The position numbers were made by a program, and so were the translations under genes. The notes under the pieces were generated by a model, which saw only the letters and a list, made by a program, of their open reading frames with translations, was not told the DNA's origin and made no database searches. A stretch of 64,000 nt of DNA from Mustelus asterias (lineage: Eukaryota), in contig NW_027590164.1 in NCBI RefSeq assembly GCF_964213995.1, positions 1-64,000 of the forward strand. Reading direction: 5' to 3'. Positions 1 to 64,000 of the stretch are shown here, in pieces; position 1 is the stretch's first letter; each line of letters opens with the position of its first letter.

Positions 1-230
1 CAAATTGTACTCCACATCACATACCATTCTGACTTGAAAATCAATCACCATTCCTTCTCTGTCACTGCATCAAATTCCTGGAACTCCCTAACAGCGTTGT
101 GGGTATACCTACACCAGATGGATTGCAGCAATTCAAGAAAGTGGCTCACTTTCTTCACAAGGGCAATTAGTGATGCGCAATGAATGTTGGCCTTGCCAGT
201 CACATTCACATCCCCTGAAAGAATAAAAGA
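1..230 (+). mobile_element. LINE 3' end fragment (CR1/L2-group, same family as 43595-44380)
   Basis: Tail 'aagggcaattagtgatgcgcaatgaatgttggccttgccagtcacattcacatcccctgaaagaataaa' matches the reverse complement of the element end at ~43600-43760. Confidence 0.6.
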
Positions 231-362
231 AATTCCTCATCCCTGGTATCATTCTCAGTCATGAGGACTGCAATTATCAATGAACAGCTCCGCTTTTGAC
301 TCTATGATGGGGGGAGGGTCATTGGTGGAGCAACTGAGGATGGATGGGCCTCGGACACTACC

Positions 363-850
363 CTAGGGCTGAGGTGATTGGCCTCCAACAACCGCGATCA
401 TCCTCCTCTGTGCGGGATGTGGCTCTCGCCGGTGGAGAGTTTCCTCGATTCCCATTGACTTCAATGTTAATCGGGTTGCTTGATGCCACGCACAGTCAAA
501 TGCTGCCTTGATGTCAATGGCAATCACTCCAACATCACCCAGTTCAACTCTTTTGTCCATGTTTGGACAAAGGCTGTAAATGAGGCAGGAGGTGAGTGGT
601 CCTCGGTGGAACCCAAAATGAGCATCAGTGAGCAGGTTGTTGCTGTATAAATGCTGCTTGATCGCACCGTTGGCAACAACATCTTCCATCATTTTGCTGA
701 TGATCGAGACGAGAGACATTGGAGGGCAGTTGGCCAGTTTGGATTTTTCCTTATCCATTGCCTTCAGCTGCTTATTGATATCCCTTGAAGTGAATCGAAT
801 TGGCTGAAGATGTGCATCTGTGATACTAGGGACCTCAGGATGGATAATCC
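363..850 (-). mobile_element. Decayed non-LTR reverse transcriptase fragment
   Basis: ORF 363..983 contains LLTDAHFGF and IAIDIKAAFD, typical LINE RT motifs. Confidence 0.7.
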
Positions 851-1274
851 ATATGGAGAGATTAGAGAAGCTGGAATTGCACTCTATAGAGCAGGAAAGG
901 TTAAGGAAAGATTTAATAGTGATATTCAAACTTTTGAGAGGTTTTGATAAAATGCATGTCTGTTTCCACTGGTTTAGAACCAAAAGACATCGGGTGGAAT
1001 TTCATGAAAAAAATTCGAAGTGCTGAGTGAGTGAGAAAAGTTTCAAACTCATTTCTTGGGCAAATTTAAAAAATCAATCTTGTGGCACTTAGTCAAAAAC
1101 AGTCACAATATAATCCTCACTGCAGGAGGAAGGGGAGGAACCTAAACTTGCTGGGGAAGGCAGCTGCTGATCTGGAGGGGTGTCATTGTGCATGCGCTCC
1201 ATTCTCCCAGTTTCCAGCTTCAGTGGACATCCCCCCCTCCCCACAGAAATCGCCCCGCCAATCTCCTCATCTGT

Positions 1275-1580
1275 AGCGTTTCCCCCAAATCACCAACCCC
1301 TCCCCCCAATCAGCATCCCTGCAGAGTTCCCCCTCTCGCCCCCTCCCCGATCGCCACCCCTGCAGAGTTTCCCCGATCACCAGCTCCCTCCCCCATCAGG
1401 ACTCCTGCAGAGCTCCCCCCCCCCCCGCTATCCCCCTCCTCAATCACCACCCCTGCAGAGTTTCCCCAATCACCAGCTCTCTCCCCCATCAGGACTCCTG
1501 CAGAGCTCCCCCCCGGCCCGAGCCCCCTCCTCAATCACCACCCCTGCAGAATTTCCCAATTACCACTCCCTCCCCCTAGT
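1275..1580. repeat. C-rich minisatellite (~45-bp basic unit, ~90-93-bp higher-order unit)
   Basis: 'cctgcagag' recurs about every 45 bp; 'tcRccacccctgcaga' at 1351, 1444 and 1534. Confidence 0.8.
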
Positions 1581-2089
1581 CAGCTTCACCGTCCCACGGA
1601 GTGACCCAGGGGTCCATTGGCGCCTCGAGGGAGGAGGGGGGCCTGGGGACGGTGCTGGGGCCTTCCACCCGGGGGATTCCGGCCGATGGGATGCAGGGCT
1701 TTCCGACTCCCCCTTTCCTGACACCGGTGCATCTCAAGAGCAGCAGGGTGAACAGCAAGGCAAGGATACATCCACATCACCAGGAAGACGGCTGTACCCC
1801 TCTCGGTCCCAGCTCTCCAGCAGACGCCTGCCAGGGGCATCACAGGCAAATGGGTGCGGAGTGCAGCTGCCTGCCTCCAGTTCTGATGTGCATCCTGGGG
1901 GGACGTGTTGATGTGGCGCTGGACCACGGGAGATGGAGATGTTGTGGGGTGGCCAGGAGGGCACGGGTGAAAGTCGATATGAGAAAGGTTTAGGGAATTG
2001 GGCTCTGTTGACGATCACATCCACCTGTTTTATAGCACTGTTAACTATCGGCCCTTCGTGTTATTGCATTGTTAGTTTCACCAATAAAT

Positions 2090-2262
2090 GTCCAAAGATG
2101 TGCAGGTTAGGTTGATTGGCCATACTAAATTGATCCGAGTGTCAGGGGGATTAGCAGGGTAAATGTGAGTTTACGGGAGTAGGGCCTGGGTGGGATTGTG
2201 GTCGGAACAGGCTCGATGGGCTGAATGGCCTCCTTCTGTACTGTAGGGATTCTATTATATTC
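2090..2262 (+). mobile_element. HE1/V-SINE 3' half
   Basis: 'tccaaagatgtgcaggttaggttgattggccat...gaatggcctccttctgtactgtagggattcta', shared with the full SINE copies in the window. Confidence 0.8.
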
Positions 2263-2273
2263 TCTATAAAATT

Positions 2274-3323
2274 ACAGCACAGAAACAAGCCCTTTGGCCC
2301 TCCAAGCCTGTAGCAACCATGCTGCCCGTCTGAACTAAAACCCCCTACCTTTACGGGGACCATATCCCTCTATTCCTATGCTATTCATATATTTGTCAAG
2401 ACACATCTTAACGTCACTATCGTATCTGCTTCCACTACCTTCCCCGGCAACGAGTTCCAGGCACCCACCAACCTCTGTGTAAAGAACCTGCCTCGTACAT
2501 CTCCTTTAAACCATGCCCTTCACACCTGAAACCTATGCCCCTAGTAATTGACTCTTCCACCCTGGGAAAAAGCTTCTGACTATCCACTCTGTCCATGCCC
2601 CTCATAATCTTGTAGACTTCTATCAGGTTGCCCTCCTCAACCTCCGTTGTTCCAGTGAGAACAAACCAAGTTTCTCCAACCTCTCCTCATAGCTAATGCC
2701 CTCCACACCAGGCAACATCCTGATAAATATTTTCCGTACCCTCTCCAAAGCCTCCACATCCTTCTGGTAGTGTGGTGACCAGAATTGAACACTAGATTCC
2801 AAGTGCCGTCTAACTAAGGTTCTATAAAGCTGCAACATGACTTACCAATTTTTAAACTCAATGCCCCGGCCGATGAAGGCAAGCATGCCATATGCCTTCT
2901 TGATTAACTTCTCCACCTGCATTGCCACTTTCAATGACCTGTGTACCTGTACACCCAGATCCCTCTGCCTATGAATACTCTGAAGGGTTCTGCCGATAAC
3001 TGTATATTTCCCACCTGTATTAGACCTTCCAAAATGCATTACCTCACATTTGTCTGAATTAAACTCCATCTGCCATCTCTACGCCCAAGTCTCCAACTGA
3101 TCGATATCCTGCTGTATCCTCCGCCGGTCCCCATCGCTATCCGCAATTCCACCAACCTTTGTGTCATCCGCAAACTGACCAATCAAACCAGTTACATTTT
3201 CCTCCAAATCATTTATATATATATTACAAACAGCAAAAGTCCCAGCACTGATCCCTGAGGAATGTCACTTGTCACAGCCCTCCATTCAGAAATGTACCTT
3301 TGCAATGCCAACCTCTGTTTTCC
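2274..3323 (-). mobile_element. CR1 (HER1-like) LINE, 5'-truncated, decayed ORF2 C-terminus and 3'UTR
   Basis: ORF pieces PQGSVLG, MEFNSDKCEVMHFG, LYRTLVRRHLESSVQFWSP. Confidence 0.9.
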
Positions 3324-3558
3324 TCTAAATATCTCGAAACCTCCTAACACCCTGTCACTCTGTGATCCTTGTGACATTTGAAACCAGGTATTTGCAAAAA
3401 GACTCAAAGAGCATCAGCCCACTGGAGGCTGAGACCAGCCAGTCCAGCACAAAGAAACCCTCTGACCCTTCCCATTGACCAACTGTGAGAATGAACAAAA
3501 TGCAATCCTGGATGCAACTGAGAGCAGAAACAATAACAGCAGAATCCAACCCCTGGAA

Positions 3559-4821
3559 TCACTCGTGAACTCGCTGGTGTCTCAGCAGCCGGGATGAAAC
3601 TCTGAATCCCTTCCCACACTGAGAGCAGGTAAACGGCCTCTCCCCAGTGTGAACTCGCTGGTGTGCCCGCAGGCTGGATGACTGAGTGAATCCCTCCCCA
3701 CACTGAGAGCAGGTGAATGGTCTCTCCCCAGTGTGAACTCGCTGGTGTGCCTGCAGGTGGAATAACCGAGTGAATCCCTTCCCACACTGAGAGCAGGTGA
3801 ACGGTCTCTCCCCAGTGTGAACTTGCTGGTGTCTCTGCAGGTGGGATAACTGAGTGAATCCCTTCCCACACTGAGAGCAGGTGAACGGTCTCTCCCCAGT
3901 GTGAACTCGCTGGTGTGCCTGCAAGTTGGATAACCAAGTGAATCCCTTCCCACACTGAGAGCAGGTGAATGGTTTCTCCCCAGTGTGAACTCGCTGGTGT
4001 GTCTGCAGGTTGGATAACCGAGTGAATCCCTTCCCACACTGAGAGCAGGTGAATGGTCTCTCCCCAGTGTGAACTTGCTGGTGTGTCCGCAGGGTGGATA
4101 AACAAGTGAATCCCTTCCCACATTGAGAGCAGGTGAACGGCCTCTCCCCAGTGTGAACTCGCTGGTGTGTCCGCAGGTTGGATGAACAAGTGAATCCCTT
4201 CCCACACTGAGAGCAGGTGAATGGCCTCTCCCCAGTGTGAACTCGCTGGTGTGTCCGCAGGGTGGATAAACAAGTGAATCCCTTCCCACACTGAGAGCAG
4301 GTGAATGGTCTCTCCCCAGTGTGAACTTGCTGGTGTGTCCGCAGGGTGGATAAACAAGTGAATCCCTTCCCACATTGAGAGCAGGTGAACGGCCTCTCCC
4401 CAGTGTGAACTCGCTGGTGTGTCCGCAGGTTGGATGAACAAGTGAATCCCTTCCCACACTGAGAGCAGGTGAATGGCCTCTCCCCAGTGTGAACTCGCTG
4501 GTGTGTCCGCAGGGTGGATAAACAAGTGAATCCCTTCCCACACTGAGAGCAGGTGAATGGCCTCTCTCCAGTGTGAACTCGCTGGTGTGTCCGCAGGTTG
4601 GATGAACAAGTGAATCCCTCCCCACACTGAGAGCAGGTGAATGGCTTCTCCCCAGTGTGAACTCGCTCGTGTGTCCGCAGGGTAGATAACTGAATGAATC
4701 CCTTCTCACACTGAGAGCAGGTGAATGGTCTCTCCCCAGTGTGGCTGCGCCGATGAGCTTCCAGCAGAGATGGGGCTCTGTATCTCTTCCCACAGTCCAC
4801 ACATTTCCATGGTTTCTCCAT
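3559..4821 (-). CDS. Tandem C2H2 zinc-finger protein ZNF-A, 15 fingers, 420 aa from MEKPWKC; intact
   Basis: Uninterrupted CxxC-x12-HxxxH repeats with TGERP links; first ATG in gcaccATGG context at 4821; splice acceptor at 5173-5174 upstream. Confidence 0.9.
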
Positions 4822-5310
4822 GGTGCAGGTGTCCTTACCTCTCTCTTGGGTGAACAATTAGTTGAAACTTCGTCCACACACAGAACAAGATTACAGTCTC
4901 TCCCCGCTGTGAATGGTGTGATATTTATTCAGACTGTGTAACTGGTTAAAGCTCTTTAGTCAGTGCATTGGAACACACTCACTCAAGTGTGGCAGTGTGT
5001 TGATGCTTTTTCACTCACACAGACATTTCAAATCTTTTCAAATCGACAGGCTGCACAATCATTTCTCCTTCTGGATTCAAAGTCCGATGATATTGAGGTC
5101 CCAAGGGATATGACTCTGTCAGATCGAGACGTGACGTCTGAGATTTCGGCCTGTGATTCCTCTTTCAATATCCTGTAAAATGAGTTTACAAAAGTCATCA
5201 GTGTCAGTACAGGATAGAAATTCAGAACAGACAATTTCTATGGAACATTCTTTCCTCTCTCATTCCCCAAAAGCTGTAAATCTCCATCCCACACACTCTC
5301 TCCCCATTCT

Positions 5311-5495
5311 CAGCAGGTCTGGCAGCATCTGCATGGAGAGAAAAGAACTGATGTTTCAGAGCTTTGACAAAGGGTCATCGAGACAAGAAACATCAGCTCT
5401 TTTCTCTCCTTACAGATGCTGCCAGACCTGCTGAAATTTTCCAGCATTTTCTCTCTTGGTTTCAGATTCCAGCATCCGCAGTAATTTGCTTTTAT
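5311..5495 (+). mobile_element. Short Penelope-like pLTR insert with inverted 5' segment
   Basis: 5311-5357 is an inverted copy of ~5387-5433; hammerhead-like 'agagctttgacaaagggtc...gaaacatcagctct'. Confidence 0.6.
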
Positions 5496-6500
5496 AAGGC
5501 TGCAGATACCTCCTCCCAAGTAACATGCGTGTGCCCAAGACATCACCACTTGTTTCCCTTATTTCTTTAGCACCCATGGTGCTCTCCGCAGTAAACACAG
5601 AGGAGAAGTATTCATTAAAAATCTCACCCATCTCCTGCGGCTCCACACACAGATGGCCATACTGATTTTTAAGGGGATCTATTCTCTCTCTAGCCACCCT
5701 TTTACTCTTAATATAGCTATAGAACCTCTTGGAATTTTCTTTAATCTTACCTGCCAGATCCATATCATACCCTCTTTCTGTCCTCCTGATTTCCCTCTTC
5801 AGTATTTTCTTACACTTTTTATCGTCAGAGTGATTCACTTGTCCCCGATTGCCGAAACCCAATGTATGCTTCCTTCTTTTACCTGACCAGAGCCTCAATG
5901 TCCCTTGTCTGCCAGAGATCCCTAAATTCACCATTCTTTCCCTGCATCTTAACAGGAATATACTGACCCTGGATTCTTGATATCACACTTTTTTAAAACC
6001 TCCTATTTCCCAGTCATTCCTTTCCCTTCAAACAAACTCACCTAATCGACATCTGCTCGATTCTGCCTAATGCACATAAAAGTGGCCCTGCTCCAGTTTA
6101 GGGCCTTGACCTGTGGACCTGTCCTATCTTTTTCCTGAACTATTTTGAAACTATTGGTGCTCCCAATAGTGCTCCCTGACTGACACTTCAGTCACTTGCT
6201 CGACCTCATTTCTTAACTGTCTAATAGAAAGTGAGTCCAGGAATTGATGATGAAAAATGAGGAGCTGGGAGATGAATTGAACAAGTATTTTGCCTCGGTG
6301 TTCACAATAGAGGATACAGTTAAAACTCAGAAACAGCTGGAAATCAGAAAACAGAAGTGTGGGATGAACTCTGAAAAAGCACAATTCCCAGGGAAGTGGT
6401 CCTCAGCAAACTGTTGGAGCTGTGGGCTGATGGGTCCTCGGGTCCTGCTGGGCTTCATTCCCGGGTCCTGCTGGGCTTCATTCCCGGGTCTTAACAGAGG
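5496..6500. mobile_element. CR1 ORF2 fragments (minus strand to ~6230, plus strand ~6240-6500)
   Basis: KIKENSKRFYSYIKSK...EIFNEYFSSVFT (minus); ELNKYFASVFTIED (plus). Confidence 0.75.
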
Positions 6501-6549
6501 GAGATAGTTGGTGTTGTTCAATTTTCTAAACCGTCTGTCGCCATTCCCC

Positions 6550-7070
6550 GCATTGCGCATGCCTCAGGTCCCGCCCCTCATTCACTCCGATTGGTTGGAG
6601 GACCAGCCGCTCCCGCTCGGACCTCCAGCCCCGCTCCCCTCTTCCTATTGGTCCGGAGTTGCCGTCAATCAGTCCCGGGGCATTGTGATGTGGAGCATGC
6701 GCAGTGTCATTGCTGTACTTGGTGCTTGTTTGTCCCGGAGAAGCGGAGTCAGCGTTAGGCGGTGGCTGGGAGGATTTGGAAACACTTTGTGGATCCGCAA
6801 ACCCTTCAGAATCATTGTCAGCTCCCTGGTTTGCAGCTGCGGGGCTTCTCCCTCCCTCCCTCCTGGGAACAGGCCCAGGTTAACGGCCCCATCCTGGCTC
6901 AGCCACTGGAGGATGGTTCACATCAGAGGATGGGGGAGGGGGACAATAAATAAGAGGTTACACTTTGGCCTCAAATCAATGAGGACTCTGATCTCTGGGA
7001 AGGAAGGAAACCCTGGGAGGTGGGCGGGGAGGATTCACAATCACCCGCTGGAGGCCCCAACACCCCCAGT
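6550..7070 (+). promoter_or_regulatory. ZNF-family CpG-rich promoter/first-exon module; inverted duplicate of ~29092-29597
   Basis: GCGCATGC (NRF1-like), CCGCCC, two ATTGG and TCAATCA; near-identical to the reverse complement of 29092-29597. Confidence 0.7.
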
Positions 7071-7596
7071 AAAAAGCTGCAGCTCCCTGCAGTGACCAGG
7101 AGAGAAAATAATTGATTTTATTTTCACTCTGTACAAAAGAGAACTGAACCCATCCAGAATAGAGAGTGGGAGAAAAGATTTGTGAAGATATTTCACACTG
7201 GGTTTGCCAGGCTGACCAACTCTCTCAGAGAAAATGAAAGGACATCCTTCATGAGTCTGTCGGAGCAGGTGAGCAGTATTGTGTGCGGTGCTGTTGGAAC
7301 TGTGTGGGTGGGCACGGGCTGGTTGGCAGCCAGAACAGTTGGAAGAGGGTGCTGCACACATCCATCTTATGGGTGAAACAGCGCCCATACACCATGCAGC
7401 CTGGCACAGTGGAGTCAAACACGGCACAATCCATTGAAATATGAGCTGGTTGGTCAGTGTGGGAGTTGGTTGCAGGACAGGGAGGAGGGAAAGTGTTCAG
7501 GATGAGGATTTACTGCTGCACAGGAACAAGTGAGGAAACGATGTTCCACAGAACATAGTTTCAAATTCCAGCATCCGCAGTAATTTGCTTTGATTC

Positions 7597-7728
7597 CAAA
7601 TAAACTTATTGGACTTTAACCTGGTGTTCTGAGACTTCTTACTGTGCAAACTCCAGAGAGACAGTCACCCACCGCTGGAATCGAACCCAGACTCAGTGAG
7701 GCAGCAGTGCTAACCACTGTGCCACAGT
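7597..7728. mobile_element. Penelope pLTR 3' end (plus) joined to an HE1 SINE head (minus)
   Basis: 'ggactttaacctggtgtt...cttactgtg' runs into 'caaactcc...gcagcagtgctaaccactgtgccac'. Confidence 0.65.
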
Positions 7729-8345
7729 GAAGGGAGTTTGCCGCAAATTTCGGGTGATAACAATGGGCTGGATGTTGCTCAGAATGTGGAGCACTGCAGC
7801 AAAGTACAGAGAGACAGAGACAGAGCAGCAAACTGGACTGAGAAATGGAGTCTGCAGACTGGAACTGGCAGCATGAGGAGAGGTTATTTAGTCTAACACT
7901 CACAGCAATCTACAACCCACCCCCATTACCGAGACAGTGAGACAGAGATTACAAACACTCACCAACACAGCTCCACTGAAACGTCCCAGGAAAAAGGGGG
8001 AATCTGTGGCAGTTCCTGTCCTGAAATAGCCCCAGGACTGTCACTCAAATCCCCAACCTGGCCCAGTTCACAGCTCAGCCTCTCAGCTTGCAGCTTCCTG
8101 CACCTTGAGCCAACCCTGTCCAGGTGTGGGAGGGATGTGGAAGCCCAGAGTGGGGGGAGGGGTGACCTCCTGCTGTGTCCCAAATAGTCTCTCCTTCCCC
8201 TCCCCCTTGGCGCTCGAAGGTCTCAATGTGGATGTGTTGATGGACATTGCAGAACCTCACTGAGCTTATCCTGGGTCACCCCCTCCCCCTGGGTTCAGTG
8301 TGTTCAGTTCGCTGCTTCTTTCCCTGCTGAACCTTCAGTTCATCA

Positions 8346-8510
8346 AAAACAGAAAGTGCTGGAAAACTTCAGCAGGTCTGATCGCATCTGTGATCATCCA
8401 GACTGGAAGCATGAACTCCATTCTCTCTCCACAGATGCTGTCAGACCTGCTTTGATTTTCCAGCATTTTCTGTTTAAGATTCCAGCATCCGCAGTGTTTT
8501 GCTTTTATCT
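8346..8510 (+). mobile_element. Short Penelope-like fold-back insert
   Basis: 8346-8392 is inverted relative to ~8430-8477; same family as 5311-5495 and 38190-38287. Confidence 0.55.
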
Positions 8511-9382
8511 TCATTTAAAGAAGCATTCTTTGATGGCCTTTACCCCCATTGCTCCTTTCCAGAGCTTCCCACCTTCTGCTATTGTCCCTGACTCCCACAT
8601 TAACTGTCATTCCTTCCCTTTATCCCGCTCACATCCCGCTCGAAACTCAGGCTCAGAGTTTTCCCGCCATCTCCCCCTCCCCCAGCTCCCACATCCCAAC
8701 ACCCGGAATCTCTAACCCAGCGGTTCCAGTTTGTCTGGTTTGAGTTCAGATTTGCCGCAGCACCGACAGGATTTCACTTCAAACCAGCCGGAACTGACTG
8801 CTCACAAATCCCAAAATGTTTCTCCAGCAGCCCGGGCTTGTTAATGTTGTTTAAAGTCAGCGCCCAAATGCAGTTACTCTCCTCAGTTTAAAAAACTTCT
8901 CCGTTCAATCCAAAGTATTATTCGCACCAGACATAAACACAAAATTGTGAACGTTACCCACCGCCCCCCCCCCCCCGCCCCCCCAACCAGACCCGAGCTG
9001 GTGTGTCCTGAGTAAGAGACATCTGTTTCGGGTGTGACAATTCTTACACATTCTCTGGTTGACATAAAACGGAAAACGCTGGAAATTGCCCCCATTACCG
9101 AGACAGTGAGACAGAGATTACAAACACTCTTTTTTTTATTTCAAAAATATACTTTATTCACAAAAAAAACTCTCCAATAAAACATTGCAAAATGACAGAT
9201 CCAAAAGTCATAAACAGTGCAAAAAAGAATCATTTTTACAGTACAATACAGTGCTTATTGACAAAACATTACATTCATTACATTTCATTACTTAAAACTA
9301 TGTACATACATCAGAGTTTACTGTGTGCCGTTATTTATCAGGTTGGCACACAGTTACGCAGGCCGAGGGTATTCTGCAGTTA

Positions 9383-9818
9383 GAACATAGAACATAGAAC
9401 ATTACAGCGCAGAACAGGCCCTTCGGCCCACGATGTTGCACCGACCAGTTAAAAAAAAACTGTGACCCTCCAACCTAAACCAATTTCTTTTCGTCCATGA
9501 ACCTATCTACGGATCTCTTAAACGCCCCCAAACTAGGCGCATTTACTACTGATGCTGGCAGGGCATTCCAATCCCTCACCACCCTCTGGGTAAAGAACCT
9601 ATCCCTGACATCGGTTCTATAACTACCCCCCCTCAATTTAAAGCCATGCCCCCTCGTGCTGGATTTCTCCATCAGAGGAAAAAGGCTATCACTATCCACC
9701 CTATCTAAACCTCTAATCATCTTATATGTTTCAATAAGATCCCCTCTTAGCCGCCGCCTTTCCAGCGAAAACAATCCCAAATCCCTCAGCCTCTCCTCAT
9801 AGGATCTCCCCTCCATAC
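9383..9818 (-). mobile_element. CR1 3' fragment nested in the Tx1 3'UTR
   Basis: ERLRDLGLFSLERRRLRGDLIETYK; (agaacat)n tail; flanked by 'cagtta' at 9377-9382 and 9819-9824. Confidence 0.9.
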
Positions 9819-9856
9819 CAGTTACCCGGCCCTCGGTCTGCCTCGGTTGAGACGCT

Positions 9857-12800
9857 TTACACGGTGGCCTTTCCCCATTGTGCCTTGGCGGCGGCTGCCC
9901 CAAGCTTGAGCGCGTCCCTGAGCACAGAGTCCTGGACCTTGGAATGTGCCAGTCTGCAACACTCGGTCGAGGACAATTCTTTCAGCTGGAAGATCAGCAA
10001 GTTTCGGGCGCACCAAAGCACGTCCTCCACCGAGTTGATGACCCTCCAGCAGCAGTTGATATTTGTCTCGGTGTGCGTCCCCGGAAACAGCCCGTAGAGC
10101 ACAGAGTCCTGCGTCACCGAGCTGCCCGGGACGAACCGCGACAAATACCACTGCACCTCACTCCAGACCTTCTTTGCAAAGGCACATTCCACAAGGAGGT
10201 GTGCGACCGTCTCATCACCCCCGCAGCCGCTTCGAGAGCAGAGTGCGGTGAGGTTGAGACCCCGGGCGTGCATAAAGGATCTGACGGGGAGTGCCCTTCT
10301 CACCACCAGCCAAGCCAGGTCTTGGTGCTTGTTTGTGAGTTCTGGTGATGAGGCATTCTGCCAAATGACATTGACAGTCCGCTCAGGGAACCATCCGACA
10401 GGATCTGCCATCTCCTTTTCTCTCAGGGCCTCAAGGACATTACGTGCTGACCACTGCTTGATAGCCATGTGGTCAAAGGTGTGTTTCCGGAAGAATTTCT
10501 CCACGAAGGACAGGTGCTGCGGTACGGTCCAACTACTTGGAGCGTTCCGCGGCAATGTGGCCAGACCCATCCTCCGCAACACTTGGGACAGGTAGAACCT
10601 CAAAAAATAGTAGCACTTGCTGTTACTGTACCGAGGATCTACACACAGCTTGATGCAGCTGCACACAAAGGTGGCCATCAGGATGAGGGTGGCGTTGGGA
10701 ACGTTTTTCCCTTCATTCTCTGGAGATTTGTGCATCGCCTCCCTCCGGACACGATCCATCTTTGATCTCCAGATGAACTTAAAGATGGCCCGGGTCACTG
10801 CTGTTGCGCAGGACTTGGGGAGAGGCCACACCTGCGCCACGTACAACAACACGGACAGAACCTCGCATTGGATCACAAGGTTCTTCCCAGTGATGGAGAG
10901 GGAGCGTTGCTCCCACAATCCCAATTTTTGTCTGGCTTTGGCGATGCGCTCCTCCCAGTTTTTGGCGCATGCCCCTGCTGCTCCGAACCATATCCCCAGC
11001 ACCTTGAGGTAGTCTGCCCTAACGGTGAAGGGGGTAAAGGATGTGTCAGGCCAGTTCCCAAAGAACATGGCCTCACTCTTACCCTGGTTGACTTTGGCCC
11101 CCGAGGCCAGCTCGAACTGCTCACAGACTCGAAGAAGCCTGCGAACAGACGAGGGGTCCGAGCAGAAAACAGCCACGTCATCCATGTAGAGGGAGGCTTT
11201 AACTTGCGTCCCTCCGCTGCCTGGGATTGTAACCCCTTTGATGCCTGGGTCGCTTCTGAGGGCCTCGGCAAAGGGTTCAATGCAACACACAAAAAGGACG
11301 GAGGAGAGAGGGCAGCCCTGCCTGACTCCAGACCTGATTTGAAACATATCTGATTCCCACCCATTGATTGAAACTGCGCTACTGATGTCTGTGTAGAGCA
11401 GTTGGATCCAAATGCGGATTCCCTCCCCAAAGCCCATTTTGGAGAGCACATCCATCATGTAGCTGTGCGATATTCTGTCAAACGCCTTCTCCTGGTCTAG
11501 ACTGATGAGGCAGGTGTCCACCTGCCTGTCCTGCACGTTCGGCGATCGTATCCCTGAGTAGCGCGAGGCTATCAGAGATCTTCCTGCCGGGTACAGCACA
11601 GGTTTGATCAGGATGGATCACTGACCCCAGAGCAGACTTGACCCGGTTGGCGATGACCTTGGCCAGAATCTTGTAATCCACATTCAATAGTGAAATAGGT
11701 CTCCAATTTCTAATTTCTTCCCATTCCCCCTTCTGCTTGTAGATGAGGGTAATGATGCCTTTCCTCATGGATTCTGACATGCTGCCTTCCAGAAGCATAC
11801 TCTCGTATACTTCCAGGAGGTCCGGGCCCGTCAAGTCCCACAACGCCGAGTAAAACTCAGCCGGTAAGCCGTCGCTACCGGGAGTTTTACCCTTCTGAAG
11901 GGACTCGATGCCCTTTGTCAGCTCATCCAGAGCTACCGGTCTGTCCAGGCTCTCCCGCTCGCCGTCGTCCATGACTTGCGTGATGGACGACAGGAAAGAC
12001 TGGGAGGCCGTGCTGTCTGTTGGCTTCAGGTCATACAGTCCGGCATAGAAGGATTTGCAGATCCTCAGAATGTCAGACTGCGATGACCCTACAGAGCCAT
12101 CTTCTTCCTTCAGGCTTGTGATCACAGAGGATTCTCTGTGCACCTTCTGGAAGAAGAAGCGCGAGCACGTTTCGTCCTGCTCCACGGAGCGGACCCTGGA
12201 CCGGAAGATAACCTTGGAGGCCTCCGAGGCAAAGAGCGAGGCTTGCTGGCTCTTCACCTCCCGGAGGTCCTCCTTGACATCCACCCCCATCGACTGCAGT
12301 TGGAGTAGCTCCTGCATGCTTTTCTGGAGTCGGGACATTTCCCCCCGTCTCTCCCTGGCCTTCTGAACCCCTTTTCGGATGAAGAACCTCTTGATGTTGC
12401 CCTTGATGGTTTCCCACCAGAGCGATGGAGACTCAAAGAAGGGTTTCACGGTTCTCCAACCGTGGTAAACCCTCTTGAGTTCCTCGAGGTTCTCTGGGGT
12501 CAACAGTTCTACATTAAGCTTCCAGGACCCCCTGCCCACTTTCTGGTTTTCCTCCAGCTGACAGTCTGCCAGCAGGAGGCAGTGGTCAGAGAAGAACACC
12601 GGCTTGACGTCGGTGGACCTGACCGTGAGCGCGCGGGATGCAAACATGAAGTCGATCCTGGAGCGGACAGACCCGTCTGGCCGCGACCACGTGTATCTAC
12701 GCTGCCCTCCGTCTGCTGGTTTGCTGAAGACGTCGAGCAGCTTGGCATCTTTGACTGTTTCCAGCAGGGCTCTGGATGTAGCGTCCAGTTTACTCTCGGC

Positions 12801-13266
12801 CCTGTTGGACCGGCCGGCCTTGTCAATGATGCAGTTAAAGTCCCCACCCAGTATGATTGGCCTGGAGGTGGTGAGTAGCAGTGGCAGCTGTTCGAAGAGT
12901 GCCAGCCGCTCGGTCTTGACGGCAGGGGCATACACATTGATCAGCCTGAGAGGGCAGTTTTTGTACGTGACATCTGCTACGAGGAGGCGTCCTCCCACCA
13001 CGTCCTTAACTTCGGAGATGGTGAAGTTGCCCCCCCCGCAGCAGAATGCCTAGGCCGGATGAACGGCAGTCGTTCCCACCTGACCAGATGGACGGTCCGT
13101 GGGACCACACACTCGACCAGCGCCTGTAGTTGCTGAGGTGTGGTATTCCACACTCCTGCAGGAACAGCAGGTCGGCCTTGACCTTGGCCAGGTAGGACAA
13201 GCTGGCCGCACATCTCAGGCTGTCTTTAACACTGCAAACATTTAAGGATGCAAACTTTAAAGACAT
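9857..13266 (-). pseudogene. Tx1 ORF2 (APE endonuclease, RT, Cys/His finger), split by two frameshifts (~13035 in a C-run, and ~11540)
   Basis: ASLNV, FLQE, GGDFN, RIDF, SDH (APE); NWRPISLLNVDYKI, LDQEKAFD, GVRQGCPLS, YMDD (RT); CSRSGC..ETVAHLLVEC. Confidence 0.92.
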
Positions 13267-13634
13267 TTTAATGTTTAAGAGGTTTGTCAGTTCTTACGTG
13301 TCCTTCAGTCAGCCTCCTCCAGGTGCTGCATTCCTGTGGCGCTGACGAAATTCTGCAGGGCTGCAGGGCTGAGGTAGCAGTCCGACCCTGCGTCAGGGCC
13401 CCGACCACGACTGGGTGACATGGTCGGTGTCGTGTAGCCCTCGGTTGGTGCTGGGCTTGCGGCCCGGTCTCCGCCTTGGGCGTTGTCGGTGTCCTCGTTC
13501 CTGCTGTCCGGGGCTTCGGGGGCCTCGGCCGCACTGCTGCATCCGTCGGCTGGATGGTCCCCGGCTGCTTTGTGGCCGTTGGTCCGAGTCCATTGTGGTT
13601 CCCGTGCCGCTTTCCTAATGCGCCGTTTGAGGCT

Positions 13635-14684
13635 TTATCGGTTGCCCGCTTTCTTTTCCTCGTCTGAGGAGACGTCGCCACTGGAGACCCTAGCTGCGCA
13701 GGATTTCCTTTTCTGGGTTCTTTTCTTTTTCTTTACCACCTGCCAGGGGCCCTCGGGATCTCCGTTCTCCTGCTCCATGTCCTCTGCGCCCTCTGCTGGT
13801 GGTGGTGTGGATGTGTCATCATCCTGCTGCACTCGGGGGTCCACCTTTGCTTCAGAAGCTTTCTCCGTGCCAGGATCTTTTGCGGTGGGCTTCTTGTTCC
13901 CTGAGGCGGCAGGAGCACTCGCCTTCCTCGCTCCGCCTCCGGTGATCTGGGCGTACGTGACCTTCCGCTTGGGGCAGACTCTGTATACATGGCCAGTCTC
14001 CCCACACAGGTTGCAACTTTTGCTTTCTTTGCACTCGTCGGTCGAGTGCCCCTCCTTCAGGCAGTTTCTGCATACCGTGACGGTGCAGCTCGCGGCAAAA
14101 TGGCCGGTTTTGCCACAGTTGCGGCACAGTCGTGGCTGGCCCCTGTAGTACAGGAAGCCTCGATTCCCTCCGATGGTAAAATTGGAGGTCGGGTGCAGAA
14201 GGCCTCCCTTGGGGTCGGTCTTCAGGGTGACTCTCACTTGCCTATTACAGGTCCATATTCCATACTGGTCCATGACGTCCACGCTCTCTCCCTTCACCTC
14301 CACGTACCTGGAGAGGAACGTCAGCACATCAGCCGCAGGGACGAAGTGGTTATACATATGAAATGTGATAACCCGGTTCCGCTGGGACGGCATGGTGAAC
14401 AGGGGCTCCGCCGTCAGGATAGAGAGGGGCCCCTCTTTGCCTTTCTCCTTCACCGCTGTCAGGAGCTTGAGGCATCCTGACAGGCTCCTGAAGCTGACAT
14501 CCACGTGCGGCGGCTTGCTGTACTCAGCCACACCGTAGACGTCTGCTGCTTGGAATCCGCAGCACTCGAACAATACCTTCTTCACGAGGTAGTCGCGGCC
14601 CACAGGCGAGCCTCCTCCCGAAGCCTTCACCCGGATGGTGTTGGGCTGCCTTTGGCCTGTAGCTTTCAGAGCAGCTGCAGCCAT
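13635..14684 (-). CDS. Tx1 ORF1, gag-like protein with three CCHC zinc knuckles (C-terminus probably frameshifted, continuing to ~13268)
   Basis: CRNCGKTGHFAASC, CRNCLKEGHSTDEC, CNLCGETGHVYRVC; lies directly upstream of ORF2. Confidence 0.85.
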   Translation of the reverse strand: MAAAALKATGQRQPNTIRVKASGGGSPVGRDYLVKKVLFECCGFQAADVYGVAEYSKPPHVDVSFRSLSGCLKLLTAVKEKGKEGPLSILTAEPLFTMPSQRNRVITFHMYNHFVPAADVLTFLSRYVEVKGESVDVMDQYGIWTCNRQVRVTLKTDPKGGLLHPTSNFTIGGNRGFLYYRGQPRLCRNCGKTGHFAASCTVTVCRNCLKEGHSTDECKESKSCNLCGETGHVYRVCPKRKVTYAQITGGGARKASAPAASGNKKPTAKDPGTEKASEAKVDPRVQQDDDTSTPPPAEGAEDMEQENGDPEGPWQVVKKKKRTQKRKSCAARVSSGDVSSDEEKKAGNR

Positions 14685-14877
14685 AGCTCGATAACACTGA
14701 GTCTTGCTGTACCGGCGTTAGGTCCAAGCCAGAGGCTTGAAACCAGCATAAAGATCCACCAGTAGCAGCAGAGCTCAAGTGTTGTAGACGGTCGTCTGCC
14801 GGTCGTCTGACGCCTGCTTCTTCAATCCACAATCCCCATCGAAACTCGATAGCTCCTTGCGAAATCCGAGCCCTTGG

Positions 14878-14909
14878 CACTTGATCTTAGCCAAAAGGCC
14901 AAGCAGCAT
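14878..14909 (-). ncRNA. U2 snRNA 5' fragment (nt ~1-33), not a full gene
   Basis: Minus strand reads ATGCTGCTTGGCCTTTTGGCTAAGATCAAGTG versus U2 ATCGCTTCTCGGCCTTTTGGCTAAGATCAAGTG (23-nt exact match). Confidence 0.9.
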
Positions 14910-14919
14910 GTGCATTCAA

Positions 14920-15390
14920 TTTTGATTTGATTTATTGTCAAATGTATTGGGATCCACTGAAAAGTATTGTTTCTTGCACGCTATACAGACAAAGCATACC
15001 TTTCATGGAGTACATGGGGAGAAGGAAAGGATAGGGTGCAGGTACAGGTAGGGTGAAGAGAAAGATCAGCTTAATATATGATAGGACCATTCAAACATGA
15101 CAGTAAGGAAGAAGTTGTTCTTGAGTCGTTTGGTACATGTTTTCAGACTTTTGCATAAATTTACTGAGAAGGTGGTGGTAAGCTGCCTTCCTTCAGTCCA
15201 TGTGTTATAGGTACACCCATAGTGCTGTTAGGGAGGGAATTACAGGATTTTGATCCAGTGACAATGAAGGAACGGTGATGTATTTCCAAGTTAGGAAGGT
15301 GTGTGGCTAGGAGGGGAATTTCCAGCAGGTGGTGTTCCCATCTGTCTGCTGTCCTTGTCCTTCTAGATGATGGTGGTTGTGTGTGTGGGA
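14920..15390 (-). mobile_element. Decayed LINE 3' fragments
   Basis: 'tttgatttgatttattgtca' tail; 15170-15390 matches 43670-43890. Confidence 0.55.
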
Positions 15391-15789
15391 AGAGATTGAC
15401 TCAGTCTTTTATCAGCTTTGTTTGTGGGAATACATTTGTTGACAACGGATCCACTGCTTTTCGGTATTTTCCTAATCCACCACAATCCAGTTGCGTCCTC
15501 ATAACTTCACGGTTACTTCTGTTAGGATTTAAGACTCCTGTTTCAGATTGAGTAACATTGTTTTCAAACTTAGTGTAAAATTCTATTATAAATTTATTAT
15601 ATATTTCGCTCTCAGCCAACCTCACTAAAAACAGATCACCTCTGATCAGCATCACATTTCTGTCTGCGCATCGAGGTACCCTGAGGTTGTGAAAGGCACT
15701 ATATAAATGAAAATTCTTCCAACTGCAGCCCAGTTGCTGTGGTTATCAGCAACAGCATCAAGACTCCCCTGTTTTATAATGAACAAGGT

Positions 15790-16536
<747 letters not shown>

Positions 16537-16849
16537 TCAGTCCTGAATCGAGTGACTCGGTTAGATTGATGTGATGTCTAGTCTGAGCTTCCTGTCCATT
16601 TAACCATTTATATCAGTAATTACTGTAAAGAAAAAAGGACAAATTCAGGGTGGACAGTTTTATAACTTTACATTTTTATTCCCCTAAATCCAGCTCTCTT
16701 CTTTGTTGAAATGAGTCTCTCTCACAATACTTCTGTCCTGTTCAAATGACAACTGCATAGAGGGACAGTGTCCCTTTAAATATGCAGATCACCTGCCAGC
16801 ACCACACATGCTCAGTTGGCTCAGGCCAATGGGACTGGCGCAGTGCCTC

Positions 16850-17775
16850 CACACTGGGCTGCTGGGTAAGGAGCTACAGCAGATGAGCTGGGGTGGGGTC
16901 AGGTGACGTTACGGGGATTGAAATATCTGGTATTAGTGATGGTGTGGATATGTGGTCAGAAACTCATCTTGGGGTCAAATCTGACATGGAGATTGTGAAG
17001 AGTGTGATTCAGCTTCAGACAGCTCCCAGGGAGAGGGATGGACTTGGCAGTTCGGGAACAGAATTTGTAACGGTGACTGAAGACAATGACTTTGGTCTTC
17101 CCAATTTTTAATTGGAGGAAATTTCTGTTCATCCAGTACTGAATGTGGGATAAGCAGTTTGATAATTTAGTAACAGTGGAGGAATGGAGAGGGATGGGTA
17201 GAGCTGGGTGTTGTCAGTGTAGATGGGAAAACTAACACGGTGCTTTTGGATGATGTCATTCAGTGGCAGCATGTGGATGAGAAATAGGAGGGGCCAAGGA
17301 TAGATCCTTGGGGCTCACCGAGTTCAGGGGCTTTGGAGAGGAAAGGGAGATTGGAGATGGGGCAATAGTTGGCAAAGACTGGGATTGAGTGTTTTTTTCA
17401 GGGTGGGTGATTTCAGAGGATTCAAAAGTGAGGGGGACAGTACCAGGGAAAAGAGAGAACCATTAACAATATCACCAAATGTGGGGAAGTTGGATGATCA
17501 GCAATTTAGTGAGAATAGGGTCGATGGAGAACGGGGTGGGTCTCATGGACAAGATAAACATGGAGCGGGCACGAGGGGAGATAGGAGAGAAACTGGAGAA
17601 AGATGTCTGTTCTGGGCTTGGTCAAGAGGGAACTTTAGACATGGTTTGTCCCAGTAGGTGCGTGGAAGGGAGGGATACAGCAGCGGCAGCTGATCGAATT
17701 ATCTCAATCTTAGTAACAAAGAAGCTTCATGAACTCCTCACACTTGTTGGAGGTGAGAATGGAGGAGATGGGCGA
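16850..17775 (-). mobile_element. L2 LINE fragments
   Basis: Reverse complement matches the decayed LINE at 46140-48200 (e.g. 'gtcagatttgaccccaagatgagtttctgaccacatatcc'). Confidence 0.65.
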
Positions 17776-17909
17776 GAAAGAGACCTTCAGAAGGAACTAA
17801 CTAATGTTTGAGGTGTTAAAAGATTCAACATAATGTGCGAACACAATGTTGACTTATTTAACTTTTATCCAGAGTATTAGCCCATGTAACTGGGTTGAAG
17901 TTTACCAAC

Positions 17910-18015
17910 TAAGCTTTGACAAAGGGTCATCTGGACTTGAAACGTCAGCTCTTTTCTCTCTTTAAAGATGCTGCCAGACCTGCTGAGATTTTCCAGCATT
18001 TTCTCTTTTGGTTTG
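17910..18015 (+). mobile_element. Penelope-like pLTR fragment with hammerhead-like motif, in the ZNF-C 3'UTR
   Basis: agct-ttgacaa-agggtc-atctg-gactt-gaaacgtc-agct. Confidence 0.6.
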
Positions 18016-18099
18016 AAGTTTACCAACATGAACAGAAACAGACCCCAATGAACATGGATCAGTCCTGACCTTATTAACACTAAAATCTAATCACCTTAG

Positions 18100-19129
18100 T
18101 TACCTATGAACTCGCTGGTGTGTCAGCAGGGGGGATGACTGAGTGAATCCCTTCCCACACTGGGAGCAGGTGAATGGTTTCTCCCCAGTGTGAACTCGCT
18201 GATGTACAGTGAGATCAGATGATGTCTTGAACCCAGCGTCACAGTGAGAGCACCTGAATGGTTTCTCGTCGGTGTGGACACGTCGATGGCGCATCAGTTC
18301 CCTGGAACTTTTAAAACACTTCTCACAAGTCTGGGCATATAAAAGGTCTCTCCTCAGTGTGAACTCGTTGATGGTGGAGCAGTTGCCGGGAACTTTTGTC
18401 GCACTTCCTGCAGTCTGGACATTGAAATGGTCTCTTCTCATTGTGAACACTCTGGTGATTCAGCAGAGTGGATAACTGAGTGAATCCCTTCCCACACTCA
18501 GAACAGGTGAAAGGTCTCTCCCCAGTGTGAATTCTCTGGTGTATCCGCAGGTTAGATGACCGACTGAACCCATTCCCACACACAGAGCAGGTGAATGTCC
18601 TCTCCCCGGTGTGACTACACTGGTGCTCAGTGAGTTGAGATGATTGTTTGAACCCAGTCCCACAATGAGAGCATCTGAATGGCCTCTCGTCACTGTGAGC
18701 ACGTTGATGGAGTATCAGGTCCCGGGAACTTTTATAGCACTTTGCACAGTCTGGACATTTAAATGGTCTCTCGTCAGTGTGAACTCGCTGTTGCGCCATC
18801 AAGTCAGAGGACCGAGCGAATCCTTTCCCACACTCTGAGCAAGTGAATGGTCTCTTCCCAGTGTGAACTCGCTGGTGTCTCAGCAGGTTGCCTGACTGAG
18901 CGAATCCCTTCCCACAGTTGGAACAATTGAAAGGTCTCTCTCCAGTGTGAACTCGCTGGTGTTGCAGCAGGCTGGATGAGCGAGAGAATCCCTTCCCACA
19001 CTTGGAGCAAGTGAATGACCTCTCCCCGGTGTGTCTGGGCCAATGTGTTTCCAGTTCAGGTGGGGAAATGAATCCCTCCCCACATTCCCAGCATTTCTCC
19101 CCACTGTGAACGGTGCTTTTTCCTTCCAT
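18100..19129 (-). pseudogene. C2H2 ZNF-C, 12 finger units, +1 frameshift at ~18329 (pseudogene or 9-finger truncated allele); paralog of ZNF-F
   Basis: ORFs 18323..19135 and 18100..18450 join across 'CPDL*/TCEKCFK'; starts [12 protein letters not shown]; acceptor at 19239-19240. Confidence 0.82.
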
Positions 19130-19825
19130 GTTCAAAATTCACAAATATTCAGCTGACAATAAATTGGGTGACTCCATCTGATCCTGATGGGATGTTTGGT
19201 TTGAGTTTTCTGATTGGAAATCCTCCACTTCAGATGATCTGAAATTGATTTTAAACAGAAAAAAGGGGATGAGAAAGAACTCACAAAAGGCAGGTTGTGA
19301 AATTGAGCTGAATTAATCTGGTCATTTATGGGGCTGGCACAAGGAAAAAGTGACTATGAAACCTGTTTGATCCTTTGTCAGAAGTGAAATGGTCACTAAT
19401 GTCCTTCAGGGAAGAAAGCCTGCCTCTGGTCTGAGTCTACACAAGGTTCTGGCCTCTGCAAGAACACAAGAAATAGGAGCAGGAGGAGGCCATTCAGCCT
19501 GTCGAGGCTGCTCTGCCTTTCAACCACATGTCATCATCATATTGAATGATGTAGCACCCTGGGCCAGAGAAACCTATGTTACAAGAGAGACAGAGAGAAA
19601 AACAGAGGGAAAGTAGCAAGAGACAGGGGCAAATGGGAGGCATTCTCTCGACCTAGAACTGAACCACAATCTCCTAAGCCCTCAACCTCCACCACCTGGA
19701 TGGACCAGGGCAGCAAGAGTATGTGGACACCATCACCTGCAAGTTCCCCTCCAAGCTACATAGCATCCGAACTTGTCTGAAATCCTAGGTTCGATAAGCA
19801 GAAATGTCCCCCATTTAAATACTAA

Positions 19826-20107
19826 AGTTAAAGCTAAAGTTTATTTATTCGTCATAAGTAGGCTTTCATCAACACTACAATGGAGTTACTGTGAAATTCC
19901 CCTAGTCGCCACACTCCGGCACCTGTTCGGATCAATGCAGCTAACCAGCATGTCTTTGAGACTGTGGGAGGAAACCGGAGCACTCGGAGGAAACCCACGC
20001 AGGCACGGGGAGAACATGCAAGCTCCACGCAGACAGTGACCCAAGCCGGGAATCGAACCCAGGTGCCTGACGCTGTGAGGTGGCAGTGCGAACCACTGTG
20101 CCACCCA
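19826..20107 (-). mobile_element. tRNA-derived V-SINE (variant tail)
   Basis: A/B-box head 'gtggcacagtggttcgcactgc...gggttcgattccc' and V-domain 'gggtttcctccg'. Confidence 0.85.
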
Positions 20108-20689
20108 TGGCACATATATTGACAAATGCTGATCTACAAACAAATGCTCACTGAAATACAATGCTTCATTTTAAGATGCACCAAGATTGTAAATGTCTTA
20201 TCCTTGTTTTCCTCCATGGTTGCAATCATCCCAATCTCTGTAATCTCCTCCAGGCCCACACCCTCTGAGATCTCAGCACTCATCTAATTTTGACCACTTG
20301 AGCATTCCTGATTTTAATCGTTCCATCATTACTGATTTTGCCTATTTCAGAAGCTCTGGAATTTCCTCCTTAAACCTCTCTGATTCGCCACCTTATTTTT
20401 CTCAGTTAAAATTCTCCTTAAAACCTAATATCTCGTCATGTGGCTCAATGTCAATTGTTATTTCATAACCTTTCTCTGAAATGTCTTTAAAAGTTTAATT
20501 CTATTCATGCACAATATAAATCCAAATAATGGTGACTGCCCTGGATATATATCATTGTTCTGCCTCATCAGTAAGAAACTGGAAGTGACAGAGTGAAGCA
20601 GGTTGATGGAGATTCTCACTTGGAGATAATCAAAATTGTTGCCCCCAACAAAGGTGGCGGCGATGGACACATTCTGCTGCTACTGCCCC

Positions 20690-21120
20690 GAACAAAGATG
20701 AGGCCGCGCATGCGCTCTGCTGTTAATGCCCCGATAAAGATAGCGGCCGCTGAACCCAGCTCTGTGAGAAAGCTGCGGCCCCTGCTGCAGGGAGGGGGCA
20801 ACGGTTCACGGGAAACGATGGGATATTTTTCCGCATTTGCGGTTTGTGTAACGTGTTTACGGAACGTATCCAGTCACTCACCTGATCCGTGGTTCCCTTC
20901 GTCTCGCCATTCTCTCCGTTACGGATGGCAGATCCAAAGAAAAAAATCTTGTCTCCGTCGCCATTAACTGGACTGCGCATGCTTCACTCACAGCCAAGCC
21001 CCGCCCCCTCATTCACTCTAATTGCTTGGAGGACCAGCCGCTCCCGATCGGTCCTCCAGCCCCGCCCTCTCTCCCTATTGGCCCCAAGCTGCTGTCAATC
21101 ACTCGCCAGGCAGTGTGAGG
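20690..21120 (-). promoter_or_regulatory. ZNF-C promoter, exon 1 (~20882-20975, donor CAG|GTGAGT) and intronic YY1-like/NRF1 pair
   Basis: Same GC-box/CCAAT/TGATTGACAG module as 6550, 29460 and 38575; GCGCATGCGC at 20705; ATGGCGACGGAGA shared with 38739. Confidence 0.7.
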
Positions 21121-21269
21121 TATCCAGGAGAGGTCAATGTCGGGGGGCGTGGGCGTGTTTAGTGCAATCTGGATTCTCAGCACAGCAGCAGGAAACCTTT
21201 CCTCTTGTTTGGCTGCTCTAAGAAAATCTCCACGCAGTCAGTTCTGGATACAAGGTCTGTTCCACGAGA

Positions 21270-21435
21270 ATCGTAAAATCCCGACAGTGCAGAAGGAGGC
21301 CATTTGGCCCATCAAGTCTGCACCAGGCCCCATCCCCACAACCCCATGCATTCACCTTGCTAGCCACCACCCCTCCCCCCCCTCTCCAAACACCAAAGGG
21401 CAATTTAGCATGGCCAATCCACCGTACCTGCACAG
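21270..21435 (-). mobile_element. HE1 SINE 3' part, abutting the CR1 tail
   Basis: 'cagtgcagaaggaggccatttggccc...gggcaatttagcatggccaatcc'. Confidence 0.75.
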
Positions 21436-23868
21436 AGAACATAGAACATTACAGCGCAGTACAGGCCCTTCAGCCCTCGATGTTGTGCCGACCAGTGAAA
21501 CCAATCTAAAGCCCCTCTAACCTACACTATTCCAATATCATCCATATGTTTATCCAATGACCATTTAAATGTCCTTAATGTTGGCGAGTCCACTACTGCT
21601 GCAGGCAGGGCATTCCACGCCCTTACTACTCTCTGAGTGAAGAACCTACCTCTGATATCTGTCCTATATCTATCACAACTCAATTTAAAGCTATGTCCCC
21701 TCGTGTTAGCTATCACCATCTGAGGAAAAAGTCTCTCTCTATCCACCCTATCTAATCCTCTGATCATCTTGTAAGCCTCTATTAAGTCACCTCTTAACCT
21801 TCTAACGAAAACAACCTCAAGTCCCTCAGCCTTTCCTCATAAGACCTTCCCACCATACCAGGCAACATCCTAGTAAATCTCCTCTGCACCCTTTCCAATG
21901 CTTCCACATCCTTCCTATAATGCGGTGACCAGAACTGTACGCAATACTCCAAGTGCGGCTGGTCCAGAGTTTTGTACAGCTGCAACATGACCTCCTGGCT
22001 CCGAAACTCAATCCCTCTACCAATAAAAGCTAACACTCCGTACGCCTTCTTAACAACCCTATCAACCTGGGTGCCAACTTTCAGGGATCTATGCACATGG
22101 ACACCGAGATCTCTCTGCTCATCCACACTACCAAGTATCTTACCATTAGCCCAGTACTCTGTAATCCTGTTACTCCTTCAAAAGCGAATCACCTCACACT
22201 TTTCCGCATTGAACTCCATTTGCCTCCTCTCAGCCCAGTACTGCAGCTTATCTATGTCCCTCTGTAACCTGCAACAACCTTCTGCACTCCACAGCTCCAC
22301 CAACTTTAGTGTCATCCACAAATTTACTAACCCATCCTTCTGCGCCCTCATCCAGGTCATTTATAAAAATGACAAACAGCAGTGGCCCCAAAACAGATCC
22401 TTGTGGTACACCACTAGTAACTGAACTCCAGGATGAACATTTCCCATCAACCACCACCCTCTACCTTCTTACAGCTAGCCAATTCCTGATCCAAACCGCT
22501 AAATCACCCTCAATCTCATGCCTCCGTATCTTCTGCAATAGCTTACCGTGGGGAACCTTATCAAACGCATTACTGAAATCCATATACACCACATCAACTG
22601 CTTTACCCTCATCCACCTCTTTGGTCACCTTCTCAAAAAACTCAATAAGGTTTGTGAGGCACGACCTACCCTTCATAAAACCGTGTTGACTATCCCTAAT
22701 CAAATTATTCCATTCCAGATGATTATAAATCCTATCTCTTATAATCCTTTCCAAAACTTCGCCCACAACAGAAGTAAGGCTCACTGGTCTATAATTGCCA
22801 GGGTTGTCTCTACTCCCCTTCTTGAACAAGGGGACAACATTTGCTATCCTCCAGTCTTCTGGCACTATTCCTGTAGTCAATGACGACATAAAGGTCAAAG
22901 GCAAAGGCTCTGCAATCTCCTCCCTAGCCTCCCAGAGAATCCTGGGATGAATCCCATCCGGCCCAGGGGACTTATCTATTTTCACACTGTCCAGAATTGC
23001 TAACACCTCCTCCTTATTAACCTCAATCCCATCTAGTCCAATAGCCTGTATCTCAGTATTCTCCTCGACAACATTGTCTTTTTCCTGCGTGAATACTGAC
23101 GAAAAATATTCATTTAGCGCCTCTCCTATCTCTTCATGCTCCACGCACAACTTCCCACTACCGTCCTTGACTGGCCCTAATCTTACCCTAGTCATTCTTT
23201 TATTCCTGACATACCTATAGAAAGCTTTAGGGTTTTCCTTGATCCTACCTGCCAAAGACCTCTCATGTTCCCTCCTGGCTCTTCTTAACTCTCTCTTTAG
23301 GTCCTTCCTGGCTAACTTGTAACTCTCAAGCACCCTAACTGAGCCTTCACGTCTCATCTTTATATAAGTCTCCTTCTTCCTCTTCACAAGAGATTCAACT
23401 TCTTTAGTAAACCACGGTTCCCTCACTCGACCACTTCCTCCCTGCCTGACAGGTACATACTTATCAGGGAAACCCAGTAGCTGTTCCTTGAACAAGCTCC
23501 ACATTTCAATTGTGCCCATCCCCTGCAGTTTCCTTCCCCAACCTATGCATCCTAAATCTCACCTAATCGCATCATAATTTCCTTTCCCCCAACTATAATA
23601 TTTGCCCTTCAGTATATACCTATTCCTTTCCATCTCTAAAGTAAACATAACCAAATTGTGGTCACTATCACCAAAGTGCTCCCCTACCTCCAAATCTAAC
23701 ACCTGGTCTGGTTCATTACCCAGTACCAAATCCAATGCGGCCTTGCCTCTTGTTGGCCTATCCACATACTGTGTCAGGAAACCCTCCTGCACACATTGGA
23801 CAAAAACTGACCCATCTAAAGTACTCGAACTATAGCTTTTCCAGTCAATATTTGCAAAGTTAAAGTCC
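21436..23868 (-). mobile_element. CR1 (HER1-like) LINE, ~2.4 kb, decayed ORF2
   Basis: 352-aa ORF with KSPGPDG, NYRPVSLTS, YMDFSNAFDKV; PQGSVLGP and FVDDTK; (agaacat)n tail. Confidence 0.93.
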
Positions 23869-23873
23869 CTTTA

Positions 23874-24044
23874 GCACTGCCCAGTATGTGTGCCCCTATT
23901 ACACTGTACAGCACTGCCCAGTATGTGTGCCCCTATTACACTGTACAGCACTGCCCAGTATGTGTGCCCCTATTACACTGTACAGCACTGCCCAGTATGT
24001 GTGCCCCTATTACACTGTACAGCACTGCCCAGTGTGTATGTCCC
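23874..24044. repeat. 37-bp tandem repeat, ~4.5 copies
   Basis: gcactgcccagtatgtgtgcccctattacactgtaca starts at 23874, 23911, 23948, 23985 and 24022. Confidence 0.95.
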
Positions 24045-24499
24045 AATTATATTCCGCAGCCAGCAGCCAACACAATGCAAGGATTGATTTGTTCCTGCCG
24101 TTGACAGCTTGTATGTTGTAAATCTTTCCTTGTACTTGTTACTTTCAATTCATCACCTTTCTCAGAAGATATCCCACAATGGCATAAACATTGTAAAACT
24201 CCAATAGTGCAATGAAAGTACAGTACACATTCCATTTGATACACACCAGCAGTTCACATAGGTAAATGGTAAAAAATAATGGAGATGCAGGCAACACTCG
24301 TGACAATTAATAAGTTGATATATAACACTTGAGAACACAAGATCATGGGAAATAGGAAATAGGAGCCAGAGTAGGCCATTCGGCCATCAAGCTCTATTAT
24401 TAAATGAGCTTATGCTGATCCATCTCTTTGGACATCATTCTATACCAAATTTGTTAAAAGCATACAGAAATAATTATCCATCACTTTATTTTAATTTCA

Positions 24500-25135
24500 G
24501 CCCAGGGAGGAGGGAGTGTGTGTGGGATGGGTATTTACAGATTTGGGGGAACAACAGACAGAAACATGTTCCAGAGAAGCTAGAATTGTCTGTTCTGCAT
24601 CTTAATGCTGGACTGACACTGGTTACATTTTAAAATTCCTTTTACGGAATTTATTAAAAGGAGAACATTTGCATACAGGAAATTCAAATCAAACATCACA
24701 TCAAGATCTGATACCCTCATATTATTCATCAGGATCTGAATATCATCAGCCTTAGGATGGAGAAAAACTTCATTTTCCAGATTCAATCTGTGGAAAAACC
24801 TTCCAAACATCAGTGTGATTAGAAAAAGCACCGAGATACACACCTGGGTGTTGCAGTGAAGTGAGTTTTGATTAGTTTCACAACCTGAAAAAAAACATTG
24901 TTCCATTGACAGCGGGGGACTCGATAGTAAACCTATTCTGTATGTGAACGGCGCTGACTGTCCAACCTGGAGAGACACAAGAGCTCTGGCTGTATGAAGA
25001 CACCATGGAAATGTGAGGATTTTGGTAAAGGATTCAATTATCCATCCCATCTGGAAAACCACTGACACAGCCACATTGGAGAAATCGTGGAAATATGAGG
25101 ACTGTGGTAAAGGATTCTATTACCCATCCCTGAAA
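24500..25135 (+). pseudogene. Decayed ZNF 5' remnant (intron end, mutated acceptor, leader, degenerate fingers)
   Basis: Paralogous to 55340-55900 and to the reverse complement of 27540-28085; 'ccatggaaatgtgaggattttggtaaaggattcaattatccatccc' occurs twice in degenerate form. Confidence 0.75.
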
Positions 25136-25144
25136 ATCAGATGA

Positions 25145-25430
25145 GACCTTCAACCATGGCCCCATCTGCCCTCTTAGTTGGGTGTAAAATTTCCCAGGAT
25201 GTTATTCCAAAGAGCGGAGAAGTTTATTGCTTAATATTTATCCCTCAACAATCATCACTGAACAGATTCTCTGCTCACAATCACATGTGTGTGGGATCTT
25301 GCTGTGCACAATTTGGGGACTGCATTTCCTACACTAAGGCATTGATTACACTTCAAAGAACTTCATTGGCTGTAAAAGCACTTTGGGACATCCTGAAGTT
25401 GTGAAAGGCGCTATTATAAATATAAATCTT
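25145..25430 (+). mobile_element. Deu-domain SINE (SacSINE1/AmnSINE-like) with L2-type tail
   Basis: 'gggatcttgctgtgcacaattt...acacttcaaagaacttcattggctgtaaaagcactttggg...gtgaaaggcgctat'. Confidence 0.65.
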
Positions 25431-26358
25431 CCATTAAGGGGAAAAGACCCAACAATGGAACAGTCAGTAACAGGACGTCAATCAGTCTCCTCTTAGTGAA
25501 ATCAAGGACTCCGACACTGAGCTTGTCACAAAGCTGATTTAATTATATACAGATTATTAAACTCCAGCCCAGTTCCAGGGATTATTAACCTCAACTGAAA
25601 AAAAACCTCCAAATATCAGAATGAACACAGTTGAGTCCTGGATGTGATTAAAGCAGAATCCAAACCCTGGAATCACTTATTATCTCACTGGTGTGTCTGC
25701 AGGGTGAATGAGAATAAATTGCTTCTCTCGCACACTGCAGGTGAAAGGCCTCTCCAGTATCTGTGGGTTGGTGTCTCAGCAGATTACTTATTTCATATTA
25801 ATTTACAGGATGTGGGCATCTCTGTCCACATCCCATTCCGAGGAGAATATCACCTCCAGCGATCAGCGGAGATCAGTATTTCCTTCATCCGGGATCTTAC
25901 CTATTACAGGTTTTATGTCTTTTATGTATCATATCTAAACCGTTGCTTCTTAATAACCGAGTGAAAAATCACCGATGACTTCTATCCATTTTTCAAATGC
26001 TCAGGCCAGCATTTATTGCCCCTTCCTCATTACTCTTGTGAAGGTGGTGGTGAGCTGCCTTCTTCAATCACTGCAATCCCTGTGGTACAGGTACACGGTG
26101 CTGTTAGGGAGGGAGCTTTTAAACCTCTTCTCACAGTCCAACCATTTAAACAGTCTCTTCTCAATGTGAACAAGTTGATGTTTACTGAGATACAATGACT
26201 GAGTGAATCCCTTCCCACACATGGAGCAGGTAAACAGCCTCTGCTCAGTGTTGTGCTTGTGTTGCAGCAGATCCATTACACTTTTAAATCTCGTCACAAT
26301 CAGAACATCAAAACCATGTATTTTTCGGTCTGAACAAGTTGATGTGAAATAAAGCTGC

Positions 26359-27582
26359 TTAACTGATTGAATCCCTTGTCACACATGGAGCAGGTGAACA
26401 TGCTCCCTCAGTGGGAGTGCACTGGTGTTTTAGCAGGCTGGATGACAGTGAATCCCTTCCCACACTCAAATCAGATGAATGGCCTCCCACCAGTGTGAAC
26501 CCGCAGGTGTCCAGTGATTTGGGATGAAGTAGTGAATCAGTTCCCAGATGAAGAGCAGCTGAACAGCCTCTCTCAGTGGGAGTGGTTTGGTGTCTCTGCA
26601 GATTCCCTGCACTTTTAAAGCTCTTTCCACAGTCAGAGCATTTAAACTGTCTCTTATCAGTGTGAACAAGCTGATGGTTGCTGAGCTGTGATGACTGAGT
26701 GAATCCCTTCCCACACACAGAGCAAGCAAACGGCCTCTCCCCTGTGTGAAGAGGCTGGTGTTTCATCAGTTCATTTCTGCTTTTAAACCTCTTCCCACAG
26801 TCAGAACACTTACAGGGTCTCTCATCGGAGTGAACAATTTTGTGTCTTCTGAGGTAGGATAAACATGTGAATCCCTTGCCACATAGGGAGCAGGTGAAAG
26901 GTTTCTCCCCAGTGTGAAGACTCTGGTGTTCACTGAGGTGAGATGTCGTAGTGAATCTCTTCCCACACTCAGCGCAGGTGAATGGTCTCTCTCCAGTGTG
27001 GATGTGCTGGTGTCGAAGAAGATGGGATGATTTAACAAATCCTTTCCCACAAAAGGAGCAAAGAAACGGTCTCTCCCCAGTGTGAACACGCTTGTGTTCA
27101 GTGAGGGTGGAATACTGCCTGAAATGTTTCCCACACTGAGAGCAGCTGAATGGTCTCTCCCCAGTGTGAACACGCTTGTGTTCAGTGAGGTGGGAAGCAC
27201 AAGTGAATCCCTTCCCACACATGGAGCAGGTGAAGGGTTTCTCCCCAGTGTGAACACGTAGGTGTTCAGTGAGGTGAGATACTTGCCTGAAGTTCTTCCC
27301 ACATTGAGAGCAATTGAATGGTCTCTCGCCAGTGTGAACCCGTTGATGGTGAATTAAACCCTCAGAACTCTTAAAACTATTCCCACAGTCAGAGCATTTC
27401 AACGGTCTGTCCTCAGTGTGAACTCGCTGGTGTGACACCAGGCTAAATGACTGAGCGAATCCTTTACCACACATACAGCAGATGAATGGTCTCTCCCCAG
27501 TGTGACTGCGTCGATGAATTTCCAGCTGAGATGGGGTTTTACACACTTTTCCACAGTCTTCACATTTCCACTGTTTCTCCAT
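26359..27582 (-). CDS. C2H2 ZNF-D, 11 intact fingers from MEKQWKC, then an out-of-register tail; decayed fingers continue to ~25680
   Basis: 407-aa ORF; gcaccATGG start; acceptor at 27942-27943; finger relics at 26115-26580 and 25680-25760. Confidence 0.85.
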   Translation of the reverse strand: MEKQWKCEDCGKVCKTPSQLEIHRRSHTGERPFICCMCGKGFAQSFSLVSHQRVHTEDRPLKCSDCGNSFKSSEGLIHHQRVHTGERPFNCSQCGKNFRQVSHLTEHLRVHTGEKPFTCSMCGKGFTCASHLTEHKRVHTGERPFSCSQCGKHFRQYSTLTEHKRVHTGERPFLCSFCGKGFVKSSHLLRHQHIHTGERPFTCAECGKRFTTTSHLSEHQSLHTGEKPFTCSLCGKGFTCLSYLRRHKIVHSDERPCKCSDCGKRFKSRNELMKHQPLHTGERPFACSVCGKGFTQSSQLSNHQLVHTDKRQFKCSDCGKSFKSAGNLQRHQTTPTERGCSAALHLGTDSLLHPKSLDTCGFTLVGGHSSDLSVGRDSLSSSLLKHQCTPTEGACSPAPCVTRDSIS

Positions 27583-28176
27583 GGTGCTGGTGTCTTTGTG
27601 TCTCTCCAGGTTGGATGATCTGTTAAATCCTCGTCCACACAGAACACGTGTACGGTTTCACCTGACAGTGAATGGTGTGATGTTTTTCAGGCTGCGTAAC
27701 TGGGTAAAGCTCTTTCCACAGTCAGTTCACTGGAACAGTCTCACTCCAGTGTGTGCATGTGTCTCGATGCTTCTCCAGTCACACTGATGTTTGAAATCTT
27801 TTCCCACAGGCAGAACAAACATTTTTCCTTCCACATTCAAAGGCTAATTGAGTTTAGGTGCTGATAAATCGAATGATTGTAAAATATTCGTATGAAATTT
27901 GATTTGAGTTTCCAGTCTGTAAATCTTCCCCATCAAATATCCTGCAAAAGAAGAGAACAAAACTACTGTCAGTCCAGGATAGAAATTCTGAACAGACAAT
28001 TCTAGTTTCTCTGGAACATTTTTTCCGCTTGTTCCCCCAAATCTGTAAATCCCCATCCCACACACTCACCCTCCTCCCTGGGCTGAAATCCAAACCTATC
28101 TCACCATCTCCAACATTCTTTTCCTCCATTCCCAGTTTTCTCCCTCCCTCCCTCTCCTCTGTCTGGATTCAGTTCT

Positions 28177-29035
28177 GATCAATGACATGTCATTGATGAA
28201 GACGAACATCTCGTCAAGACCATCCCCACACCCCCACTTCTCGCCTTCAAACAACCGCACAACCTCCAACAGACCATTGTCCGCAGCAAACTAACCAGCC
28301 TTCAGGAGAACAGTGACCACGACACCACACAACCCTGCCACAGCAACCTCTGCAAGACGTGCCGGATCATCGACACGGATGCCATCATCTCACGTGAGAA
28401 CACCATCTACCTGGTACACGGTACCTACTCTTGCAACTCGGCCAACATTGTCTACCTGATACGCTGCAGGAAAGGATGCCCCGAGGCATAGTACATTGGG
28501 GAAACCATGCAGACGCTACGACAACGGCTGAATGAACACCGCTCGACAATCACCAGGCAAGACTGTTCTCTTCCTGTTGGGGAACACTTCAGCGGTCATG
28601 GGCATTCAGCCTCTGATCTTCGGGTAAGCATTCTCCAAGGCAGCCTTCACGACACACGACAGCGCAGAGTCGCTGAGCAGAACTGAGAGCCAAGTTCCGC
28701 ACACATGAGGGCGGCCTAAACCAGGATGTTGGGTTCATGTCACACTATCGGTAACCCCCACAGCTTGCCTCCTGGACTTGCAGAATCTCACTGGCTGTCC
28801 TGTCTGGAGACAATACACATTTCGTTAACCTGTGCCTAATGCTCCCTCCACTCACATTGTCTGTATCTTTAAGACCTGATTAGCTGTAAAGATTCGCATT
28901 CTAATCAGTATTCTGTAACTTGATTTTGTGTCTCTGTATGCCCTGTTTGAGAGCAGATATCCACTCCATTGGACAAAGGAGCAGCGCTCCGAAAGCTAAT
29001 GGCACTTTAACCTGGTGTTGTTAAAACTCTTACTG
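28177..29035 (+). mobile_element. Penelope-like element 3' part (GIY-YIG endonuclease plus pLTR) with 13-bp TSD
   Basis: Translates CHSNLCKTC...NIVYLIRC...YIGET..LRQRLNEH; TSD tggattcagttct at 28164-28176 and 29036-29048. Confidence 0.9.
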
Positions 29036-29091
29036 TGGATTCAGTTCTCCAGCTCCTGTCTGCAGACTGGCAATAAAACCAATGGGTCTTA

Positions 29092-30000
29092 GTGGGGGTG
29101 TTGGGGCCTCCAGCGGGTGTTTGTGAATCCTCCCCGCCCACCTCCCAGGGTTTCCTTCCTTCCCAGAGATCAGAGTCCTCATTGATTTGAGGCCAAAGTG
29201 TAACCTCTTATTTATTGTCCCCCCTCCCCCATCCTCTGATGTGAACCATCCTCCAGTGGCTGAGCCAGGATGGGGCCGTTAACCTGGGCCTGTTCCCGGG
29301 AGGGAGGGAGGGAGAAGCCCCGCAGCTGCAAACCAGGGAGCTGACAATGATTCTGAAGGGTTTGCGGATCCACAAAGTGTTTCCAAATCCTCGCAGCCAC
29401 CGCCTGACGCTGACTCCGCTTCTCCGGGACAAACAAGCTCCAAGGACAGCAATGACACTGCGCATGCTCCACATCACAATGCCCGGGGACTGATTGACGG
29501 CAGCTCCGGGCCAATCGGAAGAGGGGGCGGGGCTGGAGGACCGAGCGGCAGCGGCTGGTCCTCCAACCAATCGGAGTGAATGAGGGGCGGGACCTGAAGC
29601 ATGCGCCGCTCCAGACCAATCGGAAGAGTTCCCTGTTCCACGCATGGGAGAAGCGCGCATGCGCAGTAAGCAAAGGCGTTTGCAGCACGCGCAGTGCGGG
29701 TGACAGCGACTGGAGAGAAGTTCCTGTGTCTCATCAGCAGCCGGTAAGGATGCAGAAACATAGAGGGAGCAATGGAACCGGCGGATGGACGTAGAGGGTT
29801 TCTAAATACCTGTTGAAGGCCTCAAACATCGAATATGAGCCCGTAGGTCCCGTGTTTGCAGCTTCAGGTCTTTTTCCCGAGACAAAGCTCAGGTTAACGG
29901 CCTCCATCTTGATTGAGCAGGGAGCAAAGCGCATGCGCTGGTGTCTTGGTGACGCAACCGTGAGGGGGCGGGTCTTTGTGTTTCTGCTCCCACCGGGTCC
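29092..30000. promoter_or_regulatory. Probable bidirectional CpG-island promoter between divergent ZNF-D (minus) and ZNF-E (plus)
   Basis: Several GCGCATGCGC-type palindromes, three CCAAT, GC boxes, YY1-like ggcctccatctt at 29899, candidate plus-strand donor ccg|gtaagg at ~29744. Confidence 0.7.
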
Positions 30001-30179
30001 TAGTGCTCGGAAACATGATTAAATTTGAGCATCAGCTTTTCAAACAGCTTCACCCACTCCCAGGCTGCACCTCACGTTTGCAGCCGAGAGAAGTTAATGG
30101 GTCATGTACATATTCAGTATGAGAGGTGGCATCCGGAATACTTACCTGAAGCGGTTACACGGCTTTTGTACTTGTTGGA

Positions 30180-31400
30180 GTTTAGAAGGTTGAGGAGGAA
30201 TTTATTGAAACTTACAGGGTACGGCGTGGCCTGGACAGAGTGGACGTGGAGAGGATGTTTCCACTAGTAGGAAAAACTAGAACCAGAGGGCACAACCTCA
30301 GACTAAAGGGATGATCCTTTAAAACAGAGATGAGGAAGAATTTCTTCAGCCAGAGTCATTGAGGTTTACAGCATGGAAACAGGCCCTTCGGCCCAACTTG
30401 TCCATGCCGCCCTTTTTTTTAAAACCCCTGAAGCGAATCCCAATTGCCTACATTTGGCCCATATCCCTCTATTCCCATCGTACCCATGTAACTATCTAAA
30501 TGCTTTTTAAAAGATACAATTGTACCCACAGCTTGTTCCAGACACTCACCACCCTCTGTGTGAACAAATTGCCCCTCTGGACACTTTTGTATCTCTCCCC
30601 TCTCACCTTAAACCTGTGCCCTCTTGTTTTAGACTCCCCTACCTTTGGGAAAAGATATTGACTATCTACCTTGTCTATGCCCCTCATTATTTTATAGTCT
30701 TCTATAAGATCACCCCTCAGCCTCCTACGCTCCAGAGAAAAAAGTTCCAGTCCATTCAGCCTCTCCTTATACTCAATCCATCAAGTCCCGGTAGCATCCT
30801 ACTAAATCTTTTCTGCACTCTTTTTAGTTTAATACTATCCTTTCTATAATAGGGTGAGCAGAATTGCACACAGTATTCCAAGTGTGGCCTTACCAATGTC
30901 TTGTACAACTTCAACAAGACATTCCAACTCCTGTATTCAATGTTCTAACCGATGAAACCAAGCATGCTGAGTGCCTTCTTCACCACTCTGTCCACCTGTG
31001 ACTCCACTTTCAAGGAGCTATGAATATGTACCCCTAGATCTCTTTGTTCTGTAACTCTCCCCAACGCCCTACCATTAACTGAGTAAGTCCTGTCCTGGTT
31101 CAATCTACCAAAATGCATCACTTCGCATTTGTCGAAATTATACTCCATCTGCCATTCGTCAGCCCACTGGCCCACCAGAGAGTGGTGAATCTGTGGAACT
31201 CTTTGCCACAGAAGGCTGTGGAGGCCAGGTCATTGAGTGTCTTTAAGACAGAGATAGATAGGTTCTTGATTAATAAGTGGATCAGGGGTTATGGGGAAAA
31301 GGTAGGAGAATGGGGATGAGAAAAATATCAGCCCATGACTGAATGGTGAAGCAGCCTCGATGGGCCGAGTCGCCTAATTCTGCTCCTATGTCGTATGGCC
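30180..31400. mobile_element. Plus-strand CR1 3' end interrupted by a minus-strand CR1 (~30356-31173)
   Basis: 'ttcttcagccagag' resumes as 'ccagagagtggtgaatctgtgg' at 31174; the inner element has MEYNFDKCEVMHFG. Confidence 0.85.
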
Positions 31401-31689
31401 TTTTGGTTACACTTCAGCCCCAAGCTCCTCATGTTTACATAGAAACATGCATAGAAAATAGAAGCGGAAGTAGACCATTCAGCCCTTTGAATGTTCCCTG
31501 CCATTCATTATGGTCATGGCTGATCCTCAAATTCAATACCCTTGTCCCACCCATCCCCCCATAATATCCCTTTAGCCCCAAGAGATATATATCTACTTTT
31601 GAGGAATGGAGATCCAAAGATTCGCTGTCTCTATGCGCAACACTTGTTTAAACAGTGACCCCGAGATTCTCCCATAAGAGTAAACAACA

Positions 31690-33035
31690 CTTCCAACAAG
31701 TTGTTGGAAGGTATTTTGAGAGACAGGATCTACAGGCATGCAGAGAGGCAAGGACTGATTCGAAACAGTCAGCATGGCTTTGGAGTGGAAAATCATGTCT
31801 CACAAATTTGATTGAGTTTTTTGAATGGGTAACCAAGAAGTTAGATGAGGGCAGTGCAGTTAATGTTCTTTACATGGACTTTAGCAAGGCCTTTGACAAG
31901 GTATCAAATGGTAAGTTGTTGCATAAGGGTAATCTCACGGGATCCAGGATGAGGTAGCCAAATAGGTACAAAACTGGCTTGATGACAGAAGACAGAGGGT
32001 GGTTGTAGATGGTTGTTTTTCAAACTGGAGGCCCGTGACCAGCCGTGTGCCTCAGGGATCGGTGTTGGGTCCACTGTTATTTGTCATTTATATTCATGAT
32101 GTGGATGAGAATTTAGTAGGCATGGTTAGTAAGTTTGCAGTATGGTTAGTAACTTTGCAGATGACACCAGGATTGGTGGCATAGTGGACAGTGAAGAAGG
32201 TTACCTAGGATTGCATCGGGATCTTGATCAATTGGGCCAGTGGGCTGGTGAATGGCAGATGGAGTTTAATTTTGATAAATGCGAGGTGATGCATTTTGGT
32301 AGATTGAACCAGGACAGGACTTACTCAGTTAATGGTAGGGCATTGGGGAGAGTTACAGAACAAGGAGATCTCGGGGTACAGGTTCATAGGTAGAGTGGTG
32401 AAGAAGGCATTCGGCATGCTTGGTTTCATTGGTCAGAACATTAAATACAGGAGTTGGGACGTCTTGTTGAAGTTGTACAAGACTTGTGTAAGGCCACACT
32501 TGGAATACTGTGTGCAGTTCTGGTCACCCTATTATAGAAAGGTTGTTATTAAACAAGAAAGAGTGCGGAAAAGATTTACGAGGATGCTACTGGGATTTGA
32601 TGGTTATAAGGAGAGACTGGATAGACTGGGAATTTTTTTTCTGGAGCGCAGGAGGCATAGGGGTGATCTTATAGCAGTCTATAAAATAATAGGGGCATAG
32701 ATCAGCTAGATAGTCAATATCTTTTTGCAAAGGTAGGGGAGTCTAAAACTAGAGGGCATAGATTTCAGGTGAGAAGAGAGAGATACAAAGGGTCCAGAGG
32801 GGCAATATTTTCATACAGAGGGTGGGGAGTGTCTTGAGCAAACTGCCAGAGGTAGTAGTAGAGGCGGGTACAATTTTGTCTTTTGAAAAGCATTTAGATA
32901 GTTACATGGGTATGATGGGTATAGAGGGATATGGGCCAAATGCGGGCAATTGGGACTAGTTTTGGGGTTAAAAAAGGGGCAGCATGGACAAGTTGGGCTG
33001 AAGGCCTGTTTCCATGCTATAAACCTCGATGACTC
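31690..33035 (+). mobile_element. CR1 LINE, decayed; same subfamily as 30356-31173 (inverted pair)
   Basis: [37 protein letters not shown]. Confidence 0.9.
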
Positions 33036-33789
33036 CTCTCCACATCCAAGACCTTTCAGGATCTGAAAGGTTTAAATTAAGTTGCCTCTTACTCTTTTAA
33101 ACTCGAGCAGAGACTGTCTCACTGCTCCTCATCAGACTATCCACCTATTCCAGGTGTTAGTCGACTAAACCTTCTATGAACTTCTAATGCATTTATATTT
33201 TTCCTTAAATAAGGAAATCGATAATGTAGACATTGCTCCAGATACAGACTCACCGTGTGCAACTGAAACATAACTTCCCTGCTTTTACTCCATTCCCCTC
33301 ATAACAAATAATAGCTTTCTGAATTACTTGTACCTAGATTTTCGATCGTGATGGATTTTGGATATTTTTTGTTACAGAGGGTTAGAAATTGAGGATTTAC
33401 ACACAACAAGCTCAAACCAAGAGAAAAATGTTGTCTCTTCTGATACGGGCTTTCTGAATGGGATAAGTAGGTAGATGTGAATGGAATGTTTCCACTTGTT
33501 GGTTTTTCCATTACTGGGAACCATGAACAGACAACAAATAAATCAAACAGGAAAATAGGAGATGTTTCTTTCTTCAGACAGTTGTTAGAATATGGAACTC
33601 ACTGCGACTGGAAGTGGTTGACACAAATACTTTAGATGCTTTCAAAAGGAAAATATATGAGCTTATGAGAGAAAAGGGATTGGAAAAATCAACTGAAAAG
33701 CTGAGATGTGGTGATCAGAATGAGAGGAGACTCATGTGGAGGATAAACTCCAGTACAGACTCGATAAACCGAATGGCCTGTTTGTGTAT

Positions 33790-33975
33790 TGTCACAGACA
33801 GAACAAACAATTCTCCTTCCCTGTTCAAAGACAATAACAATCAGCTCCTAATGATCCGAGTGACTGTCAGATCTCAACGTGATGTTTGGTTTGTGTTTTC
33901 TTGCTGTAAATCCTCCTTTCCATTATCCTGCAAAGGGAGTTTACAAAAGTCATCACTGTCAGTCCAGGACAGATA
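33790..33975 (-). pseudogene. Orphan ZNF acceptor and leader remnant
   Basis: Minus strand 'actccctttgcag|gataatggaaaggaggatttacagcaagaaaacacaaaccaaacatcacg', paralogous to the other leaders. Confidence 0.65.
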
Positions 33976-33978
33976 TAT

Positions 33979-34411
33979 TCATAGAATTCCACAGTTCGGA
34001 AGGAGGCTATTTGGCCCATCAAGTCAACTCTCTGACAGAGCATCCCACCAAGGCCCCAACAACATAACCCAACTTATTTACCCCACTAATCTCCCTAACC
34101 TACACATCCTGGGGAAAAATGGATAATTTAGCATGAAATCCACCTAACCTGAATATCTTTGGACTGTGGGAGAAAACTGGAGCACCCGGAGGAAACCCAC
34201 GCAGACAAGTAGAGAATGTGCAAACTCCACACAGCAGCGCTCCGAAAGCTAGTGGCTTTTGCTACCAAATAAACCTGTTGGACTTTAACCTGGTGTTGTT
34301 AGACTCCTTACTGTGTAAACTCCACACAGACAGGTAACCAAGGCCGGAATCGAACCCAGCTCCCTGGCGCTGTGAGGCAGGAGTACTAACCACTGTGCCA
34401 CCGTGCCAGCC
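33979..34411 (-). mobile_element. HE1 SINE interrupted by a Penelope pLTR fragment (~34235-34311)
   Basis: Duplication 'tgtgYaaactccacacag' flanks 'cagcgctccgaaagctagtgg...cttac'. Confidence 0.85.
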
Positions 34412-34623
34412 ACGTAATTCTTTGTAAACTTATTTTACAGGAAATAGAAGAGGAGGATTTGCAGTCTGGACAATCAAATCTCACGTCAGACAGAGTCAAT
34501 CAATTCATTGGGATTTGAAGATTTGTGCATCTGAAGGGATTTAATTGACCATCTCAGTTGGAAACTGGTGAGAATCCGTTTCCTTGCTCCTCCTGTGGGA
34601 AGGGATTGATACAGCTGGAAAAC

Positions 34624-35829
34624 ATGCTGACACGACAGCGAACTCGCAATAGTGAGAGTTCATTCACCTGCTCCGTGTGTGGGAAGAAATTCATGTGTTC
34701 GTCCAACCTGCTGGCTCACCAACTCGATCACATTATTCAGAAGCCTCTTCAAAGCTCTGACTCTGGGGAAAGCATTGAAACCTCTGAGGAACAGGCCCAA
34801 CACCAGCTCCTTCACACACATGAGAGACCGTTCAGCTGCTCTCACTGCGGGAAGAGGTTCAGCCAGTCCTCCCGCCTTGCAGAGCACCAGCTCCTTCACA
34901 CACACGAGAGACCGTTCAGCTGCTCTCACTGTGGAGAGTCGTTCAGCGACTCAGTGCATCTCACTGAGCACCAACAAGTTCACACCAAGGACAGGCCATT
35001 CAGCTGCTCCCAGTGTGGGAAGAGATTCACTCAGTCCTCCCACTGCACCGTTCACCAACAGATTCATTTTCAGAAGAGACATTTTAAATGCTTTAAATGT
35101 GAGAAGACCTTCAAAAGAAGGATTAGTCTGCTGAGACACCAGGGCACTCACACTGGGGAGAGGCCATACGTTTGCCCTGTGTGTGGGAAAACATTTACTT
35201 GTTTGCAGCATCTGCTGAGTCACCGGCCTATTCACACCGGGGAGAAGGCATTCATCTGCTCCGTGTGTGGGAAGGCTTTCACGGAGTCATCCAGCCTCCG
35301 GAGACACCGCCGCATTCACACAGGGGAGAAGCCGTTCTCCTGCTCCATTTGCGGCAAAGGATTTGCTCAGTTTTCCTCCTGCAATCAACACCAACACATT
35401 CACTCTGATAAGAGACCTTTTCAATGCTCAGAATGCAATAAGACCTTTAAAAGAAGTGATGATCTGCTGAAACACAAACGCATTCACATCGGGGAGAGGC
35501 CGTTCCTGTGCTCTGTGTGTGGAAAGGGATTCGCTCAGTCGTCTGGCCTGCTGAGACACCAACGCATTCACACCGGGGAGAAGCCGTTCACCTGCTCTGT
35601 GTGTGGGAAGGGATTCACTGATTCATCCTATATGCTGAAACACCAGCGAGCTCACACTGCGACAGAACCATTCACCTGCTCCCTGTGTGGGAAGGGATTC
35701 ACTGATCCATCCCGCCTGCAGAGACACCAGCGAGTTCACACTGGGGCAAAACCTTTCAACTGCTCCATGTGTGGGAAGGGATTTAATCAGTATTACAGCC
35801 TGCTGAAACATAGACGACTTCATGTGTGA
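34624..35829 (+). CDS. C2H2 ZNF-E, 13 intact fingers; frame open from 34558, first ATG at 34624 (true start uncertain)
   Basis: 423-codon open frame with diverse fingers; acceptor and leader at 34441. Confidence 0.88.
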   Translation: MLTRQRTRNSESSFTCSVCGKKFMCSSNLLAHQLDHIIQKPLQSSDSGESIETSEEQAQHQLLHTHERPFSCSHCGKRFSQSSRLAEHQLLHTHERPFSCSHCGESFSDSVHLTEHQQVHTKDRPFSCSQCGKRFTQSSHCTVHQQIHFQKRHFKCFKCEKTFKRRISLLRHQGTHTGERPYVCPVCGKTFTCLQHLLSHRPIHTGEKAFICSVCGKAFTESSSLRRHRRIHTGEKPFSCSICGKGFAQFSSCNQHQHIHSDKRPFQCSECNKTFKRSDDLLKHKRIHIGERPFLCSVCGKGFAQSSGLLRHQRIHTGEKPFTCSVCGKGFTDSSYMLKHQRAHTATEPFTCSLCGKGFTDPSRLQRHQRVHTGAKPFNCSMCGKGFNQYYSLLKHRRLHV

Positions 35830-35892
35830 CCGGCAAAGTTGGATTCTGTTGTTTCTGCGCCCTGAGATAAACAATAACAATTGGATGAATAG

Positions 35893-36240
35893 GGGAGGCA
35901 GCGGCACAGTGGAATTATCACTGGACTCAGGGTAAGGCTCTGGGGACCCAGGTTCGAATCCCACCACAGGCGATGGTGAAATTTGTATTCAATTAAAATC
36001 TTGGATTAAAAGTCTAATGACAAACCTCAACCATTAATCAATTGTCATTAGAACCCATTTGGTTCTGTAACGTCCTTTAGAAAAGGAAACCTGCTGTCCT
36101 TACCTGGTCTGGCCTACATGTGACTCCAGACCAGCAATGTGGTTGACTCTCAAATGCCCTCTGAAATGGAGGGCAGTTAGGGATGGGCAAGAAATGCTGG
36201 CCCAGCAAGTGATGCCTACATTCCGTAAAAATGAACTTTA
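35893..36240 (+). mobile_element. tRNA-derived SINE with a tail shared with the 43595 LINE family
   Basis: Head 'ggcagcggcacagtgg...ggttcgaatccc'; tail 'gggcagttagggatgggcaagaaatgctggcc'. Confidence 0.7.
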
Positions 36241-37764
36241 AAAAGTTCCTCAGTATCTCAGTAACATCCTCCAGTCCCACAACACTCTGTGTAAATACAA
36301 GTTGTTGATGATTATGCCCTGAGATAGATAACGTGAACCCGATTCCCCTCGTCCACCAACTTGGCAACTTCTTGACAAAAAGTAAAGCACATGGGATTGG
36401 GGCTGTTGTACTGAGATGGGTAGAAAACTGACTGGCAGACAGGAGACAAAGAGTAGGATTAAACGGGTCTTTTTCCAACTGGCAGGCTGTGACTATTTGG
36501 GTAACGCAGGATCAGTGCTGGGGCCTCAGTTACTCACCTGCCATGGGTCTTGTTTTTTTTCCCCCTGTTTATTATGCATCATTTTTAAATTGTTGCTTCC
36601 TAAGAATCTAATTTAAAACCATGGATAAACTCAAACCACTTTTGGAAAATCTGTGACTCTCTGATCAAGAATCTTACTGACCACTGCATACCATTCTGGT
36701 CACCGTATTATTAAAAAAATCCCTATCCAGGCACTGGAAAGGGTGCAGAGAAGATTTTAATGATGAGATTTTAATGTAGAAGGCAGCTCACCACCACCTT
36801 CTCAAGGGCAATCAGGGATTAGCCATAAATGCTGGCCAAGCCAACAATGCCCACATCCCATAAATGATTTTCAAAATGTGTGTGGTTTTTTTATCAGGAA
36901 AGGATTGACAGGCTAGTTCTTCTTTCTTGAGAAATGAAGGCTGAGGGGTAACCTGAGCAGAGGTCTTCAAAATTATAAAATGCTTAGATACAGAAATAGT
37001 GTTTCCTCTTGTGGGGAAGAGCAAAAAGTAAAGTTTATTTATTCGTCACAAGTAGGCTTAGATTAACACTGCAGTGAAGTTACTGGGAAACTGGAGACAA
37101 TCAATATAAAACAGTCACTAAGAAATCCAATAGGAAATCCAGGATAAATTTCTCTACACAAAGAGTGGCGAGAATATGGAAATCACAACTACAGGGAGTG
37201 AAATGAACAATATAGATGTCTTTCAGGGGAATCTCAACAAGTACTTATGAATGATTTTTATAGTTCATTCAGGATTTATTTCAAAACGACTAAAAACAAT
37301 AAAGTGACAGGAGATAATTTGCAGGGTGTGAGACTGTGTGTGTGAGGGTGTCTGTTGCTTTTTATTGGTGTCACAGAAACCTTCCTCTTTCTGAGCAGAC
37401 AATCTGGCCCCTGAATGATGTGAATTGTACAACTCAGAGATTCTCCATTCAGAATGACCATGTGCTGTGTAAAACCTGACATCTCCACAACCAGACGCCA
37501 CTTCTGGAACAACGTGAAGTGACTACAATTTTTCAGATTGATTTCTTTGCTCTCAATATTTTCTCAGTTCATAAGTTCATAAATTCCATCATTATCCTTG
37601 AACACACCGATGGTCTCCACTTTAAATACTTCTCTCAGTCTTACCAACATATAGCAATTGGATTGTTGCTATGACAGGAACCAATTCTGTAAATCTGATT
37701 CCCACCAAACACCAACCCATATCCCCATCCGAGTTCCAGATTTTAATGAGTTTCTTAAAACACA

Positions 37765-38061
37765 GGCAGCCTGGCAGCACAGTGGTTGGCATTGCTGCCT
37801 CACAGCGCCAGGAACCCGGGTTCAATTCATGCCTCAGCTGACTGTGTGGAGTCTGCACATTCTCCCTGTGTGGGTTTCCTCCGGGTGCTCTTGTTTCCTC
37901 CCACACTCCAAAAATGTGCAGATTAGATTGATTGGCCATGCTAAATTGGCCCTTAGTGTCGGGGATAAGCAAGATATCTACATGGGTTACGGGGACAGGA
38001 CTGGGTGGGATCATTGTCGGTATAGGCTCAATGACCTCCTTCTGCACTGTAGGGATTCTAT
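37765..38061 (+). mobile_element. HE1/V-SINE
   Basis: tRNA-like head, V-domain, CR1-type tail 'ctgcactgtagggattcta'. Confidence 0.85.
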
Positions 38062-38189
38062 ACCGTCTGTACTATCATTACATTGGATCCAATACTGTGT
38101 TCACTAACACACTGCAGCCTGACTTATTATTGGAATAAACACTGTGTTTGTTACACTGAGAGTAAGTAATCTAAAGTAAATCAAGGCAA

Positions 38190-38287
38190 TCCATGACGAA
38201 GGGTCATCCAGACTCGAAACGTTGGCTGGAATCTCTCTCCACAGTTGCTGTCAGACCTGCTGAGGTTTTGCAGCATTTTCTGTTTTG
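38190..38287 (+). mobile_element. Penelope-like pLTR fragment with hammerhead-like motif
   Basis: atgacga-agggtc-atcca-gactc-gaaacgtt. Confidence 0.6.
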
Positions 38288-38545
38288 AAGTCAGTGCTTT
38301 GCTGTGTTGTCCCTGTGCTCCATCCCCACTCTGATTGTATTGGAGCCTGTGTGTGTCATTGTTACACTGAGAGTAAGTCAGTGCTTTGCTGTGTTGTCTC
38401 TGTGCTCCATCCCCACTCTGATTGTATTGGAGCCTGTGTGTGTCATTGTTACACTGAGAGTAAGTCAGTGCTTTGCTGTGTTGTCTCTGTGCTCCATCCC
38501 CACTCTGATTGTATTGGAGTCTGTGTGTCTCATTGTTACACTGAG
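38288..38545. repeat. 87-bp tandem repeat, 3 copies
   Basis: Units start at 38288, 38375 and 38462 and are nearly identical. Confidence 0.95.
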
Positions 38546-38574
38546 ACTCTCTCATTGTGATTATTGGACAAGCA

Positions 38575-39000
38575 GCAAGTCACCGTCACAATGCCCGGCT
38601 GATTGACTGCAGCGCGGACCAATGGGATGAGGAGGGGCGGGGTTGGAGGTCCGAGCGCGGGAGGTTGGTCCTCCAACCAATAGGAGCGAATGAGGGGCGG
38701 GGCCTGCTCTGACTGGAGCATGCGCATTGTGGGTGCGCATGGCGACGGAGAAGGGCTGTTTTTCCGGCTCGGAAATAAGTCAGAGGTGATTGAGGTAAGT
38801 CAGAGGGATCTCGCGGGTGGACGGAAACGCTGCGTAAGCAGGTTGTGTAAGCCGTGAACCTCGGTAAAGAGCTTCACGGACCCAGTTTGCACCGAGCGGT
38901 CCTGCAGCTCCTCATGTTCGGGCCGCGTTCACGGCCGCCATCTTTATTGGGGGCACTATGCAACAAGGCGCATGCGCAACCGCCATCGTTTTAGGGGGTA
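38575..39000 (+). promoter_or_regulatory. ZNF-F promoter, exon 1 (donor GAG|GTAAGT at 38794/38795) and intronic YY1/NRF1 pair
   Basis: Two CCAAT, two GGGGCGG, GCATGCGCA, ggccgccatctt at ~38933, gcgcatgcgc at ~38968. Confidence 0.72.
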
Positions 39001-39494
39001 ATGTTGTCAATGAGTGGGAGGAGCTTGTTCCCCATTGTTCAGAATGGAGACAACTTGTCCATCAAACGGCATCAACCCTCTGAGTCCCAATGTCTTATTG
39101 ATGAGGCAGAGCGGTGGCAGAGAAGGAAAGAAAGGGAAATAGCTTTGACAAAGGGTCATCTGGCCTCAACGTCAGCTCTTTTCTCTCCTCACAGATGCTG
39201 CCAGACCTGCTGAGATTTTCCAGCATTTCCTCTTTTGGAAAGGGAAATACATTCTGCTTTCCAGATCCCACTATATCATGGGATGTCTTTCCCATTGGCC
39301 CAAAGATCTGTGGGCTCAGTTCAGTCACATGAAAACCCATGGCAGAAACTCATAACCCTGAGGAGAATCGAGGGACTGCTGACAATGACAAAGGGAAAAG
39401 TGCAGCAGGGAGCCTGAGTAGTTGTCCTGGACAACTTCTTATTGAATTTCATTTTTCGACTGACAGTGATGCCTTTTGTACATTTCATTTTCAG

Positions 39495-39600
39495 GTATTA
39501 GAAGAGGATTTGCAGACACAAATCTCAAATGAAACCTCACATCAAAAACTGACATTGTTACTTGATTCATCAGGACCTGGATATCATCATCATTTGAACG
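39495..39600 (+). pseudogene. Extra orphan ZNF leader exon inside the ZNF-F intron
   Basis: tttcag|VLEEDLQTQISNETSHQKLTLLLDSSGPGYHHHLN, then cut off by CR1-like sequence. Confidence 0.65.
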
Positions 39601-39711
39601 TAAGCATTGAGTTCCAAGTCATTACCCCCATGGTGTAAAATTTCTTCCTCATATTGCCCTGTAGATTTTGCTCAAAATCTTAAATCTGTGCCACTTAATT
39701 CTTTTGCAATC

Positions 39712-40256
39712 ACAGAAATCCTCCAGTGTAGAAGGAGTACATTCTGCCCATTGAGTCTGCGCTGACAACAATTCCACCCAGGCCCCATCCTTGCAACCCC
39801 ACCTATTTACCCTGCTAATCCCTCTAACCTATGCATCCGGGGACACCAAGGGGCAATTTAGCATGGCCAATCAACTTAACCCACACATCTTTGGACTGTG
39901 GGAGGAAACCGAAGCACCCGGAGGAAACCCATGCAGACACGAGGAGAATGTGCAAACTCCACACAGACAGTGACCCAAACCGGGAATCGATCCCCGGTCC
40001 CTGGAGCTGTGAGACATCAGTGCTAACCACTGTTAGTGGCACAGTGGTTAGCACTACTGCCTCACAGCGCCAGAGACCCGGGTGCTCCGGTTTCCTCCCA
40101 CAGTCTGAAAGACGTGCTGGTTAGGTGCATTGACCTGAACAGGTGTCGGAGTGTGATGACTGGAGGAATTTAACTGTAACTTCACTGCATTGTTAATGTA
40201 AGCCTTACTTGTGACTAATAAATAAACTTCACTTTACTTGTACCATCGTGCCACCC
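39712..40256. mobile_element. Minus-strand HE1 SINE with a plus-strand V-SINE (~40037-40238) inserted in its head
   Basis: Head-to-head 'tgctaaccactg..cagtggttagca'; the rest of the outer head lies at ~40241-40256. Confidence 0.75.
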
Positions 40257-40513
40257 AAATCAGCTGATAGGAACAGCTTTTCTTTAGCTACCTTATCTTA
40301 GACCAATCATAAACTTGTACAGCTCTATCAGTCTCTTTTGCTCCAAGGACAATAACCCCAGTTTCTCCAGCCTAACATTGTAACTATAATCCCTCATCCC
40401 TGGAACTATTCTGGTAAATCTCCTCGGCACCCTGTCGAGGAGCCTCACATCCTCCATAATGTGTGGTGATCACTGCTTTGCACAGATCCAGATGTTCTGT
40501 GTTCCTGTCTGTG

Positions 40514-40885
40514 CAGTAGGAGGCCATTTGGCCCATGAAGTCTGCACTGACTCTCTGACAGAGCATCTTCCCCAGGCGCAACCCTCCTAACTGCACATAT
40601 TTACCCCGCTAATCTGCCTAACCTGCAGATCTTGGGACATGGGGACAATTTTACCATGGCCGCTCCACCTAACCTACACATCTTTGGAAACTAAGGGGCA
40701 GTTTAGCATGGCCAATCCCCCTAACCTGCACATCTTTGGACTGTGGGATGAAACCAGAGCACCTGGAGGAAACCCAGGCAGACATGGTGACAATGTGCAA
40801 ATTCTGCACAGACTACCACCCAAGGCCAGAATCGAACCCGGGTCCCTGGCGCTGTAAGGTAGCAATGCTAACCACAGTACCTCGC
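40514..40885 (-). mobile_element. HE1/V-SINE
   Basis: Tail, V-domain and B-box 'atcgaacccggg'. Confidence 0.8.
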
Positions 40886-41164
40886 TCACATTGTGTGGTG
40901 ACATCATCCCCGCTCCCTGGGGATTTCCTCAACGAGGAGATTTTTCTCTGTCTGTTGGGAGATTCTGTTAAAGTTGTGGTTTAGTTGCGGGACTGAATTT
41001 GCAGCCCTTCCACGAGTGGGATCTTCCATTCCAGCTGATGGTGACCGTCCGAGGCAGTTTCCCAGCAGCACGGCCAGTGATCAATGCAAAATGCCAATGG
41101 GGGAGGGGTGAAAACCCCAGCTGTGCATGTATTCAATCCCTTTCTATCGCCATCTACCTATTGT

Positions 41165-42295
41165 CTGTCTCTCACACACCCACTCTCTCTCTCTCACACT
41201 CTCTCTCCCTCACACAAACATTATCACACACTCTCACACACACCTTCCCTCTCACACACACCTTCCCTCTCACACACACCTTCCCTCTCTCACATACACC
41301 TTCCCTCTCACACACACCTTCCCTCACACACACACCTTCCCTCACACACACACACCTTCCCTCTCACACACACACCTTCCCTCTCACACACACACACCTT
41401 CCCTCTCACACACACACACCTTCCCTCTCACACACACACACACACCTTCCCTCTCACACACACACACTTTCCCTCTCACACACACACCTTCCCTCTCACA
41501 CACACACCTTCCCTCTCTCACACACACCTTCCCTCTCACACACACACCTTCCCTCTCACACACACACCTTCCCTCTCACACACACACCTTCCCTCTCACA
41601 CACACACCTTCCCTCTCACACACACACCTTCCCTCTCACACACACACCTTCCCTCTCACACACACACCTTCCCTCTCACACACACCTTCCCTCACACGCA
41701 CACCTTCCCTCACACGCACACCTTCCCTCTCACCTGCACACCTTTCCTCTCACACACACACCTTCCCTCTCACACACACACCTTCCCTCTCACACACACA
41801 CCTTCCCTCTCACACACACACCTTCCCTCTCACACACACACCTTCCCTCTCACACACACACCTTCCCTCTCACACACACCTTCCCTCTCACACACACCTT
41901 CCCTCACACACACACCTTCCCTCTCACACACACCTCCCCTCTCACACACACCTTCCCTCTCACACACACCTCCCATCTCACGCACACCTTTCCTCTCACA
42001 CACACACCTTCCCTCTCACACACACACCTCCCCTCTCACGCACACCTTCGCTCTCACGCACACCTTCCCTCTCACGCACACCTCCGCTCTCACGCACACC
42101 TTCCCTCTCACACACCTTCCCTCTCACACACACCTTCCCTCTCACACACCTTCCCTCTCACACACACCTCCCCTCTCACACACACGCACTCCCCCCCTCG
42201 CACACGCACTCCCCCCCTTGCACGCTCACTTTCCCCCTCGCATGCGTACTCTCCCTCTCACGCGCGCTCTCCCTCAAACACAAACTCTCTCCCTC
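41165..42295. repeat. Compound microsatellite/minisatellite [CCTTCCCTCT(CA)n], ~1.1 kb, in the ZNF-F intron
   Basis: Directly visible; unit ~16-26 bp with variable CA number. Confidence 0.97.
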
Positions 42296-42582
42296 CCTCT
42301 TTGCTCCTCCCATAAAGGTGAACCAGTTGGGTTTTTATGACAATCCAGCAGTTTTCCATGGTCACTTTTTCCTCGTTCCGGCCCCACAAATGGCCAATCA
42401 ACCTCAGATTGATTCATTCCGCTCAATTTCACAATCTCCCTTTGAGTTTTTGTGGGTTCTCTCTCACTCCCATTTTGCTGTTTTAAATCTGTTTCACAGG
42501 ATGTTAGAAGGAGAGGATTTGGAGTTGGGAAATTGAAACCAAACATCGCATCAGGATCTAATACAGACCGATTTTATCGTAA

Positions 42583-43401
42583 ATGGAATATCATCAGATT
42601 TTGAAGATGGAAGGAAAAAACACTGTTCACACTGGGGAGAAACCGTACACATGTTCTGTGTGTGGACGCAGCTTCAGTCGATCATCTGGCCTGTCAGAAC
42701 ATAAATGCCATCGCAATGGGGAGAAACCATGGAAATGTGGGGACTGTGGGAAAGGGTTCGATTACCCATCCAAGTTGGAAATTCATCAACGAACTCACAC
42801 TAGGGAGAGACCGTTCACCTGCTCCCAGTGTGGGAAGGGATTCACACACTCATACCACTTGCAGACACACCAACACATTCACACAGGTGAGAGGCCGTTC
42901 ACTTGCTCCCAGTGTGGGAAGGGATTCGCTCACTCCTCCAATCTGCAGAGACACCAGCGAGTTCACACTGGGGAGAGACCATTCCAATGTTCAGATTGCA
43001 AGAAGTGTTATAAAAGTTCTGGGGAATTGATATCCCATCAACGCATTCACACTGATGAGAGACCCTTCAGGTGCTCTCACTGTGGGACTGGATTCAGACG
43101 ATCATCTGACCTCACTGTACACCAACGAGTTCACACTGGTGAGAGACCTTTTAACTGCCCAGACTGTGGGAAGTGCTATAAAAGTTCTGGGGAACTACTG
43201 TCCCATCAACGTGTTCACACTGATGTGAGACCATTCAGGTGCTCTCAGTGTGGGACTGGGTTCAGACGATCATCTGACCTTACTGTACACCTGCGAATTC
43301 ACACTGGGGAGAAGCCATTCCCCTGCTCCGTGTGTGGAAAGGGATTCATTCAGTTATCCAACCTGCTAATGCACCAGCAAATTCACAAGAAATCTCAGTG
43401 A
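42583..43401 (+). CDS. C2H2 ZNF-F, 272 aa, 8 canonical fingers plus one atypical N-terminal finger; intact
   Basis: ATG-initiated ORF; acceptor at 42498-42499; two-finger repeat [19 protein letters not shown]. Confidence 0.88.
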
Positions 43402-43594
43402 TTGGATGTTGCTGTTCGTCACATCCTGGGCTGAACCAGCCTCAATGTTGCTGCTGATGTTCATAAACTCCAACCCAGTTATAAGGTGTGAGGAGCTCAT
43501 GGAGTTTCTTTGTCACTAAGATTGAGACAATCTAATCAGCTGCCTCTGCTGCTTCCCTCCCTTCCTCGAGCTCACCGGATAAAACTGTCTCCAA

Positions 43595-44380
43595 ATTTAT
43601 TCATTCATGGGACATGGGCGTCGCTGGCTGACCAGCATTTATTGCCCATCCCTAGTTGCCCTTGAGAAGGTGGTGGTGAGCTGCCTTCTTGAATCGCTGC
43701 AGTCCATGTTCTGTGGGTTGACCCACAATGCCGTTAGGGAGGGAATTCCAGGATTTTGACCCAGTGACTATGAAGGAACGGCGATAAATCTCCAAGTCAG
43801 GATGGTGAGTGGCTTGGAGAGGAATTGCAGGTGGTGGTGTTCCCATTTATCTGCTGCCCTTATCCTTCTCGATGGAAGTGGTCGGGGGTTTGGAAGGTGC
43901 TGTCTAAGGATCTTTGGTGAATTGCTCCAGTGCATCTTGTAGATAGTACACATTGCTGCTACTGAGCGTCGGTGGTGGAGGGAGTGAATGTTTGTAGACG
44001 TGGTGCCAACCAAGTGGGCTGCTTTGTCCTGGATGGTGTCAAGCTTCTTGAGTGTTGTTGGAGCTGCGCCATCCAGGCTTGTGGGGAGTATTCCACCACA
44101 CTCCTGACTTGTTCCTTGTAGATGGTGGGTAGGTTCTGGGGAGTCAGGAGGTGAGTTACTCGCCACAGTATTCCCAGCTTCTGACCTGCTCCTGTAACCA
44201 CTGTGTTTATGTGGTGAGTCCAGTTGAGGTTTTGGTCAATGGTAACCTCAAGGATACCATAGTTCTGGGGAACTACTGTCCCAGTAGTTCAGGGATTCAG
44301 TGATGGTTCCACCATTGGATGTCATGGGGCGGTGGTTACAGTGTCTCTTATTGGTGATGGCCATTGCCTGGCATTGCTCA
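43595..44380 (-). mobile_element. CR1/L2-group LINE 3' part
   Basis: QKLGILWRV..IYKEQVRSVVEY; KKLDTIQDKAA..HSLHHRRSVAA; SWNSLP; 3' tail. Confidence 0.85.
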
Positions 44381-45610
44381 TTTTTTAAAACTGATGGAGT
44401 GTGAGAGTGGTAATTACAGCAGGAAACAGAGTGGCTGTGTGAATTTAAACTGAGAGTTTGATGTGTTAATGAGCCCAGCAAGACTTCAAACAGGTGCTTA
44501 TCCAAAACAGTTTAGTAGGGGTGGGTACAGAACAGAAATAGATCTGAATGGGCTCTTAGTGATCAAAAAATAATATATGCATGCTGTGCCACAAAGTTGT
44601 CATGAGTAAAGTATGATTAAAGTGAATTTACTTTTCTTTTATATTATCAATGTTAAAATAAAGAGATGATGTTTATCAATTCTGGGAGAGATTAGTTGTG
44701 AGGAAATTGGGTGCGAATAGAGAGATGAAAGGAAAGAACAGAGTTAATGGGAAACTGAAACCTATGAAGGGAGTTGTTTCAGGTCTCGGTCAACAGCAGT
44801 AATAGTTGGTTAACTCCCAGAAAGCAGTGTGAAGGAGGCCGATTTGAAAAGCCAACTGCTGTTAACCTCAGAAACAACACCAACAGGAGTAAAGGCACTG
44901 AGTGGTTAAAATAAAAAGTTACTGGATTTTTATAGATCTTAAAATCTAAAGGCGTTGCTGGACAGATTGGTGAAGGTAGTTAAATTGAGATTGTTTGGAA
45001 CTGTTTAAAGTATTGATGCTGTGTGAAGCCATTGTATTATTTTAAGTGTAATTCTATTTCATTTTGTGGTTTTTTTCCCCCCATTTCTTAATTAATATTT
45101 AGATTGCTATAAAACCATCATAAGAAGTCAGGACATAATTTCCGGATTTCACAATCTCTCCTCATACAACACACATTGTAAACTCAGATTTGTTGTTGTG
45201 TATTTGGGATATTGTTGTGTGTGGCATGGTCACGTGATCACTCTGTGACATCATCGGGTCTCTGCAGGCTGCCAGTAGTTGGGGAATTGAAACCTGTCGA
45301 ATGCACACCTAAAAATAAACCAGTCTCAATGCTGTTTTTATCCAATCTTGTGTGGACCTCTTGAATTGTCCTGATCTCTACATCCCCTCCAACCATAGAC
45401 AGCACAATATTGATCATAAACCGTGCCCTTAACATTAAATAAACTCCAGCTCCGTTATAGGAGTTAATATTCTTGATAAAAGTCAAATAAATCAGCTTTT
45501 TATTCAACAAAGTGTATCAAGTCTTTTTAAATATCTCTATCACAAATTATTTCCTTTTAAAGGGACCTCCATCCTCACCTCCAACAAGTGGAGGAACGCA
45601 TGGCATATAA

Positions 45611-45957
45611 GGCGGCACAGTATTTAGCACTGCTCCCTCAGTGCCAGGGACCCAGCTTTGATTCTGGCCTTGTGTGACCATGTGGAGGTTGCACGTTCTC
45701 CCCGTGTCTGTGTGGGTTTCCTCCGGGTTCTCTAGTTTCCTCCCACACTCCAAAGATGTGCAGGTTAGGTGAATTAGCCATGCTAAATTGCACCCAAGTG
45801 TCCAAAGATGTGTAGTTTGGGTGGATTAGCCATGGTAAATACGTGGGGTTACAGGGATGGCATGGAGGGGAAGGCTTGGGTGGGATACTTTTTCAGAGTC
45901 AGTGCAGACTCGATGAGCCAAAAGGCCTCTTTCTGCACTGTGCAGATTCTATGGTTC
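45611..45957 (+). mobile_element. HE1/V-SINE
   Basis: Head, V-domain and tail. Confidence 0.82.
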
Positions 45958-46139
45958 CTTGTGACTAAGATTGAGCCAATCCAATCAGCTGTCTTTGCTG
46001 CTTCCTTCCCTTCCACAGACCACCGGACCAAAGTGTCTGTGAAGTTCCTCCTTGTCTGAGCTCTATCTTTCTCCAGTTTCTCTCCTATCTTCTATCTCCC
46101 TCTGAGCTCATCTTGTCCGTGAGACCTGCCTTCAACTCC

Positions 46140-48200
46140 CTGGACTCCATTCTCACAAAACTGCTGTCCATCCAACTTCCCCATGTGAGGTGACACTGTT
46201 CACAATTCTCTCCCATTTCTTACTGTTTCTCTCACTTTAAATGTACCGTCATCACCCATCCTAAAAAAAACACTAAACCCCACTATCTTTGCAAATTACT
46301 GCCCCATCTCCAACTTCCTTTTCTCTCCAAAACCCCTGAACTCAGTGTCCCCCGAGGATCTGTCCTTTGCCCCTGCTATTTCTCATCCACATGCTGCCAC
46401 TGGGTGACAACATCCGAAAGCACCGTGTTAGTTTTCACCTGTAAACTGACAACACCCAGCTCTACTTCACCCCCATCCCCCTCCATTCCTCCACTGTTAC
46501 TAAATTATCAAACTGCTCATCCCACATTCAGTCCTGGATGAGCAGAAATTTCCTCCAGTTAAAAATTGGAAAGACAAAAGCCATTGTCTTCAGTCACCAC
46601 TAAAAATTCCATTCCCTCACTACTCAGAGTAACGGGTCATCCAATTAAGACAGCGATGAGGAGGAATTTCTTCTCAGAACATAGAACATAGAACAGTACA
46701 GCACAGAACAGGCCCATCGGCCCACGATGTTGTGCCGAGCTTTGTCTGAAACCCAGATCAAGCTATTTCCTCCCTATCATCCCGAAGTACTCCATGTGCC
46801 TATCCAATAGCTTCTTAAATGTTCCTAAAGTTTCTGACTCCACTATCCCTGCAGGCAGTCCATTCCACACCCCAACCACTCTGAGTAAAAAACCTACCTC
46901 GGACATCCTTCCTATATCTCCCACCATGAACCCTATAGTTATGCCCCCTAGTTACTGCTCCATTCACCCGAGGAAATAGTCTTTGAACGTTCACTCTATC
47001 TATCCCCCTCATCATCTTATAAACCTCTATCAAGTCTCCTCTCAACCTCCTCCGCTCCAAAGAGAAAAGCCCAAGTTCCCTCAACCTTTCCTCATAAGAC
47101 CGACCCTCCAAACCAGGCAGCATCCTGGTAAATCTCCTTTGCACTCTTTCCAGTGTCTTCACATCCTTCTTGTAGTGAGGTGACCAGAACTGCACACAAT
47201 ATTCCAAATGTGGTCTCACCAAGGTCCTGTACAGTTGCAGCATAACCCCACGGCTCTTAAACTCAAACCCCCTGTTAATGAACGCCAACACACTATAGGC
47301 CTTCTTCACGGCTCTATCCACTTGTGTGGCAACCTTCAGAGATCTATGGATATGAACCCCAAGATCTCTCTGTTCCTCCACATTTTTCAGAAGGTAGTGA
47401 ATCTGTGGAATTCTTTAGCGCAGAGGGCTGTACAGGCTGGGTCATTAAGTATGCTCAAGGCTGAGATCGATTTTTTTTCTTAATCAGTAAGGGAATCAAG
47501 GGCTATGGAGATAAGGCAAGAAAGTGGACTTGCGGATAATCACATGCGATCAGTCATGATTTCATTGAATGGCAGAGCAAACTTGATGGGCCAAATGGCC
47601 TCCTTCTGCTCCTATGTCTTACAGTCCATCTCTCTGCCTGGGAACTGTCTGAGGCTGAACCACACTCTTCACAGTCTCGGTGTCAGATTTGACCCCAAGA
47701 TGAGTTTCTGACCACATATCCACCCCATCACCAATACCAGATATTTCAATCTCCATAATGTCACCCTGTCTTCACCCACCCCAGCTCATCTGCTGCTGAA
47801 ACCCTCATTCATGCCCGTGTTATCTTTACACTTGACAATTCCAATACATTTCTGACCAGCCCGTCACATTCATCCCACCCCCACACGGAAATGTGAGATT
47901 CACCCATTCCCCCTGAGCTCACTGACCTACCTCACCTTCAAGTCAAGTAGGGCATCAACTTTAAAATTCACATCCTTGATTTCAAATTCCTCCATGACCT
48001 TATACCTCCCTATCTCAGTAATCTCCAGTTTCACTATTCTCTGAGATATCTGCACTCTTCTCATTCTGGCCTCTTGAGCATCCTTGATTTTAATACTCCA
48101 TCATTAGTGGCAGGGCCTGGGTGTGAAACTGTGAAATTCTCTCACTAAATTGTCCATCTCTCCTGATTCAAGATCTGCCTCTCCAATCAGGCTTTTCCCA
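46140..48200. mobile_element. Triple nest: L2 (plus) containing a CR1 3' end (plus, ~46626-47620) containing a CR1 (minus, ~46677-47383)
   Basis: L2 RT relic 'tgacaacacccagctctac' resumes after 47620; the CR1 'ttcttctcagaa' resumes as 'tcagaaggtagtgaatctgtgg'; inner 188-aa CR1 ORF. Confidence 0.8.
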
Positions 48201-48227
48201 TCTATCCTAATATTATGCTCTGTCACT

Positions 48228-48515
48228 CAGAATCCCTACAGTGCAGAAGAGGCCATTTGTCCTAAAGAGTCTGTACCGACATTCTGACAGAGAATCTTAC
48301 CCAGGCCCTCTCCCCCACTTATACCTGTAACACATTTACCATTTCTAATCCATCTAACTTGCACAACTTGGGACACTAAGGGTCAATTTAGCGTGGCCAA
48401 TCCACCTAACCTGCACATCGTCAGACTGTGGGAGTAGATCAGAGCACCCAGAGGAAACCTATGCAGACATGGGGATAACGTGCAAACTCCAGACAGATAG
48501 TCACCCGAGGCACTA
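48228..48515 (-). mobile_element. HE1 SINE, head missing
   Basis: Tail 'agaatccctacagtgcagaag' and V-domain. Confidence 0.75.
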
Positions 48516-49007
48516 AGGCTCCACTGTGATGTAATAGTCTCTATGACATCATCGCAGCAGGACTGGATGACATCATCAGAGTCCATTGTTTCTGAATGAT
48601 CCACATCAATAACAACAGGAAATATTCATCAAGCTGAGCACATTATCTAGGCTGACACTGCAGTCTGACATTGAGGGACTGCTGCACTCTGACAGATACT
48701 GTCCTTCACATGGATTCACTCAGTTATCTCATTTACTGATAGAACAGCACAGTTAGACTAGGGGGACAACACTCAGACACTTCACATGTGCAAAGGGATT
48801 TCCTTAGTTTTCCTCAGTGGCTAACACTCTGATTTTAAGAGCTCAAAGCATTTGATCCAATGCCAGCATTCTTATTGACAAGGGGCAGTTTAACTGTTGT
48901 GTCTATGGGGAAAACATGCTGAGACCCCGATGCATTCACTTCTAACTGTAGATGTTTGTCCTGTTGTCAGTCAGACCCAGGACCGAACTGTGGTGGAGAC
49001 CCGATGT

Positions 49008-49392
49008 TCATAGATTCAGAGAATTCCTACAGGAGGCCATTCAGCCCATTAAGTCTCTGCTGACATCAATCCTACCCATGCACTATCCCCATAACCCCAA
49101 CTATTCACCCTGCTAATCCCCCTGACACTAAGGGGCACTTTAGCATAGCCAATTAACCTAACCTGCACATCTTTGGACTGTGGGAGGAAACCCGCACAGA
49201 CACAGGGAGAACATGCAAAGTCCACAGAGACAATGACCCGAGGCCAGAATTGAATTTGGTTCCCTGGCACTGTGAGATGGTAAGAAGTCTCACAACACCA
49301 GGTTAAAGTCCAACAGGTTTATTTGGTAGCAAATACCATTAGCTTTCGGAGCACTGCTCCTGTGAGACAGCAGTGCTTGCAACTGTGCCATC
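49008..49392 (-). mobile_element. HE1 SINE interrupted by a Penelope pLTR fragment (~49280-49360, minus)
   Basis: 'ctgtgaga' is duplicated at 49270 and 49360 around 'gtaagaagtctcacaacaccagg...agctttcggagcactgctcc'. Confidence 0.8.
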
Positions 49393-49446
49393 CCAGTGCT
49401 TAGTTACTATATCACTCCTTAGTTCCACATCAATCATAGAAATGAT

Positions 49447-49788
49447 GAATCATAGAAACCCTACAGTACAGAAAGAGGCCATTTGGCCCATCGAGTCTGC
49501 ACCGACCACAATCCCACCCAGGCCCTACCCCCATATCCCTACATATTTACCCACTAATCCCTCTAACCTACACATCTCCGGACACTAAGGGGCAATTTTA
49601 GCATGGCCAATCAACCTATCCCGCACATCTTTGGACTGTGGGAGGAAACCGGAGCACCTGGAGGAAACCCACGCAGACACGAGGAGAACGTGCAAACTCC
49701 GCACAGACAGTGACCCAAGCCAGGAATCGAACCCAGGTCCCTGGAGCTGTGAAGCAGCAGTGCTAACCACTGTGCTACCGTGCCGCCC
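49447..49788 (-). mobile_element. Full-length HE1/V-SINE
   Basis: Complete head 'gggcggcacggtagcacagtggttagcactgc', B-box, V-domain and tail. Confidence 0.9.
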
Positions 49789-49934
49789 AATCGATTTAAT
49801 ACATTTGTTATTGTGGCCCAATGGTACCAATCATATTCAGATCGCAAACCATATTTTCTATTAAACAAAACCAGTGTGAATGGCGGGGTGATTACCCAAC
49901 ATTCTCTGCGGGTGAGAATGTGCCCTATCCACAT

Positions 49935-50270
49935 TACAGCACCGCCTTGCGCAAGCGCGGTACCTGGCTCTGACTGGAGCATGCGCAGTCCGGGCCGTAT
50001 CTGGAGCTGCGAGGAGCCGGAAAGAAACAATGGAGTGAGGTTCAGTAATGGAGCCGCTGGGTGACCGGGGAGGGATAGAAGCAGCGGAGTGGGCTGGGAG
50101 GCTTCATAAATACCCCCTAGAGTCTTCAATCCAGAATAAAATGTTCCCGGTCCCGCTTCAATTGGTACAGAATAGAGTCGGAGCTGAGCGGCTCCAGGCC
50201 CGGGTCAGCGGCCGCCATCTTTACAGGAACAATGTACAGAAGGGCGCATGCGCTGTGAGCCTGGCCCGGT
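49935..50270 (+). promoter_or_regulatory. ZNF-family promoter/exon-1 module
   Basis: 'gctctgactggagcatgcgca' identical to 38706; ggccgccatctt at ~50210 followed by gcgcatgcgc. Confidence 0.65.
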
Positions 50271-50314
50271 TACCAACTCTCCCGGATTGGACTGGAGTCT
50301 CCAGGAATTTTTTC

Positions 50315-50790
50315 ATTCATTCAGGGAATGTGGGAGTCGCTGGCTAGACCAGCATTTATTGCCCATCCCTATTTGTCCTTCAACTGAGTGGCTTGCTAGA
50401 CCATGTCACAGGGCATTTGAAGAGTATGTAGTTTGGAGTCATATTTAGGCCAGACCAGATAAGGATGGGAGATTTGTTTCCCAATGCATCCAGGGAATGT
50501 GGCTGCCACTGGCTGGGACAGCATCTATTGCCCATCTTTATTTGCCCTTGAACTGAGTGCACTTCAGAGGGCATTTTAAGAGTCAACCAACCACACTGCT
50601 GTGGATCTGGAATCACATATAGACCTGACCAGGTCAGGCAGCAGATTTCCTTGGCTCAAGGACATTAGTGAATCAGTTGCTTTTTACAACAATCGACAAT
50701 GGTTTCATGGTCATTATTCGACTTTCAATTCTGTTTTTTTCTTGAATTCAAATTTCACCACCTGCTGTAGTGGGATTCAAACCTCAGTCT
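50315..50790 (-). mobile_element. SINE/LINE-tail fragments of the 35893 family
   Basis: 'ccagcatttattgcccatccctattt' tail occurs twice; head relic 'gtgggattcaaacc'. Confidence 0.6.
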
Positions 50791-51069
50791 CTAAAACATT
50801 CAGGACATTAAAAAATATATCTTTTGTTGTCATTTTCCTTTGAACATTTCTCTTCACCGGATATAAAAATATTGAAAATGGATAAAAAATGTTTGCCTAA
50901 CTGTCAATCATTATGCTGTAAGGTAAGGAGTCTTTTTTGCTTTCCAATTGGCCCAGGAAGGCAGTGGGGATGGATGTGTTGACTGATTAGTGATTGGAGG
51001 ATGAGCACAATAGAAAAGACGTGATAAAACTTCCAGGAAACATTTAATCACATTTGGCAACTCGGAGGA

Positions 51070-51305
51070 GAGAATGTTGTGAATTTCTATCCTGGACTAA
51101 CTGTGATGGTTTCTGTAAATTTGCAGAGTGCTGGAAGTGGAGAATTGACATATGGGAAACTCAAATCAAACATCACATTGTGATCTGATGGAGTCACTCA
51201 ATACATCAGAACCTGAATATTAGCAGCCTCTGAATGTTGATTGTGTCTGTGAGAGAAGATTTCGGATTTCAGTGTGATTGGAAAGGCCCCGAGATTCACA
51301 AACCC
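51070..51305 (+). pseudogene. Orphan ZNF acceptor, leader and first degenerate finger; gene body absent
   Basis: 'ttgcag|agtgctggaagtggagaattg...actcaaatcaaacatcacattgtgatctgatggagtcactc'. Confidence 0.65.
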
Positions 51306-51602
51306 TGGTTAGACCACATCTGGAGAACTGTGCTCAGTTCCGGGCAACAGGGTATAATAGCCCTGGAGAGAGTGTAGAACAGATGGACCTGAGTGATATC
51401 TGAACTCCCAGGTTAAATTAGAAGATGAGATTACAAGAAAGTGTCATTCTGGTGCAGGGCCATTCAGCCCATTGGATCCATGCAAGGTGTCTACAGCCAT
51501 CCAGTCAGTCCCATTCCTCTGCTCTATCCTCATATCTTTGCAGCTTTATTTCCCTGATAATATAGATAACTGATAGATAAGTAACTGGCTATCTCATAGA
51601 AG

Positions 51603-52374
51603 TGGAGATGCCGGCGTTGGACTGGGGTAAACAAGTAAGAAGTTTAACAACACCAGGTTAAAGTCCAACAGGTTTATTTGGTAGCAAAAGCCACACAAGC
51701 TTTCAGAGCCTTCAGCCCCTTCTTCTGGTGAGTGGGAATTCTGTTCACAAACAGGGCATATAAAGACACAAACTCAATTTACAGAATAATGGTTGGAATG
51801 CGAATACTTACAGCTAATCAAGTCTTTAAGATACAAACAATGTGAGTGGAGAGAACATCAAGACAGGCTAAAGAGATGTGTATTGTCTCCAGACAAGACA
51901 GCCACTTCAGCGGTCACGGGCATTCGGCCTCTGATATTCAGGTAGGCATTCTCCAAGGTGGCCTTCACGACACATGACAGCGCAGAGTCGCTGAGCAGAA
52001 ACTGATAGCCAAGTTCCACACACATGAGGACGGCCTCAACCAGGATATTGAGTTCATGTCACACTATCTGTAATCCCCACAGCTTGTCTGGACCTGCAGA
52101 GTGGCTGGCTGGCCTGTCTGGAGACAATACACATCTCTTTAGCCTGTCTTGATGCTCTCTCCACTCACATTGTTTGTATCTTAAAGACTTGATTAGCTGG
52201 AAGTATTCGCATTCCAACCATTATTCTGTAAATTGAGTTTGTGTCTTTATATGCCCTGTTTGTGAACAGAATTCTCACTCACTTGAAGAAGGGGCTTAAG
52301 GCTCCGAAAGCTTGTGTGGCTTTTGCTACCAAAGAAACCTGTTGGACTTTAACCTGGTGTTGTTAAACTTCTTA
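51603..52374. mobile_element. Penelope-like fold-back insert with inverted pLTRs and 14-bp TSD, inside a CR1
   Basis: Arms ~51635-51905 and ~52113-52375 are reverse complements; the spacer is the ORF end homologous to 28585-28790; TSD ctatctcatagaag at 51589-51602 and 52375-52388. Confidence 0.9.
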
Positions 52375-53435
52375 CTATCTCATAGAAGACAGAGGGTGGT
52401 GGTGGATGGAAAATTTTCAGACTGGAGACCAGTTACCAGCGGTGTACCACAGGGATCAGTGCTGGGTCCTCTGCTATTTGTGATTTTTATCAATGACTTG
52501 GAGGAGGGGGCTGAAGCGTGGGTCAGTAAATTTGCTGATGACACCAAAATTGGTGGAGTAGTGGATGAGGTGGAGGGCTGTTGTAGGCCGCAAAGAGACA
52601 TTGATAGGATGCAGAGCTGGGCTGAAAAATGGCAAATGGAGTTTAACCCTGATAAGTGCGAGATGATTCATTTTGGTAGGACAAGTTTGAATGTGGATTA
52701 CAGTGTCAACGGCAGGGTTCTGAGGAATGTGGAGGAACAGAGAGATCTTGGGGTTCATATCCACAGACCTCTGAAGGTTGCCACTCAAGTGGATAGAGCT
52801 GTGAAGAAGGCCTTTAGTGTGTTAGCGTTTCTTAACAGGGGGTTTGAGTTTGAAGAGCTGTGGGCTTATACTGCAACTGTCCAGGACCTTGGTGAGACCA
52901 CATTTGGAATATTGTGTGCAGTTCTGGTTACCTCACTATAAGAAGGATGTGGAAGCACTGGAAAGAGTGCAAAGGAGATTTACCAGGATGCTGCCTGGTT
53001 TGGAGGGTAGGTCTTATGAGGAAAGCTTGAGGGAGCTGGGGCTTTTCTCTTTAGAGCGGAGGGGGATGAGAGGCGACTTAATAGAGGTTTATAAGATGAT
53101 GAGGGGGATAGATAGAGTGGACATTCAGAGACTATTTCCTCGGGTGGATGTAGCCGTTACTAGGAGGCATAACTATAAGGTTCATGATGGGAGATATAGG
53201 AGGGATGTCCGAGGTAGGTTCTTTACTCAGAGAGTGGTTGGGGTGTGGAATGGACTGCCTGCAGTGATAGTGGAGTCGGAGACTTTAGGAACTTTCAAGC
53301 GGTTATTGGATAAGCACATGGAGCACACCAGGATGATAGGGAGTGGGAGGGCTTGATCTTGGTTTCGGACAAAGCTTGGCACAACATCGAGGGCCGAAGG
53401 GCCTGTACTGTGCTGTACTGTTCTATGTTCTATGT
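52375..53435 (+). mobile_element. CR1 LINE 3' part (begins at ~51575, before the Penelope insert)
   Basis: [23 protein letters not shown]; tail 'tgttctatgttctatg'. Confidence 0.92.
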
Positions 53436-53444
53436 TTATCTTTC

Positions 53445-55120
53445 AAGCTTCAAGGAATACAGACCTCGACAATTTATTCTCTCTTGATCGGACAACCCTC
53501 TCATCCCAGGAATTAACCTGGTGAACCTCCGATCTTACTATATCCTTGTTTAAATGAGGGGATCAAAACTGTGTGCATTATTCCAGGTGAGACCTCACCA
53601 ACACCCTGTGCAGTTGCCACAAAACCTCCCTGTTTTTAAACTCCAACCCCTTTGCGATAAAGGTCAAAATTCCATTTTCCTTCTTACCTATTGTGGGACC
53701 TGCCTGCTAGCTTTTTGTGATTCATGTGCAAAACACCTCGATCCCTCTGTACTTCACTCACCTGCAGTGCCTCTCCATTTAGATAATCTCCCTTTTGATT
53801 CTTCCTACTGAAATACATGACCTCACATTTCCCCACAGTAAACTCCATTTGCCAGGTTTTTGTCACCCAATCTATCTATATCCCACTGCAGAATCAAAAT
53901 ATCCTCATCACAACATGTCCTTTCACTTATCTTCATATCATTTGGAAACCTTACATTCTGTTCCTTCTCCAATGAATCATGAATTGCTTGCCAAGAACTG
54001 ATCCCTGTGGTACTCCACTAGTTACATCTTTCCACTCTGAAAATGACCCATTTATTCCAACTCTCTGTTTTCTATGTGACGGCCAGTTTTCAATCCATGC
54101 TAACGCACTTCCATCAATTCCATGGACCTTTACTTTATGCGCCAGCCTCTTATGTGGCACCTTGACAAATGCCTTTTGGAAATCATAGAATCCCTAGAGT
54201 GCAGAAGGGGGTCATTTGGCCCATCGAGCAGCTTGAACATCTTTCCCAGGCCCCATCCCCATAAGCCCACATTTTTTCCCCACTAGTCCCCCTAATCTAA
54301 ATCTATTGGGACACAAAGGGATAATTCAGCATGGCCAATCAACCTAACCTGCACATCTTTGGACTATGGGAAGAAACTGGAGCACTTGGAGGAAACCCAC
54401 ACAGACACGGGGAGAATGTGCAGACTCCACACAGACGGTCACCCAAGGCTGGAATTGAACCCTTGTCCCTGGCGCTGTGCGGCAGCAGTGCTAACCACTG
54501 TGCCACCCTATCTAAATACACTACATCTACAGATTACTCTCGATCTACACGACCCCTTGCATCCTCAAAGAATTTGAACAAATTTGTCAAACATGATTTA
54601 TCTTTCATAAAACCATGTTGACGAGGTGTTAAATTCACTGGGGCAGCACGGGGCGGCTTGGTGGCACAGTGGTTGGCACTGCTGCCCCACAGTGCCAAGG
54701 ACCTGTGGAGTTTGCACGTTCTCCTCGTGCTTGCGTGGGTTTCCTCTGTGTGCTCCGATTTCCTACCTCATTCCAAAGAAGTGAGGGTTAGGTTGATTGG
54801 CCGTGATGAATCGCCCCTTAGTTCGGCAGATTAGGAGGGTAAATACATGGGGTTACGGGGATAGGACCTGGCTGGGATTGTTGTTGGTGCAGGCTCGATG
54901 GGCCAAATGGCGGCCTCCTGTAGATTCTATGATTCTATAAACAGGTCTATAGTTCACTGCCTTCTGCCTTTCTCCCTTTTTGAACAAAGGAGTCACATTG
55001 GCTGTTTTCCAATCTTCTAATATCCTCCTGGAATTTAGCGAGTTACAAAATATTTTAACCAAAGTGTCCACTATCTCTTCAGCCTCGTGTGCAGTTCATT
55101 GGGTCCTGGCGACTTGGCCG
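53445..55120 (-). mobile_element. Old CR1 fragments interrupted by two HE1 SINEs (54181-54508 minus, 54640-54938 plus)
   Basis: HRKQRVGING..PQGSVLG, DWKTANVTPLFKKG; SINE heads and tails visible. Confidence 0.8.
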
Positions 55121-55833
55121 CCCTTAGCCGCTGAAGGGAAGGACGTGAGTCCAGTCTGTCTATTCCACACATTGTTAGTCCAGTCAGATAGACATATATC
55201 TGTCTGGCCGCCTGCAAGGAGATTTCCAGCTCTCTGTGTCCAGGGCAGGAAGCAGTGAGCATGGATCTGTCAATCAGCCTCAATCAGCACCTTCAGGAGA
55301 ATTGAGAGGGTGAATATTAGATACAGCAGAGCGAGAATGGAGGGAGAGTGTGTGGGATGGAGATTTACAGCTTTTGGGGAATGAGAGAGAAAGAATGTTT
55401 CATAGAAACTAGAACTGTCTGTTCTGAATTTCTATCCTGTACTGACTGATGACTTTTGTAAATTCTTTTTACAGGATATCAGATGGTGAGGATTTACAGA
55501 CAGAAATCGCAAACCAAACGTCCCATCAACGTCTGACAGAGTCACTCAATTCATTGGGACCTGAATATCATCGGCCTTTAAATCCAGAGGGAGAAATGTT
55601 TCTCTCAGCTGTCTGTTTCAAGAGATTTTAAGCATCAGTGCAACTGAAAAAGCACCAAGGCACACACACACCAGAGTGAGAGTGTTCCAGTGCACTGAGT
55701 GTGGAAAGAGCTTGAACCAGTTACACAGCCTGAAAATACATCGCAGCATTCCCAGCGGGGAGAGACTATACCCGTGTTCTGTGAGAGATTTAACTGATTG
55801 TTTAACCTGGAGAGTCACAAGGACACCTGCACC

Positions 55834-56844
55834 ATGGAGAAACCGTGGAAATGTGGGGACTGTGGGAAGGGATTCACGGTCCCATCTCGGTTGGAAGTTC
55901 ATCAACGCAGTCACACTGGAGAGAGACCGTTCACCTGCTCTGTGTGTGGGAAGGGATTCACTGACTTACCTAATCTGCAGAGACACCAGCGAGTTCACAC
56001 GGGGGAGAGACTATTTACCTGTTCTGACTGTGGGAAAGGATTCACTCAGTTATCCCACCTGCTGAGTCACAATTTCACTCACACCAATGAGAGACCCTTT
56101 AAATGCTCTGACTGTGGGAGTAGTTTCAAAAGCTCTGGAGAACTGGTGTCCCACCAGCACATTCACACTGAGGAGAGACCGTTCAGCTGCTCTCACTGCA
56201 CAAAGAGATTTAGAACGTCATCCAACCTGCGGACACACCAGCGGGTTCACACCGGAGAGAAGCCATTTACCTGCTGTGTGTGTGGGATGGTGTTCACTCA
56301 GTTATCACACTTGCTAAGTCACAAAGTCACTCACACAAATGAGAGACACTTTAAATGCTCTGAGTGTGGGAGTGCCTTCAAACATGCTTCAGATCTGAGG
56401 GTCCACAAGCGCATTCACACCGGGGAGAGACCGTTCAGCTGCTCTCACTGCACAAAAAGGTTTAGAACATCATCACACTTGCAGGTACACCAGCGAGTTC
56501 ACACTGGGAAGAAACCATTTACCTGCTTTGTGTGCGGGAAGGGATTCACTCAGTCATCTGCCCTGTCGACGCACACAGTCACTCACACCCATGAGAGACC
56601 CTTTAAATGCTCTGAGTGTGGGAGCGACTTCAAAAGCTCTCAGGAACTGATGATCCACCAGCGCATTCACACTGAGGAGAGACCGTTCAGCTGCTCTCAC
56701 TGCACAAAGAGATTTAGAACAGCATCCAACCTGCAAAGACATCAGCGAGTTCACACTGGGGAGAGACCATTCATCTGCTCTGTCTGTGGAAAGAGATTCA
56801 CTGTTTCATCCTCCCTGCAGAGACACCAGCGAGTTCACAAGTGA
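55834..56844 (+). CDS. C2H2 ZNF-G, 12 fingers, 336 aa from MEKPWKC; intact
   Basis: gcaccATGG at 55834; acceptor at 55473-55474; three-finger periodicity. Confidence 0.9.
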
Positions 56845-57111
56845 TTCCAGGAGTTGGATTCTGCTGTTATTGTTTCTGCTCTCAATTATATCTCGGGCTG
56901 CAATTTATTCATTCTCAAAGTTGGTCACTGGGGAGGTTTAGAGGGTTTCTTTCTGCTGGACTGGCCGCTCTCATGACTTTGCTTCCAGTGGGCTGATGCT
57001 CTTTGAGCCTGTGAGAGCACATTTCCATTGAAATGATCCACAAAAACTGATGAAGGCCATTTATTTTATCCTGGATAGTAAATAGTCTATTCCCTCCACT
57101 ACAGGTAGATC

Positions 57112-57732
57112 AAAAATAAATACAGAAAGAACTGGAAAAACACAGCAGCTCTGGCAGCATCTGTGGAGAGAGAAACAGAGATAATGTTTCACATGCAATG
57201 TAACTCTACTTCAGAACGAAAGAGAGGGAGAAATGTGATGGGTTTGATGCTGCTGAGAAAGGGGGGAGGGGCAGGTAGAACAAAAGGGAAAGTCAGGAAT
57301 TGGTTAGAGGGTGGGTGAGATTAAATGACAAAAATGTCCTGGAACAAAAGGCAAAGGGAGAGGTAATGGTTGTTGGAAAGAAACAAAGCATTGGTCCAGA
57401 GTAAGTGTCAATGGCAGAATAAAGGACAGCTCTGTCTGGAAGCAAAAAAACATTAAAACAAGACACAGACTGGCACTCAGCAAATAAAAACAAATTAAAA
57501 TGTAGGAGAGAGTTCAGGGTGTGAAGTTGTTGAACTCAATGTTGAGGTCAGAAGGCTGTAACGTGCCTCATCGGAAGATGAGGGGCTGTTTGTCCAGCTT
57601 GTGTTGGGCTTCTCCGGAACATTGCAGCAGGCCGAGGACAGAAATGTGAGCGTGAGAGCAAGGTGCTGAATTCTAATGGCAAGCGGAAGGTCAGGGTCAT
57701 GCTTGTGGGCTGAGCGGAGGTGTTCCACAAAG
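57112..57732 (-). mobile_element. Penelope-like element 3' fragment (GIY-YIG C-terminus and pLTR), second family
   Basis: EHLRSAHKHDPDLP...; 'cctcaacattgagttcaacaacttc' (LNIEFNNF); ends in 'cagatgctgccagagctgctg'. Confidence 0.7.
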
Positions 57733-59887
57733 AGGGCAGGGAACAGGCTACAGATGAATTAAAGAGAAACCATTTGGGTCCAAAACATTGTGAACATCCT
57801 TTTACTCTGGTTGTCTTTGATCCTCAAGTCACTTTCTGTTTGTTTTAACCATGTTCTGTTTCATTAATAAACTTTCATCAGTAAAAATATTTGATTGTTG
57901 TGGACTTTTCCTGATGAGATTGATGCACTTTAGGGAAAGTGGGTGAGAGGGGTTGGCAGGCTCTTTAACAGAAAGTGAGTCCCTCTAAGGTAATTGGCAA
58001 AGGAGCCAGAGGGGGAGATGAGATTTTATTTTTGACACAGCGATGTTAGAAAATGGGGTTCAGGGAATCAATTAACCCTTTCTCCCCTTTTCCCAAACTC
58101 TGAAATGATTCACGGTGATAACCCTTATTGGTGACAGTGGTTAGATTTTATTCAGTATCAATAAGAGCTGACACAGTCTAATGTCTGAGCAGTCGTATCA
58201 AAGTGCAGCAGCATTACCATTACACTCTGGGTAGAAGCAGCATCTCCACGGAAATGCTCCCTGCTCTGCCCCAGATGCCATGGCACCAGTCAATGCAATA
58301 TGTAAAACCTCGACAAATCTCTGTTCTCGGGGAATCCCTTCTTATACTTTTTTACATCACAAAGTCTATGGAGACTGATTTAACCCAATCATTGCAAAGC
58401 TAACATTTGAACGGACCAATTACAAAACCCGTCATTGAACCATCTGTACTTGCACAAGCCATGTCAAACTCTCAAACTCTCAAACAATTGTCTTCCCACT
58501 GGTACAGGGAGTCAGCATTCCCATGCCAAGCAGTGAAAACATGGTGGCCTTCACACCCAGGTGTCATCTAGGACTCAAGGCCCTCCTGTTTTCTCTGTCC
58601 TCTGGGAGCTGTTTATCTCCCTGTTCCCACACAGCAAGTTGTCTGTTCTCAGCTCTGCTGGATTTCTGCTGAAGTTTGGCCCCTTTTACACCTTTCGGAT
58701 CAGTAAACATTTGGTCAATGACCCAAACCACAATTTCCCATCCTGTCACCTGTCAACCATCCTTACCCCGAGCGTAATCACAACAGGAATAAAAACAGGA
58801 GAAGTGTAACAATCAAATTCAAACTGAATGCACAGCCAGTCATAGAATTTAATTTAATGTTCACTAATTCGCAAGAAAACCCAAAGTTGGGGGTCCCCCA
58901 GGATTCTTACAGTCCATACCTTGAGGGGGGAGGAGAACTCTCTCTCTGATCCTCACTCAATTTCACTGTTATTTTCCAGTTCTCTTCTGGTCCCACCTGG
59001 GGTAACATCGACTCGATCTTGTCCTCTCCTGAAGGAGCACCGTGAGTTTTAGGTTACTCGTACATAAGGACAGATGCTTCAAGCAACAGATCAAGCATGG
59101 ATGTAAAAGATTCTCTAGCTCTCTCTTTACCCGTATCCAAATTGTGGACAGTTCTTATTCAGTATTATTTCTCCCAAGCGGTTAATTGTCCCAATCTATA
59201 ATATTCATTTTACTTTAATTTCACTCACTTTCTGTCCATGTGTATTGTGTTTAATTGGACCCTGATTGTTTTGAACTCAGTTTCTCTCTGGAGTGTGTGT
59301 CAGTGCCTTGATGATGTCCCAATGTTGTCTCAATCCCCTGGCCACATTAACCATTTCATCTCCTGCAGTGTCTCAAGTAGCTGTGTGTGTTTGGGACCCG
59401 CTCTTCACTCCATCTCACCATGAATTTAGGCTTGCTATTTTTCACATGTAACAAATCACATCTGTCCACTCACTCCGGTGTCCCAAAATCATGTCACACA
59501 TTCTTAACTCTCAGATGCGCGGATGAAAAGATCAAAGTGAGTGTCTGTCTTTCTTATCTCCCCCTGTTATGGTGCTGATGTTTCATGCAGTGACCAGGCT
59601 TTCAAATGTAGATTTCTTTAAAACAAAGTTCATGAACAAAGATGTAAATATCTCCCAGAGAAAGTGATCAATTTATTCATCCCAGCTACACATTCCAGCC
59701 TTTCACGAGACTGTAGGTGGATACCAGATTGATATATTTTATTCAACCACACCCAAGGTGAGTTATTCCAATTTCTTTATTGTCCAGGACAATATATTCA
59801 CAATATTTTTAAAACAGGAATTAAACATTCCCATTTGATTTCAGGTATTAACATATTCTGTTAGTTTGTTCTTTATTGTCGATGTCA

Positions 59888-60190
59888 GGCTGGGGTTGTT
59901 CCCCTTGGAGCAAAGGAGGTTGAGGGGAGATTTGATAGAGGTGGACAAGATTCTGACAGGTTTAGATAAGGTGGACAAAGAAAAGCTGTTCCCATTAGCT
60001 GATTGGACAAGGATGAGGGGGGTCACAGATTTAAGGTTTTGGGTCAGGGATGCGGGGCGGGGGGGGGGGAATGTGAGGAAGAATATTTTGATGCAGTGAA
60101 TGGTAATGACCTGGAACTCGCTGCCTCCGAGGGTGGAGGAAGTGGAGACAAAAAACAATTACAAAGGAAATTGGATGGGCATTTGGGGGG
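59888..60190 (+). mobile_element. CR1 3' fragment
   Basis: LGLFPLEQRRLRGDLIEV. Confidence 0.8.
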
Positions 60191-60237
60191 TTTTGGACAA
60201 AAATGCTGACTAAAGATCTCTGAACTTCCTCACACCG

Positions 60238-60451
60238 TCACTCTGTGATCCTTGTGAAATCTGAAACCAGGTATTCGCAACAAGACTCAAAGAGCATCAG
60301 CCCACTGGAGGCAAAGTCATGAGACCGGCCAGTCCAGCAGAAAGAAACCCTCCGACCCTCCTCATTGACTAACTGTGAGAATGAACAAAATGTAATCCTG
60401 GATGTAATTGAGAGCAGAAACAATAACAGCAGAATCCAACCCGTGTGATCA
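60238..60451 (-). pseudogene. Orphan ZNF 3'UTR with its stop codon (homologous to 3355-3561)
   Basis: Aligns by eye with the ZNF-A 3'UTR; 'tca' at 60449-60451 is at the stop-codon position. Confidence 0.8.
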
Positions 60452-60807
<356 letters not shown>

Positions 60808-61139
60808 TGACAGGGGTTGGATTCTGCTGTTCTTGCTGCTGTTAATCACATCCAGGACGAAACCATGTTCATTCTGACGGTGGATGAAGTGGGAGGGTCA
60901 GAGGGTTTCTTTCTGCTGGACTGGCCGGTCTCACAACTTTGCTTCTAGTTCTCTGATGCTCTTTGAGCCTGGGAGAGCACATTTCCACTGAAAGGACATT
61001 TATTTTATCCTGGATAGTAAATAGTGTTTTTCCTACCACTACAGGTAGATCTAAAATAAATACAGAAAGAGCTGGAAAAACACAACACGTCTTGCAGCAT
61101 CTGTGGAGAGAGAAACAGTGTTAATGTTTCACACTACTG

Positions 61140-61322
61140 GATTGGGAATCAATCTTGTGAACCTCCTCTGAACTGCTTCCAATGCATTTATGTCCTTTGT
61201 TTAATAGGAGACAAAATTGTACCCTGTGTTCAAGGTGCAATCTCAGCAACACCCTGCACAACTGGAGCATAACATCTTTACTTCTATGTTCAATTTCTCT
61301 CAGAATAAAGGATAACATTCCA
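61140..61322 (-). mobile_element. CR1 fragment
   Basis: SKDVMLQLCRVLLRLHLEHRVQF. Confidence 0.65.
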
Positions 61323-61643
61323 TTTATAAGAACTTTGATTTGTTTGAACTAAGATTTATGGGGGTTCTCTTGTTTACAATAACTTCCCTCATCGTAAATC
61401 ACACCAGGTTCCAGTGTCTTAACCATATGGCAAGAAAGGATATTTTAAACGGTGAATTCAGAAAGTTTATGAACCATTAAAAATGTAACAAGTCAGAAAG
61501 ATAAAAAAGCAAAGTATGGATCAACAGTAAAAGGAGGAAAGCTGAACTTTAACTTCTCCATCCTTCTCAAACCAGGACATGAAGTGATGGCTCTGAAAAC
61601 GTGGATAACTTGTAAAACTAACAGCTCCCAACGTCTCTCTGTA

Positions 61644-61928
61644 GGGCACAGTGTGAGGCACTGCTGCCTCACAGCAGAGGGTTCGAGTCCCGGCTTGGGT
61701 CACTGGCTGTGCGGAGTTTGCCCATTCTCCCCGTGTCTGTGTAGGTTTCCTCCGGGTGCTCCGGTTTCCTCCCACAGTCCGAAAGACGTGCTGGTTGGGT
61801 ACATTGGCCATGCTAAATTCTCCCTCAGTTTACCCAAACAGGCGCCAGAGTGTGGCGACTGGGGGATTTTCAGAGTAACTTCATTGCAATGTTAATGTAA
61901 GTCTATGTGTGACACTAATAAACAAACT
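61644..61928 (+). mobile_element. V-SINE (variant tail)
   Basis: B-box 'gggttcgagtccc', V-domain, tail as in 19826-20107. Confidence 0.8.
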
Positions 61929-62589
61929 ATAAAAAAAGTTAACTTTAAAAAACTTTTACCAAATTGGTTTCTCGAATCCCTTTTTTATACTTTAAAAATG
62001 TAGAAAGCCCAGCTCAGCCAATTGTTAGGAATTAGCCATAACTTGTCAATAATGAAATTGATTTGGTTTTTAGCTAATTGCACACATTGTCTTAATTTTA
62101 AGACATATCTTTCTCTCAAACGATATCTCTTAGCTTGGGGTAGCCTGATAATTGGGTCGACCGATAATTGGTTCACATCAGTCATTCGATGTTGAGACAT
62201 CTTGAACAGGAGCCGATTCATTCCCTCCAGTCAAGGTTAACAAGTCCTTTCATCTTTTTTTATTCTGTCAGCATGGGAAGGGAACATCTGATAATTCCCA
62301 CAGCATTTTAACCATTCTTAATGTGTTTATAATTCTAAAAGTTATAAACTTGTGTTCAAATTTATATTTCCAGCCTTTATAACATATGTATCAATGAATC
62401 ATTTATTATTTAATTGTCTCACAATTAATGCTGTCTATTTAACTAATCTGGCTGCTTTCCAATTGTGGGAACTTCAGGCCACAAAAAAGGTAGTTAGAGT
62501 CATAGAGGTTTACAGCATGGAAACAGGCCCTTCGGCCCAACTTGTCCATGTCGCACAGTTTTTACCACTAAGCTAGTCCTAATTGCCCT

Positions 62590-62745
62590 GTAATATTACT
62601 CATGATCTGTGCTTCCAAGCATTTTGAATGTGCATCTACAACAAGCAAACACATGTGATTCATGAAAGGCCCCCCAAGGGCCACATGTAGTCTGGACCAC
62701 GGCCTATCAGGCCACTCCCGAGGATGAAGTGGTAATGTACCCAGT
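62590..62745 (-). mobile_element. Ty3/Gypsy integrase fragment
   Basis: PLHPREWPDRPWSRLHVALGGPF..LLVVDAHSKCLE matches the Gypsy integrase core N-terminus. Confidence 0.75.
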
Positions 62746-64000
62746 GTGTTGGGGGGGAATGAACTCAGAAGAATCATTCAACACTCAAACCTGATTCAAT
62801 CGACAAACAGTTTATTGAGTTAGGCCAGCGGGGAGAAGCCACAGAGGCTGACCATGTGTAACTCCACCCAACAAAAAAAATCATCAATTCTTATCCAGTT
62901 ACTCAGCCCATCCCGGCTGGACACAATCCAATCAGAATGGTTATAGATTACATACATTACATATAGGTGCAATTAAATTAGTATCTGGGCATCATGGGGC
63001 TTTGTGATCATCTCATGGACAGATAGGTGCCCCCATCATGATGTTTTCCAGACCCCCTTATCTACCATCCTTGGCGTTTTCTTTGTACATAGACTCAGTT
63101 TGAAAAGGGGTGGATTAAAAGTTCTCAAATGGATGTCAGCAACCTTCCTTTGTTTTAATCTAATGACCACACGGTCTGGGAATCATTTCTATTTAATAAT
63201 CTCTCCTTTTAAACTCTGTTCTTCGGTATCCAATTCCAGAATTTTCCTTTTCATTGTGTTAATTGTGTCAGGAATAAATCTTTGGACCTGACAGGAAGTT
63301 TAACCCAAGATCAATCCAACACAGGATTGGTCAGAGTCGTTTCATATGTACCAAATTTTAAATAACCATTATAAATTAAAACTCTCATTCTCACATGTGA
63401 GTTTTATCCGGATTAAAATTCCTGCATGTTTAGAGAAATATCCTGGAAAGATGTCTCTGTCCAGTAAATATGGCTCCAAGTTCATAACTTTTGAAAAAAA
63501 ACATTTTATGAATTACACTTCCTTTTTTAAATGTTTGATTTAAATCACAGACAGAAAAACTCAAAGCCTGAAGCGTTCAATCCACAAATATCATCCACAC
63601 ACAAACAGAGAAACTTAGCATGTGCTTTACAACAACAATAACCAAAATTAATTACTTAAGCATTCTTGTAATTCTGTTTTTAAACTTCCAAAAATGCCTT
63701 TAATTAAAGACTCATGGTAAGGTTAATTCCCCAGAAAGATAAACCTTAACAAATGTAGCCCAAAACAATGATAAAACACATCGACAAACATCCACATAAA
63801 ACAAACAAAACACAGATTCTCACAGCTCGTAAATTTCAAACAATGAATCCTCAGCATTCTCTCTCGCAGCTATAGCTTCTTAAAGTGACAGAGCACTACA
63901 AGCTCACAACTCCTTGATTAAAATAAGATACAAGATCCTTCATTATAACTTAACCTTTTTTAAGCCAACTTCCAAAGCCTGACTTTACAGGCAACATCTA

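Follow-up and report, generated by a model that had tools for sequence, protein, structure and literature searches.

Why does a retrotransposon that lies outside any U2 gene begin with the 5′ end of U2 snRNA? The case comes from the window, a stretch of 64,000 nucleotides of the Mustelus asterias genome (contig NW_027590164.1, positions 1 to 64,000; genome 3.68 Gb), in a zinc-finger-cluster-like region with 84-nt repeat arrays. The sequence-only reading of this DNA saw a Tx1 element headed by U2 nt 1 to 33 and offered two explanations: a master copy in a U2 gene is transcribed from the U2 promoter and its complete chimeric RNA was retroposed here, or the family has fixed the U2 head. Our comparison of genomic copies suggests that this copy is a dead recombinant of a Keno-type Tx1 family, that a head of U2 nt 1-35 (1-33 in the subfamily of the window copy) is fixed in the family, and that its RNA probably comes from the U2 promoter of copies lying in register with U2 genes. 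We are highly confident of the family assignment and of a head carried by the RNA.

Read on the minus strand, window positions 14907-14878 match nt 4-33 of the same genome's U2 gene at 28 of 30 bases (blastn E 2e-7). The local score of this piece is 50, whereas the best score reached in 30 shuffles of the window was 30, and no second convincing U2 piece was found elsewhere in the window. The head directly precedes a full-length two-ORF LINE, so the earlier claim that a U2 5′ end heads the element stands. The features are as follows.

14908..15100, minus strand: 5′ host flank, the tail of an older repeat and not a U2 promoter region (basis: empty site L164)
14878..14907, minus strand: U2 snRNA-derived head, U2 nt 4-33, short-head subfamily, with 14907 common to head and flank (basis: 28/30 identity and the empty site)
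14685..14877, minus strand: 5′ UTR of 193 nt, 53% GC with 12 CpG, starting with a remnant of the head-complementary arm
13305..14684, minus strand: ORF1, two ZCCHC3-type RNA-binding domains and CCHC knuckles, premature stop at 13637-13635
9857..13266, minus strand: ORF2, AP-type endonuclease, RT and zf-RVT, frameshifts at about 13037 and 11539
9383..9819, minus strand: later insertion of 437 nt in the 3′ UTR, missing from the duplicates L101 and L107; we take it to be the 3′ end of another LINE, CR1-like
9130..9382, minus strand: remaining 3′ UTR, with AATAAA at 9158-9153 and the A-tail at 9137-9130 (basis: alignment of family 3′ ends)
9000..9129, minus strand: 3′ host flank, beginning inside a splice-donor-like motif of a repeated zinc-finger-cluster unit

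On the minus strand, the element thus spans 14907 to 9130. Pfam identifies the N-terminal AP-type endonuclease, RT and zf-RVT of ORF2 (PF03372, PF00078, PF13966) and the ORF1 domains (PF23057/8, PF00098), and the element is 5.3 kb long with two ORFs. ORF1 is open at 459 aa in the duplicate L107 and ORF2 at 1135 aa in L083; in no copy are both ORFs open together, among the 29 for which both ends are present. An Rfam search over the window missed U2, the head being too short a piece, and matched no ribozyme family; its matches to microRNA families lay under the gathering score. Matches of this sub-threshold kind fall on a long hairpin at 5308-5436, which belongs to a repeat occurring five times in the window.

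The exact limits of the head differ from those first proposed. The motif of the 5′ flank has five exact genomic matches, four of them duplicates of the window junction and the fifth a paralogous empty site (L164) that lacks U2 sequence. At L164 the leading ATG (14909-14907), which had been read as U2 nt 1-3, is host DNA, so the head of the window copy starts not at nt 1 but at nt 4, a G common with the flank, or at nt 5. The 3′ limit at nt 33 is right for this copy and wrong as the usual junction of the family: long heads, with 44 exact genomic matches, join at U2 nt 35 and continue with 11 bases that are missing from the 8 short-head copies. The +33 junction of the short-head subfamily results from this 11-nt deletion, and no special meaning of a junction at the branch-point recognition sequence is supported.

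Retroposition of one complete chimeric RNA at this site is not supported for the window copy. The motif of its 3′ flank has 172 exact matches, and 28 of 30 fetched loci are empty sites continuing into different upstream DNA, so the 5′ and 3′ flanks match two different empty sites. All four combinations of two 5′ flanks with two 3′ flanks were found. Alleles at diagnostic sites (several others were uninformative) switch in the same way: the window copy, L101 and L107 agree with the short heads at 799, 896, 2050 and 2821 and with the long heads at 3262, 3448, 3754 and 5197, and L099 is roughly reciprocal to them. The subfamily switch in the window copy lies about 3 kb into the element. Judged from these flanks and alleles, the copy is a recombinant of two insertions, which is why no TSD was found around it. 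It is a dead recombinant, without functional interest of its own. The 5′ flank is an older-repeat tail without a PSE-like motif, and both parental 3′ flanks are non-U2. The absence of remaining U2 sequence after the poly(A) holds, with no U2 nt 38+ behind the tail.

In the window (9129) and in the paralogs L134-L163, the 3′ insertion point falls in the splice-donor-like motif mentioned above, which belongs to a unit present at least 172 times in zinc-finger clusters. These clusters have been reshuffled by recombination between element copies.

The family was sampled with a 16-nt 5′-UTR pattern that is independent of the head (47 genomic matches, 0 in the control). All 47 copies, 16 in a tandem array and 31 others, carry the U2 head; they collapse to about 22 distinct 5′ junctions once duplicates are merged. 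Six further long-head copies were located by the junction pattern and inspected. No headless full-length copy, the finding that the sequence-only reading had named as fatal to its proposal, occurs among the 47, and fixation of the head in the family is borne out. The start of the head varies from U2 nt 1 to 12, and most dispersed copies miss 1-11 nt. No head at a dispersed site continues past +1 into shared sequence. An extra G, perhaps cap-derived, or common upstream bases seem to precede +1 in a few element copies; no dominant base before +1 was apparent by eye in the 100 matches listed out of 884, and TSD calls on 30 loci were noisy.

Might the head be added anew each time, by a reverse transcriptase that switches template onto U2 snRNA? 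Variable 5′ additions to SINEU-2 are ascribed to such switching in Kojima 2015 (PMC4494074), and one copy here, L085, has a junction that differs from the others. The junction is nevertheless invariant inside each subfamily (44 exact long-head matches, 8 short-head copies), the junction type follows the tree, and the absence of headless full-length copies among the 47 counts against repeated addition. These fixed junctions largely refute template switching as the source of the head, which we consider highly improbable, and occasional switching is possible. L085 itself lies at a non-U2 site and has U2 10-59 within a perfect 17-nt TSD. This form is the one expected from read-through of a U2-gene insertion; a switch of template to U2 snRNA might also have produced it. 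Another unusual copy, L080, was considered as a transduced double head and rejected; its 3′ flank holds inverted U2 40-191, and it is probably a rearranged U2 locus.

Target-site duplications show that the head arrives with the element. Among 15 singly occurring dispersed copies, 13 have both ends: 8 show TSDs of 12-25 nt, 1 has a TSD of 5 nt, 3 have none, and 1 is ambiguous because a U2-headed SINE follows the copy. Of the 8 copies with TSDs of at least 12 nt, 7, at non-U2 sites, have the head between the two TSD copies and not in the adjacent 3′ flank. Because these TSDs enclose head and element together, the head must travel in the element RNA. They count against the idea that the head is target DNA, with elements inserting into existing U2 fragments or U2-headed SINEs and drawing their RNA from assorted upstream promoters, and so does L164, the empty counterpart of the window's 5′ flank, which is free of U2 sequence. 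A few copies (L084, L088 and the L103 group) do adjoin U2-headed SINEs or U2-like target sequence, as that idea predicts; we find it quite unlikely.

The 3′ ends connect the family to Keno. The genome holds 13 junctions of poly(A) with U2 nt 39, at least 8 of which are ends of the window element's family and others SINE ends; the 3′ target of Keno is described as beginning at U2 nt 39 (PMC6136364, PMC4640811). The U2 +38/39 junction is thus found in the family, though not at the window copy itself, and a U2 likeness of the window's own 3′ flank (only 2 of 12 matches) was not upheld. Tabulated over 42 distinct 3′ flanks (identical ones collapsed, the sample biased to window-like copies), only 3 are of the U2 +38/39 type. 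The flanks are heterogeneous, and no common motif of off-target sites was found over the 42. They contain no U1 match and no match of six histone peptide motifs, a weak test of insertion near U1 or histone starts, and Rfam found no U1 in 20 loci. The strict U2-gene specificity of Keno does not apply to this family. With at least 8 copies ending exactly at the Keno site and most copies elsewhere, it is best described as a Keno-type Tx1 with relaxed targeting.

None of the named Keno, Kibi, Koshi or Tx1L elements is among the best 120 RT matches. A scan of metagenome contigs gave 5 poly(A)-U2 junctions, 2 of them with full-length Tx1 elements at U2 +38 whose ORF2 is open (L227 and L231). In L227 the in-register join is at U2 nt 26, and in L231 U2 38-50 is duplicated. 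Their RTs are 45% and 43% identical to that of the window element, respectively. An RT falling outside the U2-associated Tx1 families, which would have spoken against the first reading, was not seen: the window RT lies inside the smallest clade holding both L227 and L231 (109 of 123 ingroup rows, SH 0.97), a weak test because the sample is the best 120 matches and the root is one distant RT.

Several known systems resemble the family in part. Keno shares the AP-endonuclease and RT, the two ORFs and the 3′ junction at U2 +38/39 with its quoted target (PMC6136364, PMC4640811, PMC4494074); unlike Keno, most copies of the window family lie outside U2 genes without a U2-like site motif, and a U2 head is part of the element itself. 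L231 differs as well in having only host U2 1-50 and no second head. U2-headed Tx1 elements are already known in crocodilians, where Tx1-11_Crp belongs to a group clustering with Keno (PMC4494074). By its description there, this Tx1-Mar element is likewise autonomous, co-clusters with Keno and has a U2-derived 5′ head, but it prefers a Mariner transposon target, whereas the window family still hits U2 +38 and has in-register copies. SINEU-1/2/3 have snRNA heads and poly(A) tails and are mobilised by Tx1; they are non-autonomous and stated to be crocodilian-only (PMC4494074), whereas the window element is autonomous, 5.3 kb long and accompanied by a U2-headed SINE. Utopia uses the same U2 site, and some of its families have weakened specificity, but it has a restriction-like endonuclease and one ORF (PMC4640811) in place of the N-terminal AP-type endonuclease and two ORFs seen here. 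Our literature search turned up no U2-headed Keno or SINEU in cartilaginous fish; Repbase entries, the 2004 Keno paper or the SINEU supplementary alignments may already describe one. Nor did this literature search turn up a family that combines a U2 head and continued U2 targeting with mostly dispersed copies and candidate masters in register.

Insertions in U2 genes take two forms. In the first, host U2 is kept to nt 53 or 58 and is followed by a second head, with a TSD from nt 38 (L094 and the C24 array). At C24:44.81-44.94 Mb an 8,035-bp unit is repeated in tandem in 16 copies, each in the order intact U2 gene, truncated spacer, double-headed element and U2 38-191; this array is one insertion amplified along with the U2 array. 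In the second form there is a single head, in register with the upstream DNA of the gene. Searching for copies behind U2 upstream DNA, as had been proposed, turned up three of these (C21:28058320, C21:28080920 and L172), all in a variant U2 gene type that is 89% identical to the main array. Their upstream DNA is common to uninterrupted U2 genes of the same cluster. The variant genes (G000:C21:28.045-28.082 Mb, also L172, L175, L177, L178 and L179) have their own upstream sequence and a spacing of about 450 bp, and the cluster is heavily occupied by the element and the U2-headed SINE, with uninterrupted copies also present.

We regard these three in-register copies as candidate masters. The dispersed copy L083 is sister to C21:28080920 (UFBoot 100, 0.97% non-CpG distance), and the 5′ half of the window copy groups with the C21 copies (UFBoot 95), its subfamily holding two in-register copies; in this tree a sister position gives no direction and recombinant copies distort the topology. 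Among the 44 long-head copies, L172 alone is in register. It is about 6% diverged and incomplete, and the young long-head majority is therefore without a visible master. A PSE-like motif at -52 of the variant U2 aligns with a -51 motif in 2 of 3 U1 variants, though the motif was defined only once the sequences had been inspected, and the main U2 array gave no match to it. Neither U2 type showed an octamer in the 260 nt upstream.

The head could have been captured once and now be part of an L1-like internal promoter, any full-length copy then being a possible master and the U2-gene copies reflecting residual targeting. The 193-nt UTR with its 12 CpG, the dispersal of most copies and the lack of a young in-register long-head copy all fit such a promoter. 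Such a promoter would, however, have to start transcription precisely at U2 +1, outside the end of the original element on its upstream side; the loss of 1-11 nt in most dispersed copies should erode the head over generations; and the companion SINE, about 330 nt long, shares this kind of head and also has in-register copies, without such a UTR. We judge an internal promoter unlikely on balance, and transcription from the U2 promoter of in-register copies to be the probable source of the RNA. Because the head is fixed, insertion occurs at the Keno site and in-register copies exist, the two explanations first offered, a master in a U2 gene and a family-fixed head, are probably one mechanism.

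The proposed cycle would run as follows. Transcription from a U2 promoter would start at U2 +1 and run through head and element. Most of the resulting cDNAs would integrate off target, giving daughters without a promoter. At a hit on U2 +38, the head cDNA would anneal to the 5′ part of the nicked U2 gene or, alternatively, two tandem heads would recombine later; either event would rebuild promoter, head and element as a new master. In the main subfamily, the bases behind the head are predicted to fold back and would mask the U2 pairing region. Folding of the head with its following bases gives z values of -4.1 and -4.2 in long heads and -3.9 in a SINE head; short heads reach -0.6 and -1.0, and a third head type -1.25. 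Short heads do not fold back on the U2 piece, so the fold-back is not required; masking by long heads is a possible, dispensable feature.

R2 targets rDNA, encodes a restriction-like endonuclease and contains a ribozyme. The window element differs in its AP-type endonuclease, and no ribozyme family matched the window. If the cycle holds, the likeness to R2 would lie in co-transcription from the target gene and in target sequence on the RNA that aids integration (cited in PMC4494074).

A stronger version of this model, which we put forward tentatively and with some doubt, would deny the element any promoter of its own. Its only masters would be in-register U2-gene fusions, chiefly of the variant U2 type; the snRNA promoter would make a 5.3-kb polyadenylated coding RNA; the head would rebuild a master at each U2-gene hit; and the fold-back arm would conceal the region where U2 pairs. 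Such a loop would also account for the transcription of SINEU-type elements, including the local SINE with its more than 2,400 motif matches. For transcription from a U2 promoter there is a real obstacle. Elongation from snRNA promoters is reported to be poor (PMC3337830), and these promoters reportedly tend to disregard poly(A) signals (PMC2241894), two properties that would hinder a 5.3-kb polyadenylated RNA. Polyadenylated RNA was nonetheless recovered from a U1 promoter construct (PMC2241894).

How snRNA-headed elements are transcribed is a question because snRNA promoters lie upstream of the RNA. Kojima 2015 left it open, suggesting flanking promoters for SINEU (PMC4494074). The candidate master loci named here, for an autonomous element and its SINE, make the question testable. 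If the model is true, a long translated RNA is made from an snRNA promoter, contrary to what is reported of these promoters in general, and an element with a specific target can afford to give up most of that specificity provided that it occasionally returns to U2 genes.

The companion SINE (L105, L084, L185-L196) contains two U2 pieces and a fold-back arm. An 18-nt motif of its body has 2,436 exact genomic matches, and 11 of 12 sampled copies have the U2 head, which is truncated in the twelfth. Insertions of the SINE are seen at U2 +38, in tandem with the element, and behind U2 genes of both types, in register with them (L175, L178, L114). Compared with a perfect complement, the antisense arm of the SINE head (L105, L209) shows mostly A-to-G and C-to-T changes that keep G-U pairs, which could reflect hairpin editing or selection on structure. 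Elsewhere in the window, a tandem array at 41130-42500 with a period of 18-20 nt has long open frames on the plus strand. A third short repeat, seen at L198 and L115, is headed by U2 1-34 and has other sequence after the head.
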